In this document: piece after piece, positions 1 to 64,000 of the stretch
Layout: each line of letters opens with the position of its first letter
Position numbering within the stretch: the stretch's first letter is position 1
Source: Escherichia phage BP9
DNA length: 64,000 bases
Sequence record: PP488543.1
Strand: one strand, 5' to 3'
Translations under genes and position numbers: made by a program
Notes under the pieces: model-generated
The model's database searches: none
Seen by the model: only the letters and a program-made list of their open reading frames with translations
What the model was told of the DNA's origin: nothing

Positions 1-119
1 AGATGATTAAAGACGAGGAAGGGATTGCCTGGTTTATCTCCCATCTGGCAAACGGTGAGTATCATATCTACGGAACCACCCTGCTTGCCAAGTTTGTAGC
101 TGTTGAAGAGGGCCTATGA
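1..119 (+). CDS. hypothetical protein (3' fragment or 38-aa ORF starting at ATG 3)
   Basis: In-frame ORF reaching window edge; stop TGA (117-119) overlaps next ATG (ATGA). Confidence 0.25.
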   Translation, partial: MIKDEEGIAWFISHLANGEYHIYGTTLLAKFVAVEEGL

Positions 120-310
120 AAGTAAAGTATCTGGCTGAGGGTATGAGTAGGTATTTCACCCTTGGTGAAGAATATTGGCCCTTTACAAGCAACGGCGATG
201 TCTACGTGAAAGATAATTTCGGCACGCCGTGGTTTCTGCACTCTAATGGGCTGGGATACTCCATTTACTGCGGTGCAGTGAACAACACAACCCTTGCAGA
301 GTTCGTTTAG
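116..310 (+). CDS. hypothetical protein (64 aa)
   Basis: ORF with ATGA stop/start coupling to upstream ORF; co-directional gene block. Confidence 0.5.
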   Translation: MKVKYLAEGMSRYFTLGEEYWPFTSNGDVYVKDNFGTPWFLHSNGLGYSIYCGAVNNTTLAEFV

Positions 311-320
311 AGGAGGTAGG

Positions 321-692
321 ATGTTAGTAAAAGGTACCCACACAGTCAAACAACGTATTGAAGTTGAGATTGATGATTGTGAGTTGAAGCATATTCTACG
401 GTCATGTTCTAACGTTTTGCTCCTTAGTATTCTCCAAGAGCGAGCGGAGAACGAGTTCTTAAATGCATTGGCAGGCCGTCCCGGTGACTTCTGTGTGCGT
501 AAGCGTGGTGACAACAAGTCATGGCTGTGGGAAATCGATGCCGACTGGGATTACCACAAAAATGAGGGTATAGATGAGCCTATTCGTGAACTGACGGACA
601 AAGAGATTCAGATGTACAATGAAGTTTGTCATTGGGCAACACGCCAACAAATTTACCTCGACCCTGTGTGGCTGATTGAAAATAGCCATTGA
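321..692 (+). CDS. hypothetical protein (123 aa)
   Basis: ATG at 321 follows AGGAGG (311-316); track start 294 is TTG inside the previous gene. Confidence 0.55.
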   Translation: MLVKGTHTVKQRIEVEIDDCELKHILRSCSNVLLLSILQERAENEFLNALAGRPGDFCVRKRGDNKSWLWEIDADWDYHKNEGIDEPIRELTDKEIQMYNEVCHWATRQQIYLDPVWLIENSH

Positions 693-717
693 CAAGAAGT
701 AAGATTAGATATAAGAT
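689..717 (+). promoter_or_regulatory. sigma70-like promoter (TTGACA-17-TAAGAT)
   Basis: TTGACA 689-694, 17-bp spacer, TAAGAT 712-717, upstream of 769 gene. Confidence 0.4.
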
Positions 718-768
718 GCTTCACACAAACAGATCGGTGATTTTTAAATAACTAAGGAGACTGCCAAG

Positions 769-1023
769 ATGAAAATTACTTTGAAGCCAGAATGCGTTGC
801 AAATGACCGAGCTTTTAAAGATTGCACAGTAGGTGCAATTTATGAAGCAGAGTTTTGTGAGAACCCTCTGGTAAAAGCCCTTCTGGAAGAAGGGGCCCCT
901 TTATCACAAGAAGAGATTGATGAGCTGGAAAACTCAGCACAGTGCCTTACCTTTAAAGATGATGAAGGAGACTCTGTCTGGTGCACTGTTAATGAAGTAG
1001 TTTTTGTAAAACCTGAACATTAA
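769..1023 (+). CDS. hypothetical protein (84 aa), paralog of 1087..1359
   Basis: RBS TAAGGAG upstream; shares KP(E/D)..(R/S)AF(K/R)DCT..(A/K)(I/V)Y with the next gene. Confidence 0.6.
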   Translation: MKITLKPECVANDRAFKDCTVGAIYEAEFCENPLVKALLEEGAPLSQEEIDELENSAQCLTFKDDEGDSVWCTVNEVVFVKPEH

Positions 1024-1026
1024 TAC

Positions 1027-1055
1027 TTGACAACAGTGATGGGGCCTAATATAAT
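1027..1055 (+). promoter_or_regulatory. sigma70-like promoter (TTGACA-17-TATAAT)
   Basis: TTGACA 1027-1032 and TATAAT 1050-1055; the track ORF start at 1027 is the -35 TTG. Confidence 0.45.
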
Positions 1056-1086
1056 GGCCCTATCAAAACGAAAGGGGACAACAGCA

Positions 1087-1359
1087 ATGACCAAACAATA
1101 TCAACGAATTAAAGCCAAGGTTAAGCCAGACTATCTGGAAAAGGACTCTGCTTTTCGGGACTGCACGGCTGACAAAGTTTACACAGGGGCCGTCCTGTTG
1201 AACGATGAATTTGAAGTAGATGTTCTGGGTAAAGAGGCCACTATTAAGGACGACCAAGGCGATTATGTTTGCTGCACCACACGCGAGCTAGAAATCTTAG
1301 AATACTTCGGTGAAATCTTCACCTCTCTTGATGATTACTTAGATGACGAGGCAGAGTGA
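1087..1359 (+). CDS. hypothetical protein (90 aa), paralog of 769..1023
   Basis: ATG 1087 after AAAGGGGA; in frame with track ORF 1027..1359; paralog motif FRDCTADKVY. Confidence 0.6.
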   Translation: MTKQYQRIKAKVKPDYLEKDSAFRDCTADKVYTGAVLLNDEFEVDVLGKEATIKDDQGDYVCCTTRELEILEYFGEIFTSLDDYLDDEAE

Positions 1360-1760
1360 TGAAAAACATTTGGGATATTAATATCTTTGAAGCCTCTGAG
1401 CTTGACGGTGCCGATGGGGTTATTATAGTTTCTGATGGAAAGGCAACATTGACATCTGGACTGACCTATGAGGACACTACCTACGCACTGGGAGATCTTG
1501 CCTTGTTGAAATCGACAGGTGACTCTCTGGAAGAACGTCTGCAAGGATTTGCCTTTAAAGAAGGAACAAACACCACGCTGATGTGCACTACCCGCACTGT
1601 TCAGTTGGGCAACGGTGTCTATATGATCATTGCTGTGTGTCCTAAATTCAGCAACGTCAACAAAGATGATGCTGACGCTGTCAACGATGTGGTTGTTCTC
1701 TTCGTGGGTGACGCTATGGCGGATCTGATGAATGCAGGAGAAGCAGCAAATGAAGACTGA
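1356..1760 (+). CDS. hypothetical protein (134 aa)
   Basis: ORF; ATGA overlap with upstream stop. Confidence 0.55.
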   Translation: MMKNIWDINIFEASELDGADGVIIVSDGKATLTSGLTYEDTTYALGDLALLKSTGDSLEERLQGFAFKEGTNTTLMCTTRTVQLGNGVYMIIAVCPKFSNVNKDDADAVNDVVVLFVGDAMADLMNAGEAANED

Positions 1761-2052
1761 AAACATTACCCCAGAAGGATTCCTGAAAGTATACCGTGAA
1801 CTATTGTATACCACAGAGGATAGTGTTCTAGAGTACCCAGAATATCTTTTGCTGTATAAGTATCTGCAGGAAGCTGGTGAAAATATTCCAATTAGCGCAG
1901 AAGGTGGTCCGAACTGGGTATACAGCGCATGGAGAAAGGTTGACATTCTCCCAGATCCAGGTAAAGATATGGTAGTTTGGCAGCTTATCAACAACATCGG
2001 GATTCCAATCTTTGATGAGGCTGTTAAAATCTATTTTGAACTTGACGATTAA
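1750..2052 (+). CDS. hypothetical protein (100 aa)
   Basis: ATG 1750 preceded by AGGAG at 9 nt; overlaps upstream stop by 11 nt. Confidence 0.5.
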   Translation: MKTENITPEGFLKVYRELLYTTEDSVLEYPEYLLLYKYLQEAGENIPISAEGGPNWVYSAWRKVDILPDPGKDMVVWQLINNIGIPIFDEAVKIYFELDD

Positions 2053-2069
2053 TATCAGGAGACCTTAAG

Positions 2070-2315
2070 ATGACTGAAGTAGTTGCTCGCGCAGGACAGA
2101 AAGTACGTTGTGTTGAAGTAGGTTTTGGTGGCAAAGGGTGTCAAAACTTGACTCAAGGTAAGGAATACGCTGTTATCTCTGGTGGTGGCGACGAAAGTAT
2201 TGTGTTCGAGGGCCACATCCTGGATGCTGAAAACTTTGAAATCTTTGACGACGATGGGGATCCGATCACCTGCCTGCTGGACGGGAATTGGGGAACTTTC
2301 GAAGTGATTGGCTAA
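2070..2315 (+). CDS. hypothetical protein (81 aa)
   Basis: RBS CAGGAG upstream of ATG. Confidence 0.55.
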   Translation: MTEVVARAGQKVRCVEVGFGGKGCQNLTQGKEYAVISGGGDESIVFEGHILDAENFEIFDDDGDPITCLLDGNWGTFEVIG

Positions 2316-2398
2316 CAAATACCTATTGTAATTTACAGAAGGGGATGCTAAAATAGTGTCTCCTTCTATGTTGTTCAAATAAAATCGGAGATTCCATA

Positions 2399-2764
2399 AT
2401 GGAACAAATGAACGATCAAGAGTCGGTTGCGATGAACGAGCAAGAACAACCTCAAGAATTTTTCTTAGGGTTAAGTAAAGATCAAGTGTCTCTTTTGCTA
2501 GTGCTTTCTTCTTTCATGGGAAGACTTCAGGAGCTCACACAACAACCGGAGGCTGAACAATTATTTCAGGCTCTGCGTGAAGAAGAAAAATATCGTCGTT
2601 TGGACTATGCCTTAGGTTGGGTAGCTCAACAACGAGATATGCTGATGGCCCTCTCTGGGACCACAAGTTTTGCAATGGGCCTGTTGGCTCAAGTTCAGGA
2701 CAAATTAATTCAAGCAGGGTTTGCACACACGGCAAACACTAACGAAGAACAAGGAGACAAATAA
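2399..2764 (+). CDS. hypothetical protein (121 aa)
   Basis: ORF with GGAG-like RBS; stop overlaps next start. Confidence 0.5.
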   Translation: MEQMNDQESVAMNEQEQPQEFFLGLSKDQVSLLLVLSSFMGRLQELTQQPEAEQLFQALREEEKYRRLDYALGWVAQQRDMLMALSGTTSFAMGLLAQVQDKLIQAGFAHTANTNEEQGDK

Positions 2765-3990
2765 TGAGCGTTATTCAACAATTCGCTAACCCGATGAATC
2801 CGCGTGAAACTGTTTTACTGGCTCACGGCATGATCAAGCGTGTTAGCATTAAACCTATTAAAGGGGCTGATCCTGCAACAGGTATTAAAACCACCGTGTG
2901 GCAAGGTAAGAAAATTGAATCCAGCCACACTATCTCTTTACTGATTTCTGAACTGGATTCCTCTGATAACCTGCTTCAAGGCGGTGAAGAAGTCTGGATC
3001 AGCATGGGTGATAAGCTGCTTAAACCGGGGCATCAAGACTCTGTCTCTGTTAAGATTGATGACAAGTGGGAAACCGTAACGCCAGGATGGATCGTAAATA
3101 TTCCTTTGAAGGCAAACGAGCATAACGGTAAGACCTATTACAAAGGCTCACTGGCTAAGATGGTTAAGCTGGGTGTAGGAGAGGCTCCAGCAGCGACTCA
3201 GCAGCAAAAACAGCAACAAGGTGCACAATCACAAGGCCAGAAGCAGAAACCTCAGCAGAATGCCAATCAGGACGTTTTACGCATCTATGGTGATGTGACT
3301 CAGATTGTTGGCAACGTGGTTACTGTCAATGACCACAAGATTGGCGAAGGTGCTATGGTTGTCACCGATGAGCAGCTTAAAGATCTGGTGGTAGGTGGTC
3401 GTGTTGCAGCCATTGTTGACAAAGACACCGGAAACATTATCAGTGGTTTCAAAGCCTATCCCCCTAAGGCAGAGAACGGCACTCAAGGCTCCGGTGGCAA
3501 GCGTAAATCCTCTTACGACCCTATCGGTGTGGAAACGGGGCATAGCATCAATGCGTTGCAGATCATCCTGGATCGCGGGTTTAAGGTAGACGACCCACTG
3601 GGCGTGGCTAAAACACTGCACGTAGTCACCATTGAGCTTAAGAAAGAGTATGCTCAGGCCACCAACCGAACTGAAGATGAAGTAGGTGCCAGTGTCGGTA
3701 ATGCGGTGTTGAACGCTTGTCGCCGTATTGACAAGAAAACGAAAGTTGAGGATTTTGCAGCGGCAATTACTGCAGAAGCAAAAGATGTCTTGACTAATCT
3801 GGCTGAGCCGTTGTACGATTGGATCAAGAACGGTGCTGGGTCAACTGACCATCAAGAACCTCAGGCTACCAAACAGGAAGCAGCTCCACAGCAAAACACT
3901 GTAGACGCTCCTCCTGTAAATGATGAGGAAGATGACCCAATGGATCAGAATCCAGCACAGTACTCCTTTGATGATGACATCCCTTTTTAA
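2764..3990 (+). CDS. protein with bacterial SSB-like acidic C-terminal tip (408 aa)
   Basis: C-terminus ...AQYSFDDDIPF matches E. coli SSB tip DFDDDIPF; Q-rich linker QQQKQQQGAQSQGQKQKPQQ; N-terminal domain unassigned. Confidence 0.55.
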   Translation: MSVIQQFANPMNPRETVLLAHGMIKRVSIKPIKGADPATGIKTTVWQGKKIESSHTISLLISELDSSDNLLQGGEEVWISMGDKLLKPGHQDSVSVKIDDKWETVTPGWIVNIPLKANEHNGKTYYKGSLAKMVKLGVGEAPAATQQQKQQQGAQSQGQKQKPQQNANQDVLRIYGDVTQIVGNVVTVNDHKIGEGAMVVTDEQLKDLVVGGRVAAIVDKDTGNIISGFKAYPPKAENGTQGSGGKRKSSYDPIGVETGHSINALQIILDRGFKVDDPLGVAKTLHVVTIELKKEYAQATNRTEDEVGASVGNAVLNACRRIDKKTKVEDFAAAITAEAKDVLTNLAEPLYDWIKNGAGSTDHQEPQATKQEAAPQQNTVDAPPVNDEEDDPMDQNPAQYSFDDDIPF

Positions 3991-4005
3991 CAATTAGTTA
4001 ACATA

Positions 4006-4034
4006 GCCCTGCCCGAAAGGGTGGGGCATTTTTG
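4006..4034 (+). terminator. intrinsic terminator
   Basis: GCCCTGCCC-GAAA-GGGTGGGGC hairpin followed by TTTTT. Confidence 0.55.
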
Positions 4035-4052
4035 TATAAGGAGATCTGAAAA

Positions 4053-4469
4053 ATGACATTAGAAGATATCATTGTTAAACCTGAGAACTATGACCAATAC
4101 AACCTGTCAACTCAATCTGTAGACCTTGGATGCGCCACGGTCAGTGCGTGGCTGGTTAACGGAAAAGAGCTAGATAAATGCTTAGAAGCTCACATGTCTA
4201 TTAACAAGTTTCTGGATGAAAATACTCACTGGCTTGAGGGTGCAGGAGTATATGCTTCATGGTTGGAGAGTATGGGATTTGACTACCAATCTGAAGAAGG
4301 GTGGTGGAGCTATTTAGCTATCTGCCCAGAGACGCTGCAATGCTTCATGAAATATTCTGAAGATTTGGAGTACCGGGCGGTGGTTGATAGTGCTATTGCC
4401 CGTTATAGCCGTAAACCTTTTTCCCACGACATTAAAACTGTGGAAGAATTTGTTGAAGTTTTCTGTTGA
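4053..4469 (+). CDS. hypothetical protein (138 aa)
   Basis: RBS AAGGAG upstream of ATG. Confidence 0.55.
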   Translation: MTLEDIIVKPENYDQYNLSTQSVDLGCATVSAWLVNGKELDKCLEAHMSINKFLDENTHWLEGAGVYASWLESMGFDYQSEEGWWSYLAICPETLQCFMKYSEDLEYRAVVDSAIARYSRKPFSHDIKTVEEFVEVFC

Positions 4470-4565
4470 CACAGGTTGAAAGGTGTGCAATTATAACTTC
4501 ATATAACGGGAGGACGCGATGAACGAAGAAAACTGGGATGTATAACTAACAGGAGGCCACTGCCC

Positions 4566-4763
4566 ATGATTTATCGAATCCGTGTAAGAGAAGATGCACC
4601 AGGCTGTTACTTTGACTGGCGTGGGTGGTGGTTTCTCCACCCAATGGATGGACTCACAGATAGAATGCTGGATGCTGCCCTTTATACAGATACTGACATA
4701 GAGTATAATCTTTACTTGAAGGATGGTATCGATAACGGCCTGTTTGAAGCAATTCCTGTGTAA
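4566..4763 (+). CDS. hypothetical protein (65 aa)
   Basis: RBS AGGAGG upstream; preceded by TTGACA promoter-like site and an 8-codon leader ORF. Confidence 0.5.
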   Translation: MIYRIRVREDAPGCYFDWRGWWFLHPMDGLTDRMLDAALYTDTDIEYNLYLKDGIDNGLFEAIPV

Positions 4764-4831
4764 GAGACTATGATAGCCATGTTTTATGATCTTCCTGTAG
4801 CACCACCACCTGTTGAACCCGGAGAACTAAG

Positions 4832-5257
4832 ATGATCTATGAAATGCCAAAACTGATTCGTGACGATGCCCAAAACGCTCACACCATTATTATGGGCAAA
4901 CGCATGGATATTATTTGTCATAAAGATTTCTGGGAAGGAAGTTACTTCACAGAATATTTTGGTAAACTAGACAATGGTCTGCTGATCCAGTTCTACACCG
5001 ATGCGGAAAACAACATTCACTGGGAGTTCGAAACTGAAGATATTCATAAACTTTTCACCTTCCTCGGTATTAAGGTTGAGGCCAAGTTTGAAGAAGGCGA
5101 GTGCGACGATTGTGGATTCTACGAGGTAACAGATTTCTATCTCCCAAGTGGTGAGAACCTTTACTATGAAAGCCACTTCGGCAACTCAAATATGCCACAA
5201 GGTTGGGATGAGTTTTTTGAAATTGCGGAAGAGGAGCTGGCATACCGTGATTATTGA
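4832..5257 (+). CDS. hypothetical protein (141 aa)
   Basis: RBS GGAG upstream of ATG. Confidence 0.55.
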   Translation: MIYEMPKLIRDDAQNAHTIIMGKRMDIICHKDFWEGSYFTEYFGKLDNGLLIQFYTDAENNIHWEFETEDIHKLFTFLGIKVEAKFEEGECDDCGFYEVTDFYLPSGENLYYESHFGNSNMPQGWDEFFEIAEEELAYRDY

Positions 5258-5705
5258 TACTGTAGAGGGAGATTTAATCTCCCTTTTTAAGAGCGGTGCT
5301 GGTCACCTGATCCACGGTTGTAACTGCTTCCACACAATGGGCAAGGGGATAGCAAAACAGATTGCCCGTGAGTTCCCTCAAGCATTGGCAGCTGACAAAG
5401 AGACCAGACACGGTTGCCTAAGTAAACTGGGTGCGTTCTCCCGATGGGAGCACTTATCTCCGAGAGGTATTGTCTACGGAATCAATCTGTATACTCAGTT
5501 CTACCCAGGACCTAATGCTGAATATTTCTCAATCCTGAAAGGCTTTGAGCTAGTCAATGAGGTATTCAGTGGATCGACTTTACCATTCTACATCCCTAAG
5601 ATCGGGTGCGGCATAGGCGGTTTGAAGTGGGAGCACGTAGAGGACGTTATTAACCTTGCCACTTTTGATATGAATATTATCGTGGTGGAGTACAAAAAGT
5701 GTTGA
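5247..5705 (+). CDS. macro-domain protein (ADP-ribose binding/processing fold)
   Basis: VEGDL..LIHGCNCFHTMGKGIAKQI and YIPKIGCGIGG resemble macro-domain NAAN/GGGV and GxYG loops; GTG start 10 nt after GAGGAG. Confidence 0.5.
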   Translation: MIIDTVEGDLISLFKSGAGHLIHGCNCFHTMGKGIAKQIAREFPQALAADKETRHGCLSKLGAFSRWEHLSPRGIVYGINLYTQFYPGPNAEYFSILKGFELVNEVFSGSTLPFYIPKIGCGIGGLKWEHVEDVINLATFDMNIIVVEYKKC

Positions 5706-5758
5706 CAGCGGGTTTTTGAGATGGTATAGTCACCACAACGATTGAGAGAGGGAGCACT

Positions 5759-5929
5759 ATGGAGACTAAAATCTTAATTCTGGCTGTGATAGATACAACT
5801 GAAGGGGCTGTGTTCGAATCTGCAGGAGGGTATTTCTACCTACCCTACGGAAAAAGAACTGCTGAACCAGGTAAAGATTCAATCATCAAAGTGTTCCCGT
5901 GTGCTTTCTGGCTGGAGATTTTGGTATAA
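5759..5929 (+). CDS. hypothetical small protein (56 aa)
   Basis: ATG after GAGAGAGGGAG; TTGACA-17-TATAGT promoter-like site at 5702-5730; not in track (<60 aa). Confidence 0.3.
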   Translation: METKILILAVIDTTEGAVFESAGGYFYLPYGKRTAEPGKDSIIKVFPCAFWLEILV

Positions 5930-5955
5930 GATTGCAGAGGATTTGGGAGAGAATT

Positions 5956-6150
5956 ATGAGAAACAAGAGAGAGCTTTACTCTGGCGAGTGGATAAACGAT
6001 CAACAGGTTGGAGAGGTAACCTGCTTCCGGTGTTTTACTCGGTACAATCTTAAAACTGCACCAAAAAGTGTTCCAAAGACTGATGGTTATTACATAAAAG
6101 AGCCTCATTGCCCGAAATGTAAATGCCGAGTATACTGGAGTAACCTGTAA
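5956..6150 (+). CDS. zinc-ribbon protein (64 aa)
   Basis: ATG 5956 after GGGAGAG; CxxC...CxKC cysteine pairs. Confidence 0.45.
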   Translation: MRNKRELYSGEWINDQQVGEVTCFRCFTRYNLKTAPKSVPKTDGYYIKEPHCPKCKCRVYWSNL

Positions 6151-6154
6151 AAGA

Positions 6155-6182
6155 TTGACATCTGAAAACTACAGTGTATAAT
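6155..6182 (+). promoter_or_regulatory. sigma70-like promoter (TTGACA-16-TATAAT)
   Basis: TTGACA 6155-6160, TATAAT 6177-6182. Confidence 0.45.
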
Positions 6183-6213
6183 ATACGCACAGACTAACAG
6201 AGAGCGACGTATT

Positions 6214-6405
6214 ATGGTAATTTTTAACCGGGATGGCATCATAGTTAGACAGCACCCCTTCCTTGAATACTATCAAATTGAGCAATGGTGCTACGGAGAT
6301 TGCAGTCACTCCTATGGGCAAAGTTGGGGATATCGCACAGTTTTTGAATCAACAGACCTTGACAAAGTAAGACAGAAAGTTTTAGAAATTATTAACAACA
6401 AGTGA
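6214..6405 (+). CDS. hypothetical protein (63 aa)
   Basis: ORF downstream of promoter 6155. Confidence 0.45.
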   Translation: MVIFNRDGIIVRQHPFLEYYQIEQWCYGDCSHSYGQSWGYRTVFESTDLDKVRQKVLEIINNK

Positions 6406-6415
6406 GTATCGTGCC

Positions 6416-6748
6416 ATGGTAACATTGGAAAGACGTAAAGCTATCGCCGCCACACTGGCAGACATCTTTTGGGATTGCAACTTAAAAGATACCCGAAATT
6501 GTGGCGCATCTGTAGATGTATTATTCCCACGGCCCACCATTGTTGCAATGGGAAACCTGTTAAACGTAGTGTACGGAGCATGGGACAAAGAAGGTGGATT
6601 CTATATCTGGCAACCTGACTACGGAGCCTGGAAAGAGGTAAGGGGTGCGGATGACTTTGGGCCTACAGTTGCTAAGATGGATGGCTGGGAAATTTATGTT
6701 GGAAACGACATGAAGCTGAAAGGCGAGATTGTTTACTGGTTACCTTAA
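6416..6748 (+). CDS. hypothetical protein (110 aa)
   Basis: ORF in co-directional block. Confidence 0.5.
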   Translation: MVTLERRKAIAATLADIFWDCNLKDTRNCGASVDVLFPRPTIVAMGNLLNVVYGAWDKEGGFYIWQPDYGAWKEVRGADDFGPTVAKMDGWEIYVGNDMKLKGEIVYWLP

Positions 6749-6768
6749 GAAAGTGCAGGAGATAAAGT

Positions 6769-7014
6769 ATGAACAAAGGGTGGACATTTGTAGACGGCGT
6801 TAAAAACATGCCTCTAGGAAAGTATATCGTAGCCATGGCTGATGAGGATGGCAATGTAGATTTCGGAGCTTGCGAGGTTGTTCTTGCAGGATCTGGTAAC
6901 TATGTGAGTAAAACCGGGATAATTAACGGTCAGTTCTACTTTGATCACAACCCTGTTGTAGCGTATATGGCTATGCCAGAGTTCAAGTTCCCAAAGGAGG
7001 GTGCAGATGTTTAA
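6769..7014 (+). CDS. hypothetical protein (81 aa)
   Basis: RBS CAGGAG upstream. Confidence 0.5.
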   Translation: MNKGWTFVDGVKNMPLGKYIVAMADEDGNVDFGACEVVLAGSGNYVSKTGIINGQFYFDHNPVVAYMAMPEFKFPKEGADV

Positions 7015-7204
7015 GCTTAAATCTGCATGGAACATCGCTGTGGGTGACGAGATCCGCATCCCAGGTGGTAAAACTATTATGAAGATATCTCGTATCGAGT
7101 ACGAAGGTGACCGTGTATTCCACATCTTCGCAGAAGATGGTCGAGAAATTTATATACAGGCAGGTTCTCACATCTATATCCGTAAGAAAGGGGACGACAA
7201 ATGA
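7001..7204 (+). CDS. hypothetical protein (67 aa)
   Basis: RBS AAGGAGG upstream. Confidence 0.5.
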   Translation: MQMFKLKSAWNIAVGDEIRIPGGKTIMKISRIEYEGDRVFHIFAEDGREIYIQAGSHIYIRKKGDDK

Positions 7205-7530
7205 CAGAGATCATCATTTCAACTGCAGGGTATGTGTTCCTGACAATCATTGCACTGACTATTTTGGTGACAGTGTATGGGTTTGTTATCCTTCCTATCC
7301 TTGAGACATTTAGTTTGTGTCGGTGTTGGAGAAAAGCTTACGGTCCACAACCATGGAAGGACTGGCCCCACCTGGTGCGCTTAGCGTTCTCTTATGCTTA
7401 CGATCACTCCAGTAGTGCATGCATAACCGGATACCACGCCCACAACTGGAGCTGGGAAGGGTTGAGGAAATGGAATGTTACAAAGACCATACCTCTGCGC
7501 ATGTACAAACCTAAAAACAAAGACAACTGA
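7201..7530 (+). CDS. membrane protein (109 aa)
   Basis: ATGA coupling; hydrophobic N-terminal segment YVFLTIIALTILVTVYGFVILPIL. Confidence 0.5.
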   Translation: MTEIIISTAGYVFLTIIALTILVTVYGFVILPILETFSLCRCWRKAYGPQPWKDWPHLVRLAFSYAYDHSSSACITGYHAHNWSWEGLRKWNVTKTIPLRMYKPKNKDN

Positions 7531-7539
7531 TACTTGAAA

Positions 7540-8450
7540 ATTCCTGGCATATCAAGTATAAGGGGGATTTCTAAAATGGATTTCCTCCTTTTGATATTTC
7601 ACCGGACTGGATATTTTAAAATCCTTAGAAAATCAGAAAATAGATCGAAAACTAAAATGGATTTTTCAGAGTAGGCGCGACAAGCTGAATCACTCATCCT
7701 ATCGTTTGCACCATATTCCAGACCACCATTACAGATTTCCCGCACATGCTCACATCCTTCTACTAGAACTTCCCCCACTTAACATTGACCTTTTATGGTA
7801 ATAATATAACCACTATCTTGAAGTTGCGGTGCAGCTTTCCATGTACTCGATCTGTTTTTCGTTTCAAAGATTGAATTTTCTGAAAATTTTTCTCGATAAA
7901 TTTCCCAGTACTCGATCTGTTTTTCGTTTTCTGAATCGGATTTTCTGGAAATCGTTCCAGCTCTCGACCTGAAATTTTTGGGGACGAAATCGATTTTTCG
8001 TTTTCAGAAATGGATTTTTAAAATTTCTATATGGGAATATTTTATGGGATACTGTTTTATAGGAAATTGTTACGGAGGGTAATTAGCATGCTAATTAAAT
8101 TTATTAAATGCGAGGAGTTCTCATTTAGAATTTTGAATGATAATCATTCTCGTTTGCAGAATAACGGGCACCCCCGGTGATTGTCTCCCGGCCCCTACTG
8201 CCCCGGCTTGTTATTATAGTATCACACAGGACAAAGAAAGCAAGAAGTTTTTGCATAAATTTTTAGACGATAATGATAATCGTTCTCATTTCATGCAGCG
8301 CCCATCCCCGGTGGTTGTCTCCCCCGTCACCGGTGCCTGCCGTCCTTTCGATATGTATATTGTGCCACCTGGCGGGGCCGCTGTCAACACTTTTCAAAAA
8401 AAAATTCTAACCTGATGCGCTAACCGCTGCAACCTGGCGGGGCCAGCCTG
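7540..8450. repeat. repeat-rich noncoding boundary region
   Basis: Direct repeats TACTCGATCTGTTTTTCGTTTT (x2), AAAATGGATTT (x3) and GC-rich CCCCGGTG(A/G)TTGTCTCCC (x2); no convincing ORF. Confidence 0.5.
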
Positions 8451-8498
8451 GTGGGCCTATGCTATAGGATAGGTAACAATTGGAGAGGAGGTACAAAA

Positions 8499-8675
8499 AT
8501 GAAAGGTAATAGGATCCCCCTGGAAAATGTAGCTATTAATGACGCTGAGGCTATCACCCTGGTTGAAAAGGCTATGGCGGGAGCGTTGGAACATAAAGAA
8601 GAGTACGAAAAAATGATGGTTAACCTGTCAGGGGCGGCGGCTGGAGAATTCTACCCAAAAAATAATTTTAACTGA
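8499..8675 (+). CDS. hypothetical protein (58 aa)
   Basis: ATG after GGAGAGGAGG. Confidence 0.4.
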   Translation: MKGNRIPLENVAINDAEAITLVEKAMAGALEHKEEYEKMMVNLSGAAAGEFYPKNNFN

Positions 8676-8759
8676 TGGTTGACAGCTCGTACAGTTATTG
8701 TTATTCTTATCCTCGCAAGGTGAACAACACCACACCAATTAACAGAGAGGATAAAAATC

Positions 8760-8957
8760 ATGAACGCCTACGGAATCAAAGTACGTCGCAACACTCGCCA
8801 GGTGGTCACCAATCAAGTGATTTGCCGGGCGGATGTAACCATCAACAACGGGCAAGGCCTTTATAAATTTCGTCGCGGTCATAGTTATACCCTGCAACAG
8901 CTTAATCGTTGCGCCCTGACAAAAGGCCAGATCAACCACTGGTTTAATAAAAAATAA
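8760..8957 (+). CDS. hypothetical protein (65 aa)
   Basis: ATG after GAGAGGATAAAAATC. Confidence 0.45.
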   Translation: MNAYGIKVRRNTRQVVTNQVICRADVTINNGQGLYKFRRGHSYTLQQLNRCALTKGQINHWFNKK

Positions 8958-8960
8958 GTA

Positions 8961-8989
8961 TTGACATATAGCCTGACACAAAATACACT
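8961..8989 (+). promoter_or_regulatory. sigma70-like promoter (TTGACA-17-TACACT)
   Basis: Consensus -35, 17-bp spacer. Confidence 0.4.
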
Positions 8990-9021
8990 AAAAGCACAAA
9001 AGACACTAAGAGGATAAAATC

Positions 9022-9420
9022 ATGAAAACCACTACCTTTAATTTTGACAATGCGGACTTTTCTTTTTCTGATGTCAAGAACTGCCGCCGTGATCGTGGAT
9101 TTTATAAGGCTTATAATCTGGTGGGCCTGGACGATGACAATAATTTGCACGAAGTAGCTGAGATCCGGTATTATGCCGCCGCCAGTGGGAACACTCACTA
9201 CTGCGTTTTTTGGATACACGACAACAAGAACAATAAGTACGGCTATACTGGCGGCAAGGCGAGCGGTCACGGTTATGATAAAGCTAACGCAGCACTTGAG
9301 AGCGCATTAAATGCTATGGGGATCACTGCCGACGGCTGGATCTACGAAGAAGAGTTTTTGTCGGCACTTGCTGACCGCCTGGGATATAAAAAGCACATTG
9401 TAACATGTGCCCACGAATAA
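9022..9420 (+). CDS. hypothetical protein (132 aa)
   Basis: ATG after AAGAGGATAAAATC. Confidence 0.55.
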   Translation: MKTTTFNFDNADFSFSDVKNCRRDRGFYKAYNLVGLDDDNNLHEVAEIRYYAAASGNTHYCVFWIHDNKNNKYGYTGGKASGHGYDKANAALESALNAMGITADGWIYEEEFLSALADRLGYKKHIVTCAHE

Positions 9421-9428
9421 AAAAATTA

Positions 9429-9456
9429 TTGACACGCTGCAAAATTCAAGTAAACT
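9429..9456 (+). promoter_or_regulatory. sigma70-like promoter
   Basis: TTGACA 9429-9434, TAAACT 9451-9456; followed by leader hairpin GGCGGGAA-TGT-TTCCCGCC (9467-9485). Confidence 0.4.
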
Positions 9457-9505
9457 ATACACAAAAGGCGGGAATGTTTCCCGCCAACACAAAGGAAAAA
9501 AGATC

Positions 9506-9901
9506 ATGAATAAGAACGTACGCCGCATCATGAACGAACTGGCAAACGATGAAAAAATTATTGATATGCATTTGGTCAACATTTGCCGCCGTTGTGTAAC
9601 ATACAACAACCGCGCCGCGAAAGCGCGTGAGATGAACGCAAAAGGCACCTTAAAGCCCTTTCAGGTGGTTGTAAAATCTATAACTAGCGCAGCAGGCCAG
9701 GCGCATGACCACAACAACGAGAGCGCTAATATTGATCCGTCTTACGTAATGAAACGGATCCGGACTTGCAAGAATAAAGAGCAGGTGTATAACGTCATAG
9801 ATTGGCTGGACTCCCTGGGCGATGTGGTTTACAATAGGTTTTCTGCAGCTATTGAGATTCAGTTAGACAGGTTGGACGGGAAAGTACTGAAAACTTACTG
9901 A
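9506..9901 (+). CDS. hypothetical protein (131 aa)
   Basis: ATG 9506 after GGAAAAAAGATC; in frame with track ORF 9407. Confidence 0.55.
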   Translation: MNKNVRRIMNELANDEKIIDMHLVNICRRCVTYNNRAAKAREMNAKGTLKPFQVVVKSITSAAGQAHDHNNESANIDPSYVMKRIRTCKNKEQVYNVIDWLDSLGDVVYNRFSAAIEIQLDRLDGKVLKTY

Positions 9902-9912
9902 GTTTATTTTTA

Positions 9913-9936
9913 GATGGCCTTGACTCCAGGGCCATC
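9913..9936. promoter_or_regulatory. palindromic element GATGGCC-N10-GGCCATC (copy 1)
   Basis: 7-bp inverted repeat; loop TTGACTCCAG carries a -35-like TTGACT; TAAACT about 18 bp downstream. Confidence 0.45.
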
Positions 9937-10098
9937 AATAAAGTAAACTAACCACAGTTGAGCGGAAAGGGGCTTAAAGATGAGTACTACACGCCAGCAC
10001 ACAAAGGTAACTATTATCGTTTGCATCATTGGTTACATCCTGGCGCAAATGTTGATGGGTAGCGCCAACGGTGTAGCAAAATTTTTCTTAAACTTTTA

Positions 10099-10126
10099 AT
10101 TGACAAGCTAACTTAAATCAGTATAC
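10099..10126 (+). promoter_or_regulatory. sigma70-like promoter (TTGACA-16-TATACT)
   Basis: Followed by leader hairpin GGGAA-AAC-TTCCC (10140-10152). Confidence 0.45.
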
Positions 10127-10178
10127 TTAAACACGTAAACGGGAAAACTTCCCAAAGCACACAAAAGGAGAAAACACT

Positions 10179-10520
10179 ATGACTACTATGACCGCCACAG
10201 AAAAAGCTATGCAGATCGCCGCGCTGAAAAAACAGATCGCAGACCTTGAGAACAAGATCGATAATTTTGAAATCGACGAGGACAAGTACGACGAAAACTA
10301 TGATGAATGGTTAGACGAGATCTATGGCGAAATTATGATCGGAAACATTTCTTTTCTTCCGTCGCGTATCCTCAAGGAGTTAGATCCTATCGCTTACCGC
10401 TGCGGATTTAGCGACTACATCGACAGCCTGGATATTGAGGACGATGAAGAATACCAGGAATTGCAAACAGAGCTTGAAGAAGTGAAAGAAGAGCTTGCAG
10501 AACTGGAAGAAAACGAGTAA
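10179..10520 (+). CDS. highly acidic coiled-coil protein (113 aa)
   Basis: RBS AAAAGGAG; very D/E-rich sequence (DEDKYDENYDEWLDEIYGE...EDDEEYQELQTELEE). Confidence 0.55.
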   Translation: MTTMTATEKAMQIAALKKQIADLENKIDNFEIDEDKYDENYDEWLDEIYGEIMIGNISFLPSRILKELDPIAYRCGFSDYIDSLDIEDDEEYQELQTELEEVKEELAELEENE

Positions 10521-10531
10521 ATTTATTTTTA

Positions 10532-10555
10532 GATGGCCTTGACTCCAGGGCCATC
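10532..10555. promoter_or_regulatory. palindromic element GATGGCC-N10-GGCCATC (copy 2)
   Basis: Identical to copy 1, directly after stop of 10179..10520. Confidence 0.45.
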
Positions 10556-10609
10556 AATAAAGTAAACTTTACACTGTTAACACTGAACTAATACAGAGGA
10601 GTTAAAACA

Positions 10610-10855
10610 ATGGCCGCACTAATTACCAAGTATTATGCCCCTACCAACACCAAAAGCGCCCGTATCATGGTAAAAGGCTTCGGACGTAAAAAGGTTTACA
10701 CCTGGGATTATGCCTTAGACACGGAAGACAACTACACCAACGCGATGACCGATTTTATTAATGATCTGAACACGCGGATCTTGACAAATTATCAAATTAC
10801 CGATATCGCCTATATAGGGGAAGGCGGAATCTGTTTTGTCGGTATCGTCAAATAA
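10610..10855 (+). CDS. hypothetical protein (81 aa)
   Basis: RBS AGAGGAG upstream. Confidence 0.5.
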   Translation: MAALITKYYAPTNTKSARIMVKGFGRKKVYTWDYALDTEDNYTNAMTDFINDLNTRILTNYQITDIAYIGEGGICFVGIVK

Positions 10856-10866
10856 GCTGGTTTTTC

Positions 10867-10890
10867 GGTGGCCCTGGTAGCAGGGCCATC
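10867..10890. promoter_or_regulatory. palindromic element, variant (GGCCCTG-N4-CAGGGCC)
   Basis: Related inverted repeat after stop of 10610..10855. Confidence 0.35.
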
Positions 10891-10930
10891 TATAAAGATA
10901 GTTTATCAACACAATGAAAGGAGAAAGTAC

Positions 10931-11278
10931 ATGATCAGCGGGGCTAGTTTTATTATTGGCGCTATTGCTACGGCTTTAATTGTAAACAAGATCCAGGATA
11001 AAAAGGAAAGTACCGCCCTTGCAGAATATCCATTTTGGACATTCAACGATAATGAAGATTATATTATAAAGTATAAAAATAAAGAAGGTGACCAAGTAAC
11101 ACCGCGACCGATCCCGGCTTACAAAATGCAGGAAACACTGTACCGCCTGGAAGCTGGGGGCGCAAAAATTGTAGACTTTTGGGGATACGATCACACAGAT
11201 CAGGAAGTTATAAAGCGCCGTATCCGGGCTATTCAGGCCAATATTGAAGTTAGCAAGGGGGGAATATATGAAGATTAA
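10931..11278 (+). CDS. membrane protein (115 aa)
   Basis: ATG 10931 after GAAAGGAGAAAG; N-terminal hydrophobic helix. Confidence 0.5.
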   Translation: MISGASFIIGAIATALIVNKIQDKKESTALAEYPFWTFNDNEDYIIKYKNKEGDQVTPRPIPAYKMQETLYRLEAGGAKIVDFWGYDHTDQEVIKRRIRAIQANIEVSKGGIYED

Positions 11279-11465
11279 TTTTGAAAAGATTTTAAAGCGA
11301 TCTCATGATTCCGAAGAGCTGCCGGAACGCCGCCAGCGGAACAATAAACTGAATAAGCCAAAAAGATTTGGGAAGATCTGGCGGAATCATTATGATCGTA
11401 AATTGCCGGGCCTACTTTTGGAACGTGAACGACAAGCGGAACGATACCGCCACAAAGACAAATAG
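11268..11465 (+). CDS. basic hypothetical protein (65 aa)
   Basis: ATG after AAGGGGGGAATAT; R/K-rich. Confidence 0.4.
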   Translation: MKINFEKILKRSHDSEELPERRQRNNKLNKPKRFGKIWRNHYDRKLPGLLLERERQAERYRHKDK

Positions 11466-11473
11466 CAACCAAC

Positions 11474-11499
11474 GCCCCGCCATTGTGCGGGGCTTTTTA
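11474..11499 (+). terminator. intrinsic terminator
   Basis: GCCCCGC-CATTGT-GCGGGGC followed by TTTTTATTT. Confidence 0.6.
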
Positions 11500-11709
11500 T
11501 TTCTATCCCGCCGATAGCGCCCCTGGTTGGCCCTACAAGCGCCATAAAGGCCCCTACCTATGCAATCCCCTTTATTAACCTGAAAACATCGCCCAGGGCC
11601 GTTTTATGGTGTTAAAATATTATTGACAGTGATTTTATTTAAAGCTTGACACCTTGGAATAGTCCGGATATACTAACCACATCAAAGCAAGAAGGAAGGA
11701 GTAAACACT

Positions 11710-11970
11710 ATGCGTAAATTAAAAAATTTTGATAAAGTTGATATTGTCCTGAATAATTTTTACTACTGCAATAACAAGGCCGTTTGGTGGCGCGATAGTT
11801 CCACCGATAAAGTCAAGGCGCGCTTTCTCCAAGGGCACTGGCAAGGCCGCCCAGTGATTAAAATCACGGGGCAATTGGTAGCGTTTAAAAATTGCCGCCG
11901 TGTTGATGACGTTGAAGAGATTTTAAACATTTTGCGCCACAATAATTTAAAAAATAGTGTTGACAAGTAA
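11710..11970 (+). CDS. hypothetical protein (86 aa)
   Basis: RBS GGAAGGAG; TTGACA-17-TATACT upstream. Confidence 0.5.
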   Translation: MRKLKNFDKVDIVLNNFYYCNNKAVWWRDSSTDKVKARFLQGHWQGRPVIKITGQLVAFKNCRRVDDVEEILNILRHNNLKNSVDK

Positions 11971-11987
11971 ATCTCAATAAGTATAAT
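11960..11987 (+). promoter_or_regulatory. sigma70-like promoter (TTGACA-16-TATAAT)
   Basis: Followed by leader hairpin GGCGGGAA-AAC-TTCCCGCC (11998-12016). Confidence 0.5.
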
Positions 11988-12044
11988 TAAATACACAGGC
12001 GGGAAAACTTCCCGCCACTAACAAAGAAAACAGGAGAAAATATC

Positions 12045-12668
12045 ATGACCACCGTTAACATTACCACAGGTTACAATTTATCTTTCGACGTGCTGACCGA
12101 CGAACAAAAAGAAAAAGCCGTTGAAATGGTCCGCGAAAGAGAAGAACACAGCGGGGATAACTTTTTTCCAGAAAGTGTAATTGAAGACTATAAAGAATAT
12201 GTCTTTCCAGAGTATGGCCTTGAAGATACCGAAGTACATTGGTCCGGCTTTTGGTGCCAGGGTGATGGCGCGTCAATCAGTGCTGAAAACGTGGATTTAG
12301 AAAAATTCTTGCGTAAGGTCAAGTCTTTGACTAAATTCCGCTCAATTCGTCACTTGTTCGGCACAATGCACGATGGCGAGCTATCCGCAAGCGTTGAGCG
12401 TGATCCATATAGCCGCTATAGTCACGAAAACACTGTAAGCGGGTACATCGATACTACATGGCTAGACCTGACAGCCAAGCAAGAAAGTAAGGTTGAAGAG
12501 CTGGAAGAGCTGATCACCGAGACGGTACGGGAGCTATCCCGCAAGGTTTACGTAGACCTGGAGCAAGCTTATCTTGAACAATTTACTACCGAAAACCTGA
12601 TCGGCCTTATCGAGGCCAATGATTGGCGGTTTGATGTGGATGAATATGGCGAGATGACTTTTTCATAA
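12045..12668 (+). CDS. hypothetical acidic protein (207 aa)
   Basis: RBS CAGGAG upstream. Confidence 0.55.
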   Translation: MTTVNITTGYNLSFDVLTDEQKEKAVEMVREREEHSGDNFFPESVIEDYKEYVFPEYGLEDTEVHWSGFWCQGDGASISAENVDLEKFLRKVKSLTKFRSIRHLFGTMHDGELSASVERDPYSRYSHENTVSGYIDTTWLDLTAKQESKVEELEELITETVRELSRKVYVDLEQAYLEQFTTENLIGLIEANDWRFDVDEYGEMTFS

Positions 12669-12757
12669 ATAAAGTGTTGCAATAACCTAAAAACCTGCTA
12701 TATTAAAACTCAAGGGGCAAGACGTTTGCCCCCACACAAAACAAAGAGGAAAACATC

Positions 12758-13138
12758 ATGAAAAACACCACTAAAGCTATTGACACCGTTATGTTTAACC
12801 TGGTTACCTTTCGCGAGGATATGAAAGATCTTCCGCGTGAAACAGTGTGCGACCATATCGAAAACTATCGCAAACTAATCAAAGAGTTGCCTTTAAAACG
12901 TGATCAGTATGCGGCTAACGCCATGCTTAATGCCATGATCAAAAAGATGATCCAGTGTGATTTAACTCTGGCCTATGACTATGCGGGTGGTCGTTTTGCA
13001 GTATACAATCAGCCCGTGCCAGGTATGGGCACCACCGAAGAATTGCACGCGCTCAATCTAAAACAAGACGTGTGGGATAGTATGCCTCGCGTGGTGGTAT
13101 GGGTAGAAAGCGGAAAGATTTACGGCGATAATTTTTAA
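12758..13138 (+). CDS. hypothetical protein (126 aa)
   Basis: TTGCAA-17-TATATT promoter-like, leader hairpin GGGGCAAG-ACG-TTTGCCCC, RBS AAGAGGA. Confidence 0.55.
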   Translation: MKNTTKAIDTVMFNLVTFREDMKDLPRETVCDHIENYRKLIKELPLKRDQYAANAMLNAMIKKMIQCDLTLAYDYAGGRFAVYNQPVPGMGTTEELHALNLKQDVWDSMPRVVVWVESGKIYGDNF

Positions 13139-13148
13139 TCAGGTAACA

Positions 13149-13174
13149 GGCGGCATATTTGCCGCCTTATTGTT
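13149..13174 (+). terminator. intrinsic terminator
   Basis: GGCGGC-ATATTT-GCCGCC followed by TTATTGTT. Confidence 0.5.
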
Positions 13175-13202
13175 AATCAGAACTGTAAAAGAGGTACATA
13201 GA

Positions 13203-13574
13203 ATGGAATTTATTATTTTGGCTGTACTGGTTGCCTTGTTTAACGCCTGGATCGCTGGCAAGATGGGAAGATCCGCCTTTTTATGGTTTATTATATCTAT
13301 TTTCCTGGGGGTGGTTGCAACTATTGTATTGGTTATCCTTGCAATTGTTGACAAGGGGAATAATAGAAAGGGTAAAGTATTTTCAGACCTGTACGACGCT
13401 CAAACGTTTGTCAACGCCTATTATAGTGATCTTCCGGTCTCCTTGCGTTGCAGCCTTGCACAACAAGTTTTCGATGAAGCTAAAACCAGAGATCAAGCCC
13501 ATGAGATATGTTTAACTGAGGCGGATCGCCTATTTGAGAGGAATAGAAAATATGTGGGCCAACCGTTTAAATAA
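13203..13574 (+). CDS. membrane protein (123 aa)
   Basis: ATG 13203 after AAAGAGG; two hydrophobic helices. Confidence 0.5.
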   Translation: MEFIILAVLVALFNAWIAGKMGRSAFLWFIISIFLGVVATIVLVILAIVDKGNNRKGKVFSDLYDAQTFVNAYYSDLPVSLRCSLAQQVFDEAKTRDQAHEICLTEADRLFERNRKYVGQPFK

Positions 13575-13797
13575 TGCCACGTTAATTAATCCCTTTGGTG
13601 AAGATTTGAAGCCAGCCGCCTGGCGTGACGGATTCAATAACGAACGCTTTATTTTCAGGCCTGATCTTGAGGAATTTTATAACAATGGATCGAACAACAG
13701 CGGAGATAATTTTTCTTGTAATGTGCGTGGTGATGGTACTCCTGGGTGCCATTGTAAACCACGTCACTACTACCAGAAGGGAAGGGGGAGACGATGA
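13552..13797 (+). CDS. hypothetical protein (81 aa)
   Basis: ATG after GAGAGGA; overlaps previous gene end; frame choice uncertain (alternative 13625..13810). Confidence 0.3.
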   Translation: MWANRLNNATLINPFGEDLKPAAWRDGFNNERFIFRPDLEEFYNNGSNNSGDNFSCNVRGDGTPGCHCKPRHYYQKGRGRR

Positions 13798-13913
13798 CAC
13801 CCAAGGATAAGCCCCGCACCGATAAGGTGCGCCGCGTTATGGTATGGCTTGAGATTATCGCCCTTGAAATATTGCTAGGCGTAGGGATGTACTTTATCGC
13901 TGTAAGTAACTAA
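13794..13913 (+). CDS. small membrane peptide (39 aa)
   Basis: ATGA coupling, RBS GGGAGGGGGAG, single hydrophobic helix; not in track. Confidence 0.3.
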   Translation: MTPKDKPRTDKVRRVMVWLEIIALEILLGVGMYFIAVSN

Positions 13914-13917
13914 GAAC

Positions 13918-13944
13918 GGCCCCCGATCATGGGGGCCTATCTTT
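13918..13944 (+). terminator. intrinsic terminator
   Basis: GGCCCCC-GATCAT-GGGGGCC followed by TATCTTT. Confidence 0.5.
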
Positions 13945-14053
13945 AAAAAAAAAAATTCTTCCGTGGTGTTGCAATCCGGTCCGGAATGTGGATAATAACA
14001 ATCAACGGGGGAGCTAATCCCCACCACCACAAAAACCAGAAAGGAGAAACAAA

Positions 14054-14254
14054 ATGAGCAACAATATCCGCGTTATTAACTTCAAAAAAGAAGAAAAAAT
14101 TGCCGTGCTGATTGACGGTCAAGAAATCTTCAAGGGCGACTATGAAGATCATCAAACGGCGATTAGTATCACTCGCGTAATTGGTTATCATAATTTCTAC
14201 CCCCAAGGTGCTGAGGCAGCAGTTAAACGAATCAAAGAGATTGTAGGCCTGTAA
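14054..14254 (+). CDS. hypothetical protein (66 aa)
   Basis: Promoter-like TTGCAA..ATAATA, leader hairpin GGGGGAGCTAATCCCC, RBS AAAGGAG. Confidence 0.5.
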   Translation: MSNNIRVINFKKEEKIAVLIDGQEIFKGDYEDHQTAISITRVIGYHNFYPQGAEAAVKRIKEIVGL

Positions 14255-14266
14255 AATTTATTTTTA

Positions 14267-14290
14267 GATGGCCTTGACTTCAGGGCCATC
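14267..14290. promoter_or_regulatory. palindromic element GATGGCC-N10-GGCCATC (copy 3)
   Basis: One loop mismatch (TTGACTTCAG); directly after stop of 14054..14254. Confidence 0.45.
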
Positions 14291-14345
14291 AATAAAGTAA
14301 ATTTAAACCCTGTTAAAATAATCAGTGCAAAAAGGAGTAATGATC

Positions 14346-14645
14346 ATGTTTATACCCGCCAATAATCTTTATTTCTTTGATGGTCAGATCGTAGACGGTG
14401 TGGAAGTGGAGATCACTGGGTGCCCTGGTGGTCAGGCTATGACTTTTCGGAATAATGCCTTTGATGATTCTCATATCGTTATGAGAATGGAAGTTACAAA
14501 GCTGGACGACAAGAAAACGCTCATTGACTATTCCGTGAAAGATCATCCAGACTACCACATGATCTATGGTGATTTGTGCATTGTTGACCGTGACAAGGTG
14601 GGCGGCATTGTGATCGCTATTGTGAACGATGTTTTCTCTGTATAG
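14346..14645 (+). CDS. hypothetical protein (99 aa)
   Basis: ATG 14346 lies 8 nt after AAAGGAG; track start 14325 is GTG. Confidence 0.5.
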   Translation: MFIPANNLYFFDGQIVDGVEVEITGCPGGQAMTFRNNAFDDSHIVMRMEVTKLDDKKTLIDYSVKDHPDYHMIYGDLCIVDRDKVGGIVIAIVNDVFSV

Positions 14646-14868
14646 TTCCGGCAAATGATGCAAAATAAGGCCCCTAGCAGGGCCTGCAGCGATATAATCA
14701 CATAAAGGCTATGCGGTTGCATGGCCTTTATTATTTTGGCGTTACAGCGGTCCCCAAGGCGCTTAAAAAATTTTAAAGAAGTACTTGCATCAAGCCCTAC
14801 AATATGGATAATAGTACGTGTCAGGGGGGCGGCCCCAATCATTAACCGGATAGATAGGAGTTAAAATC

Positions 14869-15153
14869 ATGGCTATTGTTACCGTTGGCGATGTAGTGGA
14901 AATGGAAGCAAAATACTTAAAAGCGGGTATGCATATCCTTCGGAACGATCAAGAAATGTTATTGACTATGGTTGACTATAATCCGGGGCAGGATTATCCT
15001 AGCGTTGACTACTTTTTCCAGTATGTTGATGAAGAATTAAAAGAGGATGAGGCTTATCAGGGTGAATTTTGTAATTTCTTTTGCCCTGACGAGGTTGTAA
15101 AAGTTATCTATCAACCTGGCGTACCTTTCCCGCTACACGCTATCAATAAATAA
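14869..15153 (+). CDS. hypothetical protein (94 aa)
   Basis: RBS TAGGAG upstream. Confidence 0.5.
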   Translation: MAIVTVGDVVEMEAKYLKAGMHILRNDQEMLLTMVDYNPGQDYPSVDYFFQYVDEELKEDEAYQGEFCNFFCPDEVVKVIYQPGVPFPLHAINK

Positions 15154-15212
15154 ATAAACCTGGCGGGGCCGAAAAGGCCCCCAATTATGAAAATAAAGAG
15201 AGGCAAATCATC

Positions 15213-15446
15213 ATGATGGAACAAATTAAACGCGCTGAGGCTATTAATGGCAATGTGATCTATTTTGTCAGCAAAAACGAAAAAGGCGTACCCTATGCGG
15301 CGGTAATAGTACAGCCTGACGGAGATTATTGGTGCACTGTGTACGGCGCTTATTCTTTTGGGCGTCCAGTGCATGATAAAATTTTGAAAGTAGCGAACCC
15401 TACCGGGAAAAATATCACAGCAGAAAAATTTTTTGAAAAGTGTTGA
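15213..15446 (+). CDS. hypothetical protein (77 aa)
   Basis: RBS AGAGAGG upstream. Confidence 0.5.
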   Translation: MMEQIKRAEAINGNVIYFVSKNEKGVPYAAVIVQPDGDYWCTVYGAYSFGRPVHDKILKVANPTGKNITAEKFFEKC

Positions 15447-15521
15447 CATGACCATATAAGACTGTAGTATATAAATCAAAGGGGGCAACAAGCCCCACCA
15501 ACCACAAAGAGGATAAAAATC

Positions 15522-15701
15522 ATGGCTATTATTGCAAAAACTGAGATCGTAGGCTTAGATTCTATTCTCCTCGCATATGAGGAAGCTATAGAAATGTATG
15601 TTGTTTCCTATGGTGAGTATATCCGTGAATATAAATCTATTGATCTGGCTTTTGAATGTTATATTCGCCAGGTAAATAAAGCATATGATGATTATCGTTA
15701 A
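15522..15701 (+). CDS. hypothetical protein (59 aa)
   Basis: Promoter-like TTGACA, leader hairpin GGGGCAACAAGCCCC, RBS AAGAGGA; not in track (<60 aa). Confidence 0.45.
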   Translation: MAIIAKTEIVGLDSILLAYEEAIEMYVVSYGEYIREYKSIDLAFECYIRQVNKAYDDYR

Positions 15702-15775
15702 AATAGTTTGACAACAATTACAAATCGGGTAGAATGTATTTCGTAGGGCGGCAATGATGCCGCCAACATGACAGA

Positions 15776-16039
15776 ATGAAAAACATCATCTACAGATTGA
15801 CAAAACGCAACATTATGATCGCCACCGTGATCGCTTGCCTTTTCGCTTTCGTGAGTAACGCAACGTTTAACGCCGTGGGCGGGGTGGTGTTTAATGCTGG
15901 CAGCGTTTCAACAGCTAACACAATGATCGATTGTTTGCAACTTTTCTTTTATGTTGCCTTTCGTTTAAAAATAGCTTGCAAGTTAGACCGTTTTGATTTA
16001 CCTTTTATTTGTGGCGGCGTGATCGCTATCGTATGCTAA
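15776..16039 (+). CDS. membrane protein (87 aa)
   Basis: TTGACA-17-TAGAAT promoter-like, leader hairpin GGGCGGCAATGATGCCGCC; hydrophobic. Confidence 0.4.
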   Translation: MKNIIYRLTKRNIMIATVIACLFAFVSNATFNAVGGVVFNAGSVSTANTMIDCLQLFFYVAFRLKIACKLDRFDLPFICGGVIAIVC

Positions 16040-16150
16040 CAGAGGATCAGAAGATGGTTAAAAATAATTGTTGACACCAGGCGCGGATCTGGTAAAGTGT
16101 ACGACATAGGGCGGGGCAATAAGGCAACGCCCATTAATGAGGGTGGAATC

Positions 16151-16255
16151 ATGTTAGAAAAAATTTTCACGGTTGTAGTAGTTGGCATGGCATTATCGGT
16201 TGGAGTGGTTGCAACTATGGCTAACATGATCCTATCTTCCCACGGTATCGGATAA
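16151..16255 (+). CDS. small membrane peptide (34 aa)
   Basis: Promoter-like TTGACA at 16072, leader hairpin, RBS GAGGGTGG; antisense track ORF 16036..16227 judged spurious. Confidence 0.25.
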   Translation: MLEKIFTVVVVGMALSVGVVATMANMILSSHGIG

Positions 16256-16265
16256 GGTGAAACAA

Positions 16266-16481
16266 ATGATCACGAACAAAACAGGCAAAACGGAATTTTT
16301 ACGCGGCTTGCAAATAGGTAAGCCTGAGATCTGGTATTGCACTAAAACACCACGTGACGAAATGAAAGATTTTACCGCCACGCTGAAGCGGGTAAAGATA
16401 TCTATCACGCAGAAAAAAGCCTTGATAGTGGTGGAAGGTGAGATCCCTAAAGCCGTTGTTATAGTTGAGCGTACAGCATAG
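16266..16481 (+). CDS. hypothetical protein (71 aa)
   Basis: ATG 16266 after AAGGTGA. Confidence 0.45.
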   Translation: MITNKTGKTEFLRGLQIGKPEIWYCTKTPRDEMKDFTATLKRVKISITQKKALIVVEGEIPKAVVIVERTA

Positions 16482-16570
16482 TTTAATTTATACCGTACGC
16501 CCCATTAACTAACAAAGCATAAACAGGCGGCGGTAACCGCCTTAAACGCAGCAGAAAGAGGATAGACAGC

Positions 16571-16855
16571 ATGAAAAAGATGATCGCAGTGGTTGCCCTG
16601 GTTGTTGGACTTAATGCGCCTGTAATGGCTAAAGAGATGGCAAAAGAGGTAGATCTAACTGATATCCATGCCGTCAATCAAATCGGTGTTACTTATCGCT
16701 TATGCCTTGCCGCTAAAACTTTTAAGGACGGCACGACAGAGTACTACGGATTCGAGGGCATCCGGTGCGGTGAGCTTGCTCGCGACCTTAAAGAAGATCC
16801 AGACCTGGAGGATCTGCCGATAACCGTAAACGGGAAAACTTACGTGAACCGTTAA
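16571..16855 (+). CDS. secreted/periplasmic protein (94 aa)
   Basis: RBS AAGAGGA; N-terminal signal peptide MKKMIAVVALVVGLNAPVMA; two Cys. Confidence 0.55.
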   Translation: MKKMIAVVALVVGLNAPVMAKEMAKEVDLTDIHAVNQIGVTYRLCLAAKTFKDGTTEYYGFEGIRCGELARDLKEDPDLEDLPITVNGKTYVNR

Positions 16856-16857
16856 CC

Positions 16858-16992
16858 ATGAGAAAGATAATTATTACCATGGGGATCGTGGCGGCAATGT
16901 TGGCGATCTTTCCCTTTATGGTTAGGTATGTGCTGATCAGTGTTGTCCTGATAGTCAGTGATCTATTGGAAACGGTTGGCACCTTGTTTTAA
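16858..16992 (+). CDS. small membrane peptide (44 aa)
   Basis: Starts 3 nt after previous stop; two hydrophobic segments; not in track. Confidence 0.25.
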   Translation: MRKIIITMGIVAAMLAIFPFMVRYVLISVVLIVSDLLETVGTLF

Positions 16993-17005
16993 AGAGCGAT
17001 AAAAA

Positions 17006-17197
17006 ATGAATATCGAACAAGTTAGAAAGGTATTAGCGGTACTGCGTTATCATAATCATAGAAAGGTCATAGACGATCCTGATTATGTTGATTCAAGCCT
17101 GGAAGGGGATACACTACAAGCCATAAGTAACATGCAAGAATTGCTTAAACGTATGACAGAGAAGAACAGATCAGATTATATTGGCGATAAGATTTAA
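17006..17197 (+). CDS. hypothetical protein (63 aa)
   Basis: ORF in co-directional block; weak RBS. Confidence 0.4.
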   Translation: MNIEQVRKVLAVLRYHNHRKVIDDPDYVDSSLEGDTLQAISNMQELLKRMTEKNRSDYIGDKI

Positions 17198-17281
17198 AAT
17201 AGCTTGCATGATGTGCCGGATAGTGTAAGATGTGTTTTGTAGGGCGGCAATGGTGCCGCTCACCACTGGAAGGAAAACACC

Positions 17282-17485
17282 ATGACTACAGCTAACCGCC
17301 TGATCGCCGTCCTGAACAAAGCAAAGGCTAACCGCCTGGATGTTCAAATCAAAGAGCAAGCAAATGGCGAGATCCTTGCTACGGTGTCCGATGGCGGTTA
17401 TGTGTCGGAATCATTTTTATCAGGGAGCTTAGATCATCTTGTTTGGAAATTAGAAATTATCGTGGAGGATATGCAGATCATCTAA
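17282..17485 (+). CDS. hypothetical protein (67 aa)
   Basis: TTGCAT..TAAGAT promoter-like, leader hairpin GGGCGGCAATGGTGCCGC, RBS GGAAGGA. Confidence 0.5.
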   Translation: MTTANRLIAVLNKAKANRLDVQIKEQANGEILATVSDGGYVSESFLSGSLDHLVWKLEIIVEDMQII

Positions 17486-17689
17486 TCTTTACAAAACAGG
17501 GCTTGTTTTTGTCCTGTTTTTTGTTATACTTATTCCACGGCAGGCACCTGGCGACGGGGGGAGACAACCACCGGGCCTGCCTGTCATATAAGAACTATAA
17601 AAACCGTTGACATCTGCCAGGGGGTGGGGTAACATTTATCTTGAAGGGGCAAAAGTGCCCACACAACAACCAGAAGAGAGGAAAACATT

Positions 17690-17962
17690 ATGTCAAGCTG
17701 GATTAATCAAGAAGTCGAATCACGTTTCAATGCTATTTGGGATCTCATCGAAAAAGAAGACGGCACATCAAGCCCCTACCTCAACAATTTGGAATTCCAT
17801 TTTGTGGAAGCGATGAACGCAGAACATGATCACGAAGGTGGCGCGGATGATTTCGCTAAAGGTTATGGCTTTAACAATGCCAACGAAATGATCGAGGCGG
17901 TCGTACTCCAGGCTGAGGAAGATTATCAATTAAAAACGCTTGAATTCTGCCGCCATAAGTAA
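17690..17962 (+). CDS. hypothetical acidic protein (90 aa)
   Basis: TTGACA-17-TAACAT, leader hairpin GGGGCAAAAGTGCCC, RBS AGAGAGGA. Confidence 0.5.
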   Translation: MSSWINQEVESRFNAIWDLIEKEDGTSSPYLNNLEFHFVEAMNAEHDHEGGADDFAKGYGFNNANEMIEAVVLQAEEDYQLKTLEFCRHK

Positions 17963-18022
17963 TAAGATAATGACACGGGCCAAAAGGCCCACTAATCAGA
18001 ACCGCATAAAGAGGTAAACATC

Positions 18023-18286
18023 ATGAAACGTCTTGATCAGCTCAAACTAGTTCAGTACATGGCCTACAAAGTTCTTGAAGTCCAAAAAGGTAGCAAAAAA
18101 GAGGTTTGCGAGAAAGCATATAAGATCTTTACCCGTAAAAAAGATGATTGGATGTTACGCCAGACCAAAAAAGCCGATATCCTGGGGTACCTGGAAGAAG
18201 AGATCCGACTTGAAGAGCAAGAAGAGATCCGCCGCAGTGAAGCAGATTATCAGGCAGCTTGGGAAAACTGGATGAGTAACAAATAA
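18023..18286 (+). CDS. hypothetical protein (87 aa)
   Basis: RBS AAAGAGG upstream. Confidence 0.5.
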   Translation: MKRLDQLKLVQYMAYKVLEVQKGSKKEVCEKAYKIFTRKKDDWMLRQTKKADILGYLEEEIRLEEQEEIRRSEADYQAAWENWMSNK

Positions 18287-18431
18287 TACAACAAGTTGCA
18301 CGATCAGGGGGGCAATAAAGCCCCTTGATCACATAAAAATTATGCTATCCTTATTGACAAGGATCGGCAGTTTTGCTATATTCTTTTTTGAAGGGAAGTT
18401 GTAAGAAAATTAACTAAGAGGTAAAAACACC

Positions 18432-18851
18432 ATGAACATTAAATCTAATAATCCGGCATATAGCTTTGATAACGCTTTTTGTCACGGCCCGGCGGCGAAA
18501 GGATTCGAAATCGATGGTAAACTAATTATTGTCAATGTTGACGGGGAAGAGGTTGCAGTATATCCGGTGGCAGACGTAAAAAGCCGTTTACAATGCCGCA
18601 TGGATGTTACCGCCTATCAGCTTGATCCGGTCCGCATAGTTGCCCTGGTCCTGGAAGAAGAAATTAAAGCAATGCACCACAGCAACAAGTTTATTGGTGA
18701 CGCTCAAGATAATATGAAGGTATGCCGCCATAAAGTTAATGAAGTGCTTAAAGAATATGGCTTTAAAGATCTGATGATCAAACGTGAGGAAAAATTCCGC
18801 TACCGTAACGACCTGGCAAATCGGATTTTTGAAATATACGAATCATTATAA
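18432..18851 (+). CDS. hypothetical protein (139 aa)
   Basis: TTGACA-17-TATATT promoter-like; RBS TAAGAGG. Confidence 0.55.
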   Translation: MNIKSNNPAYSFDNAFCHGPAAKGFEIDGKLIIVNVDGEEVAVYPVADVKSRLQCRMDVTAYQLDPVRIVALVLEEEIKAMHHSNKFIGDAQDNMKVCRHKVNEVLKEYGFKDLMIKREEKFRYRNDLANRIFEIYESL

Positions 18852-18870
18852 TTTTTTAACTGAATTATCA

Positions 18871-18895
18871 AGGGGCTTAGGCCCCTTTCTTTTTG
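18871..18895 (+). terminator. intrinsic terminator ending the plus-strand early block
   Basis: AGGGGC-TTAG-GCCCCT followed by TTCTTTTT. Confidence 0.6.
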
Positions 18896-19547
18896 TCTGC
18901 TCTTCCCCCCTACCACAAACGGCCCAGCCTGGCAAGTGGAATAATTGACTAGCCATCAATCCCACACACTGTACAAACATACATATAAAATAACTATTGC
19001 ATAATTTTTCATTGTGTGGTAGCAGGGCCATTTTTACACGTTTTTCCTTCCAAAATTGCACGTAATGCAGCATTTGCACAAAATTTAACCTTATGCATAT
19101 CTTCAATAGCTTGTCAACAACTAAAAATCTTTATAAGTCATACACTTACATAACCACAAAAGCGTGTCCTACGTGAAAAATCGGGTGTAACTATAGCCGC
19201 CAGATCTCAGAATTTACGTACGCTCGCCATTCTATAGCCTGCTAAGCATTTATTCCAACCATAGAATAACGGAATAGTCAATACCTGCATAAAATAATTA
19301 TTCGTGTAAACTGCATAACATAAATCAGCTCAGGTGTCAACATTTTTCGTAAACAGTCTGAAATTGTCACGATAGGTTATCATAAACAGAGAAATCTTTA
19401 GTCGTCTAATGTTTACTGTACGTTACTATACTAACTGGAATCATTAGATGACTAATAGAAAGATAAGAAATAATTAACAATACAATTATTTTATCTGTAA
19501 CAATAAGGCAACTATGCAAACGAATGGCATGGCGCGACGGAGTCGCG

Positions 19548-19697
19548 ACATAATATAAAAGCAGTAACCATCACCCCCGTGATAGTTTGTCTGCAAACTA
19601 TTAATCAGATCATAGTTGCCTTATATTTAGTTAATCATGACATAACAAGCAAGGCAACTATAGATCTTCTAATAGTTGCCCTGCTTTTATATTATGT
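19548..19697. repeat. 16-bp inverted repeat pair flanking a ~120-bp core
   Basis: CATAATATAAAAGCAG (19548-19563) and its reverse complement CTGCTTTTATATTATG (19682-19697); flanked by direct repeats ATGCAAACGAATGG(C/T)ATGGC. Confidence 0.5.
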
Positions 19698-19791
19698 CAT
19701 AGATTATTAACTTGCTAATAGTTATCATGCAAACGAATGGTATGGCTTATCATTTCCATGTAAATAGTTAGCTATGTAAACTATTGGTCAT

Positions 19792-19861
19792 GTAAACAGT
19801 AAAGGGCGTGAACAGTAAGCAGGTGAATGGTAATAGCGTGAATAGTGACAGCGTAAACAGT
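19792..19861. repeat. iteron array: 5 x GT(A/G)AA(C/T)(A/G)GT at 15-16-bp period
   Basis: GTAAACAGT 19792, GTGAACAGT 19808, GTGAATGGT 19823, GTGAATAGT 19838, GTAAACAGT 19853. Confidence 0.55.
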
Positions 19862-19865
19862 CAGG

Positions 19866-19962
19866 CATGTCAATTATGTCAATCGTGTTTAATGTTCCCA
19901 GTATGTCAAAGGTGTCATGTTATGTCACTATTGTGTCATATTGTGTCAGTTATGTCAGACAA
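19866..19962. repeat. iteron array: ~10 x (A/T)TGTCA at ~10-bp period
   Basis: catgtcaattatgtcaatcgtg...gtatgtcaaaggtgtcatgttatgtcactattgtgtcatattgtgtcagttatgtcag. Confidence 0.55.
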
Positions 19963-21372
19963 GTTTTTCTCCTCTTTGTCAAGTGCTGCATAAAAATTTA
20001 CAAGCTTGTATGGTAGCATTTTTGCGGCCCTGTTTACATTCAGGAGTGTATGTATAACCCTTGTTGTGTGGGCGTTTAGACGTCTAGACGGTTGGAAGTC
20101 TACAGGTCAATATCTAATCTATTGGCTGCTAACTATATCCCACACAAATAGTAAGAAATATAATTGTTATATGCGTAAACAGTAACCTATGTTATCAATC
20201 CATGTATGTATCGCCAGTGGTGCGCATAATGGGTATTATGTTAAATTGCCCGTAATGATAACTATTCTCACAATGATAGGTATTCTCATTCACCCCGCAA
20301 GATAGGTTGCAAATGTTGTGTCACTGTGTGAACGGCCTCGCCTATTAATTTGCCTCACTGCCTTGATATTTGAGAATTGTTATAAGAATGAGAAGTATTC
20401 CCATTTCGTCCGCCTGGCAGCACTCCAGTCGCTACGGCTCATAACAGGGCAGAACCAGTCCTATTCAGATATTTCTGGCTGGCTCTTCAGGTCTGTGTGG
20501 GAAAAGCCAACCCCTCCGGCGGCGGGGAGGGGGTCAATTAAAAAATTTACGTGGTGTATGAAGCGCTCTTCAGGTAAGGCATGTATTATGGGATGAAATC
20601 CTCTTCAGACAATGATATTTGTTGGTGTGATATTTGCTGGAAAGCCAGATATGACGGGACTCCCGGCGGGGCAGGGGTAGTACAGACAGGGAAAATATGG
20701 GGGATGTAGTTGGGGAAATTGATCAGGTAGGTAGAGTATGGAATATGTTACAGGTATGTTAAATAGGGAGGCTGAATATCTGTAAGATTTGTGTGTAAAA
20801 TCAAAGACTTAAGTGGTGTTGTGGTATTTTCTATAAATAATTCAGGTTTAATAGGTAATATTTGTTTCAATCCACTTTGTGTGGTAAACAGATTCAGATG
20901 AAATTGGTTTACAAGTGTATACATAATATACAAATTAAAGATACAAGAAACCCCCCTCCCCCTTCGGCTACCATTCACCTTTTCCTCTGACTGGTACTTA
21001 AACACTTATTCAGACTCTTTAGGTTATCACCCATATATCATATGGCAGTGACTGGTGTCCTCCGGCCCCTCTTTCGTCACCCGTCCGCTTCGCCATGCTA
21101 ATGCCATAGCCAAATGTTCGGTTGTTCACCCTGTTCACTCAGGTGTATCTCCATACCCTTCAAACCGAAGAGAACAGAAAACCCGAATTACTCGGTAAAA
21201 GAAAAGAGAAGAACTTAATTTTATCAGGATAGGCAAGAATGTCAAGGCATGACTGCTCACTAAACAAGCAAACAGCCATGTGTGGGAGGTAAGTTATTGT
21301 GGTGGTGGGAAATTTAGTTGAAAGATGTGTTATAGGTGCTTCCAGCACTTTAGCTGGGCAGCTAATTGTGTG

Positions 21373-21588
21373 TCAGTCCAGCGGTTCATCCTCTACTTCA
21401 CTGAAATCAATGTTCATGGTCTCCTCCCAACCATCGATCTCAGCACAAGAGTGGAGTTCTTTAGGGTTTACTCCCAAAGCCTCAGCAACAGAGTCTATAT
21501 TTAACACCTCTGGCAGGTATGATTCATCGAATTCAAGGTAAATCAGGCCACGAGTGTTGTCAGCTCCACCAAATATTTCTATCTTCAT
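21373..21588 (-). CDS. hypothetical acidic protein (71 aa)
   Basis: ATG 21588 after AGAGGAG; last gene of minus-strand block. Confidence 0.4.
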   Translation of the reverse strand: MKIEIFGGADNTRGLIYLEFDESYLPEVLNIDSVAEALGVNPKELHSCAEIDGWEETMNIDFSEVEDEPLD

Positions 21589-21708
21589 AAAATCTCCTCT
21601 GGAAATGAGAATGTGAACTGGGTTTATACGTTCCAATGCACAGGAATTATGCACGTTTGCCTCTTCAGGCCATGCTTTAGCATGAGGAACCTGTGTGGGC
21701 TCGGTGCT

Positions 21709-22122
21709 TCATAGTCTACCACCCCTGAACTCTTCGTGCTCAGGCATAATAGAGAACCAGATATCTACGATGTCTTCCCACGTTAGGTCATCAGCCTCAG
21801 GATCTACCTGGAGCGAAGATGGGGAGTCTTTAGAATCGAAGTTTTCCTCTTTAACTGGCTCAGTCAAGGGACATATAGTCACTCCTTTGGATGTCTCTTC
21901 AGATGCATGTGTGTTTATCATGTTCCACCCGTGAGTATTCCGGCAACAGCCGCTATGGACGTAATGATCATCAGGATCACCACCAAAACCTCTGACAATG
22001 TTTTCATTGTGTATCCCATATTCTCCAAACGATGTGTGGATACTATCACTGGAGCGGCAATGTGTCAACAGAAACGCCGCGAGGGTTTGGTTAAAATCCG
22101 AGCGTATGGTGATTTGGGTCAA
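21709..22122 (-). CDS. hypothetical protein (start uncertain, TTG in track)
   Basis: Longest minus ORF in a region with overlapping ORFs on both strands; weak support. Confidence 0.25.
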   Translation of the reverse strand: MTQITIRSDFNQTLAAFLLTHCRSSDSIHTSFGEYGIHNENIVRGFGGDPDDHYVHSGCCRNTHGWNMINTHASEETSKGVTICPLTEPVKEENFDSKDSPSSLQVDPEADDLTWEDIVDIWFSIMPEHEEFRGGRL

Positions 22123-22281
22123 AACGGACGTGCGTTCTCGCTACGCTCGAAAGATAGATTTGTTTGTAGGAAGCTCTTAAACGCTCTGTAATGAGATTAT
22201 CTGTCCAAGGTATGCAATCGTGCACCAGATAAAGAAAAGGACGCCACAGAGCGTCCTAGGTGTCTTAAATTTGATATTTTG

Positions 22282-22581
22282 CTATACCCATGAGGGCTTA
22301 TCAAGGTTGGAGTAGCTGAAAGGTGTCAAAAGGTGATTGTCAAAATCTCTCAAACTATCCAGATCTTTTTCCTCGTCCTGACACCATCTGTGCCTACATT
22401 TATTGTTGTAGTGCATAGAATGCATAGCGTTCTGCAACTTAACAGGCACAAGTGATTCGGGAGTAGATAGTATTGTTGGGTATGCCAGAACCACTTCAAA
22501 CAGTGGAAACACATCGAAACTAAAGTCTACCTCTGCAGAGGTTGATGGCATATAGGAGTATTTAGCCGCCTTTGTAGACAT
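22282..22581 (-). CDS. hypothetical protein (99 aa)
   Basis: ATG 22581 after GAGGTGG; directly follows upstream stop. Confidence 0.45.
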   Translation of the reverse strand: MSTKAAKYSYMPSTSAEVDFSFDVFPLFEVVLAYPTILSTPESLVPVKLQNAMHSMHYNNKCRHRWCQDEEKDLDSLRDFDNHLLTPFSYSNLDKPSWV

Positions 22582-22589
22582 AATCCACC

Positions 22590-22916
22590 TCACACAGGTT
22601 TGATAATACCTTCACCGAATAGCTCTTCGTATCTAATCTTATCCGGATCCCACTCCTGGATAATTTCGAAGACAATATCCAACCCAGGAATAATCACTTC
22701 TCCAGTGTCAAGTTTGGCAAGAACAAAACCAGAAGGCTGAATGGTTTCCCAGTTGCGACGATTGGAATAGAAGACCTCGAAAATATCACCGACCTTGATC
22801 TGTTGATCAAGATGTTCAAGATTCTCTTTCATATAGACGCAGCGGATTTTTCGTGCAGGCCATAGACCGCCTGCATCACGTTCATTCAATTCTTTTACAG
22901 TAATCGGTACACCCAT
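22590..22916 (-). CDS. hypothetical protein (108 aa)
   Basis: RBS AAGGAG upstream of ATG. Confidence 0.5.
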   Translation of the reverse strand: MGVPITVKELNERDAGGLWPARKIRCVYMKENLEHLDQQIKVGDIFEVFYSNRRNWETIQPSGFVLAKLDTGEVIIPGLDIVFEIIQEWDPDKIRYEELFGEGIIKPV

Positions 22917-22969
22917 CTCAAATCTCCTTCATAGATAGTAAAAAGAGGGGCCCAAGCCCCTCTTTGCCA

Positions 22970-23275
22970 TTATTCTACAGAGCGTTTGAAAAGAATGTCT
23001 GCCTCAGACATGTGCTCAACCTCTTCTTCGATTTTAGCTCGACGTTTTTCAGCCTCATATCGAATATCGAACTCGGTAGCCACCAGAGATTTGATGAATT
23101 TAGGAGAATACAGATGATCCTGCTTCTCAACAAGAATGATATCCTTGATGGCATCTTTCAGATCTTTAATCTGAAGTTGGAGTTCCACCAGTTCTTCGAT
23201 TGTTTTGCGAAGGCGATCACGCTCTGCAGTGTCAGAAGGAAGAGAGGTGAACAGTTCAACTTTAGATTTAGCCAT
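22970..23275 (-). CDS. coiled-coil protein (101 aa)
   Basis: RBS AAGGAG; heptad-rich E/K sequence. Confidence 0.5.
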   Translation of the reverse strand: MAKSKVELFTSLPSDTAERDRLRKTIEELVELQLQIKDLKDAIKDIILVEKQDHLYSPKFIKSLVATEFDIRYEAEKRRAKIEEEVEHMSEADILFKRSVE

Positions 23276-23303
23276 AGTAAGAGTCTCCTTATGTTGTTTT
23301 AAA

Positions 23304-23555
23304 TTAACGTTCTACAAAAATACCGTTCAGTTCGATGACCAGGAATTTCTGGTCTTCACTATCGTCTCGTGCCAGCACCTCACAGACGTATCGGTCATCC
23401 CCATCATCATCGCAGTCAAATACAAGGCTGAGGACTTTATCATGATAAATCTTCGACACTACTGCCTCGTAAGTATTGCCGATTGTGAATCCAAGATAAT
23501 CCCCGATGCATTTGACAACAACATGGTCGCCAGCGCTTAAGTCAATCTTCGTCAT
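23304..23555 (-). CDS. hypothetical protein (83 aa)
   Basis: ATG 23555 after AAGGAG; track start 23621 lies upstream. Confidence 0.5.
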   Translation of the reverse strand: MTKIDLSAGDHVVVKCIGDYLGFTIGNTYEAVVSKIYHDKVLSLVFDCDDDGDDRYVCEVLARDDSEDQKFLVIELNGIFVER

Positions 23556-23710
23556 TACTGTGCTCCTTGGGTGATAATATGGTATGTAAAACTTTAACCA
23601 GAGATGTGAATAACGCCCCAAAACACACAGATAGCGCTAAAACGGATAAGGCCATCATTAAAGCTTCAGTAAAATCAGTCATTCCTCACCTCTTGTTAGT
23701 AACTATACTA

Positions 23711-23974
23711 TCATTTATCTTCGCCGTCAAGAACTTTTTTAAATCTCTCAGGAATATCTCCTGTTCTTAGATAGCTCATGACCTCCCAAGGTTTCCACTT
23801 GAACTTCTTGCACAGTAAGGCAGCCGAGATCGTCTCATTGCGAAAAGAAAGGATATTAATATCCCACTCTGAGAACCCCAATTTCCGAAGAGTGGCTATA
23901 GAAATCCTCACAGCAACCCAACAAGAGAGGCACGCAACAAACGCCACTGCCACAACCCACATCAGGATGTTCAT
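23711..23974 (-). CDS. membrane protein (87 aa)
   Basis: RBS AAGGGGG; N-terminal hydrophobic helix. Confidence 0.5.
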   Translation of the reverse strand: MNILMWVVAVAFVACLSCWVAVRISIATLRKLGFSEWDINILSFRNETISAALLCKKFKWKPWEVMSYLRTGDIPERFKKVLDGEDK

Positions 23975-24063
23975 ACAGCCCCCTTAATGAAATACAAGAC
24001 ATAGTGTTAAGGTCACTATCCAGCAAATAATTAACAGTGCCGTTGCAACCTTGGCAAGATTTA

Positions 24064-24351
24064 TCATAGTGTCTCTAAAATTTCATACCCTTCGGGTCGG
24101 AATACAAGCCACTCCGTGGCCCCGTTTGGTCGATACGCTTTATACAGAACAACCTGATCTCGGCACATGCACATAGCTACATAGTTTTCATCCACACCTG
24201 CAGCCTGCATTGCAGCTTCTTCTCCGGCAACTGCTTTGCTTACAACCTCCTTGGTAGGCAGGTGTGCGATCAGCTCGTCACCATCATTAATTCCAAAATG
24301 GCTGAGTTCTCCATTGGTATCTTTAATCTTAATCTTAACCAGATCTTTCAT
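24064..24351 (-). CDS. small acidic protein (95 aa), MK(I/V)K-family array
   Basis: ORF in tight tandem array; N-terminal MKDLVKIKIKD. Confidence 0.5.
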   Translation of the reverse strand: MKDLVKIKIKDTNGELSHFGINDGDELIAHLPTKEVVSKAVAGEEAAMQAAGVDENYVAMCMCRDQVVLYKAYRPNGATEWLVFRPEGYEILETL

Positions 24352-24680
24352 TAGTCTTCCTCTAGGTTCAAAGGCCCTAAGATTTCATATGCCAGATTAG
24401 AAGTTACCAGAGGGTCTTCTGCATCTTTAGTATTATACCATCCGTGAATAACCAGAGTCCCACTTTGCTTCATGTCTAACTGGAACTGTTCTGCCGTTTC
24501 CTCATCCATCTCCAAGATCTCCATGAGGTATTTGATGTTAGGAAGGTATGCAGCTGTTACAGTCCCCTCTACCAGGCCTTCAGGCCAACCTACATCCGGA
24601 TGACAAGTAGGGACCAGAGAGGTCAGCTTGATAGTGTATGCTTTTTCTGCACGAGCCTTCAGTAACGGATCAATTTTCAT
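24351..24680 (-). CDS. small acidic protein (109 aa), array member
   Basis: Stop/start abutting neighbours. Confidence 0.5.
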   Translation of the reverse strand: MKIDPLLKARAEKAYTIKLTSLVPTCHPDVGWPEGLVEGTVTAAYLPNIKYLMEILEMDEETAEQFQLDMKQSGTLVIHGWYNTKDAEDPLVTSNLAYEILGPLNLEED

Positions 24681-25030
24681 TATTCTTCCTCCTCTTCGGT
24701 GCCTGCTTCCAGTAGTAAGTTAAGAACATCTTCAGCAGAAGGTTCGTAGAACTCTTGGCCTTCATTATCAATGATTCGGTAGTCATCTCCACGAATAATC
24801 AGAGGATCACTCTCAAAATTATCGAGGCCTTTAACAACGACAACACGATCGATTGCCATCATTGTAAGAACTTTATCGACATCTTCCTCTGCTACACCAT
24901 ACTGCAGCAGAATGTCTTTGGTAGGAGGAACAGCATCCACCACAACGCCGTTACCAAAACCTTCTGGAAGTTTAGCTAAAATATCTTCCGGAACCACATT
25001 CACATCAAAACCGGTAATTTCTACTTTCAT
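24680..25030 (-). CDS. small acidic protein (116 aa), array member
   Basis: N-terminal MKVEITG, C-terminal EEEEE. Confidence 0.5.
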   Translation of the reverse strand: MKVEITGFDVNVVPEDILAKLPEGFGNGVVVDAVPPTKDILLQYGVAEEDVDKVLTMMAIDRVVVVKGLDNFESDPLIIRGDDYRIIDNEGQEFYEPSAEDVLNLLLEAGTEEEEE

Positions 25031-25291
25031 TTACAGCACCTCTTCGTCAACTACTTCATAAAAATGGCTTGGGATTGCAATGGCGTTCTCGCCTTCACCT
25101 AAGAACACTGTCCCACTAACGATTAACATTAGAAGAACGTCTGCGATACCTTCCTCGGGGACGTTGCCAAAACCTTTAATCAGCTCGTAGGTTGGAAGAT
25201 TTACCTCTAAGATGTCACCATCTTTAGAACGGAAATCAACACCGTCCTGAATCTCTGCCGTTTCAAGGTTTTTCAATTTAATCTTCATCAA
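25031..25291 (-). CDS. small acidic protein (86 aa), array member
   Basis: N-terminal MMKIKLKNLE, C-terminal FYEVVDEEVL (compare 26456..26725). Confidence 0.5.
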   Translation of the reverse strand: MMKIKLKNLETAEIQDGVDFRSKDGDILEVNLPTYELIKGFGNVPEEGIADVLLMLIVSGTVFLGEGENAIAIPSHFYEVVDEEVL

Positions 25292-25367
25292 TCAGTCTCC
25301 TGTCTTGTTAAGATGAAGGTATTATTGCACACAGGGTTGGTGTTGTCAACACCTGTGTGGTATAAAA

Positions 25368-25763
25368 TTACTGAAACAGTGCAGATAAATTACCTTCTGG
25401 TGGAAACTTATCTGCCAAGAACGGGGTCAGAACAGTAGCCTTCTGAAGATCTGGGGTCCACTCGTTGTTCAGAACATCCCAGTAGTACGCAATGTTGCTG
25501 TGTGGGTGCCGCATTACGAACTTTTTCCCTTCGTAGTCATCTGAAACCTCTACAGAAGAAATAACAACAGAATCTTCAAGGGTTTCTTCATAGAAAGATC
25601 CGCCTTCAAATTTCCAACGAGATGCAAGAGCCCCTGCCTTGAACGCTGCAGATAACGGACTGTCGGCAAGAACATACATTTCTTGCACTCTGTCGCTGCG
25701 ATCTTTGCTTCTTACGTTGTACACAGTATCTGAACTATACTCAACACGGTATAGGCTTACCAT
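25368..25763 (-). CDS. hypothetical protein (131 aa), paralog of 27576..27974
   Basis: Shared motif FV(M/I)(R/V)HP(H/D)S..YW.....(E/T)WTP. Confidence 0.5.
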   Translation of the reverse strand: MVSLYRVEYSSDTVYNVRSKDRSDRVQEMYVLADSPLSAAFKAGALASRWKFEGGSFYEETLEDSVVISSVEVSDDYEGKKFVMRHPHSNIAYYWDVLNNEWTPDLQKATVLTPFLADKFPPEGNLSALFQ

Positions 25764-26095
25764 TACCGCACCTCCTCAATAACTTCCACATCTGAACCAA
25801 CCACAAATGCAAAAGGACAGGTTTCATGAAAGACATCCGGATCGCCGCCAAGCTTGCTAACAATTTCTCCACCGCTGATAAACACAAGCTCACCGATATT
25901 CATCAGATTGCTGAAATAGTATCCATAATGATTAAAGAATGCAGCAGGGTCGGGCAGACTAGTAGCCTCAAGCACTACATCGGTTGAGGTTACTTTCTTA
26001 TCATAACCTCTCGCCTTTTGAGATGCAAGATCTGCAGAATCCTCAGGCGACCGGAGATGCACAGGAATTGTTTCACCAATAAAGCGTACTTTCAT
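25763..26095 (-). CDS. small acidic protein (110 aa), array member
   Basis: ATG 26095 (MKVRFIG...) after upstream stop; track TTG start 26122 overlaps neighbour; C-terminal GSDVEVIEE. Confidence 0.45.
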   Translation of the reverse strand: MKVRFIGETIPVHLRSPEDSADLASQKARGYDKKVTSTDVVLEATSLPDPAAFFNHYGYYFSNLMNIGELVFISGGEIVSKLGGDPDVFHETCPFAFVVGSDVEVIEEVR

Positions 26096-26099
26096 ATTA

Positions 26100-26363
26100 T
26101 CACCCAACAACCATAGCTTCAAAAGGAGTCATGAACGAATAAACGGCATCATCATCTGCTTCAGGGAATGCTCCCAAAGACTTCATGTCTGAGCCCTTAA
26201 CAAATACAAGGTTTTGATCAAAAGCTTCTTGGGGATCAATCCGATACATATCCCGTATGATATCACTTACCTCATCATCGAGAGGCGAGTATGCTGTGCA
26301 CGTTTTTCCAATCAAGCTTTGAGAATCAGGGTATCCACCTGAAGTTTTAAAATAAACAATCAT
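26100..26363 (-). CDS. small acidic protein (87 aa)
   Basis: ORF in array. Confidence 0.5.
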   Translation of the reverse strand: MIVYFKTSGGYPDSQSLIGKTCTAYSPLDDEVSDIIRDMYRIDPQEAFDQNLVFVKGSDMKSLGAFPEADDDAVYSFMTPFEAMVVG

Positions 26364-26455
26364 ATAGTCTCACCTCTGGTAAGAGATGGGGATTCCTTCC
26401 CCACAAATAGTTACAAACCTTTCTTGTCGAGGAAAGTATGCTAACCTAAGCAGGA

Positions 26456-26725
26456 TTACTCTTCTACAACCTCATACACATCAGGAGTTACAATCAACTC
26501 TTCTCCGTTACCCGGTGCAACAAACACCACCAGACCTTCAGGTGTGTGCTTTTTAGCCATCTCGATGACATCTTCTCGCAGAGCTGGCTCCATCAGATCA
26601 AAACCTTCACCCAAGGCATCACGAACCACCTTCATGTAGTCCACTGGTTGTGCTTCAACAATCATGCCTTCAACCAGTCCACAGTTTTTGTCTGCCAGCT
26701 CAGTTTTGAATAATTTAATTTTCAT
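26456..26725 (-). CDS. small acidic protein (89 aa), array member
   Basis: N-terminal MKIKLFKTEL, C-terminal VYEVVEE. Confidence 0.5.
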   Translation of the reverse strand: MKIKLFKTELADKNCGLVEGMIVEAQPVDYMKVVRDALGEGFDLMEPALREDVIEMAKKHTPEGLVVFVAPGNGEELIVTPDVYEVVEE

Positions 26726-26862
26726 TTAGAGGTCTCCTCAATTATTTGATATCAATAGCCGTAACCTAACACATTAACTACAACTGCGATTGCAAACATA
26801 ATTTCAAAGCATGCAATCTCTACATTTGGGACTAATTTCTTAATCACGCCCATTGTAGCACC

Positions 26863-27180
26863 TCATTCTCCAAAGTCAATTTTTACTTTGCCTTTCCCCT
26901 TACCTTTCTTTCCACCACATTTAGCCAGCTGACGTGCTGCAACATCTACCATACGGTCAGTTGCCTCGTAAGCATCACTGCCTTTAGCTTTGGCAATAAC
27001 TTCTTTTCCAGAAGTGTCAAAAATGAACGCCATAACTTCCTGGTGATCATTTTCAACTTTTACACTTACACGTGCATGATTTACAGAAGGATGTAGACGC
27101 TCCAGTTTTGACATTTTGTGGGAAATGAAAGACACCATACCTTCGGTGATTTCTACGTTGCCAGTGATCTCAATTTGCAT
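26863..27180 (-). CDS. hpf: ribosome hibernation promoting factor (HPF/YfiA) homolog
   Basis: MQIEITGNVEITEGM..KLERL..ARVSVKVE....GSDAYEATDRMVDVAARQL resembles E. coli HPF (MQLNITGNNVEITEAL..KLEQY..VYVVLKVE..GQDMYAAIDGLIDKLARQL); RBS GAGGAG. Confidence 0.75.
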   Translation of the reverse strand: MQIEITGNVEITEGMVSFISHKMSKLERLHPSVNHARVSVKVENDHQEVMAFIFDTSGKEVIAKAKGSDAYEATDRMVDVAARQLAKCGGKKGKGKGKVKIDFGE

Positions 27181-27267
27181 AACGTGCTCCTCTCAAGGAA
27201 GGGAGAATAACAACCATCTCTCTTTGAAAACAATAATACTATAGCTGAAGCGTTGTGTCAACAGTTT

Positions 27268-27558
27268 TTACAGCTTGTTGTCGATAGTATCTAAAATATC
27301 TACAGCAAGATCTGCCATTTTTCGAACATACTCTGCAAACTCAACAGGATCCTTGATCAAAGAATTCACAGGGTCGTACCCTAGAGCGTTCAAAATGGCT
27401 GCAGCATCTACAACCTTTTCATCATTTGCAAAGATCTCTCCGTCAAACTTATAGGTCCATTTTGAGTCAATCTTGGCAGGGCATGGTTGGTCCATGCTTG
27501 TTACACCATCGTCTTTAACCTCTCCTGCGTTATCAATATTCAGAACTAAATCCATCAT
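27268..27558 (-). CDS. hypothetical acidic protein (96 aa)
   Basis: ORF in array. Confidence 0.5.
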   Translation of the reverse strand: MMDLVLNIDNAGEVKDDGVTSMDQPCPAKIDSKWTYKFDGEIFANDEKVVDAAAILNALGYDPVNSLIKDPVEFAEYVRKMADLAVDILDTIDNKL

Positions 27559-27575
27559 AGTGGCACCTCACTGTT

Positions 27576-27974
27576 TCAGTTTAGCTTTTCTTCAACAACC
27601 CCATAGCTCGGGGCAGAGTCAAGAGCTTTTTGGTTTAAAAGTGGTGTAGCAGAATCTGCAAACGGTGTCCAAGTTTTTGTTCTGGCATTCCAGTAATGCT
27701 TCACTCTGGAATCAGGATGAACTATAACAAAAACTTTTTCGCTTGTCAACACATTGATTTCTTCTACACCCTTGCTGATAATTTCTCCGTCATAACCCCC
27801 AGTCTGGTATCCTTCGTACCAGGTTCTTGCATAGGCATAGCCAGCCTGCCAGCATGCAGCCTCCTCCGAGGTGGAGACTACGTAGAAGTCTTTCTCAAAT
27901 TCCGGAATACGCCCTTGCTTTACGCTCCAAGCTCCGCGAATTTTCATTGTAACTTTAAACAGTTTATTTTTCAC
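27576..27974 (-). CDS. hypothetical protein (132 aa), paralog of 25368..25763
   Basis: Shared motif FVIVHPDSRVKHYWNARTKTWTP. Confidence 0.5.
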   Translation of the reverse strand: MKNKLFKVTMKIRGAWSVKQGRIPEFEKDFYVVSTSEEAACWQAGYAYARTWYEGYQTGGYDGEIISKGVEEINVLTSEKVFVIVHPDSRVKHYWNARTKTWTPFADSATPLLNQKALDSAPSYGVVEEKLN

Positions 27975-27986
27975 AACGGTTACCCA

Positions 27987-28241
27987 TCACAGCTCTACAA
28001 TATCCACATCTGACCCTACCCCAAAGGCATAATAGGACTCTTCCCCGAAATAATATTCAGGTGCACCAGCGGTGATCAGGTCTGATCCCAAGATAAACAC
28101 CACGTTGTGGCCTACATAACTGTGATGTTGCCGCACAGGATCATCCCACGGCAACCCTTCAAAGTATACCGCAGGAACGACCTTTCCCTTCAGGAAGGAT
28201 TGTCCCAAGTAGACGTTAGAATCAAGAATTTTAACCTTCAT
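27987..28241 (-). CDS. small acidic protein (84 aa), MKVK family
   Basis: MKVKILDSNVYLGQ...DLITAGA...GSDVDIVEL. Confidence 0.5.
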   Translation of the reverse strand: MKVKILDSNVYLGQSFLKGKVVPAVYFEGLPWDDPVRQHHSYVGHNVVFILGSDLITAGAPEYYFGEESYYAFGVGSDVDIVEL

Positions 28242-28458
28242 GATCGTCCTCCACTATCTCTACATCCTCACCTAGGGCAAAGTTGTAGGTCCACTGACTG
28301 TCAAAGCATTCCTGAGATGAACCAGCTGCAATAAGATCTGCCCCTTTTATTTTTAAAAGGTCAGGGTAATCTTCGTTAGGGACAGCAGTAAACACTTTCC
28401 CTACTAAAGGCTCCTGACCAATATAGAAGCTTGAATCTAAAACTTTAACTTTCATCAA
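28231..28458 (-). CDS. small acidic protein (75 aa), MKVK family
   Basis: MMKVKVLDSSFYIGQ...DLIAAGS...GEDVEIVED. Confidence 0.5.
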   Translation of the reverse strand: MMKVKVLDSSFYIGQEPLVGKVFTAVPNEDYPDLLKIKGADLIAAGSSQECFDSQWTYNFALGEDVEIVEDDHEG

Positions 28459-28739
28459 CGGTCTCCATCAGGTGGTTGTGGGACGTAAACACTGTTACGA
28501 ATCTCGTCAGCAGTGTAGTAACAAGTTTTCCCCTCTCTGTCTCTGGCAGCAATGTATTCAGCTATACCAATAAGTGCCATAGCCTTGGTTGCGTATCTCT
28601 TAAGCTCGTTAGCTCCCCAGCAAAATCTCTGCCAAAACGGTATGAAACCGAATAGGTACACTTTCTGTTTCACTATCCAATAAGTTCCTTTACAGATCAC
28701 TTTAAACTCTGCAGCACTATTGCTAACACTATTGCTCAT
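28455..28739 (-). CDS. hypothetical protein (94 aa)
   Basis: ORF with overlapping stop/start. Confidence 0.45.
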   Translation of the reverse strand: MSNSVSNSAAEFKVICKGTYWIVKQKVYLFGFIPFWQRFCWGANELKRYATKAMALIGIAEYIAARDREGKTCYYTADEIRNSVYVPQPPDGDR

Positions 28740-28751
28740 TATCTTCTCCTT

Positions 28752-29036
28752 TTATTTTTCTGGGTTTGGCAGATATTGCACATTAGCAGGAGGAACACCG
28801 GATAGCTCCCAAACAACCATAGTGCTGTACCCTGGCACACTTCTAACATTTAAAAGAGTAGGAGCACCAACACATTTAAACTTCCTTTTCCCAAATCCGT
28901 TCTCCATCATAACCCAGTATCCGGTATCCTGATCACCGGGAATTTGTGTTCCATCATCGTCCACCCAGCGGACGGTCCATTTCGATACAGCAACAGCCTG
29001 GTATTTAAACTTTTTAAACCACTCGAACAGTTTCAT
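28752..29036 (-). CDS. hypothetical protein (94 aa)
   Basis: ORF in array. Confidence 0.5.
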   Translation of the reverse strand: MKLFEWFKKFKYQAVAVSKWTVRWVDDDGTQIPGDQDTGYWVMMENGFGKRKFKCVGAPTLLNVRSVPGYSTMVVWELSGVPPANVQYLPNPEK

Positions 29037-29131
29037 AATTCAGCCTCGCATAGCCATAATAACTATAAACAGACAAATAATGAATCCGAATGCCACGCCA
29101 CCCATAAACGTTAATATTGATGCGATCATAA

Positions 29132-29317
29132 TCAATCAGCCTCGTTTGGCAGCTCTTCCATTTTGACATACCGGAAAGTGTTGCCGTAATAGTTGATCCA
29201 TGACATCAGCTCACTTTCTTGCTCTTCCTCTGGGATGGACTCTCGAACGCTGACAAGTTTTAAGAAAACCCAATCACAATCCACCCCCATCCTACCAGAC
29301 AGACAATAGTGCTTCAT
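29132..29317 (-). CDS. hypothetical protein (61 aa)
   Basis: ORF in array. Confidence 0.4.
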   Translation of the reverse strand: MKHYCLSGRMGVDCDWVFLKLVSVRESIPEEEQESELMSWINYYGNTFRYVKMEELPNEAD

Positions 29318-29335
29318 AAAACCCTCCCGCCTGGT

Positions 29336-29530
29336 TTAGAATATTGCTTCTTCCATTGCACCTGAGAGCAACAAGGAGGTAATCTGGCTAACATTCATCT
29401 CAGACTCCACTTCCTCTCCTTTGAAAGGTTCGCGGCAGAATAGGACTGTTTCAGGATTTTTACTTCGAACAATATAATACAAATCATTCAAAGTGTTGTA
29501 GTAATAAGTGTTAAAACGTAAGTTTTTCAT
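29336..29530 (-). CDS. hypothetical protein (64 aa)
   Basis: ORF in array. Confidence 0.4.
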   Translation of the reverse strand: MKNLRFNTYYYNTLNDLYYIVRSKNPETVLFCREPFKGEEVESEMNVSQITSLLLSGAMEEAIF

Positions 29531-29814
29531 TTTCTAGTCCCCTTTTTAGATTTTTGTGCAGAAACGCTTTCTGCAATACGAGACAGGCGTTCTTCTGAAG
29601 CTTTACCTACCCCAGGTTTCTTGAGCGGGTTATCTTTATGACCGCAATCCAATTGGATGCTAGATACATCCCCAACCTTGTAAGTCAATTCTAGCAAAAG
29701 GTTGTCGTCCTTGTCAAATGTTTTTACGATAAATTTTTTATCGTCCTCCTTAACTTCATATCTAGTACCTGCAGTATACAGCATGGTGCCATCAGCGTAG
29801 GATATCCAGATCAT
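29527..29814 (-). CDS. hypothetical protein (95 aa)
   Basis: Overlapping stop/start with neighbours. Confidence 0.5.
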   Translation of the reverse strand: MIWISYADGTMLYTAGTRYEVKEDDKKFIVKTFDKDDNLLLELTYKVGDVSSIQLDCGHKDNPLKKPGVGKASEERLSRIAESVSAQKSKKGTRK

Positions 29815-30158
29815 TGCACCTCCTTCTGCTGCAACAGCATCAACTCTTTGTTGGAAATCTTTACTGCTGTCTTTATTGTCCCATCTTCACGGAACCACGA
29901 CCAGAATTCTACAGTGTCACCACTATCAAGCAAGGCATGACCATGGTAAAAATCTTTGTCCTTAGACAGTTTCTCATCTATATCTGCATCAACACATTCG
30001 TGATCCATAGCATTTTGCCTGAACGCATCGGTTATGCCAATGCACGCCTTGCTCTCAAGGCTGGTATACCCAATATCTTTTAATTCAGTTTCCCAAGTCC
30101 AGTACCCTATAAAAGCCACAACAGCTACCCACATCAATATCGATTTAATCTTTGACAT
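29811..30158 (-). CDS. membrane-anchored protein (115 aa)
   Basis: N-terminal hydrophobic helix ILMWVAVVAFIGYW. Confidence 0.5.
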   Translation of the reverse strand: MSKIKSILMWVAVVAFIGYWTWETELKDIGYTSLESKACIGITDAFRQNAMDHECVDADIDEKLSKDKDFYHGHALLDSGDTVEFWSWFREDGTIKTAVKISNKELMLLQQKEVQ

Positions 30159-30218
30159 TCTCTCTACCTCTTTCTTAATTTGTTTAATTATGGCACATCC
30201 TTTGTGCCTTGTTACACA

Positions 30219-30680
30219 CTACTTAAACAACAGTTCAAAATAGTGCAAAATTAACAGAAGTTGAATTACGCCCAGCACAACGGCAAGTATGTTAATCTTA
30301 GAATCAAAAAACTTCTTAACTTTTACCCTAAAAGGTTCCTTAATGTCCTTTACGATCCTATCTATAGATGATCTCATATCTCTGATTACCATCCTGAACA
30401 TTAAAGACGGATGATCCCTCTCTGTAACGGAATCGAAAACATACTCTCTTTGATCATAAGGGCCGCCAGCTCTGCGTATTAACCTCTCCACAGAGACCTC
30501 GAACGTCACACCTGTAACGTAATCATCTATGACAAGTAGTGACGGGTCTTTACCATCAAGAGGCATCAAAGTTATCTTTCCAGATTTTGTTAAAATCTCT
30601 CCTTTTTCAAGTAAGGTGTACCAATGCTCTCTGCCAAGACTGTTGAGGCACGTTTTTACATATTTAACAAACATCGTCAC
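30219..30680 (-). CDS. hypothetical protein with C-terminal TM helix (153 aa)
   Basis: C-terminal ILAVVLGVIQLLLILHYF. Confidence 0.5.
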   Translation of the reverse strand: MTMFVKYVKTCLNSLGREHWYTLLEKGEILTKSGKITLMPLDGKDPSLLVIDDYVTGVTFEVSVERLIRRAGGPYDQREYVFDSVTERDHPSLMFRMVIRDMRSSIDRIVKDIKEPFRVKVKKFFDSKINILAVVLGVIQLLLILHYFELLFK

Positions 30681-30862
30681 CCCTCATCACACGTCTGATA
30701 TAACCACTCTATAAAATCTTGATACCATTCGCCCTCTGAGCGCTCCGTAGGCCAATAATCTTCACCCTCTCGTGCATTAAAATCTGAGTATTCAACTTTC
30801 CACTCCTTTACCAGCTCGTGGAGAAGGTTTTCAGCCTGCTCTAAAGATTTATTTTTTGCCAT
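30677..30862 (-). CDS. hypothetical protein (61 aa)
   Basis: ATG 30862 after AAGGAGAC; track start 30880 is TTG. Confidence 0.45.
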   Translation of the reverse strand: MAKNKSLEQAENLLHELVKEWKVEYSDFNAREGEDYWPTERSEGEWYQDFIEWLYQTCDEG

Positions 30863-31081
30863 TGCTGTCTCCTTTTTCAAGATATTTATACATCAGAACT
30901 GCACCACCTAAGATGGCTACCAGTAACAATACCCCAGATAGCATCTCAATAAACATGGCTTGAAACACTGGAAGGTCTCCCTAAATTAACGCACCACTTT
31001 AAATACATGCTCTTTTCCCATAAAGGTGCCTGGCTAAGATCTGCGTAGAACGCAATCTCTTTAAGAACAGTATAAACAGTT

Positions 31082-31318
31082 TTAGGTGCGGTCTCCATCC
31101 CTACTCCCCTTTTTCTCCTTACGGATATTCTTGTAGTAATCAACTAGGCACATTATTACGATGAAGATAACAATAGGCCAAAAAGGTGCAGCAGTGATGA
31201 TGGTGATAAAATCATCAAACTTCACCCTTCGTCTAGACACGATGCATACACCTGTCAAGAATACCGCTGTTATAACGGCTATTACCAGGTAACCTATTAG
31301 CACAACATTTATACTCAT
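31082..31318 (-). CDS. membrane protein (78 aa)
   Basis: RBS AAAGGGAGGG; two hydrophobic helices. Confidence 0.5.
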   Translation of the reverse strand: MSINVVLIGYLVIAVITAVFLTGVCIVSRRRVKFDDFITIITAAPFWPIVIFIVIMCLVDYYKNIRKEKKGSRDGDRT

Positions 31319-31348
31319 TAGCCCTCCCTTTGTAGGTTAAATTATATA

Positions 31349-31882
31349 CTACAGATGGTTGCTGATGGTGTCAAGAAAATTATCTCGTTCTTTCTCGGAG
31401 TTTTCACGGGTGTAGTTGAAAAACATATCTAGAATAACCTTATTGATATATTCCAGCTCCTCTGTGTTCAGGTACTTAGCAGGATCTACAATGACATCCC
31501 AAGTCTCATACAGACCGCACTCATGATACCCCCAACGCTGCTCAATTGTCAAGCTGAGTGGCAAATCTTTACCGTCACAAACAACCTTCCATCTACAAAT
31601 GCTGGTATCTGGTCGTATCTGTGCACGGTATACCTGTACAAAATCCAATTTGAATTTGAGGTACTCGTCATACAATTTAAGCACAAAGCTCTCGATTTGT
31701 GGAGACACTTTTGCAGCAAACTGTGCGTATTTATACTTGCACTGGATGATCTTTCTGCGTTTTGCAGTTAAATTTTTTGCAGCCAGTTGTTCTTCAGTGT
31801 ATCTCCATCTACGATCAACAAACGCAACAGGATCTTTGTCCCCATAGAGGTATTCCCAGTTAATCAGAAGCATACCTGTCAC
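31349..31882 (-). CDS. hypothetical protein (177 aa)
   Basis: ORF; no motif recognised. Confidence 0.5.
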   Translation of the reverse strand: MTGMLLINWEYLYGDKDPVAFVDRRWRYTEEQLAAKNLTAKRRKIIQCKYKYAQFAAKVSPQIESFVLKLYDEYLKFKLDFVQVYRAQIRPDTSICRWKVVCDGKDLPLSLTIEQRWGYHECGLYETWDVIVDPAKYLNTEELEYINKVILDMFFNYTRENSEKERDNFLDTISNHL

Positions 31883-32112
31883 TCCTCCACAACTTCAAGG
31901 CCTTTGCCGCCTCGTTCTGGTAGATTACTTAAAGACAGGTAATACGTATAGTCAGGAGAGATCCTGCCAGACTCTGCACCTGCAGCTAATAAATCTTTTC
32001 CCTTAACCATGACAACATTATCGTTTGCAGATAGCCGTTTTGCTTCCACAATTTTACCGATGCAGTCAACCAAGGAAGGGTATCCTAAATCTGTAAGAAA
32101 TTTAACTTTCAT
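31879..32112 (-). CDS. small acidic protein (77 aa), MKVK family
   Basis: MKVKFLTDLGYP...DLLAAGA...GLEVVEE. Confidence 0.5.
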   Translation of the reverse strand: MKVKFLTDLGYPSLVDCIGKIVEAKRLSANDNVVMVKGKDLLAAGAESGRISPDYTYYLSLSNLPERGGKGLEVVEE

Positions 32113-32151
32113 GCTACCTCCTACTTCTACCGTCCCTGGTAAGATAAATTA

Positions 32152-32550
32152 TTACTGAACAGAGCGCGGAGCTGGGAAGGATAACTCTTCTAAAGAGAAG
32201 ATTTCATTTCCCACAATCCATGTTGCCGGATCATCTTGGTTGACTGGATAGATAATCATCACCTCGTCCGTGTTACATACCCGCTTTTTACCTGTGGAGT
32301 TATCAGCAACCAGCATACGCGGTTCTTCAGAAATGCACAGGTAGCCTCCTCGGCCCACTGTTCCTTCCACAGGGTCTTGTCCTTTGATCACGATGATTAT
32401 CTTTTCACCTGCGGCAATATTACCTTGCACACTTACCGTTTGACCAACCTTAGAAGTACCAGTCTGGGTTACTTCAAACATTACATCCCGAATTACTGTT
32501 GCATAATCGCCAGAAACTTTCTTACCTTCTTTAGTGATCTCAATCTTCAT
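32152..32550 (-). CDS. hypothetical protein (132 aa)
   Basis: N-terminal MKIEITKEG. Confidence 0.5.
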   Translation of the reverse strand: MKIEITKEGKKVSGDYATVIRDVMFEVTQTGTSKVGQTVSVQGNIAAGEKIIIVIKGQDPVEGTVGRGGYLCISEEPRMLVADNSTGKKRVCNTDEVMIIYPVNQDDPATWIVGNEIFSLEELSFPAPRSVQ

Positions 32551-32786
32551 ACACTAGGCTCCTTAAATGAATCTATGTAATCAATTAAATCCCAAGCATC
32601 CCTATGACCTGTCAGAGGGTATACTTCTCCAAGAGGGATCATAGCAATAAGCCTATCAAAAACCCAGTCTGGACGCAACATTTTATGATGATATTCCCAC
32701 TCACCTTCTACAGATTTTTTCTGAGTGATCAGAATCTCTGTGTAGTGTTTCGCCTGTCTTGAGTAAATTGAAAATGACTTGTACAT
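32547..32786 (-). CDS. hypothetical protein (79 aa)
   Basis: ATG 32786 after AAGGGGGTC. Confidence 0.45.
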   Translation of the reverse strand: MYKSFSIYSRQAKHYTEILITQKKSVEGEWEYHHKMLRPDWVFDRLIAMIPLGEVYPLTGHRDAWDLIDYIDSFKEPSV

Positions 32787-32820
32787 AAATGACCCCCTTG
32801 TTGATAACAACAATACACAA

Positions 32821-33105
32821 CTACCAAGTTACTGTCAAGTAGGCAACCGTGTTATTTTTCTCTGGAGAGATGCCAACAACATCTACCTGCAGACCTCCTG
32901 CCCTCAAATCCCCAACAATATGCGGGAAGTAATCTGAGAGATGCGAGGGTAGATTTATCGAAAATCCGCATCCCAGAAAGCCTGCTAACGCTTTATTTTG
33001 TATCTCCCCTACAATCGCATCATAAATGGAGTTAAGCTCGTCAGGGAGCGTTACAGGACGTTTTAGCGCCAACTGGTGCAACTTGTCCTTAGCACTCATT
33101 TTCAT
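32821..33105 (-). CDS. hypothetical protein (94 aa)
   Basis: ATG directly after methyltransferase stop; start uncertain (33099/33105). Confidence 0.4.
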   Translation of the reverse strand: MKMSAKDKLHQLALKRPVTLPDELNSIYDAIVGEIQNKALAGFLGCGFSINLPSHLSDYFPHIVGDLRAGGLQVDVVGISPEKNNTVAYLTVTW

Positions 33106-33635
33106 TTCAAGTCTACCTCTGGTGGTGCCAACCACATAAATGGCGGCAAGTCTAGACGGTTTTTCTTGTCCCATACAAAATAGGCATATGCCTGCCCATC
33201 CGTTCTACCGTTGGATTGGAATGACGGACGCTTAGATATTGTGATCACAGTGGTAGGTGCATTATCAAGCCACCATTCAAATCTGGCCTTGCTTTCCAGA
33301 AAATTAAGACGCAAAAGCATAATAACTACGTCAGCATCTTTCAACGCCTTGTCTACGAACTCACGGGCCAGACTGTATGGTGGGTTGGTGATAATACAGT
33401 CAACATGGTTGTATTCTGTATTCAGATAGTCAACACCTTCTTGGATTTCTCCCCATGCAGATCCTAACGGCATACGGGAGTAGAACACACCTGAGGCACT
33501 ATTCCTGCAAGGCTCTAAGTAGGTCCAGTCCTCTGGGAACGGAATAAGGTCATACAGCCCTTCTGCACACCACTCCGGTGTCACATACTCATCGTATGCG
33601 TTACGTTGTTCATCAGGTTTTCTAGCACAAGTCAT
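33102..33635 (-). CDS. DNA methyltransferase (N6-adenine/N4-cytosine type, NPPY motif)
   Basis: CIITNPPYSLA catalytic motif; RBS GGAGA. Confidence 0.5.
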   Translation of the reverse strand: MTCARKPDEQRNAYDEYVTPEWCAEGLYDLIPFPEDWTYLEPCRNSASGVFYSRMPLGSAWGEIQEGVDYLNTEYNHVDCIITNPPYSLAREFVDKALKDADVVIMLLRLNFLESKARFEWWLDNAPTTVITISKRPSFQSNGRTDGQAYAYFVWDKKNRLDLPPFMWLAPPEVDLK

Positions 33636-33686
33636 GCAAATCTCCAGATCATAAAAGCCCTCCGAAGAGGGCTTTAGAATTAATGT

Positions 33687-34736
33687 TTAAGCTTCTTCGA
33701 CAATTCCTGCACCCAGGATTTTTTCATTGAGCTCTTTTGCTGTTTTAATAATATTGTCCACCAGACGCTTGCGAGTCTTATCTTTTACCTTAACCTCTTC
33801 ACCGCCGTTCAGAGTAGTCTTCAATTGAGACAGAATATCCTGAAGTTCGACGACAGAGAATCGCTGCAGATCTTCTGAAGTAATTTCACCCAGGGCGATC
33901 CGGACGGTCTCGCCACTTTCCATCTGCAGATTCAGGAACACAGTGTGAACATCATCTTTCATACCATTTGCTTTTGCAGACTCAACAGCATGAACCAGCT
34001 CGTCCAGAGATGTGCATTGGTGAATCTCTGGCAGGCCTGCTTCGCCTAGCACACCTTCTTCATCACTTTTTGCCAAAAGCTTTTTCGGTTTCTGTCCATT
34101 CTGAATGCGCTGAATGTTTTCATCGTCCAGAATGATAGCACCAGTTCTAGATGCCAGCTCTTCTCCATCTAACCACACTTCACCGCCAGCTGTGATGGAT
34201 GCGATCTCATCTTCTGTCAGCACCCCACCGTAGTATTTTTCGATCAGGCGTTCAAAACGTTTTTTCCAGTAGCTGACCTGAGTATTCATGTTCACACCGT
34301 TACCATAAGTGCCACCTTGATAGTAGTGGAACATAAATTCTGTGTCCGGAGCCACAGTTCGTTCTTTGCAGCCCAGCCATAAGATTGTTCCTGCCGAGCA
34401 GCACATCCCTTCAGCGTGTACAACAACGCTTGCCTGAGACTCGCGGAATGCCTGCAAATACGCCATAGCAATGTGAACGCAACCACCAGGACTGTTAATG
34501 ATCACCCGAATGCTTTCTTCCGGCTGAGCCATACGGATCGTCTGCAGACGAGACATATGATCTTGTAAGTCTTCCAAATCGTCGATATAAAGAACGTGGT
34601 CAACAACTGGTGTTGGGTAGCTGTATGTTTCCATAATACCACCCGGCATACCGAACATTTTATTACTCATAGGTTCGAAACCGTTCTGTTTTTCTTTCAT
34701 GCCGTGTACCATGGTGCTGCGAGGTGTTAAATTCAT
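33687..34736 (-). CDS. ClpP-like serine peptidase with C-terminal extension
   Basis: INSPGGCVHIAMAYLQAFRES...HAEGMCCSAGTILWL resembles ClpP (S14) fold; RBS AAGGA. Confidence 0.55.
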   Translation of the reverse strand: MNLTPRSTMVHGMKEKQNGFEPMSNKMFGMPGGIMETYSYPTPVVDHVLYIDDLEDLQDHMSRLQTIRMAQPEESIRVIINSPGGCVHIAMAYLQAFRESQASVVVHAEGMCCSAGTILWLGCKERTVAPDTEFMFHYYQGGTYGNGVNMNTQVSYWKKRFERLIEKYYGGVLTEDEIASITAGGEVWLDGEELASRTGAIILDDENIQRIQNGQKPKKLLAKSDEEGVLGEAGLPEIHQCTSLDELVHAVESAKANGMKDDVHTVFLNLQMESGETVRIALGEITSEDLQRFSVVELQDILSQLKTTLNGGEEVKVKDKTRKRLVDNIIKTAKELNEKILGAGIVEEA

Positions 34737-34796
34737 GAGAAATCCTTAATATTGGAAGTTGAAAGCTATTTATTTAAACCTGATTCACATTTACCT

Positions 34797-35108
34797 TTAT
34801 TTAGCAATCACTATAGAGTACTTACGATTGTCAGAAGCATCACAGCTCAGTGATTGCCAGTCTACCACATACCACGTATCATTGTCAACAATTACTTTAT
34901 CGCCTGTTCTGTAGCAGGTGCTGCTTTCAATAATCCGAGACTCGATAAAGAATCTGTGTCGGCGCTCACGTAGCAACGCTAAGTTGATTATATTACCACC
35001 ACTGTCCTTGATCCATACATTCTTGGATCCTTTATATGCCAGAATTGTCTCGCCGTTATAGACAAACAGGCAGTATATTTTATTCAGTTTCTCTTGTACT
35101 GTAGCCAT
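34797..35108 (-). CDS. hypothetical protein (103 aa)
   Basis: RBS AGGAGAAGGAG; TTGACA promoter-like upstream. Confidence 0.45.
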   Translation of the reverse strand: MATVQEKLNKIYCLFVYNGETILAYKGSKNVWIKDSGGNIINLALLRERRHRFFIESRIIESSTCYRTGDKVIVDNDTWYVVDWQSLSCDASDNRKYSIVIAK

Positions 35109-35206
35109 ACTATCTCCTTCTCCTTGTCCTATAATAATATCTAAAGCTTACCTGTTTGTCAAAAACTGTTTTAGATATCTAAGGGTGGAATAACCACCCT
35201 TCTGTG

Positions 35207-35995
35207 TTACTCGGAAACAGGGGTCCAAATATGATTTGCACGATCCTCAATAAGATTGAGTGCAATCTGACGACCCAATCCGGAACGAACGACATCGTCT
35301 GGACTATCAAAGCTGATCATTCCAACCTCAGGATCTGGATGACGAGTAAAGAAATCCGTCACCCATGCAAGGCCAGATTTACCAGGGATGTCACGTTGGC
35401 TATTATCGCCCATGATTACAAGGGTGGCCTGATCAGAGATCCTTGTGATAATTGACAACATTTCTTCCGGATTAGTTTGCTGTGCCTCGTCAATCAGGAC
35501 AAAGCATCGCTCATCGAAACTACGACCACGAATGCTTTCAACTTCACAAATCTCGATACGGCTGTTCTGACCATCTCCCAGCATTGCGGCAAAAGCACCT
35601 TTGCCAACACGACGACAAATCGTGTCCATCATGCTTCTAAGATAGGGCCATAGTTTCTGCATTGCATTTCCAGGTTTAAATCCTGAAGTCTTTCCTGTCT
35701 GAACGTAAGGACGTGCAACAATGATCTTATCAATCTCGTTCTTACGCAGAAGATCACCTGCATATGCAGATGCCATGAATGTCTTACCGGATCCAAACAC
35801 ACCGTTTACAATAATAATCTTACGTGACCCTAGATAATCAAGATACTTTTGCTGCTTCTTATTCATTGGTCGGAGAGCTGGAGCTGTGTGCTCTCGTTCG
35901 TCAGCAAATTTCTCAGCAGCCTTACGCAGGCGATCAGATTTGCGAGCCTCTCTAGCTTCATCACGCATGCGTTTTGTTTCTTTAGCTCGACCCAT
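35207..35995 (-). CDS. phoH: PhoH-like ATPase
   Basis: Walker A GVFGSGKT, Walker B VLIDEAQ; RBS AAGGAG. Confidence 0.8.
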   Translation of the reverse strand: MGRAKETKRMRDEAREARKSDRLRKAAEKFADEREHTAPALRPMNKKQQKYLDYLGSRKIIIVNGVFGSGKTFMASAYAGDLLRKNEIDKIIVARPYVQTGKTSGFKPGNAMQKLWPYLRSMMDTICRRVGKGAFAAMLGDGQNSRIEICEVESIRGRSFDERCFVLIDEAQQTNPEEMLSIITRISDQATLVIMGDNSQRDIPGKSGLAWVTDFFTRHPDPEVGMISFDSPDDVVRSGLGRQIALNLIEDRANHIWTPVSE

Positions 35996-36033
35996 GTTGG
36001 GACTCCTTTCAGATTGAGATGTGCCAAGTACGT

Positions 36034-36384
36034 TTACTGCAACAGTTTTTCAATAGCCGCTTCCATGCTGCTTGCAACAGCCTGAACTCGGATATTCATC
36101 TCTTCTTGGTGGATCAGCTCCTTAAGCTCTTTAATGGTAAATTCTTTAGAGAAACCTTCCACCATAATCTTGTGTAAGGCTTCTTGCGTGCCTACTTGCA
36201 AGAACTTTTCCAGTTTGTTGGCAGAGGCTTCTAAATCAGCCCGAATACGAGGGTCATCTGTGCGATTCAGCATTAGACGTAAGCCACCAAGATTAGTAGA
36301 AATAGCGTCTGCATGTTGAGTAACTAACCGTGGCAAAATGAGATCTACAAACTTATTAGCCAAATCGATACGTTCTTGTGTCAC
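36034..36384 (-). CDS. hypothetical protein (116 aa)
   Basis: GTG start overlapping upstream stop. Confidence 0.45.
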   Translation of the reverse strand: MTQERIDLANKFVDLILPRLVTQHADAISTNLGGLRLMLNRTDDPRIRADLEASANKLEKFLQVGTQEALHKIMVEGFSKEFTIKELKELIHQEEMNIRVQAVASSMEAAIEKLLQ

Positions 36385-36494
36385 TGTTGCACCCCCTCTT
36401 CATCCTCATGATGTTTCTTTTCACGCTTGTGTTTTTTCTTAAGCTCAAGCGCAATTTCTTTTTTGTACGCCTTCTTCAAGGCTTTTTTAGCCAT
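36381..36494 (-). CDS. small Lys-rich protein (37 aa)
   Basis: ATG 6 nt after GAGGAGG; MAKKALKKAYKKEIALELKKKHKREKKHHEDEEGVQQ; GTGA coupling to next gene; not in track. Confidence 0.4.
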   Translation of the reverse strand: MAKKALKKAYKKEIALELKKKHKREKKHHEDEEGVQQ

Positions 36495-36558
36495 TTGGCA
36501 CCTCCTCTGCTTTCATTTTACGATAATTATACCTATCTAAACAAAACTTTGTCAACAA

Positions 36559-37032
36559 CTAGTCTACCTGAACCCAACCGCCTGATACTTTTTTAAACAT
36601 TCTTTGGTTATCACTGCCTCGGAACGGTTTCTTGGTTGGTAAATCTTTTACATACTTACCGTCAATGATGATATCAGCCAGTTTAAGAACATCACTAGAG
36701 ATATGGTCAAATGTGAACCCAGTATATACAAGAATAGTTTTCTTGTCACCAAATTTTTCCTTAATTTTCTCCATCAGGCTAATAATATCTGGCTCATTAT
36801 AGTATGCTAATGGTTCTCCCCCCAGCAGAGAGATACCGCACACAGATGGGTTATCTAAATCTGACAAGATTTTTTGTAAATCTTCTTCAGTGAACTCTCT
36901 CCCCTTATCTTTTGACCAAAATGCCTGATTAAAGCAACCAGGGCAAGCGTGTGGGCACCCAGATACCCACAAGGCAGTTCTAATACCTGGCCCTTCGGTG
37001 TAAGATATTTCTGTGTATCCGGCAATGTTCAT
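36559..37032 (-). CDS. nrdG: anaerobic ribonucleotide reductase activating protein (radical SAM)
   Basis: CPHACPGCFN radical-SAM cysteine cluster; adjacent to nrdD. Confidence 0.8.
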   Translation of the reverse strand: MNIAGYTEISYTEGPGIRTALWVSGCPHACPGCFNQAFWSKDKGREFTEEDLQKILSDLDNPSVCGISLLGGEPLAYYNEPDIISLMEKIKEKFGDKKTILVYTGFTFDHISSDVLKLADIIIDGKYVKDLPTKKPFRGSDNQRMFKKVSGGWVQVD

Positions 37033-37050
37033 AGATACTCCGCATCACAT

Positions 37051-37146
37051 TTAGGGCAATGCCAAATAAAATCGTCCAGTGCCTTGCACCAACGAAGGTT
37101 GCAACGACAACCACACTTGCAAATTTTATAAATACCTGTAGACATA
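37051..37146 (-). CDS. small Cys-rich peptide (31 aa)
   Basis: ATG after AGGAGGTA; MSTGIYKICKCGCRCNLRWCK...; between nrdD and nrdG; not in track. Confidence 0.25.
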
Positions 37147-37208
37147 CTGTACCTCCTAGCTCACTGTGTGTCAATAATATGCCACATCCTTGTGGCTTTT
37201 GTCAAGTA

Positions 37209-39332
37209 TCAGCAACTACAACTTCCATAGTGCTTAACTCGCTCGATAACTTCCGCTTGCTTACCTTTATTGTAAGGACGGGAGTTAGGGCTGGAAAGGT
37301 ATCCGGACACACGTCGAATTACACTGATCGTTCCCTCTTCATGGTTTCCACACTCTGGGCATACAAAGCCTTTAGCTGTTGCACTGAACTCCCCAGAGAA
37401 ACCACACTTAAGACATTTATCCACAGGTTGGTTAATACCAAAATACATAATGTGTTTATACCCGAAGTCAACAAGAGCTTCTAAAGCATCTAAGTTGTTT
37501 TTCAGATTTGGTGTCTCTACATATCCGATGTTTCCACCAGAGGAGATCATAGCAAAACCTTCCTCATACTTCCACTTATCAAAAGGAGAGCTATTGATCC
37601 ATACTGGCTGATGGAAACTGTTGGTGAGATATTCATGCTCGTGCTTCAACACTTCAGGATATTCACGATCCAGACAGGTTGCAGCTTTATAGCATAGACT
37701 CTCAGAAGGGGTGCCGTACAAGCTAAACGCTAGTCTACTTTCCTTCTTGTATCGCTCACAAGCATCTCTCATGTGCTGAAGTATTCCAAGAGCTAAAGCC
37801 TTGTCACCCTCCCTGCCCAAAATCTGACAGGTTTCATACACACCAATATACCCAATACTGATGGAAGCGTACCCTTCATAGAAGAGTTTATCAATACTCT
37901 CTTCAGGATCCAGGCGAGCAAGAGCGCCTTCACACCACATGATAGGGTTCTGCCCTGCCTTTGTTCCTTTTAGACGGTTAACCCTTACAAGGTGAGCCTC
38001 GTATGCAAGACCCAGGTATTCGTCAAGAACTGCAAAGAAATCAACACCTTCCGTTTTAGCTTTTGCCGCAATCATTGGCAGGTTAAGGCTAACAACGCCT
38101 AAGTTAAATCTGCCAAGGTATTTCTCCTCGCCTGTTTCCAAATCATTGTATTTGCTAAGAAAACTCCGGCAACCCATGCTTGTTACTTTACCCTCTGTCG
38201 AGCCTGTCACTTTACGATTTAGTGGAACAGAAACAAAGTCAGGATAAATCCGCTCTGCAGAGCATTCCAGGGCCAATCTTTTCAAATCATAGTTAGGATC
38301 TCCAGGGTTCATGTTGACACCCTCTTCTAGGAAGAACAGCACTTTAGGGAACACAGGTGTGATACGTTCTTCACCAAGACCCATTTTGTGGACTTTCAAG
38401 TAATTTTTGGTAATCATTCTACCAAAGACCGAGGTATCCAGTCCTAAACTTAATGTGATGAATGGAGTTTGCCCGTTGACAGAAGTTAACGTATTGATTT
38501 GATAGAGTAAAGTCTGCATGCTGTCAAATACGTCTTTATCTGTCATTTGCATTGCAACAGTCTCAGCATCTGGCAACCAATGTTCCTGGCAAAATTTAAG
38601 GTTCTTCTCATAGGTCGCTTCAGCATACTGTGCCAGATAATGATCAATATGGCTCATAGTCTGACCTCCATATTGAGCACTAGCTACTGCACTAGAGATT
38701 TGGCTAAGGATTGTTGTTGCAACCCCTATTGACTTCGGCTTACTGACATGGGCGTTACCAATGTTGAATCCGTTTTCCAACATATCTGGATAATTTACCA
38801 AACAACAGTTTGTTAACGGACTGATCAAATAGTCAAGATCATGCACATGGATGAAGCCTTTATTGTGCTCTTCTGAGACACGGTCTGGCAGGATCTGTGT
38901 TGATGCAAGGTGTTTGCTAAGGATGCCTGCAAGCAGGTCACGATGAGTGTGTACATGATTGGTAGGCTTATTTGCGTTTTCTTTTGTAAATTCATCACAA
39001 GTGCGATCCAAGAAGCCACTAATATCTGCAAGCAGTTTTCCACCTGCCTCTCTGTTATTATCTCTTGTCTGCCTATACTGGATGTATTCTCTGGCTGCAC
39101 ATTTTAAACCCATATCCATAAGAGCGTCTTCAACAAGGATATGGATATTTTTTACAGAGATCGTGCACTGGTCGATTGGTAGATTGTTAGCAACAACTTC
39201 ATTAACCGCGCAGGCGATCCGGTAAGCTTCTTCTTCAGTATGTCCAGACTCAAGTAAGGCGGACTCTGCCGCCTTGATCACCTTAATTCCGTTATAGACC
39301 TCTTCTCTACCGTCCCGTTTTACAACTTTCAC
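37209..39332 (-). CDS. nrdD: anaerobic ribonucleoside-triphosphate reductase
   Basis: N-terminal ATP-cone (VVKRDGREEVY), C-terminal glycyl-radical RVSGY and Cys cluster; GTG start after GGAGAG. Confidence 0.85.
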   Translation of the reverse strand: MKVVKRDGREEVYNGIKVIKAAESALLESGHTEEEAYRIACAVNEVVANNLPIDQCTISVKNIHILVEDALMDMGLKCAAREYIQYRQTRDNNREAGGKLLADISGFLDRTCDEFTKENANKPTNHVHTHRDLLAGILSKHLASTQILPDRVSEEHNKGFIHVHDLDYLISPLTNCCLVNYPDMLENGFNIGNAHVSKPKSIGVATTILSQISSAVASAQYGGQTMSHIDHYLAQYAEATYEKNLKFCQEHWLPDAETVAMQMTDKDVFDSMQTLLYQINTLTSVNGQTPFITLSLGLDTSVFGRMITKNYLKVHKMGLGEERITPVFPKVLFFLEEGVNMNPGDPNYDLKRLALECSAERIYPDFVSVPLNRKVTGSTEGKVTSMGCRSFLSKYNDLETGEEKYLGRFNLGVVSLNLPMIAAKAKTEGVDFFAVLDEYLGLAYEAHLVRVNRLKGTKAGQNPIMWCEGALARLDPEESIDKLFYEGYASISIGYIGVYETCQILGREGDKALALGILQHMRDACERYKKESRLAFSLYGTPSESLCYKAATCLDREYPEVLKHEHEYLTNSFHQPVWINSSPFDKWKYEEGFAMISSGGNIGYVETPNLKNNLDALEALVDFGYKHIMYFGINQPVDKCLKCGFSGEFSATAKGFVCPECGNHEEGTISVIRRVSGYLSSPNSRPYNKGKQAEVIERVKHYGSCSC

Positions 39333-39607
39333 TTTTTCTCTCCAAAACCATTCTTAACAAAAGAGATGAAATCATCGGCACCGCCTATATGGGCACTTTC
39401 AAGATTACTTTCTAAGAAGATCTGCGGCAACGTTCTGGGTACGATTGGACTGCACTTCTCAATAAGCTCTTCTTTTGTGTAACCCTCGCCAAGTGTCTTA
39501 TATACAAAAGGCAGACCTTTACTGACTGCAAATTCTTTTGCTCTTACACAATGTGGGCAGTTATCTTTACCGTAAATAATAAAGAAAAAAGATTTTTCAC
39601 AGCTCAT
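39329..39607 (-). CDS. glutaredoxin-like protein
   Basis: CPHC active-site motif; 92 aa; between nrdB and nrdD. Confidence 0.7.
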   Translation of the reverse strand: MSCEKSFFFIIYGKDNCPHCVRAKEFAVSKGLPFVYKTLGEGYTKEELIEKCSPIVPRTLPQIFLESNLESAHIGGADDFISFVKNGFGEKK

Positions 39608-39610
39608 GTA

Positions 39611-40699
39611 TTAAAACTCCCAAATTTCTTCTTCAGCGTCGTTAACAGTTGTGTTGACTCGGTAGTCAGTGTTCGACATTTCTTGGTTCGCCGTCTGTTG
39701 CAATGAAGGTTTCATCCACACCTGCATAAACGGTAGCGGGTCCTTTGTTGGCGGCACAAAGTCTTTGTCGATATCGTAGTAATCATAAATCGGTGAGCAG
39801 TTATAGTCAACCCATTCTTTAAGCAACGGTGAGTTAAGGCCTATAATCGCTCTTCCTTCGCTGAAAATATAGTCGCTCCAACCGTACTCCTTGGTTCGTA
39901 CTTCATCAAGAATCTCTTTTAACTCCCCTTTTATCTCCAGGAAGCTTTTCTCCCATGCTGGATCGTTAAGCAGGATATCAATGATGGCAAAATCACCTTT
40001 CGAATGTAGCATTTCGTCAAGCATGATTTTTTGAACAAGCTGTGCCACCTGAACAAAAATACCCTGTTCAGCTACTGCGAAAGTGCATGCAAAACTTGCA
40101 ATAAACTCAATACTTTCCAGAGCTAAAAGTGCAAAAAGCGCTCTAAGAATGCATTTCCGCACAATATCTTCTTCAACACTAGAAGGATCCAGTCGGTATT
40201 TTGCACCAATAACCTCAAGCTCTTGCATGTATTTGACAATAACGCCAGATCTGCTCAGAACGTTTTGGTTTTCCTGAATCTCTTCTATAATCTCACGGGC
40301 ATTGGGGAGGCATTGTCTAACAATCTCTGAGTAAGTTAGTGCGTGAAGAACTTCAATCTCTGACTGTTTCATCAATAGAGTGAAAAGCTCACTATTAGTG
40401 ATGAATGGTGAAAAGAGGCAGATGATCGATCTTGCCGCAACGCTATCAGCCTCCCATTGCCACATCAAGGTCTGCACCATTACATCATAAGTTGACTTGG
40501 AGCATGTTACAAAATCTGAAATAGATTGTGACAAATCCACTTCATCCTCTGCCCAGTCTTGTTCTTTTTGTTTTTTGTACAGTTCGAACAGTTGCGGATA
40601 TTTTTTGTTGATAGAGTCGTACATACCCATTTGCTGTCCCAGAAACAGCGGATAGTCACCAGTTTTATGAGCGGTGTTCTCAGCATTAAATACAGCCAT
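39611..40699 (-). CDS. nrdB: ribonucleotide reductase class Ia beta subunit
   Basis: R2-like iron-binding helices; ATG 40699 after AGAGGTAG; track ORF extends into nrdA. Confidence 0.8.
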   Translation of the reverse strand: MAVFNAENTAHKTGDYPLFLGQQMGMYDSINKKYPQLFELYKKQKEQDWAEDEVDLSQSISDFVTCSKSTYDVMVQTLMWQWEADSVAARSIICLFSPFITNSELFTLLMKQSEIEVLHALTYSEIVRQCLPNAREIIEEIQENQNVLSRSGVIVKYMQELEVIGAKYRLDPSSVEEDIVRKCILRALFALLALESIEFIASFACTFAVAEQGIFVQVAQLVQKIMLDEMLHSKGDFAIIDILLNDPAWEKSFLEIKGELKEILDEVRTKEYGWSDYIFSEGRAIIGLNSPLLKEWVDYNCSPIYDYYDIDKDFVPPTKDPLPFMQVWMKPSLQQTANQEMSNTDYRVNTTVNDAEEEIWEF

Positions 40700-40716
40700 T
40701 ATTCTACCTCTAAAAT

Positions 40717-40730
40717 GGGGCCGAAGCCCC
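40717..40730 (-). promoter_or_regulatory. intercistronic hairpin between nrdA and nrdB
   Basis: GGGGC-TTCG-GCCCC between nrdA stop and nrdB RBS. Confidence 0.35.
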
Positions 40731-40737
40731 TTTAAAA

Positions 40738-43053
40738 TTATAGTGCACAGCTTTCGCAATACGGATCTTCAACTGAACTATCTGCAATCAAAGGATAGTT
40801 CTTTCTGGTTTCATCTTCAGCCTGTTTCTTGGCATGAAGTTCCTCTGCCAAGGAGTCACCAGCACCAACCCTAGAGTTTAAATAATACCATGTCTTCATT
40901 CCGAATTTAGTGGCACGGATAAGGTACCCTAGCTGCTCCTTCATTGAAATTTTACCATCTTTCAACTTGGTGTAGTCTATGTATAAATCCGCGCTGATTG
41001 CCTGACCTGTGAATTTTTGAATCACAGCATACATATCGATCATGTCGTTAGTATCAACGTCCCAAGCCGAAGTGTAATACTCTTTCAACTCATCATAGTC
41101 AGGAACGATAAACAGCACCTGCCCTTGTGGCGACTTTTTAAAGATAATGTGCTCACGGACAGGATAAACCCCGTTAGTGGTGTTTGTTGCCAGCGAAGAG
41201 CTTTCATTAGGCATATATGCTTCAAGAACGCTATTACGTAGCCCACCATTTTCAACGATTTCTTTACGTAACCCTTCCCAATCCTGTTTAAGAGAAGGAT
41301 CTTTCACCACGCTATCGACCTCTTTGTTATAGGTGTCGATTGGTAACCAACCTTCTGGATATTTTGTTTTATGCATCCACTCGCAGACACCACGCTCTTT
41401 TGCCAACCGTAAACTTGCCTTATGCAAGCTGTAGCTGTGAAGTTCTGCAAGATCGTGAACGAGCTGTTTACTTTCAGGAGATCCGTAAGTAACCTTGTGG
41501 CTGGCAATAAAATGTGCAACATTGGTAAGGCCAACCCCGATGGATCTGCGTTTTTTAACTGTGCTTTCCATATTTTCATACGGATATGTCATGATTTCCA
41601 TAACATTGTCAATCATAAGCACCGTATAGTATGCAACATCCTCATACTCCTCTGGAGTAACCCTCCCAGCTACAAGAGATGACAGAAAGCACAATGCAAC
41701 CTCTCCATCATCAGCATCGTACTTGAAGATATTACGCATATCTGAATAGCCTTTTGTCGGGAGGGCTATTTCTGCACACAGGTTACTTGAATAGATCACA
41801 TCTTTAAAAGGTGTATGTCTATTCATCTCATCTGTCCAGTATACATACAGCCTTCCCACCTCAGTACGCTGCGTGATCAGTTCAACAGCAAGATCTCTGG
41901 CCCGGATCCATGTTTTAGGAATACTGTCATCTTTAGCAATACGATCAACCTCTGCATCAAACTCCTCCATAGACATGGTGAAGATACCCTCATGCAGTTG
42001 AGGCGCGTGCTTATAAGAAACAAGCATCCAATCCAAATTCTTAGCCACACGGTTGATAAACGACCTATTAATACCGATGGAGTAGTCCATGGTGTTGATT
42101 CTTTTTGAAGCAACAGTCATAGGGTTTCTCAAACGGATTAGCTCATCAATCTGCGGGTCCAGTGCAAGGAATGATACTGTTGCAGAACCGCCACGTGATT
42201 GTTGTCTGTTCTCCTTAACACCAGCATCAATACCTCGATAATATGGAATCTTACCCATATGTTTAATAGTGTTACCACGAACACCATCGCCTGCAGATCT
42301 TGAGGATAAGTAGTAGCCGATACCTGCCTGGTTAACCGTCATTGTGTACGCAACTTCACGTGCCACACCAATAGATTTTGCTGTATCGTCAGCTTTTATT
42401 ACACAACAAGATGCATACCCTGTCTTACCTGTGCGCAGCCCGTTTAAGTACGGTGTCGGGGCATTGATCTTTAAGTCGGACAGATAAGTGTATAATTTTA
42501 CAACATCGTTGATACGACGTTCTTTCGGCATATTCTTCATTACAGCCATTGCTATCCCCATAAACATCATCTGGGGAGATTCAAACAAGGTGTCTTTAAG
42601 AGTATCCTTGATCCCGTATTTGTCGCGAAACTGTTTAAGGACTGCATAGCCATAACCGAGATCTTTACTGTGATCAATAACAGTGCCTAAAGTGTTTAAC
42701 TCGGTAAAGCTATAACCCATATCCTCCCAATACCCTTTCTCAACCATGTCGTTGTAAAATGATGGTAAGGAAGGGATCTTTGTAAACCCTCCAAAAGCCT
42801 CTTTATAAATCTGACCAATAAGAACACGACCAGCCATACGGGAATGTGCTTCGTCTTTACGGCTAACACAGGAGTCTATAATAGCTTGGTTAACTTCTTT
42901 GGTTGTACATCCATCATACAGTCGTTTGTATGCATCCAGTGCAATATGTGACCAATTGCCGTTACCGTCGTCACCGAAAATAGCTGCCTTATTTAAACGT
43001 TCTGGATCGAATGCCACTTCACATCCGTTACTTTTAATTACCTTGGTGATCAA
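40738..43053 (-). CDS. nrdA: ribonucleotide reductase class Ia alpha subunit
   Basis: N-terminal ATP-cone (VIKSNGCEVAFDPERL), 771 aa; TTG start preceded by GGAGG, overlapping upstream stop. Confidence 0.85.
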   Translation of the reverse strand: MITKVIKSNGCEVAFDPERLNKAAIFGDDGNGNWSHIALDAYKRLYDGCTTKEVNQAIIDSCVSRKDEAHSRMAGRVLIGQIYKEAFGGFTKIPSLPSFYNDMVEKGYWEDMGYSFTELNTLGTVIDHSKDLGYGYAVLKQFRDKYGIKDTLKDTLFESPQMMFMGIAMAVMKNMPKERRINDVVKLYTYLSDLKINAPTPYLNGLRTGKTGYASCCVIKADDTAKSIGVAREVAYTMTVNQAGIGYYLSSRSAGDGVRGNTIKHMGKIPYYRGIDAGVKENRQQSRGGSATVSFLALDPQIDELIRLRNPMTVASKRINTMDYSIGINRSFINRVAKNLDWMLVSYKHAPQLHEGIFTMSMEEFDAEVDRIAKDDSIPKTWIRARDLAVELITQRTEVGRLYVYWTDEMNRHTPFKDVIYSSNLCAEIALPTKGYSDMRNIFKYDADDGEVALCFLSSLVAGRVTPEEYEDVAYYTVLMIDNVMEIMTYPYENMESTVKKRRSIGVGLTNVAHFIASHKVTYGSPESKQLVHDLAELHSYSLHKASLRLAKERGVCEWMHKTKYPEGWLPIDTYNKEVDSVVKDPSLKQDWEGLRKEIVENGGLRNSVLEAYMPNESSSLATNTTNGVYPVREHIIFKKSPQGQVLFIVPDYDELKEYYTSAWDVDTNDMIDMYAVIQKFTGQAISADLYIDYTKLKDGKISMKEQLGYLIRATKFGMKTWYYLNSRVGAGDSLAEELHAKKQAEDETRKNYPLIADSSVEDPYCESCAL

Positions 43054-43280
43054 TTTGCTTCCTCCACTTCATTAACGTATTTATCAAGGCAGGTATCAGT
43101 ATCTTGCTGGATAAAGGTATCCTCTTCTACAGAGATATTTATAATTTTACCTGTATACTCGTCATAATAAACATCATCATACATTTTAATATCGTTTGTC
43201 AGACCGTTGAACCAAAGCCAACCAACATATTCTGCCCGACTTGCAAAACCAAGATCCTTCCACTTGGAGTTATGACTCAT
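43050..43280 (-). CDS. hypothetical protein (76 aa)
   Basis: ATG 43280 after AAGGTGG. Confidence 0.45.
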   Translation of the reverse strand: MSHNSKWKDLGFASRAEYVGWLWFNGLTNDIKMYDDVYYDEYTGKIINISVEEDTFIQQDTDTCLDKYVNEVEEAN

Positions 43281-43290
43281 CTTCACCACC

Positions 43291-43791
43291 TTAGCTTTCA
43301 ATACCGAATAATTTTTCCAGGCGATGCAGATCTTCAAAATTGAAAGGTTCATCAACAATATGAATATCTTCAGCCTTTTCAGATTGTTTTGTATACTTTC
43401 TTACATTAACACGATCCTCTACAGGGATATCATACGGAAGATCTTGAACAAGCATTGCCTCACCGGGTGCTTTATCTACATCTAAAATATCTACACCGTT
43501 ATACATTTGTGGGTATCTAAAGTCTGCACGCATGACACCAGCAAATACATCTGCCTTTCGATAATGTGTTGGCTTATTTTTGCATCGAACGTTTTTTCCA
43601 CGAAGAACATCGATATTTTTTAAATCAAACCCCACGGCAAAGAGTGCAGCTCGGAGACCGTTTCGTGTGCGAACGTTAAACCCAGGGACGGTAGATAGGA
43701 AATCCAAAGTAACTGAAATAAATGTCTTTTTAGGAATCATAACATTACTCATATCTGTCTCCATTTCTGGCTCACCAACAAAGTGAGCCAT
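43291..43791 (-). CDS. hypothetical protein (166 aa)
   Basis: ORF between thyX-like and nrdA; no DHFR/dUTPase motifs. Confidence 0.45.
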   Translation of the reverse strand: MAHFVGEPEMETDMSNVMIPKKTFISVTLDFLSTVPGFNVRTRNGLRAALFAVGFDLKNIDVLRGKNVRCKNKPTHYRKADVFAGVMRADFRYPQMYNGVDILDVDKAPGEAMLVQDLPYDIPVEDRVNVRKYTKQSEKAEDIHIVDEPFNFEDLHRLEKLFGIES

Positions 43792-43850
43792 TATTATAGA
43801 TTATCTGATACTATTAGTCAACACAAAAGTTACCTATCGCTGTGATAGGA

Positions 43851-44834
43851 TTAACCTTTCACGAAGTGGTTATTAAGCAGTTGTCTGTGCTGAACCCACC
43901 CACAAAAGTTGGCAGACCAGAATTTACCATCACGGTCTTGATGGGTTACACCTTCCTGCCAAACACAGCTGTCTTGTGTGATTTCACATGAAGATAGATA
44001 GTAGTTTAAACGTTCCATTGCGTTATCGTGATCCATAGGTGTTGCCTGGTGCTCGTAAGGGCTTGCATGAATACGATCCCCACCAATCAATTTCTTAGCC
44101 ACACTGTCTGCCTTTTCAAACGTGCTGTCAATATTTCGATAAGATACTTGTGCACAGCAACTGGCACTGATAGACAGAGCTTCTTTAGTATCGAGGATGC
44201 AGAGCTTTCCTTCTGTGTCACGTACAGCGTAGTTAAACTCTCCGTCCAAATAAACGTGCTCTACATATGGGGTGTGCCATTGACCCGGTTTAAGGATCTC
44301 AGGGGTGCTATTCACAAGAGCTTCCCACATGCAATTAGCCAACATCTGAATCGTAGGATCCGCATCGTGCCAGCAACGGAGGTGGAAAAAATTATTCCAC
44401 TCGGTGCTTGTTACAACTGTTTTCATGCGTTGAAAAGGCTCCACTAAGCGGTTACATACTTGCTTATGGTAACCAGCAAGGGCGAACTTCTCTGCATGCC
44501 AAGCGGCGTTTTTTGCAGCTTCTTTCCAAAATTCTTCAGGAGTTAACTCCATGTCAGTGTACTCTACACGGATCTTTTGATCGTGTTCCCCACCATCTTC
44601 CATCCCTCGCTTATTTGCACCGAAGCGAACTGGCATTGCAGGATTCTCCACAATCTGTTGCAGCATCTTGCCGACAGGAACTGCACGGGAAGACATGGCG
44701 TTTCGGCTGAATACTCGATGCGTCATAAGCTCTGAGTGAATAATTCGAGGATACTCTAGCTCAAAAGTGGTGATTCGCTTACCTTTCTCGGAAATGCTGT
44801 CAGCAATGATCTTTGCAGTGCACAGTTTTAGCAT
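43851..44834 (-). CDS. thyX: flavin-dependent thymidylate synthase ThyX-like
   Basis: THRVFSRNAMSSRA resembles ThyX signature RHRxxSxNExSxR (first Arg replaced by Thr); RBS AAGGAGAG. Confidence 0.55.
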   Translation of the reverse strand: MLKLCTAKIIADSISEKGKRITTFELEYPRIIHSELMTHRVFSRNAMSSRAVPVGKMLQQIVENPAMPVRFGANKRGMEDGGEHDQKIRVEYTDMELTPEEFWKEAAKNAAWHAEKFALAGYHKQVCNRLVEPFQRMKTVVTSTEWNNFFHLRCWHDADPTIQMLANCMWEALVNSTPEILKPGQWHTPYVEHVYLDGEFNYAVRDTEGKLCILDTKEALSISASCCAQVSYRNIDSTFEKADSVAKKLIGGDRIHASPYEHQATPMDHDNAMERLNYYLSSCEITQDSCVWQEGVTHQDRDGKFWSANFCGWVQHRQLLNNHFVKG

Positions 44835-45034
44835 TATTTAGCTCTCCTTGTTTTAATTTTGGAAATTTCGTCTGGGTTTATGTTGGCCTTAAATGCAAGG
44901 TATCTGTTGAACATATCGGAGCACATGTCTTGGGTGATCCTGGAGGCATACACCAGCTTACCTCCCAGATCATACACCTCTAGCCAGTCACCGTATCTGA
45001 CTACAGGATCGCCACCTTTAGAACATCTGCCCAT
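44834..45034 (-). CDS. hypothetical protein (66 aa)
   Basis: TAATG stop/start coupling with thyX. Confidence 0.45.
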   Translation of the reverse strand: MGRCSKGGDPVVRYGDWLEVYDLGGKLVYASRITQDMCSDMFNRYLAFKANINPDEISKIKTRRAK

Positions 45035-45035
45035 T

Positions 45036-45629
45036 TCAAATACCTTCTAAAAACTTTCCTATTTTATACCAGCTATTAGCGGTATAGTCAACACTGACCT
45101 TTAACTCCTCGAATTGCTCATAAGGCGTATCTTTTAGGATTTTAATAACTTCAGGTCGTGAAGCGAATTGGTTCAGGTATTCATGCCTGTCGTCAATTAT
45201 AACATCTACAGCCACATTTCCTTTGAAATGTGTGGCGTAGAAGCCGTGACCCTGGGTGTGATCGTCCAGATCCATAAAATCACTGGTCCAACGCTTTAAG
45301 AACCTTGATTTAGATGCAAGGTGACCTTTCTTGCATACCGAGATAAATGCAAGCTTGTGACCACGAGCCACCAAATCTTTCATAACCTCTATAGCCCCCT
45401 CTTCAGGCTTAAGAAAGTCGTAGAGGAACGGATCACTCCAGAAATCAAAAGGTCCTATGATGTTTTCTTTGGGGCGATCAGGCCAATACTTTGACAGATC
45501 GTAATACATCAGACCATTAGAAGGTTTAGCGACTGTCTTACTGGCTGGACCATACAAACGCTCCAACCACTCCCACCATGCTGTTCCTGAATCTACCAGT
45601 GTCAAATCTACATCAATTCCGATTAACAT
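45036..45629 (-). CDS. HAD-family phosphatase (5'(3')-deoxyribonucleotidase-like)
   Basis: N-terminal GIDVDLTLVD (DxDxT HAD motif I). Confidence 0.55.
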   Translation of the reverse strand: MLIGIDVDLTLVDSGTAWWEWLERLYGPASKTVAKPSNGLMYYDLSKYWPDRPKENIIGPFDFWSDPFLYDFLKPEEGAIEVMKDLVARGHKLAFISVCKKGHLASKSRFLKRWTSDFMDLDDHTQGHGFYATHFKGNVAVDVIIDDRHEYLNQFASRPEVIKILKDTPYEQFEELKVSVDYTANSWYKIGKFLEGI

Positions 45630-46240
45630 TCTTCTTTGGCCTCTTTAGCATCAATATACTTGCACACAATCTCCGATGCACATTCCCAAGGTGCACCTTC
45701 AGGGTTTACAACATCAAACTCAATCCCTTTTATTCCGTTCTTTTCCAGACTTAGGTAGGTTCTGGAATCATTTCCCCAGTCATATCCGACACGGTGAATA
45801 CGGAACAACAACAGATCTCCACCTGTGCTGTAGGCGTACTCGCTAAGGCATGCCAGCTCCTCTTTGAAGCCGCCATCGGAGTAAACAACAACCCCTTTAC
45901 CTTTAGGGAAATCTTTCTTCAAAGATTTGACTGTGGCTTTACCGAAAGCATCCTCACCAAAAATAGGTTTAATCAGATTTTCACTACAATGGATCATCCA
46001 TTCTCGCGGAGAGACATGCTTGCCGTCTATCATTAAGAAAGGGCAAGGATCTTCTTTGTAGTGGCGGTCATAAAGTGCATTCCAAAGTTGAGGAGTTACA
46101 CCAGCTGCCTTAATTGCCACACTAAAGAGCATCTCCTTAACCTCACGGTGGTGTGAGTTAGGAATAGCTTCCAACAAGAGATCTGCAATGTGATCCTTGC
46201 CGCTGCTAGGTGGGGCGTTAAGAACAATAATATCCATCAA
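45623..46240 (-). CDS. deoxynucleoside monophosphate kinase-like P-loop protein
   Basis: IVLNAPPSSGKD resembles T4 gp1 P-loop (SGVKRSGKDT). Confidence 0.55.
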   Translation of the reverse strand: MMDIIVLNAPPSSGKDHIADLLLEAIPNSHHREVKEMLFSVAIKAAGVTPQLWNALYDRHYKEDPCPFLMIDGKHVSPREWMIHCSENLIKPIFGEDAFGKATVKSLKKDFPKGKGVVVYSDGGFKEELACLSEYAYSTGGDLLLFRIHRVGYDWGNDSRTYLSLEKNGIKGIEFDVVNPEGAPWECASEIVCKYIDAKEAKEEC

Positions 46241-46440
46241 AAACCTCCGTGGTATTCTTCAACTGCATCAATAATACTTTTACACTTATCTACCAGCTCG
46301 TTAGCCACTACAGCATCATCTTCCCAAACAGCTTCCTCAATCTGATCAAGCAATGATCGCATCTTACCCATCATTTCTGGGATAAAGTTTTCTGAAAAGC
46401 TGTCTGGAATTGTTAACTTTAGTGTCATTGCGGTCTCCAA
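46237..46440 (-). CDS. hypothetical protein (67 aa)
   Basis: ORF overlapping neighbours by 4 nt. Confidence 0.45.
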   Translation of the reverse strand: METAMTLKLTIPDSFSENFIPEMMGKMRSLLDQIEEAVWEDDAVVANELVDKCKSIIDAVEEYHGGF

Positions 46441-46455
46441 TCATACTATGCGTTA

Positions 46456-46914
46456 TTAGAAGTTTGTTTTTACACGTCCCTTTTCATCAACTTCGTTGTT
46501 AGCTAAAAGCGTTACAAAGTCTGTGAAACGGACATGAAGAACTCTTTTATTATCAAGGTATCCTAAAGCCACCCCTGAGAAATTTAGCATCAAAGGGGCT
46601 AAAGAAGCTTTAGCACTGAAATGCTGTTGTTCTACCCTTCCAACACCCTTAGTATAGGATGGGTTGAGATTGTAAGTTCTGAATCCAAGTTTTGTTGGGG
46701 CTTTAGAATTAAAAACAACTTTGTAGCGTTTCTTACTCAACTTATGCTCCAGGATAAGCATTCCCTTATCGCCCTTGATAAGTTGAAAATCTGTAAAGTG
46801 CTCTTTTAAGACGAAAGGTAGTGCCAGTCCCATCGCCTGCCCCCTTTGTACCGCTGTCTCACCAAAAGCTTTCGCATCAGTGAGTTCTTTGGTCAAGTCT
46901 ATGCTTTTGATCAT
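46456..46914 (-). CDS. hypothetical protein (152 aa)
   Basis: ORF; no motif recognised. Confidence 0.45.
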   Translation of the reverse strand: MIKSIDLTKELTDAKAFGETAVQRGQAMGLALPFVLKEHFTDFQLIKGDKGMLILEHKLSKKRYKVVFNSKAPTKLGFRTYNLNPSYTKGVGRVEQQHFSAKASLAPLMLNFSGVALGYLDNKRVLHVRFTDFVTLLANNEVDEKGRVKTNF

Positions 46915-47695
46915 ACCTGGTCTCCAAAATGTATTGTAGTTCTTTCTTACCTATACTCTTCATTCCAGCAGTCTTACCTGCTTCTTCTTGAAAAGAAGAA
47001 TAGCATTCAGCAAACACTCTGTCAACACCGTCAACTAAAGATTTTATGAAATATGTCGATTCTTCAGATTTTGGGTCATCATCCCCCAATACTTTTCCAG
47101 CATTATACCCAACACGTCTTACACAGAAGTCGTAGTCATCTGGAGTGCTAAAAGAAAATAACTTATTCTCTCCAATCTCTACAGGATCCCTATTACACGC
47201 CTTTTTCTCCCAAATTTGGAAAACACATGGCACGTCGTAAGGTTTGCCATTAAGTAAAAACGAATTCTTAGGGCACCTTTCGCTGTAGACAAGGTGCATC
47301 GACATGTCCAGTTTGTTTGCAAAAAATATTTTTTCAAATGTCCGTGGCAAGATGAAGGCTATAGCCCCTCCAAGCTCTAGCAATGATGCACAATGGTTGA
47401 AGAATTTGCAAGCTAAAGATGAATTCTTGCCAAATGGTGGGTTACCTATGAAGACATCTGCCTTGGGATGAACCTCCAAGAAGTTTGCCTGAATGCACGG
47501 TGTTGGTCCTTCAAATTCAGGATCTGGTACTAAATCGTACGACAGTATCTCTGAAAATAGTTTTGAAAAAGAACCCCTTCCAGCAGAAGGCTCAACGTAT
47601 GCACAATTCCCATACTTATCTTTTACTTTACCAACAAGATATTCTGCATACTCAGGGTTTGTGTAATATTTGTCGTTGGACTCTTTCTTACTCAA
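46877..47695 (-). CDS. DNA N6-adenine methyltransferase-like (NPPF motif)
   Basis: AdoMet motif VEPSAGRGSF and catalytic FIGNPPFG. Confidence 0.6.
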   Translation of the reverse strand: MSKKESNDKYYTNPEYAEYLVGKVKDKYGNCAYVEPSAGRGSFSKLFSEILSYDLVPDPEFEGPTPCIQANFLEVHPKADVFIGNPPFGKNSSLACKFFNHCASLLELGGAIAFILPRTFEKIFFANKLDMSMHLVYSERCPKNSFLLNGKPYDVPCVFQIWEKKACNRDPVEIGENKLFSFSTPDDYDFCVRRVGYNAGKVLGDDDPKSEESTYFIKSLVDGVDRVFAECYSSFQEEAGKTAGMKSIGKKELQYILETRYDQKHRLDQRTH

Positions 47696-47739
47696 AGTGC
47701 CTCCAAAAGGAAAGGGAGGCTTGCGCCTCCCTATACTTG

Positions 47740-48723
47740 TTAGATTATCTGAATCAGAGTGTTTTTCATCTCTTCTCGGGTACGGATGTTGTTACGATCA
47801 CGAACAACAGATCCACAACCTTCGCAGCGGTATGTTTTAAATGCACTCAGCTGAGTATATGCCAAAGCTTCTTCCTCGTGAAGGTGTTCTCCACCACAGC
47901 GTGGGCAACGAACCTTTGGCTCCTCGTCCTGGTAGTACAATGACATGTTTGGGTGCTGCTTAGCAAACGGGCGAGCCAGTAAATACAGTCCTTCCAGAGA
48001 TAGGATATCACCAACATTGTACTCCCGCATCTGTTTAAACGCCTCAAGATCGCCGTGAACACACTTGATCCACATTTCAAATGTGTGGTCAATCAGTTTC
48101 TGTCTGGCAAGTTGGAAGTATTTGCATGCATACTCCAAAGTGTTTGCATTCAAACGGAATGCCTTCTTGATCATTTTGAGGGTGTCAACCTCTTTGTATG
48201 GGCTTGTTGGCGGCAACCCGTGAAATGCAAATCGTTGGTTGGCCCACCCACAGTCAAAACCTGAATTGTGGGCTACTGCGACATCACATTTATCCAGATA
48301 ATACCACAAATCCTGAATCAATTCGAGATCATTGTGAATATCTTCGCCCCACATTTTATAATCAGGAAGAGCACAGTCAACCACACTAGGACTGTCTAAC
48401 CACTTACCTGCGAAAGTTAGCATATAGGGCATAACTTCAATACCACAGGTTTGAATGTTGGTCTTATAGTGCCCAAAGAACCAGCCGTTTGTTGGGGATG
48501 TCTCTGTATCATACACCCAAACTTTAGCACCTTTGTGCTCTTCAAGGAAGCGCTCCGTTGCTTCTCCTACAATCTCTGACATATTCTCTTGTGCACGTTT
48601 AAGCTGTAGTCGGATCCAGCTCTCACGTGACTCACGGCCTAAAAATTCACGAGCAATTTGTCTATTAGTGTATCCCTGTTGCTTTAGTGTTAAAATTTGC
48701 TCAAGAGTTAACTTTGTCATCAT
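47740..48723 (-). CDS. DEDD-family 3'-5' exonuclease with HTH and C-terminal zinc ribbon
   Basis: Exo I VYDTETS, Exo II AHNSGFDCGW, Exo III YNVGDILSLE; CPRCGG...CEGCG. Confidence 0.6.
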   Translation of the reverse strand: MMTKLTLEQILTLKQQGYTNRQIAREFLGRESRESWIRLQLKRAQENMSEIVGEATERFLEEHKGAKVWVYDTETSPTNGWFFGHYKTNIQTCGIEVMPYMLTFAGKWLDSPSVVDCALPDYKMWGEDIHNDLELIQDLWYYLDKCDVAVAHNSGFDCGWANQRFAFHGLPPTSPYKEVDTLKMIKKAFRLNANTLEYACKYFQLARQKLIDHTFEMWIKCVHGDLEAFKQMREYNVGDILSLEGLYLLARPFAKQHPNMSLYYQDEEPKVRCPRCGGEHLHEEEALAYTQLSAFKTYRCEGCGSVVRDRNNIRTREEMKNTLIQII

Positions 48724-48735
48724 CGTTAAGATTCC

Positions 48736-48957
48736 TTAGTAAAACTGAAGAATGTCTTTTAAAGCGAAGTCACGATATTCGCCCTTGTCTACATCGAAGG
48801 CACGCATCAACCACTGCTCTTCTTTATGATACTCTGTAGAGCCAAACCATAAATTAGGCTCAGTAACGCAGCGATCTGCAACAACACCTTTCCAGTTACG
48901 GTATTTCATCCTGATCAGGACTGAGTCGCAAGGATTGAATACCTTTTTCATCCCCAT
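48736..48957 (-). CDS. hypothetical protein (73 aa)
   Basis: ORF; overlaps 3' end of EndoVII gene in another frame. Confidence 0.4.
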   Translation of the reverse strand: MGMKKVFNPCDSVLIRMKYRNWKGVVADRCVTEPNLWFGSTEYHKEEQWLMRAFDVDKGEYRDFALKDILQFY

Positions 48958-49501
48958 AGAAATCTCTCTCCTCAGTTTTCTTTATAAACTCCTGCATGTA
49001 GAACTCAATAGCCTCATGCTTGGTGCACTCCGGATTAATGACAAGATTGAGATCTGATTCTGCTCGTGCAATAATCGTAGCTTTAGAGCATCTCCTCAAG
49101 AACTTTGTCATATCATCTCTGTAGTTTTTGTGGAGCGGGAAGTCGCTGTAGTCTTTCTCCAAATAGTCAGCCATCCGGCGCAACGCCTCTGATAAACTGC
49201 AATCTGTATACTCGTTACAGTATTTCATCCAGTATTTAAGCACATACCCCTCAAAGGTATTAGTGCATTGAGACAAAACACCCCTGCAACGACCAGTCAG
49301 ATGATCATGATCTAAACAAGGCTTACGAAGTGGCTCGCACAAGATCGGATCAAGACCATCCTGCTCCTCTGACAATTCTTTTCGAAAGTTGGCTATGTCC
49401 TTAGAATCTTTTAACCACCCGTTATGAACTGGGGCTTTGACAGCTTTCTTTCTTATTTTACGCTTTGCGATAATCCCTCCAGATGAGCCCTGCCTATCCA
49501 A
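48896..49501 (-). CDS. recombination endonuclease VII-like (Holliday junction resolvase)
   Basis: CEPLRKPCLDHDHLTGRCRGVLSQCTN resembles T4 gp49 CQRE..HLDHDHE..GKVRGLLCNLCN. Confidence 0.6.
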   Translation of the reverse strand: MDRQGSSGGIIAKRKIRKKAVKAPVHNGWLKDSKDIANFRKELSEEQDGLDPILCEPLRKPCLDHDHLTGRCRGVLSQCTNTFEGYVLKYWMKYCNEYTDCSLSEALRRMADYLEKDYSDFPLHKNYRDDMTKFLRRCSKATIIARAESDLNLVINPECTKHEAIEFYMQEFIKKTEERDFYGDEKGIQSLRLSPDQDEIP

Positions 49502-50082
49502 TAAGCATCTGCGAGATCGGCCTTACCTTGTACCAAATTGATTCCGTCTAGGAACCCAGGTTCAGATACTTCGCAGGCCTTAACCATCAACTTTTTATCC
49601 ATTGTAACAGGTTTCTTCACAGTATGCTCTTTACCTGTCTTTTTGTCAAGCTTTTTCTTCTCCTCAAAAGCAAGTTCTTCAGGAAGATGACTGCGAGCAA
49701 ACTTTTTGGCGGTTGTTGGTGTCACTGTGTGGACCTTAAACAGGCCGTCATTTGCACAATCAGCTAAGGCATCCCAAAGCATAATTTCAAGACCGTAAAA
49801 CAACCCGGCCAGTTCACGTGTGGCATCCCCGCGTGATCCAAAGGAAAGCCCTTCCATAACCACGGTGTCCACTCCGTGCGTGTGGATATAATATCTGACC
49901 TGTTTGCAGATCCAGTCAATACGCTCAGCAGCTGTTGCAAAAGAAACCGTCCCTGGTTTCTTCTCTTTTGCAGATGAGCTTTGAGTTCGTAACACAACCT
50001 TATGAACAGGCTTTCCATCGTCCCATACAACGCAAGCTGTGTGTGTCAACGACTGGTCTATGGATAATAGACGCTCTCTCAT
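49453..50082 (-). CDS. RuvC-like resolvase / RNase H-fold nuclease
   Basis: LSIDQSLTHTACVVW (Asp), VVMEGLSFG (Glu), ADAYWIGRAHL (Asp) in RuvC-like order. Confidence 0.45.
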   Translation of the reverse strand: MRERLLSIDQSLTHTACVVWDDGKPVHKVVLRTQSSSAKEKKPGTVSFATAAERIDWICKQVRYYIHTHGVDTVVMEGLSFGSRGDATRELAGLFYGLEIMLWDALADCANDGLFKVHTVTPTTAKKFARSHLPEELAFEEKKKLDKKTGKEHTVKKPVTMDKKLMVKACEVSEPGFLDGINLVQGKADLADAYWIGRAHLEGLSQSVK

Positions 50083-50414
50083 ACCCCCTCATCCTCCTCT
50101 CCTTCATCAGGAGCATAAGCCTTATCTTTGAACAAGACGAGAGAGCAAAGCTTAACATCTGTTTCCACACTGGTGAACATGCATAACCGCTCGCCCTCAA
50201 TCAGTTCACAATCCTCTTTTAAAACAGCAGACCATACACGGTCATCTGCGTAATCATCAGTGTACAGGATGTATGAAATGGTGTCATCTTCATACAACCG
50301 CCACATACCTGTGGCAACAACGAATGTATTTTTTGTTTTAAGTGTCCCTGTTGTATGATCATCCTCAAAAACAGCTTCCATAATTGCACTATCTACAGAA
50401 TTTTTAGTCATCAA
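50079..50414 (-). CDS. hypothetical acidic protein (111 aa)
   Basis: ORF with 4-nt overlaps. Confidence 0.45.
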   Translation of the reverse strand: MMTKNSVDSAIMEAVFEDDHTTGTLKTKNTFVVATGMWRLYEDDTISYILYTDDYADDRVWSAVLKEDCELIEGERLCMFTSVETDVKLCSLVLFKDKAYAPDEGEEDEGV

Positions 50415-51550
50415 ATTGCTCCAACATTTCTAAGAACGTTAACAAGTTTTGTTTGATCATTGAATGTCCGCTTCATATACAAACAGTCAAAAATTATACT
50501 CATCCATTGACCTACGGAAATTCTACGATCAATACCATTGAAGTCAGTATACTTAACAACACCTTTCGGGAACCACTTCTTGTACTGATCAATAATAGCC
50601 ACCCACATCTCCTTTGGAGTGCTGCACTGAGACAGTAGGTAGAATGCTGAGGCATCTCCGAACTTACCCTTACCGATAAGTCCTTGATACGGCTTAATGT
50701 TGTCAGCAGAGTCACCACACAGCATTTGGTATCCGAAGAACAGCATTCCGTAACCACCAACCTCTCCATTAGGCTTCATGAAGATGTTCCCCATACCGTT
50801 ATCGATCAGCATAGGGGTTTCCCTTACAAAATCACCCTTATCGTTTCGCATGGGATCGAACACAAGCCCAGGTAGTGTTCTTTGGTCCTTATCAATAGAG
50901 ATAATAAACTTGTTGAACTTACCTGTTTTTTGGTAGTGGTTCCAACCTTCAAATTGCTGAATAGCTAACCAGTCGTCAGCCTCGATACCGTTGATCACTT
51001 GAGCATTATACTGCTTTTGGAGATACTGTCTTGCATCTCCAAGCAGCAGTGGTCGAAGAGTATTGTTACGGTTGGCTTTATATCTTTCCGGCATGGGAAG
51101 ATCTAGTCTGAAATTACCTGTGCCTCCAAGTACCCCCACGCACCGATCTTCCGGAATACCGAGATAATTAAGGACTGCATTAGCTTTACACTTAATTGTG
51201 TGCAAGCAGTTCTCTACAGGATCAGGGGTTTGGATATCCAAGACATCGAAATCTTCTCGTGTCCACGGAATAAACTCCTTGCCAGCCTTTTTACATGCAG
51301 CTTCACGGTTGGTATTCTCAGCTTTTAACCAACCACCAACGGTGTTCTTCTGCCGCCCCCAGAACTCTGTTCGTGTTTTAAACATCTTCTTACGTCCGGA
51401 GGCTTTGTGTGTTACCTCAATTGTCCTTTTTTCACAACTTGCTGCAGCTTGATATGCAACCTGATCGAAGTCATAATAAACTATAGCGTCAGGTTCAAGA
51501 AGATCAGCCAGACAATCTATGGACTCAATAAGTGGATATTCTCTACTCAA
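50411..51550 (-). CDS. FEN-family 5'-3' exonuclease (T7 gp6-like)
   Basis: YKANR, GIEADDWLA and ISIDKDQRTLP resemble 5'-3' exonuclease motifs. Confidence 0.5.
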   Translation of the reverse strand: MSREYPLIESIDCLADLLEPDAIVYYDFDQVAYQAAASCEKRTIEVTHKASGRKKMFKTRTEFWGRQKNTVGGWLKAENTNREAACKKAGKEFIPWTREDFDVLDIQTPDPVENCLHTIKCKANAVLNYLGIPEDRCVGVLGGTGNFRLDLPMPERYKANRNNTLRPLLLGDARQYLQKQYNAQVINGIEADDWLAIQQFEGWNHYQKTGKFNKFIISIDKDQRTLPGLVFDPMRNDKGDFVRETPMLIDNGMGNIFMKPNGEVGGYGMLFFGYQMLCGDSADNIKPYQGLIGKGKFGDASAFYLLSQCSTPKEMWVAIIDQYKKWFPKGVVKYTDFNGIDRRISVGQWMSIIFDCLYMKRTFNDQTKLVNVLRNVGAI

Positions 51551-51851
51551 AGACCCTCCTGTTAGTTATTCTGCAAGATGGTTGGATGCTGTAATGGAAT
51601 GCATCATCACTCTCTGCAATAAGTGACTCAACATCCCAATACTTTTCAAAAAGGAACGGATTAGACCCCCAGTGGTGGGTTATTTTCATCAAGGAGTCTG
51701 GTATCATATAACCACAGATCTTAATTACATCGCCAGGTTGAATTGTGTTTTCATGAAGGTTGCTTGCCTTCTTCAGAATCATACCCTTGTGATTCTCGTT
51801 TGCATACAACTGGACGATATCTTTATCTTCAACAATAAAAATTTTAAGCAT
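51543..51851 (-). CDS. hypothetical protein (102 aa)
   Basis: ORF in block. Confidence 0.45.
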   Translation of the reverse strand: MLKIFIVEDKDIVQLYANENHKGMILKKASNLHENTIQPGDVIKICGYMIPDSLMKITHHWGSNPFLFEKYWDVESLIAESDDAFHYSIQPSCRITNRRVFE

Positions 51852-51903
51852 ACCTAGTTCTCCTAGTTAATAAATAGTTAACTGATAATATCAGATCAGA
51901 GAC

Positions 51904-52203
51904 TCATTTGTCAAGACTTTTAGTCTTTCTTGGAGAGCTTTTTGTTGATCTTTTTCTTTTGTGGTAAATTCCAAGTGCAGCATTTTCTTGGGCACACGTT
52001 TTAACGGTTTTTAGATCAGAGCTTTCAGCTTTAGGTAGGTTAAGCTCCCACCAACCCAACCAGTAAAGCTCTGATTCCGACAGCTGCTCAGATTCAGACT
52101 TCCGATACAAGGCTTGCATACCTCTGATGATATCGTCCAAAGGTGTATCGAATACAAAAGCTGTCTTATCAAATTTCTCTTTTACAGGTTTCTTAGCCAT
52201 CAA
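51904..52203 (-). CDS. hypothetical basic protein (99 aa)
   Basis: ORF in block. Confidence 0.45.
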   Translation of the reverse strand: MMAKKPVKEKFDKTAFVFDTPLDDIIRGMQALYRKSESEQLSESELYWLGWWELNLPKAESSDLKTVKTCAQENAALGIYHKRKRSTKSSPRKTKSLDK

Positions 52204-52657
52204 GGTAACCCTCTATCCACGAAAAGTCAGTTTTCCATTCTGGAACTTTACTAAGCTCACGCCACTCTGCAAAGCAGTCTCGGTAATACGCCTCTGCCAT
52301 ACCCTTGGTGATCTTATTCACCTTAGCCAACTGATTAACTGCCTGAGCATACTTTCCACGGATATTTGCTAACCCAGGATGCACCGATGTGTGACAATCT
52401 GGGCACAACGCTATCAGTCCGACAAGCCGGATCACTCCTTCTTCGAAAGTGTAAAGTTCATGACACTCCACTGGATGTTTGCTGCCTTTACCTCCGCACA
52501 CCTCGCAAGTGTAGTTGGCTTCTCTGTAGCACTTCTTACGGATCTTATCCCACTCACTCTTCTTCACAGCGTTTCGGAGGTTATTATACCAAGCTGTTTC
52601 TGGGATCAGTTGCACAATAAGCCTGCGTTCAGACTTCATTAAACGTCCGTCTTCCAC
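52193..52657 (-). CDS. HNH-like zinc-finger endonuclease
   Basis: YTCEVCGG...H...CPDCH pattern; GTG start 5 nt after GAGGAG. Confidence 0.4.
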   Translation of the reverse strand: MEDGRLMKSERRLIVQLIPETAWYNNLRNAVKKSEWDKIRKKCYREANYTCEVCGGKGSKHPVECHELYTFEEGVIRLVGLIALCPDCHTSVHPGLANIRGKYAQAVNQLAKVNKITKGMAEAYYRDCFAEWRELSKVPEWKTDFSWIEGYLDG

Positions 52658-52666
52658 GTATTCTCC

Positions 52667-52873
52667 TCATTCAAAGAAATGGGTGCGAGGACAAGATCCA
52701 GCCTCGCCTTGTTTCACAAGCTCGTAGAGCTCACCTTGACTTGTCTCATAAAGGCAAATACGTTTACCATTGTCCCGATATACATCGACAAGATACGCTG
52801 TTTCACCTGCAAACACGACACCACAGGCCAGACATGCTGCCATGAACAAAATTGCCAACAGAAAATCTTTCAT
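52667..52873 (-). CDS. small signal-peptide/lipoprotein-like protein (68 aa)
   Basis: N-terminal MKDFLLAILFMAACLACG; RBS AGGAGGT; adjacent to lysozyme. Confidence 0.45.
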   Translation of the reverse strand: MKDFLLAILFMAACLACGVVFAGETAYLVDVYRDNGKRICLYETSQGELYELVKQGEAGSCPRTHFFE

Positions 52874-52936
52874 GGTTAAGACCTCCTAAACATTTTATGA
52901 GGTAACAATACCACGTCCGTGTGGTTATGTCAATGA

Positions 52937-53407
52937 TCAATCAAGGACAACACCGCCTGCTTTTTTAAACACCTCGATCAACTTCTCGATCTTCTGTTCA
53001 TGCTGACCATATCCAGCACCAGGTAACGAAGCCCAGCGGGAACGGCATTTATGGATAGCCTGGTGAATACGACCTTCATCAATATCATCGAGCGCCTTAC
53101 ACTCACGGATCAGTTGCAACGCAATCTTGTCCTGGCTGGCAGGTCCAAAATCTGGTAATCCTAGCTGTTTCATATAGTGTTTAGCAAACTTCTCCAAAAT
53201 CTGGTAACGCCCAGCAGCAGAAGAGGTAAGTTTAGCATTTAGCTTAACGTAAACACCTGGATGCTTGCTGTAATCGCTGAACAGATTGCCACCGACTATG
53301 ACATCGTATCCACGATCCTTGGTAGGTTGTCTACCATTATCTGTGCCTTCTGAATATGCGATCATATCCAAGAAAGCTTTTCGTTGAACATTTTTATCAA
53401 GTTTCAT
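52937..53407 (-). CDS. lysozyme (lambda R-like lytic transglycosylase)
   Basis: NVQRKAFLDMIAYSEGTDNGRQPTKDRGYDVIVGG closely matches lambda R N-terminus (NQRKAFLDMLAWSEGTDNGRQ). Confidence 0.8.
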   Translation of the reverse strand: MKLDKNVQRKAFLDMIAYSEGTDNGRQPTKDRGYDVIVGGNLFSDYSKHPGVYVKLNAKLTSSAAGRYQILEKFAKHYMKQLGLPDFGPASQDKIALQLIRECKALDDIDEGRIHQAIHKCRSRWASLPGAGYGQHEQKIEKLIEVFKKAGGVVLD

Positions 53408-53530
53408 TTTTCATACTCTCCAGTTTACTCATAACTAACCCGATCAACAACACTACACAGTGTGGTTATGTAGGTGCCGATTGAAAACCATCATTCAATT
53501 GGCTACCGTTACCTACTGAACCTTCCTACA

Positions 53531-54814
53531 TCATTCAAGCACCTCCCAAGTATCTGGGTTAACATTTCGGACGCAGATACCGACAGGGAATTGGTAGTTG
53601 TTGTCTTCTGTCCTTGCTTGGTATTTGAAGGTGACAAACTTGCCGATCATTTCCTGCATCCTGTCATAGCTACGCTCCTCGTGCGTGCCTTTCATCTTCA
53701 TTTTAACAACAATACCTTCCTTGTCAACGCAGATAAGAACACCTTCATCATTCTTATCTTTCTCAACGTCAATAACTTTCACCTCTGCGTCGTTGAACTT
53801 TTTCCATTTCAATGCTTCAGATGTTCGCTGACCGTACTCGTATTTACCGCAGAAATTACGCATGATAGTACCTTCATATCCTTCGGACATGAATATACCA
53901 ACAGATTCTTCGCAATGATCAACTGTGTACGCAAGCTCTGCGTCAACAACCTTGATATGGTCAAGCATCAGAGTGGTAACGGTATCCTCTGCATCCATAA
54001 GATCCTTGCAGCGTCCAGACTCTGTTTCTGGATCCCACCACACCTTGTCGCTAGGAATATCAAAAATGTGATACTCCAGATCGTAGCTACAGTACCCACC
54101 GTAACGCAAATCATCACGAACAGGCTCAACATCGACAGGAATATCTATCTTGTTGAAGTTTTTGTATGTTGATAAGCCTGCCTTAATTGCTGCATGACGG
54201 CGTTTTTTATCTGCCTCATAGTCTTTATCGATCTCGGCCTGAATCTCTTCCTGTGTGCGCCACCGTTTTGCAAGAGACACTATTTTCTGCAAAGGAAGAC
54301 CATGAATGTATAGTTCCCCATCAAGTTGTTTAATCCCAGTGGTGGAATGGAAAGAACGAAGTTGCTCTAAAAGCTTTCCTTGAATAGGGTAGGACTTATT
54401 ACCACGGGAAATAAATTTAGGCTCACCATTTTGGAAAACAACAAGCAGACGAAGGCCATCTAACTTACGCAAGATCCAGCAAGGTAATTTAAGTGCCTTG
54501 CCACGCTTCAGGTAGTCATGCACCAGCATTGGTAAAAGGTCAACACCCTGCTCGCAATCTTCCATGTTTTCAACATACCCCAGACGGACTTGTTTTTCCC
54601 ACTTACTGATCGCTTCCAGCTCGGCCTGTTGCTCAGCTGTAGTTTCATTGGCACGACCCACGTTCTTAGGTGTGCAGATCGTCTCTTTGTATTGCAGTTT
54701 ACCATCAAGCTTACCAAACTCTACGATAACCTTATCACCATCCGTGAATACTTTCCACTGTTGGTAGCTGCCATCTTTATTCAGTGCGTACAGTGTTGTT
54801 TTGATCTGATGCAT
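53531..54814 (-). CDS. DNA ligase (covalent nucleotidyltransferase; ATP vs NAD type unresolved)
   Basis: Motif I KLDGLR, motif III DGELYI, motif IV EGTIMR, motif V KWKK. Confidence 0.65.
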   Translation of the reverse strand: MHQIKTTLYALNKDGSYQQWKVFTDGDKVIVEFGKLDGKLQYKETICTPKNVGRANETTAEQQAELEAISKWEKQVRLGYVENMEDCEQGVDLLPMLVHDYLKRGKALKLPCWILRKLDGLRLLVVFQNGEPKFISRGNKSYPIQGKLLEQLRSFHSTTGIKQLDGELYIHGLPLQKIVSLAKRWRTQEEIQAEIDKDYEADKKRRHAAIKAGLSTYKNFNKIDIPVDVEPVRDDLRYGGYCSYDLEYHIFDIPSDKVWWDPETESGRCKDLMDAEDTVTTLMLDHIKVVDAELAYTVDHCEESVGIFMSEGYEGTIMRNFCGKYEYGQRTSEALKWKKFNDAEVKVIDVEKDKNDEGVLICVDKEGIVVKMKMKGTHEERSYDRMQEMIGKFVTFKYQARTEDNNYQFPVGICVRNVNPDTWEVLE

Positions 54815-55083
54815 TACTCGGCCTCTTCCTTAAAAATTTTAAACATCTCTTCTTTACTCATTACCAACCAGTCTCCCATAAAGTCAACTAGCCAATCTCC
54901 CTGGTACAAGACAAGGTTACCAAACGGCTCTACAAGCTCACACATGCGACGAAGATCTCTGGTCCGAACAGGTGACGATGTAAACACACCTGTATCAATC
55001 CACCGTTGCAGATCAGATACTGATGAAGAGCTTCCGTCAAACTGGTGGGCTTCTACAGGTTTAGCAAGATTAAATAACGGCAT
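54814..55083 (-). CDS. hypothetical protein (89 aa)
   Basis: ORF abutting ligase gene. Confidence 0.45.
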   Translation of the reverse strand: MPLFNLAKPVEAHQFDGSSSSVSDLQRWIDTGVFTSSPVRTRDLRRMCELVEPFGNLVLYQGDWLVDFMGDWLVMSKEEMFKIFKEEAE

Positions 55084-55378
55084 TGCAGTCCTCCTTCTGT
55101 AGTAGGTCTTTTATAGGATAAACAAGTAAGTGTGGATCGGAATAACGTATAGTCCTATTCTGCCACACTATGAACTTTATTACAACCAAATTTACAATAT
55201 CTTTATCACCATGCAGCCCAACACACACATTTGTCCATATTTTGTGGTTGAAGATCTTGCTATCGATGTAGATTTTAGTGTCAAACTTATCTTCCATTCT
55301 ACCTATAAGTTTGATCAGCTCCTTCATCTGGTCGCCAAACACAGCATCTTTTTCAAGATCTCTGGAATGCTTGTACAT
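55070..55378 (-). CDS. hypothetical protein (102 aa)
   Basis: ORF in block. Confidence 0.45.
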   Translation of the reverse strand: MYKHSRDLEKDAVFGDQMKELIKLIGRMEDKFDTKIYIDSKIFNHKIWTNVCVGLHGDKDIVNLVVIKFIVWQNRTIRYSDPHLLVYPIKDLLQKEDCNAVI

Positions 55379-55440
55379 AACTAACTACCTCACTGCATAC
55401 TTTCCATAATAAGTAAAGCCGGGTAATCCCGGCTATGTTG

Positions 55441-56154
55441 TTAAATATACTCTGTTACATCCTTGAAGCTCGAAGGCTTCATGATCTTACCTTTGCTGTC
55501 AAGGAATATAATAACTTTATTGCCGTTGTAGAACTCCTCTTTAGCAACGAAACCTTCGTAGCGACCACCAAAACGACGCTCAAGATCTTTAATCTCCAAC
55601 TCGATGAGTTGTTCAGCAGGCATATCTGCACTGGCACCGTGTGAATACCGTAGATGGTTGATCCGTGCAAACTTACTGTCATTAGATTTGAGAACCTTCC
55701 GCATCATCCCACACACATCGCCGCGAAGCTGGAACAGCAAAGCTGTTGACAACTCCGCTAAGCGGTAAGCTGACGCTCTTTGCTTGGATGTGTTTTTCGC
55801 AGCGATCAGTGTATCATAGAACTCACCGATCTTGAACTTAAGACCTCGTGGATTATCAAACAGGTTTGACCACTTTTCGTGATTGTCATTAACAAGATAA
55901 GCTGCATAACTTGTGACAACGTGAAGATCGCAGGCCTCTTTTAGCAGGTGATCTCCACCATCACCTTTCTCCAGCTCTTCCAAAACCTCATTGAACTCTT
56001 CCTCAATGAAGCTAAGCTGTAATTCGAATGGTGTGTATGATTTTTTCACTTTAGCTGCCACACGGTTCCAGTTTTCCACCCAGTTGGCAGACCAAAGGTA
56101 GTTTTCAGGCTGGGACAGTTTTTCAAGGTTGTCGATTAATTTGGTGTTCAGCAT
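55441..56154 (-). CDS. all-alpha NTP pyrophosphohydrolase-like (MazG / dimeric dUTPase-like)
   Basis: Acidic helix FIEEEFNEVLEELEKGD followed by KEACDLHVV; weak assignment. Confidence 0.35.
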   Translation of the reverse strand: MLNTKLIDNLEKLSQPENYLWSANWVENWNRVAAKVKKSYTPFELQLSFIEEEFNEVLEELEKGDGGDHLLKEACDLHVVTSYAAYLVNDNHEKWSNLFDNPRGLKFKIGEFYDTLIAAKNTSKQRASAYRLAELSTALLFQLRGDVCGMMRKVLKSNDSKFARINHLRYSHGASADMPAEQLIELEIKDLERRFGGRYEGFVAKEEFYNGNKVIIFLDSKGKIMKPSSFKDVTEYI

Positions 56155-56167
56155 TAAAGGTCTCCTT

Positions 56168-56929
56168 TTAAAGTTCCATAAAGTTTTCTACAGTTTCAAT
56201 AAATGCTTTATCAGAGAAAGCGTCAACAGCACCGTTAAACCATACAGGGATCCCGCGATCCTCATATTGATAAAGGTCGCTACGTGAAATGCCACTTCCA
56301 TCTGCACTCTGCGAATCATACTTGTTTACAATCAGCAGCTTTGTGCCTTTACAAGTAGCAGGAAACAATTCCCAGTTAAAATTAATAACTGTGTTAGAAC
56401 AACCTACCAGGATCACCATATCATTGCTTGTGAGAGATGTCAACAGGTCATACATGTCTGTATACTTAGGAGCAACCTCACCGAAGAACACTACATTGGG
56501 CTTAACCCAGGTATACTTGCCTGTATCTACCTCCGTGTATCCGATATTTTTAATTACATCATTACCTTCATCATCTTCGTAGGTGATTTCAGGCAAATAC
56601 CCGTGGACATGTAAAATATCTTCATGTTTTACACCAGCACGCTCCAGCAAATCATCTACATTGGTGGTAAGGTTGATCACACGACCAGACCAGCGGGAAT
56701 ACCACTCAGCGATCCGAAGATGTGCAAGGTTAGGATCAACACTGCCCAGAGCTACACGACGTGCATTGTAAAAATCATGCACCTTATAGTAGTTCTTGGC
56801 AAAGGTGTGGATGTTGCACACCTCATCGATGCTGAAATTCTCCCACATTGCAGTGCTACCAGATCGGAAAGTGGGAATACCAGATTCAGCGCTCAAACCC
56901 GCACCGGATATAATAATCAGTCGTCGCAT
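56168..56929 (-). CDS. Sir2-family (sirtuin) protein lacking Zn-ribbon cysteines
   Basis: GAGLSAESGIPTFRSGS, TNVDDL, HG and NVVFFGE sirtuin motifs; no CxxC pairs between HG and VFFGE. Confidence 0.7.
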   Translation of the reverse strand: MRRLIIISGAGLSAESGIPTFRSGSTAMWENFSIDEVCNIHTFAKNYYKVHDFYNARRVALGSVDPNLAHLRIAEWYSRWSGRVINLTTNVDDLLERAGVKHEDILHVHGYLPEITYEDDEGNDVIKNIGYTEVDTGKYTWVKPNVVFFGEVAPKYTDMYDLLTSLTSNDMVILVGCSNTVINFNWELFPATCKGTKLLIVNKYDSQSADGSGISRSDLYQYEDRGIPVWFNGAVDAFSDKAFIETVENFMEL

Positions 56930-56937
56930 AAGTGCCC

Positions 56938-57288
56938 TCAGTAGATGTTTTGTTTAATCTCTATTCCAAACTTTTTAAACGAGTCAGCTGCAAGCATGAA
57001 TTTACGAGCCGCTGATGGATTAGAAGTATGCACGAAAATCTTCACGTTGTCAACTACAGGAGGCTTACCAAATACAAATTTTTCCTCCAACATAGATAGG
57101 CAATCGTACCCTTCGAATACCTCTCCAAGGTCGTTGTCCATATGCCACTCAGAAACGCGTCTGTAGAGCTTTTTATTATCGTTAATAAAATCCATAAACT
57201 CGGAGGAATTCTTTAGCCAAATAGCGTCTGGGAGCCCATAATTTGAAGGATCTCTCAGATCATCCAGCCACACAATCAACTTCTTCAT
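56938..57288 (-). CDS. hypothetical protein (116 aa)
   Basis: ATGA coupling to the RNA ligase-like gene; MKKLIVWLDDLRDP...VHTSNP. Confidence 0.45.
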   Translation of the reverse strand: MKKLIVWLDDLRDPSNYGLPDAIWLKNSSEFMDFINDNKKLYRRVSEWHMDNDLGEVFEGYDCLSMLEEKFVFGKPPVVDNVKIFVHTSNPSAARKFMLAADSFKKFGIEIKQNIY

Positions 57289-58220
57289 TGCATATAGTCC
57301 TCGTTGTGGAAATAGTGGTCAAGTATCTCACGGCGTTCCTGCTCCAGGAGGCAGTTCCACACATCTTCTGTGTAATTGCTACGAATGAAGTTTACCATGC
57401 CGTAAAACTCTTCATCAACACGTTTAAAGATATCATCATCCCAAATCTTCCAAGCTTTACCCCTCATTACGGCCTTCCGTGCCAGATAGTATGGAGACTT
57501 GATCTTCAGCTGCAGGTCGTAAGGGTAGTAAGGCTTACGGATCATATACCCTTCACCTCTTGTTTCTGCAGCTAATTCTTTTGCATAGCTGAACGGAATT
57601 TCACGCACAGTGTGAGGACGTTTTGCACCAAGGTATTTGGCAATCCCATCTAAAGCTGCTTCTGGTAGCATTATTCCAGAATCATTATATCTGCAACCTA
57701 TCAAATATGCGCCATGATCTTCTTGAACAATATGCGGATCTGAAGGGTGACAAATTTCAAACATGAATGTCATGTTTTCATTGCCCATAACCTTCTTGAT
57801 AAGATCTAAATTACCACATTGCTCCTGGATGGTTTCCTTTGCGAGGTTACAATATGGAGAATCAAGAGATCCGGTTGTTGAGAACAATAGTTCACCTTTA
57901 TGAGATGATACCACACCGAGGAATCCGTTCTTTTTCTCTACCGCAGTCACAAGTTTACTGTCCGGTAGGTTGGTGGAGTTTTCTCCCAAGTTAAACACTT
58001 TTGTGAAGGGCCATGCCACAACATTTCCTTCATTCCCGACAACAATGCCTCGGCACTCCAGTAAACGAGGGGACAAATGCCATAAATTGTTGTAAAATAC
58101 TTTTCTAGCATATTTATAGATCTTTAACCCGAGATCTGGGTAATATCTGCTGGTTACAAGACCTTTGTCAACTAGGTCGTCTGCATTAAAATACTTCATC
58201 ATACGTTCCTCATTTGTCAT
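57285..58220 (-). CDS. RNA ligase-like nucleotidyltransferase
   Basis: K-x-N-G (VEKKNGFLG), F-E (MTFMFEICH), EG motif (GEGYMIRKP), K-x-K (LKIKSP); distinct from the DNA ligase at 53531. Confidence 0.5.
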   Translation of the reverse strand: MTNEERMMKYFNADDLVDKGLVTSRYYPDLGLKIYKYARKVFYNNLWHLSPRLLECRGIVVGNEGNVVAWPFTKVFNLGENSTNLPDSKLVTAVEKKNGFLGVVSSHKGELLFSTTGSLDSPYCNLAKETIQEQCGNLDLIKKVMGNENMTFMFEICHPSDPHIVQEDHGAYLIGCRYNDSGIMLPEAALDGIAKYLGAKRPHTVREIPFSYAKELAAETRGEGYMIRKPYYPYDLQLKIKSPYYLARKAVMRGKAWKIWDDDIFKRVDEEFYGMVNFIRSNYTEDVWNCLLEQERREILDHYFHNEDYMQ

Positions 58221-58263
58221 TTTGTCAGTCTATCCTGCCACACAAATAACCTAGTGTCAACAC

Positions 58264-58292
58264 TTGAAATTAACAAAACAGTTAGGTATACT
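58264..58292 (+). promoter_or_regulatory. sigma70-like promoter (TTGAAA-17-TATACT) in divergent region
   Basis: Track ORF start at 58264 is the -35 TTG; real start at 58321. Confidence 0.45.
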
Positions 58293-58320
58293 ATCGTTGA
58301 AATTAAAACGGAGGGTCACT

Positions 58321-58728
58321 ATGTCTAAAATGCTATATATCGTGCGTGGTCTACCAGGGTCTGGCAAATCAACACTGGCAAATGCGCTATCTTTAGAGGG
58401 TCTGTATCCACATTTTGAGAACGACATGTTCTGGTACGACGATGATGGAAATTACAACTGGGATGCAAGTAAAGTCACACTTGCAGCAAAATGGTGCAAA
58501 GATAACGTAGAAGATATGATGCGTATGGGATACGACCGTATCGTGGTAAGTAATACGTTTACAAAAGAAAAATATGTGCAAAAATATATTGACATGGCAA
58601 TCAGTTATGGGTATAGTTATACCGTAATCGTGGTTGAAAACCGCCACGGTAATAAAAGCATTCATGCTTCAGACGAGGTTGTGGATCGTATGGAACGCCA
58701 ACTTAAAAACTGCATTAAACTTAAATGA
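58321..58728 (+). CDS. P-loop polynucleotide kinase-like protein
   Basis: ATG after GGAGGG; Walker A GLPGSGKST; 135 aa. Confidence 0.55.
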   Translation: MSKMLYIVRGLPGSGKSTLANALSLEGLYPHFENDMFWYDDDGNYNWDASKVTLAAKWCKDNVEDMMRMGYDRIVVSNTFTKEKYVQKYIDMAISYGYSYTVIVVENRHGNKSIHASDEVVDRMERQLKNCIKLK

Positions 58729-58735
58729 GGAATGT

Positions 58736-59290
58736 ATGAAATACTTTGTAACAAGCGACACACACTTTCTCCACCAGCGGGTCATGGAGTTTGATTCATG
58801 TCAAAAACACAGATCTCAGTATGATCACAATCTTGACAGTATGAATGCGGGAATCATCGCCGAGTGGAACTCTGTTGTGTCACCTGCAGACACTGTGTTC
58901 CACTTGGGGGATATTGCGTGCACTAATGATAAGAATATCAACAACTTACTTCCAGATATTCTAAATATGTTGAACGGACATATTATTCTTGTTCGTGGCA
59001 ACCATGACACAAGGACGACTGTCAGAATTATGAAAGAGTTCTATCATGAGGTTGTAGATTATTACGAGCTTCGCCACAACAAGAATTTGATCTGTATGAG
59101 CCATTACCAATTTGCAAAGTGGAACAGAAAGCATCACGGATCAGTCCAACTGTTCGGTCATGCTCACGGAACCACACAACAGTTGTTTGGCAGGCAGCTT
59201 GATGTCGGTTGGGATGTGTGGGGGAGACTCTTACCATTAGAAGAGGCATACCGTATTGCAATGAGTTTTGCTATTGACAGCGGGGAGTAA
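58736..59290 (+). CDS. calcineurin-type metallophosphoesterase
   Basis: SDTHF, HLGDIA, VRGNHD, GHAHG metallophosphatase motifs. Confidence 0.65.
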   Translation: MKYFVTSDTHFLHQRVMEFDSCQKHRSQYDHNLDSMNAGIIAEWNSVVSPADTVFHLGDIACTNDKNINNLLPDILNMLNGHIILVRGNHDTRTTVRIMKEFYHEVVDYYELRHNKNLICMSHYQFAKWNRKHHGSVQLFGHAHGTTQQLFGRQLDVGWDVWGRLLPLEEAYRIAMSFAIDSGE

Positions 59291-59337
59291 TCCCTGCTAT
59301 TTTAAAGAAAATTGCCACACAAGGAGAATCAGGAGAT

Positions 59338-59688
59338 ATGAAAGATGGGGATAAGCTGCTATATCTTAAAGTCCCCCTTGAAATACTGTCTATGTCAAAA
59401 GTTTTGAATGACACAACTGGAGAGGTTGTTGTTCTTGACTTGTATGACAAGATTGTATACTGCTACCTGCACAACTGGTATAAGCTTGGAGGAAATTCAC
59501 GCTTCACACCCAGCACAAGGAAAATTGCAGCAGATGTTGGGATAAAGAAAACAAAAGCAGCAGCGTGCGTTAAAACTTTAGAGTGTGCAGGGGTGGTTGA
59601 AACATCCACACAAGGGAGAGGTAAAAGATGCACATTTTCCAAAGTTTTGCCGCCAGAAGAAGTTATTCGAATGTCAACAACTGGTTAG
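59338..59688 (+). CDS. putative HTH DNA-binding protein (116 aa)
   Basis: RBS AAGGAG; helix-turn-helix-like TRKIAADVGIKKTKAAACVKTLE. Confidence 0.45.
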   Translation: MKDGDKLLYLKVPLEILSMSKVLNDTTGEVVVLDLYDKIVYCYLHNWYKLGGNSRFTPSTRKIAADVGIKKTKAAACVKTLECAGVVETSTQGRGKRCTFSKVLPPEEVIRMSTTG

Positions 59689-59763
59689 ACCAGTAAAAAC
59701 TTAAATATCTGTACTATAAGGATTTGTATGTTTTATGTTCACCATGGAACAGAAACTATTAAC

Positions 59764-59823
59764 TGTCCGTCACGCGGACACATCTGTCCGTAATACGGAC
59801 ACTAACTGTCCGTGATACGGACA
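59764..59823. promoter_or_regulatory. three tandem palindromic operator-like sites TGTCCGT-N3/5-ACGGACA
   Basis: 59764-59780, 59785-59801, 59807-59823; centres 21-22 bp apart. Confidence 0.5.
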
Positions 59824-59960
59824 CATAAAGAATATAACTAAAATAACTAAATAATAAAAAATAAAAGATCTAGTACTTATGGTACTAAGTACATATACTT
59901 AACTTATGTAGAATATACTAGATCCTAAGTACCATGTTTTAAATTTATTACTTTCTATAG

Positions 59961-60180
59961 GTAGTGTCGGCCCTTCATTGGCACTCGCCTACGAGGGGCG
60001 AGATGCCGGGCCTCTATAGTGCACACAATAACAGAAGTGCATACATGCAGGACTGTTAACATGTGTGGGAGCGAAGCGATAGCGCAGGCCAAAGGCCGAG
60101 CACTAATGTGGACCACCGACGAAAGCTTGCCAGCGCCGGAAGGAGTCGGTTGAGAGCCTCCCGCGCGAGTTCGGATAAAG
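59961..60180 (+). ncRNA. GC-rich stem-rich segment: candidate structured RNA (class unknown)
   Basis: About 60% GC island in AT-rich DNA; multiple nested complementary segments; no ORF; strand not determined. Confidence 0.3.
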
Positions 60181-60327
60181 TTTATGTGTGGAAACTGACA
60201 AGAAGGTCCCTAAATCGCTCCACAGCTATATAAACTATACCAAGTAAGGCAATCGCACCAGTTTGATAGAAAAGCTCGTTACAAAGCGATACAGTGAGTT
60301 TTTCTATAACTTGAAGAGGAGGCTGCT

Positions 60328-60906
60328 ATGAGTTCACGCAAAGATGCCCGTGAAAAGATTGCAAAACGTTATCAGGATGAAGAACAGATGGAGAAAACTT
60401 TCAAGTGGAAGCCAGGTTTCCAGCGTAATCATTCTAACGCTCGTGATCGTAAGCATCCGGATAAGTGGTTAACACCGCCAAATGATGGCATGCAAGTCGG
60501 TGATGAGAAAGAGCTATCGCCTGGAAAAGATGGCAACTACATTCGCACTAAGGAAGCAGGTCCAAAGGATGACAGCTATCTTGTAGATAAGGTTCTTGAT
60601 GGTATTGATGTAGATGTTGACACTGCACGAAACCTTTTTCTTGGTTGGTATCGTACAGGGTTTTTCGACATCAAGGCTATTCGTCGTGTTTGTGATATTA
60701 AAAAGTCTGCCTATGATGATGACTCTCTACATCGCACTCTGAGACAATACTCAGAGAGATATGGTCATCCAGTTATCACTCTTGACGATATTAACGAAGT
60801 GCTGTATCATGCAGAGGTTGTTGCAGGTAGATTCGGTGATGCATATCTCGGTATTCTTTCTGCAAAAGATGAGGTAATGTTAAATAAAATTTACTATGAA
60901 CGCTGA
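60328..60906 (+). CDS. hypothetical protein (192 aa)
   Basis: RBS GAGGAGG upstream of ATG. Confidence 0.55.
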   Translation: MSSRKDAREKIAKRYQDEEQMEKTFKWKPGFQRNHSNARDRKHPDKWLTPPNDGMQVGDEKELSPGKDGNYIRTKEAGPKDDSYLVDKVLDGIDVDVDTARNLFLGWYRTGFFDIKAIRRVCDIKKSAYDDDSLHRTLRQYSERYGHPVITLDDINEVLYHAEVVAGRFGDAYLGILSAKDEVMLNKIYYER

Positions 60907-61105
60907 GGAGCGCTTAATGAACAACCCGGTAGCAAAGAACTGTAATAAGTTCAACAAGTCTGCAATTCACACTGACAGGAAAAAGGGATGGTCCCCTGAT
61001 ATTGACGAGGAGCTTGAGGATTACTTTGAAGGTCTTGCCATCAACGCGGAGGAGATTGCGATTAAAGAATACGCAGACAGGAAGGATAAGGCCGGAATCT
61101 GTTGA
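60896..61105 (+). CDS. hypothetical protein (69 aa)
   Basis: Overlaps previous gene end; RBS GAGGAG. Confidence 0.4.
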   Translation: MNAEERLMNNPVAKNCNKFNKSAIHTDRKKGWSPDIDEELEDYFEGLAINAEEIAIKEYADRKDKAGIC

Positions 61106-61181
61106 CAAAAACAGTGTTACCTGATAAGATCTGCAATATGATGTGATGCAATTTTAACTTACGAGGTCTACAGGTAATGCT

Positions 61182-61424
61182 ATGTTTAAGGTTAAGCTCG
61201 TTTTTCGTTCCATGAATGAGGATTATTTAGAAGATGAAGGTGAATTTCGTGCACTGGATGATGCAATAGATTTTGCCAACGACTTAGCTTGTATGAATAC
61301 TGGTTATGGGTTATGCTGTTGGGATGGTGGTGTTCAGATCGGTGATAGCAAGATCTTCTACTTCTACCCTGAGCCTGATAACAAACAAATTAAGTATGTT
61401 TTATTTATTTGTGCTTTACAATGA
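61182..61424 (+). CDS. hypothetical acidic protein (80 aa)
   Basis: TTGACA-17-TAAGAT promoter-like upstream. Confidence 0.5.
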   Translation: MFKVKLVFRSMNEDYLEDEGEFRALDDAIDFANDLACMNTGYGLCCWDGGVQIGDSKIFYFYPEPDNKQIKYVLFICALQ

Positions 61425-61479
61425 GGTTGTTTTCGTGTATCATGATGAATATCCAATTTAAAGATGAATTTGATGGCTT

Positions 61480-61712
61480 TATCTCCGGATGCTTTGAAAC
61501 AGGGTTCGGAGAAGACTGAGTTCCCCTTAGAGGGCTTGATAGTGCACCACACTTAAAATGGTAGGGGGCAGCCAGCACATGACGATGTGACCCCAGCCAA
61601 CCTGTAACAAGGTCGAGCCGAAGCGCGGGTAATAGGCCTCTGGTAACCCACTTGTTGGGTCTTGCTGGTCCAGGACGCTGGACAAGTCGCAGGGAATATC
61701 TCCCTGCGGCGA
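61480..61712 (+). ncRNA. GC-rich stem-rich segment: candidate structured RNA or complex terminator
   Basis: Hairpins CGCAGGGA-ATAT-CTCCCTGCG, CCAG-GACG-CTGG, ACCCA-CTTGT-TGGGT; no ORF; lies upstream of the promoter at 61705. Confidence 0.3.
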
Positions 61713-61733
61713 ACTTGACAATCAGTACTTGCT
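61705..61733 (+). promoter_or_regulatory. sigma70-like promoter (TTGACA-17-TAAAAT)
   Basis: Upstream of 61772 gene. Confidence 0.45.
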
Positions 61734-61771
61734 ATGATAAAATCCACCTATCACGTGATAATGGAGGAAAC

Positions 61772-62110
61772 ATGGCGGATACAACTAAAAAGCGTCGCCG
61801 TAGAGGCAGACCTCTGAAAGAGGAGTCCAACGCCATTCAGCTAGAGAAGAACATCCTTGATATGAAGGAATCTTTTATAGCGATGGTTCCAGAAGCTCAC
61901 AAAGTTTTAAGAGAGCTGATGTTGGACCCGAAAACCAAACAAAATATTCGTCAAAGCATTGCAGAGTATGTTCTTGATAAGGCAGACCGAATGCAGGAAG
62001 AATATGATGAGATGTTTGGTGAAGAGGAAGAGGTGGTAGTGGAAGAGGCTGAAAAACCAGCACCTTTTATGCCATTTACTACAGAAATACAGCCTGTTAG
62101 CAATAGCTAA
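61772..62110 (+). CDS. basic DNA-binding-like protein (112 aa)
   Basis: ATG after GGAGGA; N-terminal KKRRRRGRP (AT-hook-like), acidic C-terminus. Confidence 0.5.
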   Translation: MADTTKKRRRRGRPLKEESNAIQLEKNILDMKESFIAMVPEAHKVLRELMLDPKTKQNIRQSIAEYVLDKADRMQEEYDEMFGEEEEVVVEEAEKPAPFMPFTTEIQPVSNS

Positions 62111-62119
62111 AATATTTTC

Positions 62120-62148
62120 TTGACAAACTTTGCTTAACAGTGTAATAT
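62120..62148 (+). promoter_or_regulatory. sigma70-like promoter (TTGACA-17-TAATAT) ahead of tRNA cluster
   Basis: TTGACA 62120-62125, TAATAT 62143-62148. Confidence 0.5.
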
Positions 62149-62206
62149 TGTAAACATGGTCTCCCACCTTTTCTGGCGGCTCAGGTGTAAAAGAAAGCCA
62201 CCCAGT

Positions 62207-62281
62207 GCCCTGTTAGCTTAGTGGATAAAGCAGCGGCCTTCTAAGCCGTTGACACTGGTTCGAGTCCAGTACGGGGTGCCA
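62207..62281 (+). tRNA. tRNA-Arg (anticodon TCT)
   Basis: Hand-folded cloverleaf: acceptor GCCCTGT/ACGGGGT, D-stem GCTT/AAGC, anticodon loop CTTCTAA, T-loop TTCGAGT, encoded CCA. Confidence 0.7.
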
Positions 62282-62411
62282 AGTTCTTTTTAATGTAGCT
62301 TACTTTAGCAGAGTAAATCTTCGGCAAGTGGCGGTAACCACTTTACCGATACCTCATAGTTAGTGGTTAGAACACTAGCTATTTTAAAAAGAATTTAAAT
62401 ATTAGTATTTA

Positions 62412-62499
62412 GGTGAGTTAATTCCGTAGGGGTAGCGGGGCAGACTGTAAATCTGTTATCATTGCGATTCGGGTGGTTCGACTCCATCACTCACCACCA
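62412..62499 (+). tRNA. tRNA-Tyr (anticodon GTA), long variable arm
   Basis: Acceptor GGTGAGT/ACTCACC, anticodon loop CTGTAAA, T-loop TTCGACT, CCA encoded; D-arm irregular in hand fold. Confidence 0.55.
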
Positions 62500-62613
62500 A
62501 ATTTATATTTTTAGATGCATAAATCATACAGATAATGGCATTGATATTTATCGTCGTTTATACTAGTCACTAACTGCTCGAAAATCAGTGTCATTATCAG
62601 TATAATTTATAAA

Positions 62614-62704
62614 GGAGGGTAGGGAGCAATGGTGCTCAAGCGGTCTTGAAAACCGTCCCATTGAGGATGACTCGATGATGGTTCGATTCCATTACTCTCC
62701 GCCA
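62614..62704 (+). tRNA. tRNA-Ser (anticodon TGA), long variable arm
   Basis: Acceptor GGAGGGT/ACTCTCC, anticodon loop CTTGAAA, ~20-nt variable arm, T-loop TTCGATT, CCA encoded. Confidence 0.6.
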
Positions 62705-62802
62705 CATTGTTGACCTTGTAATTAAGCGAAAGCCGGAAGCAGAACCGGATTATCAAATGTTACAGTCGTCATCGCCGACTAGCAACATGGTCAACATACT
62801 GA

Positions 62803-62901
62803 GCTAGGTAAGCCCTTTGGCAAGGGCGAGGATTTTTAATCCTGAAAATAGACGAGGTAGTCGTTGAATACATAGGTGGTTCGATTCCACCGCCTAGCAC
62901 C
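62803..62901 (+). tRNA. aberrant tRNA-like element (99 nt; anticodon-loop TTT, oversized variable region)
   Basis: Acceptor GCTAGGT/GCCTAGC, D-arm GCCC/GGGC, loop TTTTTAA, T-arm GGTGG-TTCGATT-CCACC, but ~30 nt between anticodon stem and T-arm. Confidence 0.3.
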
Positions 62902-62906
62902 TTTTT

Positions 62907-62982
62907 GCTGATGTAGCACAATTGGTAGTGCAATTGATTTGTAATCAATAGGTTGCAGGTTCAAGTCCTGCCATCAGCACCA
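62907..62982 (+). tRNA. tRNA-Thr (anticodon TGT)
   Basis: Acceptor GCTGATG/CATCAGC, D-stem GCAC/GTGC, anticodon loop TTTGTAA, T-loop TTCAAGT, CCA encoded. Confidence 0.75.
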
Positions 62983-62983
62983 A

Positions 62984-63058
62984 GGCCCTGTAGCTGGAAG
63001 GTTCAAGCAAGCGACTCATAATCGCCAGACGGTGGTTCAATTCCACCCAGGGCCACCA
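62984..63058 (+). tRNA. tRNA-Met (anticodon CAT; Ile2 not excluded)
   Basis: Acceptor GGCCCTG/CAGGGCC, anticodon loop CTCATAA, T-loop TTCAATT, CCA encoded. Confidence 0.7.
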
Positions 63059-63069
63059 AATAGTAAATA

Positions 63070-63146
63070 CTCCGCGTAGCTCAGCTTGGTAGAGCGCCTG
63101 ATTTGGGATCAGGAGGTCGAGTGTTCGAATCACTCCGTGGAGACCA
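63070..63146 (+). tRNA. tRNA-Pro (anticodon TGG)
   Basis: Acceptor CTCCGCG/CGTGGAG, D-stem GCTC/GAGC, anticodon loop TTTGGGA, T-loop TTCGAAT, CCA encoded. Confidence 0.75.
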
Positions 63147-63192
63147 CTTTCAGTTATACTTTAAACATATACAAACAAAAGGAACCTTTAAA

Positions 63193-63462
63193 ATGTATAC
63201 ACTTAAAATTGTAGAGCGTGTGAATCCAACCCATACCGTAGATTTTCGTGACGATTTCAATCCTCTGGCTGTAAATCTTCGAGAGTCATATCATGAACTC
63301 AGCTGCGATGCAGTGGTGGTCTTTTTTGAAGACAACTCTGAAGGGGCGGTAGCTTGTGTTGTTGATAGTGAGCAGAAGTTTTATATTTACAGAGATGTAG
63401 ATGCATACTTGATGAATGAAAATGCAGTTACTGTTAGAATCATCCACCGAGTGCCTCGATAA
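63193..63462 (+). CDS. hypothetical protein (89 aa)
   Basis: ATG 63193; upstream part of track ORF overlaps tRNA-Pro. Confidence 0.45.
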   Translation: MYTLKIVERVNPTHTVDFRDDFNPLAVNLRESYHELSCDAVVVFFEDNSEGAVACVVDSEQKFYIYRDVDAYLMNENAVTVRIIHRVPR

Positions 63463-63514
63463 GTATTAGTCTCCTTTTAGTTAGTTTCGATCTATTTAGG
63501 TTACTCAATTTTAA

Positions 63515-63549
63515 CCCGCCCCGTTAGCTGTATAGCTGCGGGGTTTTTT
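63515..63549 (+). terminator. intrinsic terminator
   Basis: CCCGCCCCG...CTGCGGGG stem followed by TTTTTT. Confidence 0.55.
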
Positions 63550-63567
63550 CGTTTCTGGAGCCTTAAA

Positions 63568-63966
63568 ATGATTTCAGGTTTAACATGGCTGAGTAGGTAT
63601 AGAGGGATCATAAAAGGTTTAGTTTTTGCAGCGGCTATAGGTACAGCTTATCTTGGGGCCGTGTATTGGTTTAACTCTAAGCTTAATGAAGCCTACCAAG
63701 AAGGTGTGTTAGCAACAGAGTTGAAGTGGGAACGGATCCTTGATCAGCAACAAAAGCAGGCCGACAAAATTAAAATGGGCCACGCAGAGGAGGTTAAAAA
63801 CCTTGAAAAATCCCTTTCTGATCTGCAGGATAAATTAAATATAGCTGAGAGGGCAGGTAGAGAAAAGCAGATTATCTACCTCCAATCACCTGAAGGTAAG
63901 AAGTCAACACTTCCTGATCAGCTTATAGATATTTATAATGAGAGTATCAATCAGGAGGATCGATGA
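63568..63966 (+). CDS. membrane-anchored coiled-coil protein (i-spanin-like)
   Basis: N-terminal TM helix GLVFAAAIGTAYLGAVYWF then coiled-coil; ATGA coupling to next ORF. Confidence 0.4.
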   Translation: MISGLTWLSRYRGIIKGLVFAAAIGTAYLGAVYWFNSKLNEAYQEGVLATELKWERILDQQQKQADKIKMGHAEEVKNLEKSLSDLQDKLNIAERAGREKQIIYLQSPEGKKSTLPDQLIDIYNESINQEDR

Positions 63967-64000
63967 GAGTTGCCACACTGTTTATTGCGTGCTTGTTATT
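63963..64000 (+). CDS. lipoprotein-like ORF, 5' fragment (o-spanin-like)
   Basis: MRVATLFIACLL... signal with Cys; runs off window. Confidence 0.3.
   Translation, partial: MRVATLFIACLL

Follow-up and report, generated by a model that had tools for sequence, protein, structure and literature searches.

Repeat arrays beside the presumed chromosome ends in the non-coding gap of an rV5-like coliphage, most likely a DNA-packaging site

The closest described relatives of the locus examined here are the rV5-like coliphages. In the rV5 genome the interval 104013-106618 is without ORFs and was drawn by its authors (2013) as a 'non-coding' box, and the Murica paper reports the same gap. For LL12 the read-based program PhageTerm gave a non-permuted terminal redundancy of 459 bp, lying in the non-coding stretch that separates convergent transcripts. 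Gotham also has 459-bp repeats, with a start sequence identical in all virions, and its record carries a repeat_region annotation at both ends. Terminal redundancy of EdH4 and HdK5 is 458 bp, while KPP-1 from another genus of the same subfamily possesses a 514-bp repeat in the equivalent gap, classified as T7-type by PhageTerm. The publications on rV5, Murica, LL12, Gotham and EdH4/HdK5 do not describe the repeat arrays presented below or their relation to the cuts.

We analyzed 64,000 nucleotides of Escherichia phage BP9 (PP488543.1), referred to as the window, which belong to an rV5-like coliphage (Vequintavirus). The 2.5-kb gap in this window matches 121 vequintavirus records with 90-95% identity and is the already published non-coding region of rV5-like coliphages. 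The original prediction, made from the letters of the window, saw in it an iteron-rich candidate replication origin and mentioned packaging recognition sites as the other option. The gap and its repeats are present in the sequence far above chance and needed small corrections, and the proposed interpretation is partly supported. Our results indicate that the gap is most likely a DNA-packaging site. Taken as a whole, the explanation we find probable is that the gap is a concatemer junction cut at the edges of a terminal repeat, that the arrays flanking it are terminase sites and that replication starts elsewhere. The features are collected in Table 1.

Table 1. Features of the gap and of the initiator locus (positions in the window; cut positions placed by homology)
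Feature	Position	Strand	Remark
Intrinsic terminator	18870..18888	+	ends the + strand unit downstream of the gp164-like gene (18432-18851)
Conserved non-coding left arm	18889..19513	.	90-98% column identity, 12 genomes
Direct-repeat/inverted-repeat module	19514..19746	.	ATGCAAACGAATGGYATGGC at 19514 and 19727 as brackets
GTRAAYRGT array, six copies	19760..19861	+	part of wider GKRAACAG box family
TGTCA array, eight copies	19868..19957	+	final copy ends at terminal-repeat edge
Odd palindrome TGTC-A-GACA	19953..19961	.	spans cut 19957|19958; read directly from sequence
Direct terminal repeat, 457 bp	19958..20414	-	single copy in window, concatemer-junction form
TAGACGTCTA palindrome	20077..20086	.	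inside repeat, within TAGAC/GTCTA cluster 20077-20105
AATGAKA..ATTCTCA / TGAGAAT boxes	20254..20403	+	inside repeat, close to presumed left virion end
Odd palindrome GCC-T-GGC	20412..20418	.	spans cut 20414|20415, presumed left virion DNA end
GGCAGMAC(TCC) repeat and indel hot spot	20415..20451	+	directly outside left cut
Three CTCTTCAG(G) motifs	20483..20608	+	copies at 20483, 20566, 20601
GC-rich hairpin then T-rich tail	20511..20532	-	terminator-like, ~100 bp before repeat edge
Hyper-conserved block	20938..21245	-	sigma-70-type promoter, 5' hairpin, candidate structured RNA of ~275 nt
RepA_N-like initiator gene, 116-aa protein	59338-59688		window's only initiator-like protein

That the gap holds no supported ORF, as originally predicted, agrees with the rV5 annotation and with our comparison, in which none of the 14 ORFs of at least 40 aa was intact across 11 relatives. 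Substitutions showed no third-codon-position bias. A hidden gene was rejected since all 14 ORFs break in relatives, and the 'novel gene' of Murica and the numerous small ORF calls of MiataMamis were rejected as not conserved. The convergent arrangement of the flanks is borne out by ORF orientation, GC skew and the annotations of rV5 and Murica, the latter with a terminator at the place matching the one in Table 1. No Rfam match was found in the gap, neither by a permissive scan of 18000-22500 nor by a scan of the whole window at the gathering threshold. Proteins encoded on the two sides match only PHROGs with unknown function and no Pfam family, and no gene flanking the gap resembles an initiator. 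Conservation of the gap in 12 genomes is 90-100% throughout, interrupted only by two indel-rich spots, and both of these lie directly outside the two edges of the terminal repeat. The left arm, which contains an AT-rich patch, includes a block (19093-19200) that can still be recognized in the divergent relative L007.

The repeats of LL12 and Gotham align from end to end (1-459) to window positions 20414-19958 with 95% identity. This is their single match in the 64-kb window, and the copy is flanked by homologues of both the right-end and the left-end unique DNA of Gotham. Column identity within the repeat is 90-99% in 12 genomes, and both of its junctions are invariant in these genomes while array copy number varies. 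Two further records point to the same bases: ECP2309 ends at the base equivalent to cut 19957|19958, and bov22_2 starts at the one equivalent to cut 20414|20415. According to the LL12/Gotham mapping, cut 19957|19958 corresponds to the right end of virion DNA in the Gotham orientation. The edge sequences are TGTCA|GACAAG on one side and GCC|TGGCAGCA on the other; in the rV5 counterpart of GCC-T-GGC the central base is A and the arms are kept. From this homology we infer that the phage is cut at the bases equivalent to those of LL12 and Gotham. Phapecoctavirus was also considered as a source of termini, since its gp164-like flanking gene is 91% identical, and was rejected because ECO340P2 shows only an assembly overlap of ~55 nt.

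Inside the repeat, the TAGACGTCTA palindrome expected near 20077 is indeed present. The last ~50 bp of the repeat read GATATTTGAGAAT...ATGAGAAG...TTCGYCYGCC and form the block with the highest conservation between Vequintavirus, clade 2 and KPP-1 (Mydovirus). Repeat ends of KPP-1 are homologous to those of the window, and TGAGAAT is enriched in the gap of KPP-1 as well.

The two arrays on one side of the repeat were largely described correctly. GTRAAYRGT copies start at 19760, 19792, 19808, 19823, 19838 and 19853. The five predicted 9-mers are therefore real, although the first of their spacings is 16 and only the following three are 15, and an additional copy is present at 19760. Between 19349 and 20183 lie 8 of the 11 matches in the window, and the Poisson probability of six copies in 110 bp is ~1e-17. 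Relatives have 1-6 copies. The wider GKRAACAG box family has 8 of its 13 members in the gap and is also found in clade-2 relatives and in KPP-1. The predicted array of about ten phased (A/T)TGTCA repeats proved to consist of eight exact TGTCA copies, preceded by A in five cases and by G in three, with spacings of 9, 27, 9, 10, 11, 10 and 9. A spacing of 9-11 bp brings the copies to the same helical face. Elsewhere in the window TGTCA reaches at most four copies per 100 bp; the Poisson probability of the eight-copy cluster is ~7e-12, and none of 20,000 local shuffles reached eight copies. Relatives have 1-5 copies, of which the final one, abutting GACAAGTTTT, is invariant.

At the opposite edge of the repeat, units of GGCAGCAC start at 20415. 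Here column identity drops to 0.69 with 26% gaps, compared with values above 0.9 in the adjoining columns to the left and right. Relatives carry one or two copies of a 33-nt unit, and a deletion variant of the GGCAGCAC unit is peculiar to this phage. Arrays abut the cut sites in every relative examined, as short directional repeats, helically phased in the case of TGTCA, immediately beside the presumed cleavage site. In clade-2 relatives the position of the TGTCA array is occupied by an array of GTATGCCTA and the overall layout is kept. The arrays as a rule for the whole subfamily were rejected because KPP-1 shares the repeat ends and an inverted-repeat module and has no array comparable to TGTCA at the corresponding edge.

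Several other elements accompany these arrays. The ATGCAAACGAATGGYATGGC pair encloses a perfect 18-nt inverted repeat (19547-19564 / 19681-19698) and four GGCAACTAT boxes, a layout found also in L007 and KPP-1 with different arm sequences. FV3 lacks the module and has one direct-repeat copy left, so the module is dispensable and the gap is not needed in full. The three CTCTTCAG copies were found as predicted, and in L007 three copies likewise follow the presumed repeat; the predicted GC hairpin is also present and scores as a minus-strand intrinsic terminator. In 114 of 118 records the hyper-conserved block shows 95-99% identity. Its promoter consists of TTGACA (21245-21240), a 16-nt spacer and TG-TAAAAT (21223-21218) with a score of 11/12, and the hairpin at 21195-21183 would form the 5' part of the candidate RNA. 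Promoter and hairpin are retained in clade 2 with compensatory changes. The candidate RNA has no match in Rfam. Of its 47 consensus pairs, 10 show covariation of both partners and 6 a mismatch of any kind, in a set of 17 distinct sequences that represent only two deep lineages. A metagenome scan with a conserved 18-mer gave 120 loci with only 4 true relatives, all of them within the two known clades, and the power of the covariation analysis consequently stayed low.

The packaging alternative of the original prediction is supported by the LL12 and Gotham termini at 19958-20414 and by the arrays that abut them, which are candidate recognition sites. The gap would then be a concatemer junction, at which the right end of the packaged linear chromosome adjoins the left one. 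Virion DNA would start at 20414, run down the minus strand (GGCGGACG...) and end at 19958 (...AAAACTTGTC). Late in infection genomes would be joined head to tail through one shared copy of the repeat, and terminase would cut at both repeat edges, in the centres of the odd palindromes GCC|TGGC and TGTCA|GACA. Duplication of the repeat would leave a copy at both virion ends, as in T7-type packaging, which is the presumed mode. Outside the cuts would lie the TGTCA and then the GTRAAYRGT array on one side and the GGCAGCAC units on the other, and just inside the left end the conserved TGAGAAT block. The position of the indel-rich spots just outside both edges means that the 'iterons' flank the concatemer cut sites. 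Judging from sequence, they are putative terminase recognition or positioning elements in packaging of the T7-type with a short repeat, and together with the TGAGAAT block they are putative sites probably used by the small subunit. The terminase gene itself is probably outside the window, as estimated from the gene order of rV5.

An origin of the iteron type, where an early phage protein would bind GTRAAYRGT and/or TGTCA, melt AT-rich DNA and load helicase-primase, is in our opinion very unlikely. Clustering, direction and phasing of the repeats are in accordance with it, as is the AT-rich patch (19400-19520, GC 0.26) 270 bp from the arrays, which themselves have a GC of 0.37. In clade-2 relatives the homologous repeat contains perfect DnaA boxes in tandem, 2-3 in number, at the spot to which the TAGACGTCTA palindrome aligns, and ICP1, which has a related polymerase, apparently changes over to a late origin close to an end of its genome. 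Host DnaA boxes are frequent at origins of this type without being required. However, no DnaA box with up to one mismatch occurs between 14811 and 22035, the flanking proteins match only families of unknown function, and repeat units that are 5-9 nt long and spaced by 10 or 15 bp differ from typical iterons of 17-22 bp; moreover, conservation within the gap is lowest in the arrays. Cumulative GC skew has its maximum at the gap, between convergent units, which is terminus-like, although the rV5 authors state that skew there follows transcription. As evidence on origins GC skew is weak, since in this phage it follows the direction of transcription. The predicted origin was accordingly not upheld, with DnaA box, initiator gene and matching iterons all missing from the gap. 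The sole initiator-like protein is encoded elsewhere (Table 1), and its gene is followed by three semi-palindromic 22-bp iterons and a stretch with 20% GC. The iteron TGTCCGTNANNCGGACA occurs in the window only at 59764-59823, with no copy in the gap, and AT content in the window is highest at 59.8 kb. This canonical arrangement of initiator, iterons and AT-rich DNA at 59.3-59.95 kb, 40 kb from the gap, is a much better origin candidate, and replication most likely starts at this initiator-iteron locus near 59.8 kb. By analogy with ICP1, there may be an additional, end-proximal origin.

The arrays could also be a neutral by-product, i.e. simple repeats prone to slippage and recombination which accumulate beside the ends without sequence-specific function, so that only the junction bases matter. 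They are the indel-rich spots of the gap, their copy number is variable (1-8 for TGTCA, 1-6 for GTRAAYRGT), and FV3 has a single exact TGTCA copy; most TGTCA copies thus cannot be essential. Nevertheless, all 12 genomes agree in the motif, its strand and its phasing of 9-11 bp, even FV3 keeps a degenerate GTGTA/GTGTC series at 9-bp spacing, the diverged clade has a different array equally placed, and GKRAACAG boxes recur over the gap and between genera, which makes this explanation unlikely. A regulatory region, with the repeats as operators or as parts of a non-coding transcript controlling late events, is also very unlikely. The strong conserved sigma-70-like promoter with the candidate structured RNA, the minus-strand terminator at 20532-20511 and an excess of promoter-like matches (19 observed, 10.7 expected) would fit such a role. 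On the other hand, the same terminator would halt the transcript from 21245 before it reached the repeat and the arrays, which lie ~1.3 kb from the promoter past the terminal repeat, and the transcript is predicted from sequence and has no Rfam match. Regulation would also leave the exact stop of the arrays at the cut sites unexplained. Concatemer processing in T7 requires RNA polymerase at the junction. A composite end-processing centre, in which the host-type promoter at 21245 would drive the ~275-nt RNA toward the terminal repeat, a putative DNA-binding protein would recognize GKRAACAG and TGTCA boxes on both sides of the repeat, and transcription by the host RNA polymerase or the RNA itself would be coupled to concatemer cutting, is decidedly unlikely; if it were true, the conserved block would represent a new family of phage RNA at the very least.

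Knowledge of the physical ends would enable annotators to orient and open vequintavirus genomes, many of which have been opened arbitrarily or carry spurious small ORFs across the gap. Vequintaviruses are therapeutically used phages, and for phage engineers the locus would show which DNA to keep intact for packaging. Variable arrays which stop exactly at both cuts are a cheap and concrete target for finding the terminase recognition protein, while the search for the origin is redirected to the initiator and iterons at 59.3-59.95 kb.

In comparison with V5-like coliphages (rV5, Murica, LL12, Gotham, EdH4/HdK5), the gap is homologous DNA with 90-95% identity in the same position between convergent units, and it shares both junction sequences, the motif families and a repeat length within 2 bp. 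It differs in its TGTCA array, the longest among those compared (eight copies against 1-5), and in that ends are defined by reads in LL12 and Gotham and placed by homology in this phage. Origins of the RepA_N type (PLE RepA with repeat 3, pSK41), the sort of element envisaged in the original prediction, have their counterpart in the window in the module at 59338-59940, while the arrays of the gap differ in unit length and sequence and have no adjoining initiator gene.

Arrays recognized by terminase are known as the R sites of lambda cosB, the pacL/pacR boxes of SPP1 and the pac hexamers of P1. Like these, the arrays of the gap are short, phased, directional repeats on one helix face immediately by the presumed cleavage site, but lambda, SPP1 and P1 use cohesive ends or headful packaging, whereas the ends here would be an exact terminal repeat and binding is presumed. 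The T7/T3 junction has short exact terminal repeats with adjoining pac signals and flanking short-repeat arrays. The gap resembles it in the short, exact and presumably non-permuted repeat, present once at the junction, with arrays of short direct repeats on its outer sides. There is no sequence similarity to T7/T3, and this phage is a 136-kb myovirus without a phage RNA polymerase or its promoters, in which the sole promoter facing the junction is of the host type.

The gap between the convergent transcription units, read in the original prediction as a candidate origin, is a genuine, non-random feature, but one already described in V5-like phages as their non-coding, terminal-repeat region; what is new is that its variable repeat arrays stop exactly at both palindromic cut sites, and that the likelier origin is an initiator-iteron module outside the gap. 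In a phage database search its 2.55 kb (18850-21400) matched 121 phage records at 90-95% identity, nearly all of them Escherichia phages of the genus Vequintavirus (rV5, Murica, FFH2, FV3, LL12 and others), and the window is therefore a segment of an rV5-like myovirus genome. The same gap is mentioned in the Murica genome note, with 2,554 bp in Murica versus 2,604 bp in rV5. Its lack of genes and the convergent flanking units were both confirmed: none of 14 ORFs of at least 40 aa is intact across 11 relatives, and no codon-position bias was found in their substitutions. Unannotated 'Campylobacter phage' records (18-19, MG0656xx) match this coliphage region at 90-98% identity; either their labels look wrong or the samples look mixed.

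It is very probable that the gap is a chromosome-end junction. The LL12 terminal repeat aligns from first to last base with 20414..19958, minus strand, at 95% identity, and that of Gotham, annotated at both ends of its record, aligns fully over the same bases, strand and identity; no second copy is present within the 64-kb window. Unique DNA of the right end of Gotham corresponds to 20415-22948 and that of the left end to 19957-18864, thus the window presents the chromosome ends in joined form: first the right unique end, then the repeat, then the left unique end. Records bov22_2 and ECP2309 begin or end at exactly the repeat-edge bases. Terminal repeats of 459 bp, with an identical start sequence in all virions, are described for Gotham and of 458 bp for EdH4 and HdK5.

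At the edge at 19957 the last TGTCA copy ends and the repeat starts with GACAAGTTTT, the two together forming the odd palindrome TGTC-A-GACA. The opposite edge lies between ...CGTCCGCC and TGGCAGCA... and has the odd palindrome GCC-T-GGC, in rV5 with A as the central base and unchanged arms. The predicted 9-mers, CTCTTCAG copies, palindrome and GC hairpin are all present (see table), and so are the phased TGTCA repeats, though as eight copies rather than about ten. TGTCA clustering is far above chance (Poisson probability ~7e-12; 0 of 20,000 local shuffles reach eight copies), and the second-densest 100 bp of the whole window holds four. Conservation across the gap in the 12-genome alignment is 90-100%, save at two indel-rich spots, both directly outside the repeat edges. 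Among the window and its relatives TGTCA varies from 1 to 8 copies and GTRAAYRGT from 1 to 6, the TGTCA copy at the junction is invariant among relatives, and FV3 retains a degenerate GTGTA/GTGTC series with 9-bp spacing. GKRAACAG boxes are characteristic of the gap: it makes up 3.9% of the window's length but holds eight of the 13 copies. They are found in other lineages too.

Coordinates of features in the window and in related loci of the divergent clade
Feature	Sequence	Coordinates	Strand	Details
Direct-repeat/inverted-repeat module	window	19514-19746		20-nt direct repeat bracketing 18-nt perfect inverted repeat
GTRAAYRGT 9-mers	window	19792, 19808, 19823, 19838, 19853		spacing 16, 15, 15, 15; further copy at 19760
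TGTCA array	window	19868-19957	plus	spacing 9, 27, 9, 10, 11, 10, 9
Indel-rich spot 1	window	19772-19957		TGTCA and GTRAAYRGT arrays; 12-genome alignment
Palindrome TAGACGTCTA	window	20077-20086		
Indel-rich spot 2	window	20415-20451		GGCAGCACTCC unit, one or two copies; 12-genome alignment
CTCTTCAG, three copies	window	20483, 20566, 20601		
GC hairpin	window	20511-20532	minus	scores as terminator
Predicted promoter, 5' hairpin and ~275-nt consensus fold	window	20938-21245	minus	non-coding
DnaA boxes TTATCCACA	L007	7845-7884		
DnaA boxes TTATCCACA	L018	11959-11998		
DnaA boxes TTATCCACA	L020	1004-1043		
DnaA boxes TTATCCACA	L027	6430-6457		

The mapped ends, edges and arrays are consistent with T7-type packaging with short terminal repeats. 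Concatemers would carry one repeat per junction, the two palindromic edges would be the terminase cut points, and the repeat would be duplicated during maturation. The phased arrays abutting the cuts and the conserved stretch just within the left end could then be terminase recognition or positioning sites; for the arrays, a role as putative terminase sites is quite possible, but we propose it tentatively. The 9-11 bp phasing puts the TGTCA copies on one helix face, as expected if DNA wraps around an oligomeric small subunit.

An origin at the gap is disfavored by the lack of any DnaA box within it, even allowing one mismatch, by flanking genes that match only families of unknown function, by its location at the cumulative GC-skew maximum and by the arrays being its least conserved DNA in the 12-genome alignment. 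According to the rV5 paper, skew changes solely at points where the direction of transcription switches. A likelier origin, and the best candidate in the window, is the canonical initiator-iteron locus at 59338-59940, annotated in the compared records merely as a hypothetical protein and a repeat_region. Its 116-aa RepA_N-like protein (59338-59688) matches PHROG 12838 'replication initiation protein' (E 5e-80) and, slightly below the Pfam cut-offs, DUF6945 and HTH_36; its best solved relative is 4RO3 (E 3e-6), the N-terminal domain of PLE RepA, a RepA_N-family initiator which binds semi-palindromic iterons. Three 22-bp semi-palindromic iterons TAACTGTCCGTnAnnCGGACAC (59760-59824), absent from the rest of the window, gap included, lie 72 bases downstream of the gene and are followed by a ~120-bp stretch with GC of about 0.2, the window's most AT-rich DNA, near the GC-skew minimum. 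An extra, late, end-proximal origin, besides the 59.3-59.9 kb locus, is conceivable, as such an origin seems to be used by ICP1. A GC-rich, hairpin-rich, non-coding stretch (59950-60200) separates the AT-rich element from the next gene (60328).

Conservation is ~100% at 20972-21250 in the 12-genome alignment, and of 118 records, 114 have the wider block 20930-21372 at 95-99% identity. By score, the minus strand of the block bears a strong promoter of sigma-70 type. This promoter is retained in a divergent clade whose members (L007, L018, L020 and L027) come solely from IMG/VR and metagenome contigs, and the hairpin that follows it there shows compensatory changes (CCGAGTAATTCGG vs CCAGAATACGCTTCTGG). 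In the consensus fold the CU-rich 5' end pairs with the G-rich 3' end. No Rfam family matches the block, which may encode a novel phage RNA; this RNA stays a candidate since it is represented by two deep lineages only. All 11 aligned relatives have one base more than the window within 21055-21198; compared with the related loci L006 and L017, the difference is in a G homopolymer (GGG vs GGGG) at ~21160 (...TTTGAAGGGTATGG..., minus strand). Either a sequencing error or true variation could account for it.

The module of direct and inverted repeats recurs in L007 and KPP-1 with other arm sequences. FV3 has ATGCAAACGAATGGCATGGC only once and is missing the ~213 bp that separate the two copies in the window (19534-19746), inverted repeat included; therefore the module is dispensable. 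Small hairpin-bearing insertions (CCTGGCATAGCCAG...) come and go at this place among relatives, and are present in the divergent clade too. The gap is adjoined by a 139-aa protein (18432-18851) without a Pfam match, though a 'Rel homology domain' is noted in the record of Murica. FV3, slur12 and Gotham do not carry this protein. In phAPEC8-like phages (Phapecoctavirus, of another subfamily) it is ~91% identical and there too lies next to a gene-poor stretch, of ~1.5 kb and containing short tandem repeats (related locus L008, 6420-7966). TGTGTGG occurs 30 times in the whole window versus 9 expected (0 of 100 shuffles reach 30), clustering at two strand-switch regions, 18962-22039 and 57268-60191; it partly resembles TggTAaAAtA, the late-promoter motif proposed in the rV5 paper.

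The divergent clade keeps the layout of the region: the repeat module, then GGAAACAGT or GTAAACTGT boxes, a short array and a conserved block ...CTCTTTTTGTCAA, the edge-proximal array being GTATGCCTA in 2-4 copies. Two to three perfect tandem DnaA boxes lie inside its terminal-repeat-homologous stretch; the terminal-repeat stretches of the window and rV5 have no such boxes. Repeat ends are recognisably homologous among Vequintavirus, the divergent clade and KPP-1, a phage of another genus of the subfamily with a 514-bp repeat and T7-type packaging, and conservation across the three is highest in the final ~50 bp at the left end, where TGAGAAT boxes lie. Repeats adjoin the left edge in KPP-1, but without a TGTCA-like array.

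Follow-up and report, generated by a model that had tools for sequence, protein, structure and literature searches.

What is the role of the cluster of nested direct and inverted repeats that lies inside a 2.5-kb non-coding gap of a Vequintavirus (rV5-like) phage, represented here by a window of 64,000 nucleotides from Escherichia phage BP9 (PP488543.1)? The gap is flanked by converging gene blocks, and the genes adjacent to it are small hypothetical ORFs. Two-way terminators were expected in this gap when the rV5 genome was described, and none was found (PMC3606486); the 2.5-kb "non-coding box" has stayed unannotated since 2013. A sequence-only reading had likened the unit to a transposon-like miniature inverted-repeat transposable element (MITE) or to a cruciform-forming origin core. 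We rejected a protein-coding unit, as the region holds just short overlapping ORFs (30-45 aa) that careful annotators left uncalled.

The unit contains a 20-nt direct repeat, ATGCAAACGAATGG(C/T)ATGGC, in two copies that are 19/20 identical with a spacing of 213. These copies had been recognized before and placed at about 19512 and 19719; their correct positions are 19514-19533 (DR1, ATGCAAACGAATGGCATGGC) and 19727-19746 (DR2, ATGCAAACGAATGGTATGGC), both on the plus strand. They are the only two matches in 64 kb when up to three mismatches are allowed, against 0.03 expected. Among 19 relatives, DR1 is invariant except for one substitution (at 19527, in one sequence), and DR2 doubles as the first unit of an ATGYAAAC-type array. 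Between the direct repeats lies an inverted repeat whose pairing is perfect, as had been noticed, and whose length is 18 nt, not the 16 nt first described. Its left arm, GACATAATATAAAAGCAG (19547-19564), is A-rich with G/C at both ends, and its right arm, CTGCTTTTATATTATGTC (19681-19698), is T-rich; the spacer between them measures 116 nt, in agreement with the core of about 120 bp given earlier. When the 2.5-kb gap was shuffled 2000 times, a perfect inverted repeat with arms of 15 nt or more and a spacer no longer than 150 nt appeared once. Both pairs, direct and inverted, occur once in the window. The short repeats noted in the core, GGCAACTAT/ATAGTTGCC, are also present, in four copies of alternating orientation: ATAGTTGCC is found at 19507 (-), 19612 (+), 19653 (-) and 19672 (+), and its count in the whole window is five, against 0.52 expected. 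Copy a belongs to the 11-mer AAGGCAACTAT (19505-19515, minus strand, the reverse orientation of ATAGTTGCC) and could pair with copy b, while copies b (19612-19622), c (19651-19661) and d (19672-19680) sit inside a chain of overlapping, mutually exclusive ATAGTT/AACTAT palindromes (19582-19680).

In a MITE, the 20-nt repeats would be the target-site duplication. The direct repeats do lie outside the inverted repeats, and one viable isolate, FV3, resembles an empty site, since it lacks the core and retains one direct-repeat copy. We looked for the same unit with different flanks in the window and in 50,697 phage records, 72,556 plasmids and 5,426 E. coli genomes, as well as in IMG/VR and in metagenome contigs, and recovered syntenic single copies only. 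The unit occurs once per genome and in identical context in 119 phage records. The E. coli genomes contain no copy, the single plasmid match is a mis-filed phage genome, and the viral and metagenome contigs, including IMG/VR, add no further copies. Gaps of 13 and 28 nt separate the inverted repeats from the direct repeats, and in most relatives the right-hand gap (arm to DR2) is enlarged by a 46-48-nt insert. The unit has neither terminally placed inverted repeats nor copies in several contexts. In addition, the FV3 junction is a DR1/DR2 hybrid that carries the DR2-type polymorphism of its closest relatives; this sequence, from one isolate, fits a recombinational deletion of 213 bp between the direct repeats. 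The architecture is moreover inherited by descent in three genera, as described below. Conservation in the same context was among the observations that the sequence-only reading had itself named as refuting it, and we reject the MITE, which we regard as hardly credible.

Within Vequintavirus, the core (19498-19700) is the best-conserved stretch of the gap. Identity over 19500-19700 is 97.5-99.8%, versus 87-98% (mostly 88-96%) in the remaining non-coding gap, and it is the loops and spacers that carry the substitutions seen among relatives. The stems do not vary, which makes it impossible to test covariation within this genus. The direct repeats are less constant at the right-hand end, where DR2 is missing in V18, a viable isolate that also lacks the arrays described next, and is merged with DR1 in FV3.

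The unit lies 260 nt from a 457-bp direct terminal repeat (19958-20414) that marks the physical ends of the virion DNA. YN3 has 458 bp repeated at both record ends and a 459-bp repeat is annotated in Gotham; the record starts of Gotham, EdH4, bov10K2 and YN3 correspond to 20414, and that of Pr121LW to 19958. Terminal repeats of 458-459 bp have been reported for Vequintavirus (PMC7471380, PMC6563267). This organization is of the T7 type, with a short direct terminal repeat that has fixed ends and is abutted by short-repeat arrays (19760-19957). Both arrays are on the plus strand and outside the element. The first, GTRAAYNRT, has seven units with a period of 15-16 nt (19760-19861) and differs in copy number between relatives; the second, RTGTCA, has eight units with a period of 9-11 nt (19867-19957) and stops at the terminal-repeat boundary. 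A canonical terminator after the last plus-strand gene (18870-18887, plus strand), annotated in Murica, EdH4 and Gotham, forms the left border of this zone, and a GC-rich terminator-like hairpin (20511-20532, minus strand) forms the right border. The zone between these border terminators is apparently silent. We found no convincing promoter inside it, and the phage late-promoter motif TGGTAAAATA is absent from the gap; weak leftward sigma-70-like sites are located right of the element, at 19764-19737 and 19718-19691.

Folding predictions indicate that the unit is a structured domain. The predicted fold of a 261-nt stretch is far more stable than that of shuffled sequences (z of -7.0 and -8.5 for RNA of the two strands and -7.6 for DNA). 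According to these models, the 18-bp stem closes off a domain of about 150 nt in which two or three hairpins are enclosed. The closing stem has an A-rich 5' arm, a U/T-rich 3' arm and an inner end clamped by G/C pairs, and the domain is preceded by a small GC hairpin and flanked on both sides by the 20-nt repeat. The small hairpin, GCGAC-GGA-GTCGC (19534-19546), abuts the left arm. Hairpin L, AACCATCAC-CCCC-GTGATAGTT (19566-19587), has a loop that varies in length in Murica and a C.A mismatch on the plus strand that is a G.U pair on the minus strand. Hairpin R (19647-19686, plus strand) has a 15-bp stem and a 10-nt loop and is followed by UUUUAUAUUAU (-21.2 kcal/mol, z of -6.2). The changes among relatives are located in its loop, and its stem has one A.C on the plus strand that is likewise G.U on the minus strand, so that both stem mismatches in the window are G.U on the minus strand. 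The earlier cruciform reading holds for the structure-forming geometry; a duplex cruciform calls for a very short spacer and is unlikely with main arms 116 nt apart. Hairpin R has a spacer of 10 nt and one mismatch.

We located the corresponding regions of Septuagintavirus and Phapecoctavirus via the neighbouring 87-aa and 139-aa proteins and found the same architecture in both, beside the homologous repeat boundary and at a similar distance from it (97-307 nt, 216 nt and 208 nt from the terminal repeat in the three genera). In all three, the module is on the same side of that boundary (^GACAAG / ^GACAAA / ^AGCAAG), irrespective of gene orientation. Motifs homologous to DR1 occupy the equivalent place in Septuagintavirus (ATTGCCAGAGTATGGAGG) and Phapecoctavirus (AAACGAATCATTCCCAGAGTC). 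The arm pairs of the three genera, GACATAATATAAAAGCAG/CTGCTTTTATATTATGTC, GACACTATAAAACGAG/CTCGTTTTATAGTGTC and GCTAATAATAAGCCA/TGGCTTATTATTAGC, differ in sequence and are each perfectly complementary, and they share their polarity, with an A-rich 5' arm, a T-rich 3' arm and G/C pairs adjoining the inner domain. A motif-pattern search for further genera (TGGCGCGAC..GCGACA..TATAAAA) found nothing new.

Covariation shows that this fold is under selection. The evidence comes from three to four distinct sequences per genus. On the Phapecoctavirus minus strand, none of 61 predicted pairs is broken among three distinct sequences, four changes are compensatory and three are one-sided changes tolerated via G-U; 5 of 500 shuffles reach the score. 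The compensatory changes include a T-A to C-G replacement in the counterpart of the small GC hairpin (CGCTATG..CATAGCG) and a C-G to T-A replacement in the homologue of hairpin L. In Septuagintavirus, the stem is preserved through different sequences. Since the fold is conserved while the arm sequences have changed, with compensatory changes, it is the fold of a single strand that appears to be selected. The proposal that the repeat geometry marks a real structure-forming element is therefore borne out in three genera, with both the stem and the inner hairpins under selection. In our reading, the unit is a module that acts in cis and is conserved near the genome ends of rV5-like phages.

The G-U pairs and the predicted fold energies favour one strand, the minus. 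In the window, the fold energy is -74.0 kcal/mol on the minus strand versus -64.1 kcal/mol on the plus strand, and the z-scores are -9.2 versus -7.7. In Phapecoctavirus, the minus strand contains five constant G-U pairs and reaches -80.5 versus -60.9 kcal/mol, whereas on the plus strand pairs are lost and the fold is weaker by about 18 kcal/mol. This asymmetry, together with the complete retention of minus-strand pairs in Phapecoctavirus and the several leftward sigma-70-like sites just right of the element, is what would be expected if the minus strand encoded a structured non-coding RNA here, as the outermost unit read inward from the terminal-repeat side, with a regulatory, antisense or decoy role. 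We consider such a gene distinctly unlikely. No candidate promoter is conserved: the Phapecoctavirus site is lost in two of four genomes, and an sRNA started from the promoter-like site at 19718-19691 was rejected because the 46-48-nt insert, which follows 19700 in most relatives, displaces its -35 element. Septuagintavirus has neither the strand asymmetry nor a leftward promoter-like site. There is no clear minus-strand terminator right past the fold, the Rfam 15 covariance models give no match at E<=1 on either strand of 17500-23000, and no tRNA was found near the locus. The G+T-rich composition of the minus strand also favours predicted G-U pairs by itself.

Our preferred, tentative explanation is that the module serves as a two-way transcription stop, or insulator, which depends on structure and stands at the inner border of the terminal-repeat and packaging zone. 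The working form would be one folded strand, in all likelihood the transcript. We infer that the fold acts on RNA polymerase: on one side, the stop would bar polymerase arriving from the last gene block from the repeat arrays and the terminal repeat, where terminase works; on the other, it would halt transcripts that begin in the terminal repeat or run across it before they enter the genes in antisense. The location in a non-coding gap between converging gene blocks supports such a role. So do the predicted hairpins, as hairpin R followed by UUUUAUAUUAU has the canonical shape of a plus-strand intrinsic terminator, with a stable hairpin directly before a U-tract, and the site homologous to hairpin R is a terminator in the Murica annotation; on the minus strand, hairpin L with the other arm is terminator-like, if borderline, with a 5-nt gap before the U-tract. 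The arm polarity shared by the three genera gives the order A-tract, stem, U-tract, a symmetry that two-way terminators have. The insulator is also favoured by the selection on the fold, together with a strand preference that points to RNA over duplex DNA. FV3 is viable without the core, and an accessory insulator therefore fits better than an essential packaging site or origin. If the module is an insulator, the "missing" two-way terminators of this gap are explained.

The likeness to bidirectional intrinsic (Rho-independent) terminators is incomplete. As in these, a stem clamped by G/C pairs lies between a tract rich in A and one rich in U, the location is between converging transcription units, each strand ends in a U-tract, and hairpin R with its U-tract is canonical on the plus strand. 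In contrast, the "stem-loop" here is no simple hairpin, as it is branched and spans 61-116 nt. The local hairpins beside the U-rich arms of Septuagintavirus and Phapecoctavirus are weak or distant and lack the intrinsic-terminator shape, so that the whole branched domain would have to serve as the terminator stem, which is unusual. Little transcription is expected at the element, as strong canonical terminators already stand on both sides, and the lack of a convincing promoter within the zone speaks against the insulator as well. In Phapecoctavirus, where the element is retained, the flanking genes are co-directional, and a two-way stop is not obviously needed there. A literature search for transcriptomes of these phages found none. 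The feature best kept across genera is proximity to the terminal repeat, which points to genome-end biology at least as much as to transcription.

The same surroundings bear on a replication origin or priming site, in which the folded strand or the AT-rich stem would start DNA synthesis near the genome end. The region is rich in repeats and in AT (GC of 25-36% versus about 43%), and T7 has secondary origins near its genome end. T7 primase recognizes sites with a GTC core, and by analogy the GTC cores of the RTGTCA array, which lie on the lagging-strand template at this end, could be primase sites. Nothing specific to an origin emerged to sustain the earlier origin-core claim, and we judge an origin highly unlikely. 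There is no DnaA box in 19100-20040, even with one mismatch allowed, and no enrichment of DnaA boxes in the window; the AT-rich region has no distinct unwinding block, no initiator gene is adjacent, and FV3 lacks the core. Cumulative GC skew peaks at about 20-21 kb, where gene orientation switches, and is accounted for by transcription, as the rV5 authors also concluded (PMC3606486).

It is possible, if doubtful, that the modules of rV5-like (Vequintavirus, Septuagintavirus) and phAPEC8-like (Phapecoctavirus) myoviruses constitute an undescribed family of structured elements that mark the inner border of the terminal-repeat zone. Each would be either a minus-strand non-coding RNA, with a three-way junction and a 15-18-bp AU-rich closing stem, as the outermost transcribed unit, or a folded DNA strand with a part in the duplication or processing of the terminal repeat. 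A folded DNA strand would provide an experimentally tractable handle on the copying of short terminal repeats before packaging. New here are the placement of the virion ends in the box and a fold conserved across two subfamilies on a fixed side of the terminal repeat and at similar distances; an anonymous repeat cluster becomes a defined cis element. The phages of both groups are among the most often isolated E. coli therapy candidates, and in practice the region is one that genome engineers should not alter blindly, as well as a landmark for orienting Vequintavirus assemblies.

A role at the DNA level, as a concatemer-junction element that helps the terminase or replication machinery to recognize, cut or duplicate the terminal repeat, seems to us somewhat unlikely. 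The flanking 20-nt repeats would perhaps be protein sites, and a snap-back hairpin could form in displaced or unreplicated single-stranded DNA, by analogy with the hairpin intermediate and the repeat arrays beside the T7 terminal repeat. These phages have a T7-like DNA polymerase and primase-helicase (PMC3606486). In T7, packaging requires prior duplication of the repeat, and repeat-containing DNA has been reported to form a hairpin (PMC4281155, citing Chung & Hinkle 1990 and Molineux 2006). A role of the module in end processing would bear on the duplication of T7-type terminal repeats, whose mechanism has long been debated as an open question. The constant side of the module in three genera with any gene orientation and the shutting off of the zone by canonical terminators on both sides argue for a DNA-level element. 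The likeness to the T7/T3 concatemer junction extends to a short terminal repeat with fixed ends, a T7-like replisome, an element in unique DNA on one side of the repeat, and short-repeat arrays (SRL/SRR in T7/T3; CCTAAAG arrays in T7) that occupy the space up to the cut site; a pause site and a hairpin intermediate in end processing are known features of that junction. T7 differs in that it encodes its own RNA polymerase, which these myoviruses lack, and it has no sequence similarity here and no comparable multi-hairpin domain closed by a perfect inverted repeat of 15-18 nt. The viability of FV3, without the core, and of V18, without DR2 and the arrays, argues against strict necessity, and the distance to the cut site varies. 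Moreover, the stem mismatches are all C.A on the plus strand, which is the expected 3' single-stranded tail at this end, whereas the asymmetry favours the minus strand.

Two other genome-end systems offer partial parallels. The T5 injection-stop-signal region, non-coding and with direct and inverted repeats, forms part of a 10-kb repeat and is linked to the entry of the DNA in two steps. It resembles the present module as a block of non-coding DNA rich in repeats and palindromes at a terminally repeated genome end; here, however, just about 700 nt of gene-free DNA would lie outside the element, and an entry stop would have no evident purpose. Terminase recognition regions of the lambda cosB type have repeated protein sites around a bend, beside the cut site; in a similar way, the 20-nt motifs of the module stand on either side of a segment that can be deformed, at 100-300 bp from the place of cleavage. 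Compensatory stem changes are not expected for protein sites on duplex DNA, and the candidate motifs here are direct repeats. In Septuagintavirus, the second direct-repeat copy falls within the terminal repeat, 50 nt in, which is in line with a DNA-level role.

The unit, within 19496-19760, is built from two nested pairs of repeats. A 20-nt direct repeat, ATGCAAACGAATGG(C/T)ATGGC, lies at 19514-19533 (DR1) and 19727-19746 (DR2) with 19 of 20 positions identical, and these are the only two window matches at ≤3 mismatches, against 0.03 expected. Inside it, a perfect 18-nt inverted repeat has its arms, GACATAATATAAAAGCAG (19547-19564) and CTGCTTTTATATTATGTC (19681-19698), 116 nt apart; when the surrounding gap was shuffled 2000 times, only one shuffle produced a perfect inverted repeat with arms of ≥15 nt and a spacer of ≤150 nt. 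The sequence-only reading had recognized both pairs, but it placed the direct repeats at about 19512 and 19719 and gave the inverted repeat as 16 bp. The short repeats that it saw inside the core are present as four copies of ATAGTTGCC/GGCAACTAT in alternating orientation within 19507-19680 (five in the window versus 0.52 expected). ATAGTT/AACTAT half-sites between the arms make up a chain of hairpins that overlap and so exclude one another, and on both strands the unit is predicted to fold much more stably than its shuffles (z -7.0, -8.5 and -7.6).

The window belongs to a Vequintavirus (rV5-like myovirus), and the unit sits in a ~2.5-kb gap without credible genes, between plus-strand genes that end at 18851 and minus-strand genes that start near 21373-21654. 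In the rV5 paper this gap is a 'non-coding' box, left featureless, and two-way terminators were expected between genes 163 and 164 and not found (PMC3606486). Canonical terminators close the zone on either side, at 18870-18887 on the plus strand and 20532-20511 on the minus strand. An imperfect 22-nt inverted repeat (82%, spacer 14 nt) at 19398-19455, followed on the minus strand by a U-rich run, may terminate transcripts that leave the element leftward. The physical ends of virion DNA fall within the same gap. The Gotham, EdH4, bov10K2 and YN3 records start at the equivalent of window 20414 and that of Pr121LW at the equivalent of 19958; the YN3 record begins and ends with one exact 458-bp repeat, a 459-bp repeat is annotated in Gotham, and the Vequintavirus literature describes terminal repeats of 458-459 bp with a fixed packaging start (PMC7471380, PMC6563267). 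From these record ends and published repeats, we place the direct terminal repeat at 19958-20414 (457 bp), 260 nt beyond the end of the right arm. Two arrays together occupy the space from the element to the terminal repeat (19760-19957): seven GTRAAYNRT units with a period of 15-16 nt (19760-19861) and eight RTGTCA units with a period of 9-11 nt (19867-19957), the last of which adjoins the cut site. Array copy number varies widely among relatives, in which 97-307 nt separate the element from the terminal repeat. Read on the minus strand, the RTGTCA units are TGACA(Y), three of them perfect TTGACA; on the plus strand they contain GTC cores, which we take to resemble T7 primase sites. Further along, a non-coding block at 20950-21250, 96-100% identical in nine relatives, begins with a C-run, ACCCCCCTCCCCCTTCGG, resembling one with which the Septuagintavirus terminal repeat ends; a further structured element, or a small gene that escaped annotation, may lie in this block.

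The sequence-only reading had likened the unit to a MITE and proposed searching for it with different flanks. The locus matches 119 phage records (77-98% identity), once in each and always in identical context. The window has no second copy, and none of 5,426 complete E. coli genomes contains the unit. Among plasmids it occurs in a single 137.5-kb record, itself a Vequintavirus genome, and in no other; pattern scans of viral and metagenome contigs yielded syntenic Vequintavirus contigs and, in unrelated contigs, chance palindromes, and nothing more. A single-copy syntenic unit whose arms do not adjoin the direct repeats fails the defining tests of a MITE, an identity to which we give practically no credence. 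The plasmid record (CP057073.1, E. coli) and 18 'Campylobacter phage' records (MG0656xx) match window 19200-20200 at 81-95% identity and have lengths that fit whole Vequintavirus genomes; C15, the one of the 18 that was inspected, is marked UNVERIFIED. FV3 (NC_019517.1, 1875-1894) resembles an 'empty site', with one repeat copy and nothing between. Its junction is a hybrid, ATGCAAACGAATG from the left part of DR1 joined to TCATGGC of the DR2 variant of the nearest relatives, and is found in one isolate only (1 of 118 records), which fits a 213-bp loss through recombination between the direct repeats. If the FV3 record is right, plaques can form without the core. V18 is without DR2 and the first array.

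Among 13-19 relatives, 19500-19700 is 97.5-99.8% identical with 90-98% invariant columns, against mostly 88-96% identity in the remaining non-coding gap, and 19700-19950 is an insertion/deletion hot spot. Both arms and the GC hairpin beside the left arm (19534-19546) are invariant, as are the four 9-mers except for one change at 19660 in V18; DR1 has a single change, at 19527, in one sequence. The few core substitutions fall in the loop between the third and fourth 9-mers (19662-19669), in the spacer 19623-19646 and at single unpaired positions. Relatives also carry inserts, absent from the window, after 19700 and 19642 (L001, L007, L008, L012-L015): most have a 46-48-nt insert, AGAAACACCCGAAGGGGTGACCAAAGGTCACCTGGCATAGCCAGCGAA, with three small GC hairpins, and V5 and LL12 have an additional 33-nt insert, both inserts containing GGCATAGCC mini-palindromes.

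Because invariance cannot prove pairing, we used proteins encoded next to the unit to reach outgroups and looked for the fold there. The 87-aa neighbour led to Septuagintavirus (A5-4, A7-1, W70, A73, LTH01 and UPEC06) and the 139-aa neighbour to Phapecoctavirus, a genus of another subfamily (Schickermooser, phiWec190, ABPW7 and ECO340P2). BLAST of the gap against these genera gave no alignment to the window except scraps. Downstream of the same gene, both have the window's architecture: a DR1-related motif, a GC-rich segment or hairpin, a perfect inverted repeat enclosing a two-hairpin domain, and 208-216 nt on to the start of the terminal repeat. The arms are perfectly complementary in each genus, as GACATAATATAAAAGCAG/CTGCTTTTATATTATGTC in Vequintavirus, GACACTATAAAACGAG/CTCGTTTTATAGTGTC in Septuagintavirus and GCTAATAATAAGCCA/TGGCTTATTATTAGC in Phapecoctavirus. 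The first terminal-repeat boundary is homologous across the three (^GACAAGTTTTTCTCC, ^GACAAAACTCTCTTC and ^AGCAAGTTCTCTT), the window's ^GACAAG being conserved in Septuagintavirus and recognizably homologous in Phapecoctavirus. The second, GCC^TGGCAGCA, is common to Vequintavirus and Septuagintavirus, and Phapecoctavirus (GCGTTA^AGCACTT) has only the AGCACT core in common. The UPEC06 record (MW250786.1, L045/L046), labelled 'partial genome', begins and ends with the same 462 bp, an exact duplication that is probably an unannotated, unreported Septuagintavirus terminal repeat, since its boundaries match those of Vequintavirus.

With few sequences available, the covariation figures are indicative rather than conclusive: in Phapecoctavirus all 61 predicted minus-strand pairs are kept in three distinct sequences, four having changed on both sides (one via three pair types) and three on one side via G-U, and the pairing score was reached by 5 of 500 column shuffles, with slid controls 24-50% paired. 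One inner stem in Septuagintavirus is kept through three different sequences and loop lengths. The same fold in three lineages is hard to explain, from these alignments, unless the unit is under selection as a fold. Conservation in one context, which the sequence-only reading would have held against the unit if no structural role appeared, is accompanied by a fold kept in three genera.

We compared the strands for the form in which this fold might act. The window's two stem mismatches read C.A on the plus strand and G.U on the minus strand, and Phapecoctavirus has five constant minus-strand G-U pairs. Predicted energies, in which the G+T-rich minus strand inflates G-U pairing, are lower for minus than for plus in the window (-74.0 versus -64.1), in Schickermooser (-80.5 versus -60.9) and in the Phapecoctavirus consensus (-79.3 versus -61.6, a gain of ~18 kcal/mol); Septuagintavirus has no strand asymmetry. 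These pairs and energies favour a minus-strand single strand, most simply RNA, running from the terminal-repeat side inward. A minus-strand non-coding RNA, which we consider doubtful, is supported by the G-U evidence, but no conserved promoter or terminator delimits it. The cruciform of the sequence-only reading, as a duplex structure, is unlikely for arms 61-116 nt apart and fails the defining test of a very short spacer.

Of the three readings left, the one that we tentatively favour is a two-way, structure-dependent transcription stop or insulator. Although their sequences have turned over, the three genera all keep an A-rich 5' arm, a U-rich 3' arm and a G/C clamp at the inner end, a polarity that gives the element the symmetry of two-way intrinsic terminators. 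Hairpin R (19647-19686) with UUUUAUAUUAU is a predicted canonical plus-strand terminator (-21.2 kcal/mol), two-way terminators had been expected at this location, and FV3 does without the element. However, the canonical terminators on both flanks should by themselves keep the zone silent, Septuagintavirus and Phapecoctavirus have weak local hairpins, and the Phapecoctavirus neighbour genes are co-directional. A DNA-level role at the concatemer junction, which we consider rather unlikely, would fit the constant proximity to the same terminal-repeat boundary, the T7-like replisome, the Septuagintavirus repeat copy inside the terminal repeat and a setting like that of T7, where arrays also reach the cut site; FV3 and V18 are viable, however, spacing to the terminal repeat varies, and the strand asymmetry points the opposite way. 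The origin core suggested from sequence is very unlikely; the unit fails the defining origin tests. A stop or insulator and a role at the junction are not exclusive: in T7, packaging is linked to the stalling of RNA polymerase at the concatemer junction. That junction has been mentioned as a terminator (bioRxiv 10.64898/2026.02.12.705533).

We regard the element as a structured sequence acting in cis at the end of a phage genome, with a fold conserved across two subfamilies. It falls in no Rfam family, no description of it was found in the literature searched, and genome ends are not treated in the Septuagintavirus paper. Elsewhere in the window, within the tRNA cluster at 62207-63146, ARAGORN calls a 99-nt tRNA-like gene (62803-62901) with a four-base anticodon (atcc), which may be an intron-containing or degenerate tRNA.

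Follow-up and report, generated by a model that had tools for sequence, protein, structure and literature searches.

Twelve small genes on the minus strand of an rV5-like phage (Vequintavirus; about 94% identity to rV5) form three paralog families that probably encode accessory, host-specific binder proteins with an anti-defence role. Families A and B, with five genes each, are predicted to specify free-standing, mostly very acidic, single-domain SH3-like small β-barrels, and family C is a pair of genes for proteins of about 130 aa each. Several of the genes are needed only on one clinical strain and are therefore candidate host-specific counter-defence factors. We give a probability of roughly 55% to the reading that this accessory block supplies host-specific stoichiometric binders, each A, B or C paralog acting on its own host or immunity target. 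The features below, with genes named by their first coordinate, lie in the window (the whole stretch of 64,000 nucleotides that was analysed).

25763..26095, minus strand: family A gene, 110 aa, ortholog bas54_0151
26100..26363, minus strand: family A gene, 87 aa, ortholog bas54_0152
27987..28241, minus strand: family A gene, 84 aa, ortholog bas54_0158 / rv5_gp136
28231..28455, minus strand: family A gene, 74 aa (75 aa with a start at 28458), ortholog bas54_0159 / rv5_gp135
31879..32112, minus strand: family A gene, 77 aa, ortholog bas54_0166 / rv5_gp122
24064..24351, minus strand: family B gene, 95 aa, ortholog bas54_0146
24351..24680, minus strand: probable family B gene, 109 aa, ortholog bas54_0147
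24680..25030, minus strand: family B gene, 116 aa, ortholog bas54_0148
25031..25288, minus strand: family B gene, 85 aa, ortholog bas54_0149
26456..26725, minus strand: family B gene, 89 aa, ortholog bas54_0153
25368..25763, minus strand: family C gene, 131 aa, phrog_7379, ortholog bas54_0150
27576..27974, minus strand: family C gene, 132 aa (123 aa with the Bas54 start), ortholog bas54_0157
25321..25349, minus strand: predicted sigma-70-like promoter, consensus match (TTGACA, 17-nt spacer, AATAAT, with TG)
27233..27261, minus strand: predicted sigma-70-like promoter, consensus match (TTGACA, 17-nt spacer, TATTAT)

The predicted promoter at 25321..25349 (annotated rV5 promoter P150) occupies the gap that precedes the family B tetrad, whose first gene after it is 25031. 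The second promoter (annotated rV5 promoter P144) is upstream of a ribosome-hibernation-factor (HPF/RaiA) homolog inside the array (Pfam PF02482, 50 bits) and of 26456, 26100, 25763 and 25368. In this unit 26100 and 25763 are 4 nt apart, and the stop codon of 25763 overlaps the start codon of 25368 (ATGA). Genes 27987 and 28231 overlap by 11 nt, and 31879 sits 3.6 kb upstream of the other family A genes. The net charge is -6 to -21 in nine of the ten family A and B proteins, the exception being 31879 (-1).

A preliminary description of this DNA was right in part. All eight ORFs that it listed are present on the minus strand where it placed them and correspond to annotated hypothetical genes of phage rV5 (rv5_gp121-gp149), and the paralogy is real, but the grouping was wrong: in place of a single family of at least six genes, the sequence gives two families plus one pair. 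A search of the rest of the window, and of rV5 from 1 to 50 kb and from 100 to 138 kb, found no extra members. The description saw no function recognisable by motif, and our searches of Pfam, NCBIfam and PADLOC agreed, matching the paralogs to no family (NCBIfam yielded sub-threshold chance matches only).

Within the window, phmmer linked 27987 to 28231 (E 1e-11), 28231 to 31879 (E 2.5e-5) and 25763 to 27987 (E 2e-4). These four are thus true paralogs among the six genes previously joined by their MK[IV]K start and IVE end. An HMM built from three family A members gave only two further matches among 483 window ORFs: 25763 (E 5e-5) and 26100 (E 2.5e-6). The latter gene, overlooked before, has additional residues inserted between strands 2 and 3; it also matches phrog_5009 (E 9e-5), as does 31879 (E 6e-36). 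We defined family A by a significant full-length profile match that includes the MKVK first strand, the G-K-V-x-x-A second strand, a G-x-(D/E)-L-x-x-x-G segment and the C-terminal (E/D)-(V/I)-(V/I)-E strand, and this match was seen in 25763, 26100, 27987, 28231 and 31879. Multiple alignment of 23 family A sequences, a check that the preliminary description had asked for, revealed invariant M1, G19, G38 and G45 and near-invariant V3, Y11, K20 and Y57. The family A likeness therefore exceeds compositional bias, and the family is solid statistically. The smallest member, 28231 (net charge -10), is a minimal version of the fold, and 25763 is enlarged by long insertions at its N-terminus and internally. 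In the naturally occurring hybrid P0006, an N-terminal half corresponding to 28231 is fused at the conserved DLIxAGA motif to a C-terminal half corresponding to 27987. Family A is rare (29 clusters among 1.84 billion representative proteins).

The two remaining genes of the original six, 25031 and 26456, were rejected as family A. They gave either no profile match or an E of about 0.4, their Smith-Waterman shuffle z against family A was -0.9 to 2.0, and the central DL(I/L)xAG(A/S) motif ascribed to them is absent from both. By sequence comparison they belong to family B, a weak yet significant grouping in which seven of ten within-family pairs reach a z of 2.9 to 5.3, the 99th percentile of controls being 2.8 (Mann-Whitney p = 1.6e-6). 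The z of 25031 was 3.6-4.6 against 24064, 24680 and 26456, that of 24680 was 4.3-5.3 against 24064, 24351 and 25031, and that of 24351 was 4.3 against 24680 and 2.9 against 24064. Membership was judged by leave-one-group-out profiles, which should find the omitted member as the best non-training match in the window; E was 1.4e-7 for 24680, 3.6e-6 for 24064, 3.4e-5 for 25031 and 9.5e-4 for 26456. Since 24351 was the top non-training match at an E of just 0.14, it is a probable member and the weakest case. The 24680 protein has an additional acidic C-terminal tail (net charge -21). Some GenBank records mis-annotate 26456 as a 'sigma 54 modulation factor', and in the rV5 reference record a frameshift divides the 24064 ortholog into gp148 and gp149.

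Structure prediction, likewise proposed earlier, confidently gave the same SH3-like barrel for families A and B. The AlphaFold models (pLDDT 92-93) are five-stranded in both families, with a three-helix insert in family B. The predicted models show five antiparallel strands in a closed or partly open barrel superposing on SH3/KOW/PsaE structures, and the MK(V/I)K motif with which both families open forms the first strand of that barrel, the closing (E)(V/I)VE the last. At the sequence level, family A and B proteins matched no Pfam family, canonical SH3/KOW included, at E up to 0.1, and no PDB sequence at E below 0.1. Common descent of A and B is plausible. It is very improbable that the apparent family reflects composition, with unrelated small proteins happening to share Lys-rich N-termini and acidic C-termini. 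Such an origin would suit the A-versus-B comparison, in which pairs did not differ from controls (Smith-Waterman shuffle z, p = 0.30) and hhalign gave a probability of 1.7%, or 13.8% with larger profiles; unrelated local genes (32152, HPF) likewise begin MKIEIT or MQIEIT. However, inside A and inside B the signals clearly exceeded those of shuffles and controls, the conserved Gly, Tyr and Ala positions lie in the core and not just at the termini, and both families fold confidently to one barrel. A compositional origin is refuted for A and for B taken singly, and may apply at most to the link between them.

The second pair noticed in the preliminary description, 25368 and 27576, was confirmed by phmmer (E 1e-9) and by common membership in phrog_7379. 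A divergent relative (L017) lacks 27576. The three best PDB sequence matches of 25368 are weak ones to Rad6-type E2 ubiquitin-conjugating enzymes (phmmer E 0.4-0.8), its segments FEGG..., KFV..HP.. and YWDVLNNEWTP aligning to the E2 core, and its single-sequence hhalign score against E2 is the best of 101 window proteins (probability 28%). With profiles of two or three sequences the probability drops to 0.7-3.5%, and the pair profile loses the match. Members of the E2/UEV class are recognised by Pfam UQ_con, an HPN motif, a conserved W-x-P and, in active E2s, a catalytic Cys in xCLDIL context. UQ_con did not match family C even at E 10, a Tyr occupies the position of the catalytic Cys in 25368, and the WTP motif is lost in a divergent ortholog. 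The likeness thus appears weak, and we do not assign family C to E2/UEV.

The array is old and stable and is not currently diversifying. The preliminary description had called these families diversified; in the dN/dS analysis that it suggested, orthologs from eight genomes gave 0.03-0.18 (0.07-0.08 for 25763 and 26100), indicating strong purifying selection. In more than 110 genomes the conservation of each ortholog is 90-99%. The divergence between paralogs is ancient. Comparison with related phages, also suggested there, revealed a near-invariant gene content. The full-length block is present in 116 of 120 matching phage records, and a divergent relative retains the same 5 + 5 members of families A and B. 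The block is missing at the syntenic site from the sister genera PVP-SE1 and KB57. This absence, the rarity of family A and the moron-slot position of its one bacterial homolog (described below) speak for an accessory nature, and the view that these are small paralogs accessory to a virulent phage is borne out.

Functional data came from the HIDEN-SEQ preprint (10.1101/2025.11.20.689424), whose supplement file 9 reports Tn-seq of phage Bas54/MaxBurger. Bas54 is near-identical here (96-100% amino-acid identity in the key genes), with ortholog identities of 130/131 for 25368, 109/110 for 25763, 84/87 for 26100 and 123/123 for 27576. On K-12, bas54_0146-0168 are non-essential or intermediate, so all twelve orthologs are dispensable, with bas54_0151-0153 rated 'Intermediate' and not fully neutral (10.1101/2025.11.20.689424). 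On the uropathogenic clinical isolate CFE311, the requirement for bas54_0150, 0151 and 0152 was strict: zero reads or insertions remained (q = 0; log2FC -6.77, -6.17 and -7.16, respectively). A partial requirement was seen for bas54_0157 (27576), with a 4-fold drop (log2FC -2.14, q = 0); bas54_0154 and 0155 were neutral and 0153 was not significant (10.1101/2025.11.20.689424). All family B genes plus 27987, 28231 and 31879, about 7-8 of the 10 A and B genes, were phenotype-free on both hosts, as was the HPF homolog (10.1101/2025.11.20.689424). The clinical-host readout represents one strain only, because the supplement sheets for CFE303 and CFE311 carry identical numbers. An anti-defence gene is expected to be superfluous where the host is poor in defences and needed where the host has the specific defence, with the defect rescued once that defence is removed; the published Tn-seq displays the first two properties for the orthologs of 25368, 25763 and 26100 and, in part, of 27576. 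Together with a validated anti-defence gene close by (bas54_0140, described below), these losses fit a host-specific or anti-defence role, in line with the anti-defence option suggested earlier; they concern the three genes lost on CFE311 and, in part, 27576, and none of the phenotype-free majority.

We infer that every paralog may have come to target its own host or immunity protein and would therefore matter only in hosts carrying that target. The CFE311 requirement would then mean that a defence peculiar to this strain is neutralised, and not that the hosts differ in some other way, and the phenotype-free members would act likewise on targets absent from both tested hosts. The mode of action would be binding and not catalysis, because the proteins are small, have no conserved catalytic-type residues, and keep glycines and hydrophobics that are structural.

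The need for these genes on one clinical strain can also stem from physiology or receptor-related differences and not from immunity, and strong purifying selection with near-invariant gene content is not the usual signature of an arms race. Both features suit conserved targets, as would be expected if the barrels bound the ribosome, RNA polymerase or nucleoid proteins and, with HPF/RaiA, tuned translation or transcription, the strain-specific need mirroring differences in host physiology. The ribosome-hibernation-factor homolog within the array and the 'Intermediate' rating of three genes on K-12 fit this idea as well. We nevertheless consider it unlikely: the genes are dispensable on K-12, HPF is phenotype-free on both hosts, sister genera infecting similar hosts do without the block, a relation of A and B to KOW or ribosomal proteins was not found at the sequence level, and a discrete barrier would more typically produce the all-or-none need seen on one clinical isolate.

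Direct evidence for a host-specific function is strongest for family C, because two unlinked C paralogs, 1.8 kb apart, were depleted on CFE311 and the A genes possibly act through 25368. Because stop and start codons here overlap or lie 4 nt apart, insertions in the upstream 26100 and 25763 could act via 25368 alone through lost translational coupling. That the function resides in family C only, A and B being unrelated to it or largely redundant and the depletion of 25763 and 26100 a polarity or coupling artefact, would agree with the neutrality of 27987, 28231, 31879 and every family B gene, but we judge it about as doubtful as a role in host physiology. Within this promoter unit, insertions farther upstream, in bas54_0154 and 0155, were neutral, with 0153 not significant, and purifying selection acts strongly on 25763 and 26100 themselves. 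The transposon is terminator-free, and the study's authors make a case against general polarity, reporting that essential genes usually tolerate an insertion ahead of them (10.1101/2025.11.20.689424). More speculative still, and improbable in our view, is that A and B constitute one ancient superfamily of acidic SH3-like decoys and C a dead E2/UEV-like protein, with the 25368-25763-26100 block countering CFE311 immunity, conceivably a ubiquitin-like conjugation, and the other paralogs serving as a pre-adapted inhibitor library against defences still to be screened.

The preferred reading, of host-specific binders, bears on a group of common, broad-host-range phage-therapy candidates, the rV5-like phages, most of whose roughly 230 genes have had no function assigned so far. 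Twelve 'hypothetical proteins' become three defined families, two of them with a confident fold prediction, and are tied to an existing genetic dataset in which the strict CFE311 requirement was left without follow-up, the authors having pursued bas54_0063 and 0140 only (10.1101/2025.11.20.689424). This provides a short gene list and a host strain for seeking a new phage counter-defence and possibly its target defence. The array is also a natural paralog series for learning how a minimal SH3-like scaffold gets re-targeted; among known folds it stands close to the SH3-like small β-barrels of eukaryotic SH3 domains, NusG/Spt5 KOW, PsaE and the retroviral integrase C-terminal domain.

A close functional parallel is bas54_0140, a validated anti-DS-28 gene whose cognate defence system was identified by cloning (10.1101/2025.11.20.689424). 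Its ortholog lies at 22282-22581 of the window, six genes downstream on the same strand and about 1.5 kb from the array. Like 25368, 25763 and 26100, it encodes a small protein that, in that one experiment, the phage could do without on K-12 but needed on CFE311. In sequence it resembles none of families A, B and C. The sole bacterial-genome homolog of family A (P0031), from an E. coli lambdoid prophage, has 31879 as its closest relative (49% identity); it lies in the moron slot between antiterminator Q and the holin, amid other small ORFs, and differs from the phage array in being a single copy in a temperate phage. Among PHROGs, end-to-end matches (E 1e-32 to 1e-75) place family A in three groups (phrog_5009, 13661 and 13920), B in five (12794, 12457, 12155, 12359 and 11868) and C in 7379, all entries with no assigned function and no statement of fold or paralogy. 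There, phrog_5009 already unites 27987, 28231 and 31879, and phrog_7379 the C pair; what is added here is the division into A and B, the fold, and the connection with conditional essentiality.

The array of small paralogous proteins is real, and it consists of three families of five, five and two genes (named here by their lower coordinates). The preliminary description had proposed a single tandem family of at least six acidic MK[IV]K...IVE genes plus a second pair; the paralogy stood, whereas the grouping into one family did not. All ORFs that it listed are present in the window. Using phmmer within the window, we found that 27987 matches 28231 (E = 1e-11), 28231 matches 31879 (E = 2.5e-5) and 25763 matches 27987 (E = 2e-4). 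An HMM trained on 27987, 28231 and 31879 was searched against 483 six-frame ORFs of the window and gave two further matches only, 26100-26363 (E = 2.5e-6), which had been overlooked, and 25763 (E = 5e-5). Convergence was reached at these five genes (family A). PHROGs agrees partly, in that phrog_5009 takes in 27987, 28231, 31879 and, weakly, 26100. The similarity exceeds the compositional bias (Lys-rich N-terminus, acidic C-terminus) that had been named as a possible cause of it: in an alignment of 23 sequences, Gly and Met columns are invariant and Val, Tyr and Lys columns near-invariant across the core. The second pair, 25368 and 27576 (family C), was confirmed with phmmer (E = 1e-9 within the window).

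Two genes with similar starts, 32152 (MKIEIT...) and an HPF/RaiA (ribosome hibernation factor) homolog (MQIEIT...), were considered as members and rejected, having no profile match. We detected no additional members in the rest of the window, the rest of rV5, PVP-SE1, KB57 or the prophage loci, except for one prophage homolog (see below). The gene at 22590-22916 (minus strand, 108 aa) has an ortholog in a divergent metagenomic relative (L017, 11770-12108) that scores marginally against the profile of family A (E = 0.01); no match came from the copy in the window. The gene may encode another, very distant barrel protein.

The genes 25031 and 26456 were missed by every family A profile used. Together with 24064, 24351 and 24680 they make up family B, a weak family distinct from A. 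For each pair, the Smith-Waterman score was set against those of 200 shuffles, using pairs of B with other small window proteins as controls. Seven of the ten B-B pairs gave z values of 2.9 to 5.3 (control 99th percentile, 2.8), and the B-B pairs differed from the controls (Mann-Whitney p = 1.6e-6); in the same test, A-B pairs did not (p = 0.30). When HMMs were built with one orthologous group left out, the omitted B member was the best non-training match in every case, with E-values of 1.4e-7, 3.6e-6, 3.4e-5 and 9.5e-4 for four members and 0.14 for 24351, which we therefore regard as a probable member. Comparison of the A and B profiles by hhalign gave a probability of 1.7% with small profiles and 13.8% (E = 0.002) after addition of sequences from the divergent relative and distant homologs; the latter alignment is in register over the whole barrel. 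Common descent of A and B within one superfamily is plausible and, in our estimate, more likely than not.

Two annotations touch on family B. Several GenBank phage records label orthologs of 26456-26725 (minus strand) 'sigma 54 modulation factor' (e.g. naswa_172; L013 6892-7161); the label looks like a propagated error, as it has no support from Pfam or from the predicted fold. In rV5, the equivalent of 24064-24351 (gp148/gp149; L001 1520-1790) is split by a frameshift into two overlapping ORFs, and is intact in seven other genomes; the split is due to an error of sequencing, or else the gene is a pseudogene in rV5.

AlphaFold2, supplied with paralog and ortholog alignments, yielded confident models in which the A and B proteins are predicted to be SH3-like small barrels. 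In these models, the MK(V/I)K start and the (Y/V)E(V/I)VE end, noticed earlier as common to both groups, are the first and last strands of the barrel. Of the ten A and B proteins, all but 31879 (net charge -1) are strongly acidic, at -6 to -21. A BFVD search with the family A model returned other uncharacterised small phage proteins only, and Pfam, NCBIfam, PADLOC and PDB sequence searches with families A, B and C gave no usable match. In sequence, the proteins match no characterised family, and the SH3-like fold match is generic.

Family A is rare: its HMM, searched exhaustively against 1.84 billion representative proteins, matched 29 clusters at E ≤ 1e-3, nearly all of 63-87 aa and with a common consensus. 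Two metagenomic proteins contain three (P0057, 264 aa) and two (P0060, 219 aa) tandem family A domains followed by an unrelated C-terminal region; their contigs (L016, L018) and those of the distant relatives are too short for gene context. The sole homolog from a bacterial genome, 49% identical to 31879, lies between antiterminator Q and holin in lambdoid E. coli prophages, a classic moron slot.

At the syntenic site of the sister genera PVP-SE1 and KB57 the block is missing. Within Vequintavirus, 24064-28458 is full-length and 90-96% identical in 116 of 120 matching phage records. Copy-number variation, for which a check in related phages had been proposed, is therefore confined to rare exceptions. 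L017 carries precisely five genes of family A, five of B and a single one of C, having lost 27576; phage EduardKellenberger has possibly lost this gene as well, since its best match reaches only 27.7% identity. For all twelve genes, dN/dS pooled from pairwise comparisons of eight genomes was 0.03-0.18. The array had been described as diversified; these values reject ongoing diversifying selection and, together with the near-constancy of the block, show the paralogs to be old and individually maintained. One exception is P0006, a 70-aa protein on two metagenomic contigs (longest 133 kb). It is an exact hybrid, with its N-terminal half from 28231, its C-terminal half from 27987 and the junction at the conserved DLIxAGA motif (window 27987-28455), a structure that indicates deletion through recombination between adjacent paralogs.

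The region is 93-94% identical in nucleotide sequence to rV5 and to more than 110 other Vequintavirus genomes. In rV5 it corresponds to rv5_gp121-gp149, annotated as hypothetical throughout except for the RaiA/HPF homolog. Every gene of the array is on the minus strand, in a unit that comprises rV5 genes 82-163 (PMC3606486). Only two intergenic gaps are sizeable, and each holds one predicted promoter:

27261-27233, minus strand, near-consensus sigma-70-like promoter (predicted), matching rV5-annotated P144
25349-25321, minus strand, near-consensus sigma-70-like promoter (predicted), matching rV5-annotated P150

The HPF/RaiA homolog (26863-27180, minus strand; Pfam PF02482, 50 bits) lies mid-array, directly after a strong sigma-70-like promoter. 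Phage MaxBurger (L015 5947-6501) is without six orthologs, 28752 to 30219 (≈ 2 kb; window ~28752-30680), so this sub-block is dispensable and variable. None of the absent genes is related to the three families, and one is annotated in rV5 as a virion structural protein; 28752 has divergent or length-variant alleles in half of the compared genomes. Eighteen GenBank records titled 'Campylobacter phage' (MG0656xx, e.g. L014; UNVERIFIED) represent genomes of Vequintavirus that share 93-96% identity with the region, and Campylobacter as their host is doubtful.

Saturating transposon mutagenesis of phage Bas54 has been reported in a 2025 preprint (10.1101/2025.11.20.689424). Through its locus tags we identified this phage as MaxBurger (MZ501093). 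In amino acid sequence, bas54_0146-0159 and 0166 share 88-100% identity with the window proteins. On K-12, these genes were scored 'Non-essential', except for bas54_0151-0153, which were scored 'Intermediate' (10.1101/2025.11.20.689424, supplement). On the uropathogenic isolate CFE311, relative to K-12, insertions fell to zero in bas54_0150 (25368, family C; log2FC -6.8), bas54_0151 (25763, family A; -6.2) and bas54_0152 (26100, family A; -7.2) and were down 4-fold in bas54_0157 (27576, family C), all with adjusted p = 0; bas54_0153 was not significant, and 0146-0149, 0158, 0159 and 0166 were neutral (10.1101/2025.11.20.689424). The clinical-strain comparison covers this one strain: the K-12 versus CFE303 sheet (supplementary file 9, Data S6/S7) repeats, as stored, the CFE311 numbers under a command line that refers to the '311' sample. 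The HPF/RaiA ortholog had no phenotype on either host. The main text of the preprint mentions neither bas54_0150-0152 and 0157 nor the other array orthologs. The sole genes validated there as needed against the predicted system DS-28 of CFE311 are bas54_0063 and bas54_0140 (10.1101/2025.11.20.689424), and the latter has its ortholog close to the array:

22282-22581, minus strand, bas54_0140 ortholog (97/99 aa), six genes downstream of family B, just beyond the span 24064-32550, and without sequence relation to families A, B or C

The twelve genes lie in a genus-specific accessory block next to a validated anti-defence gene. None of the twelve is needed on K-12, and on one clinical strain the phage strictly requires part of the block. 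We consider the most likely function, at a probability of about 0.55, to be a host-specific one: the proteins would bind a host factor and thereby neutralise it, and that factor would probably be an immunity protein. Conditional essentiality alone does not prove an anti-defence role, and modulation of core host machinery is one main rival. The other places the requirement in family C alone. Both family C orthologs lose insertions on CFE311, as do two of family A; the stops and starts of 26100, 25763 and 25368 overlap or are 4 nt apart, so loss of translational coupling is possible. The transposon has no terminator, and the authors of the preprint argued against general polarity (10.1101/2025.11.20.689424).

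Family C weakly resembles the E2 ubiquitin-conjugating enzyme core, a signal that does not hold up once profiles are built. Pfam UQ_con did not match family C, the PDB E2 matches were gone with a two-sequence profile, hhalign against E2 with two- and three-sequence profiles gave probabilities of only 0.7-3.5%, and the WTP motif is absent from the divergent ortholog. With 25368 as a single sequence, three Rad6-type E2 enzymes were the only matches in the PDB sequence search (E = 0.4-0.8), and hhalign ranked it as the best E2 match of 101 small window proteins (probability 28%). Three stretches of 25368, namely FEGG, KFV..HP and YWDVLNNEWTP, can be aligned with the core of E2; the position of the catalytic Cys is taken by Tyr.
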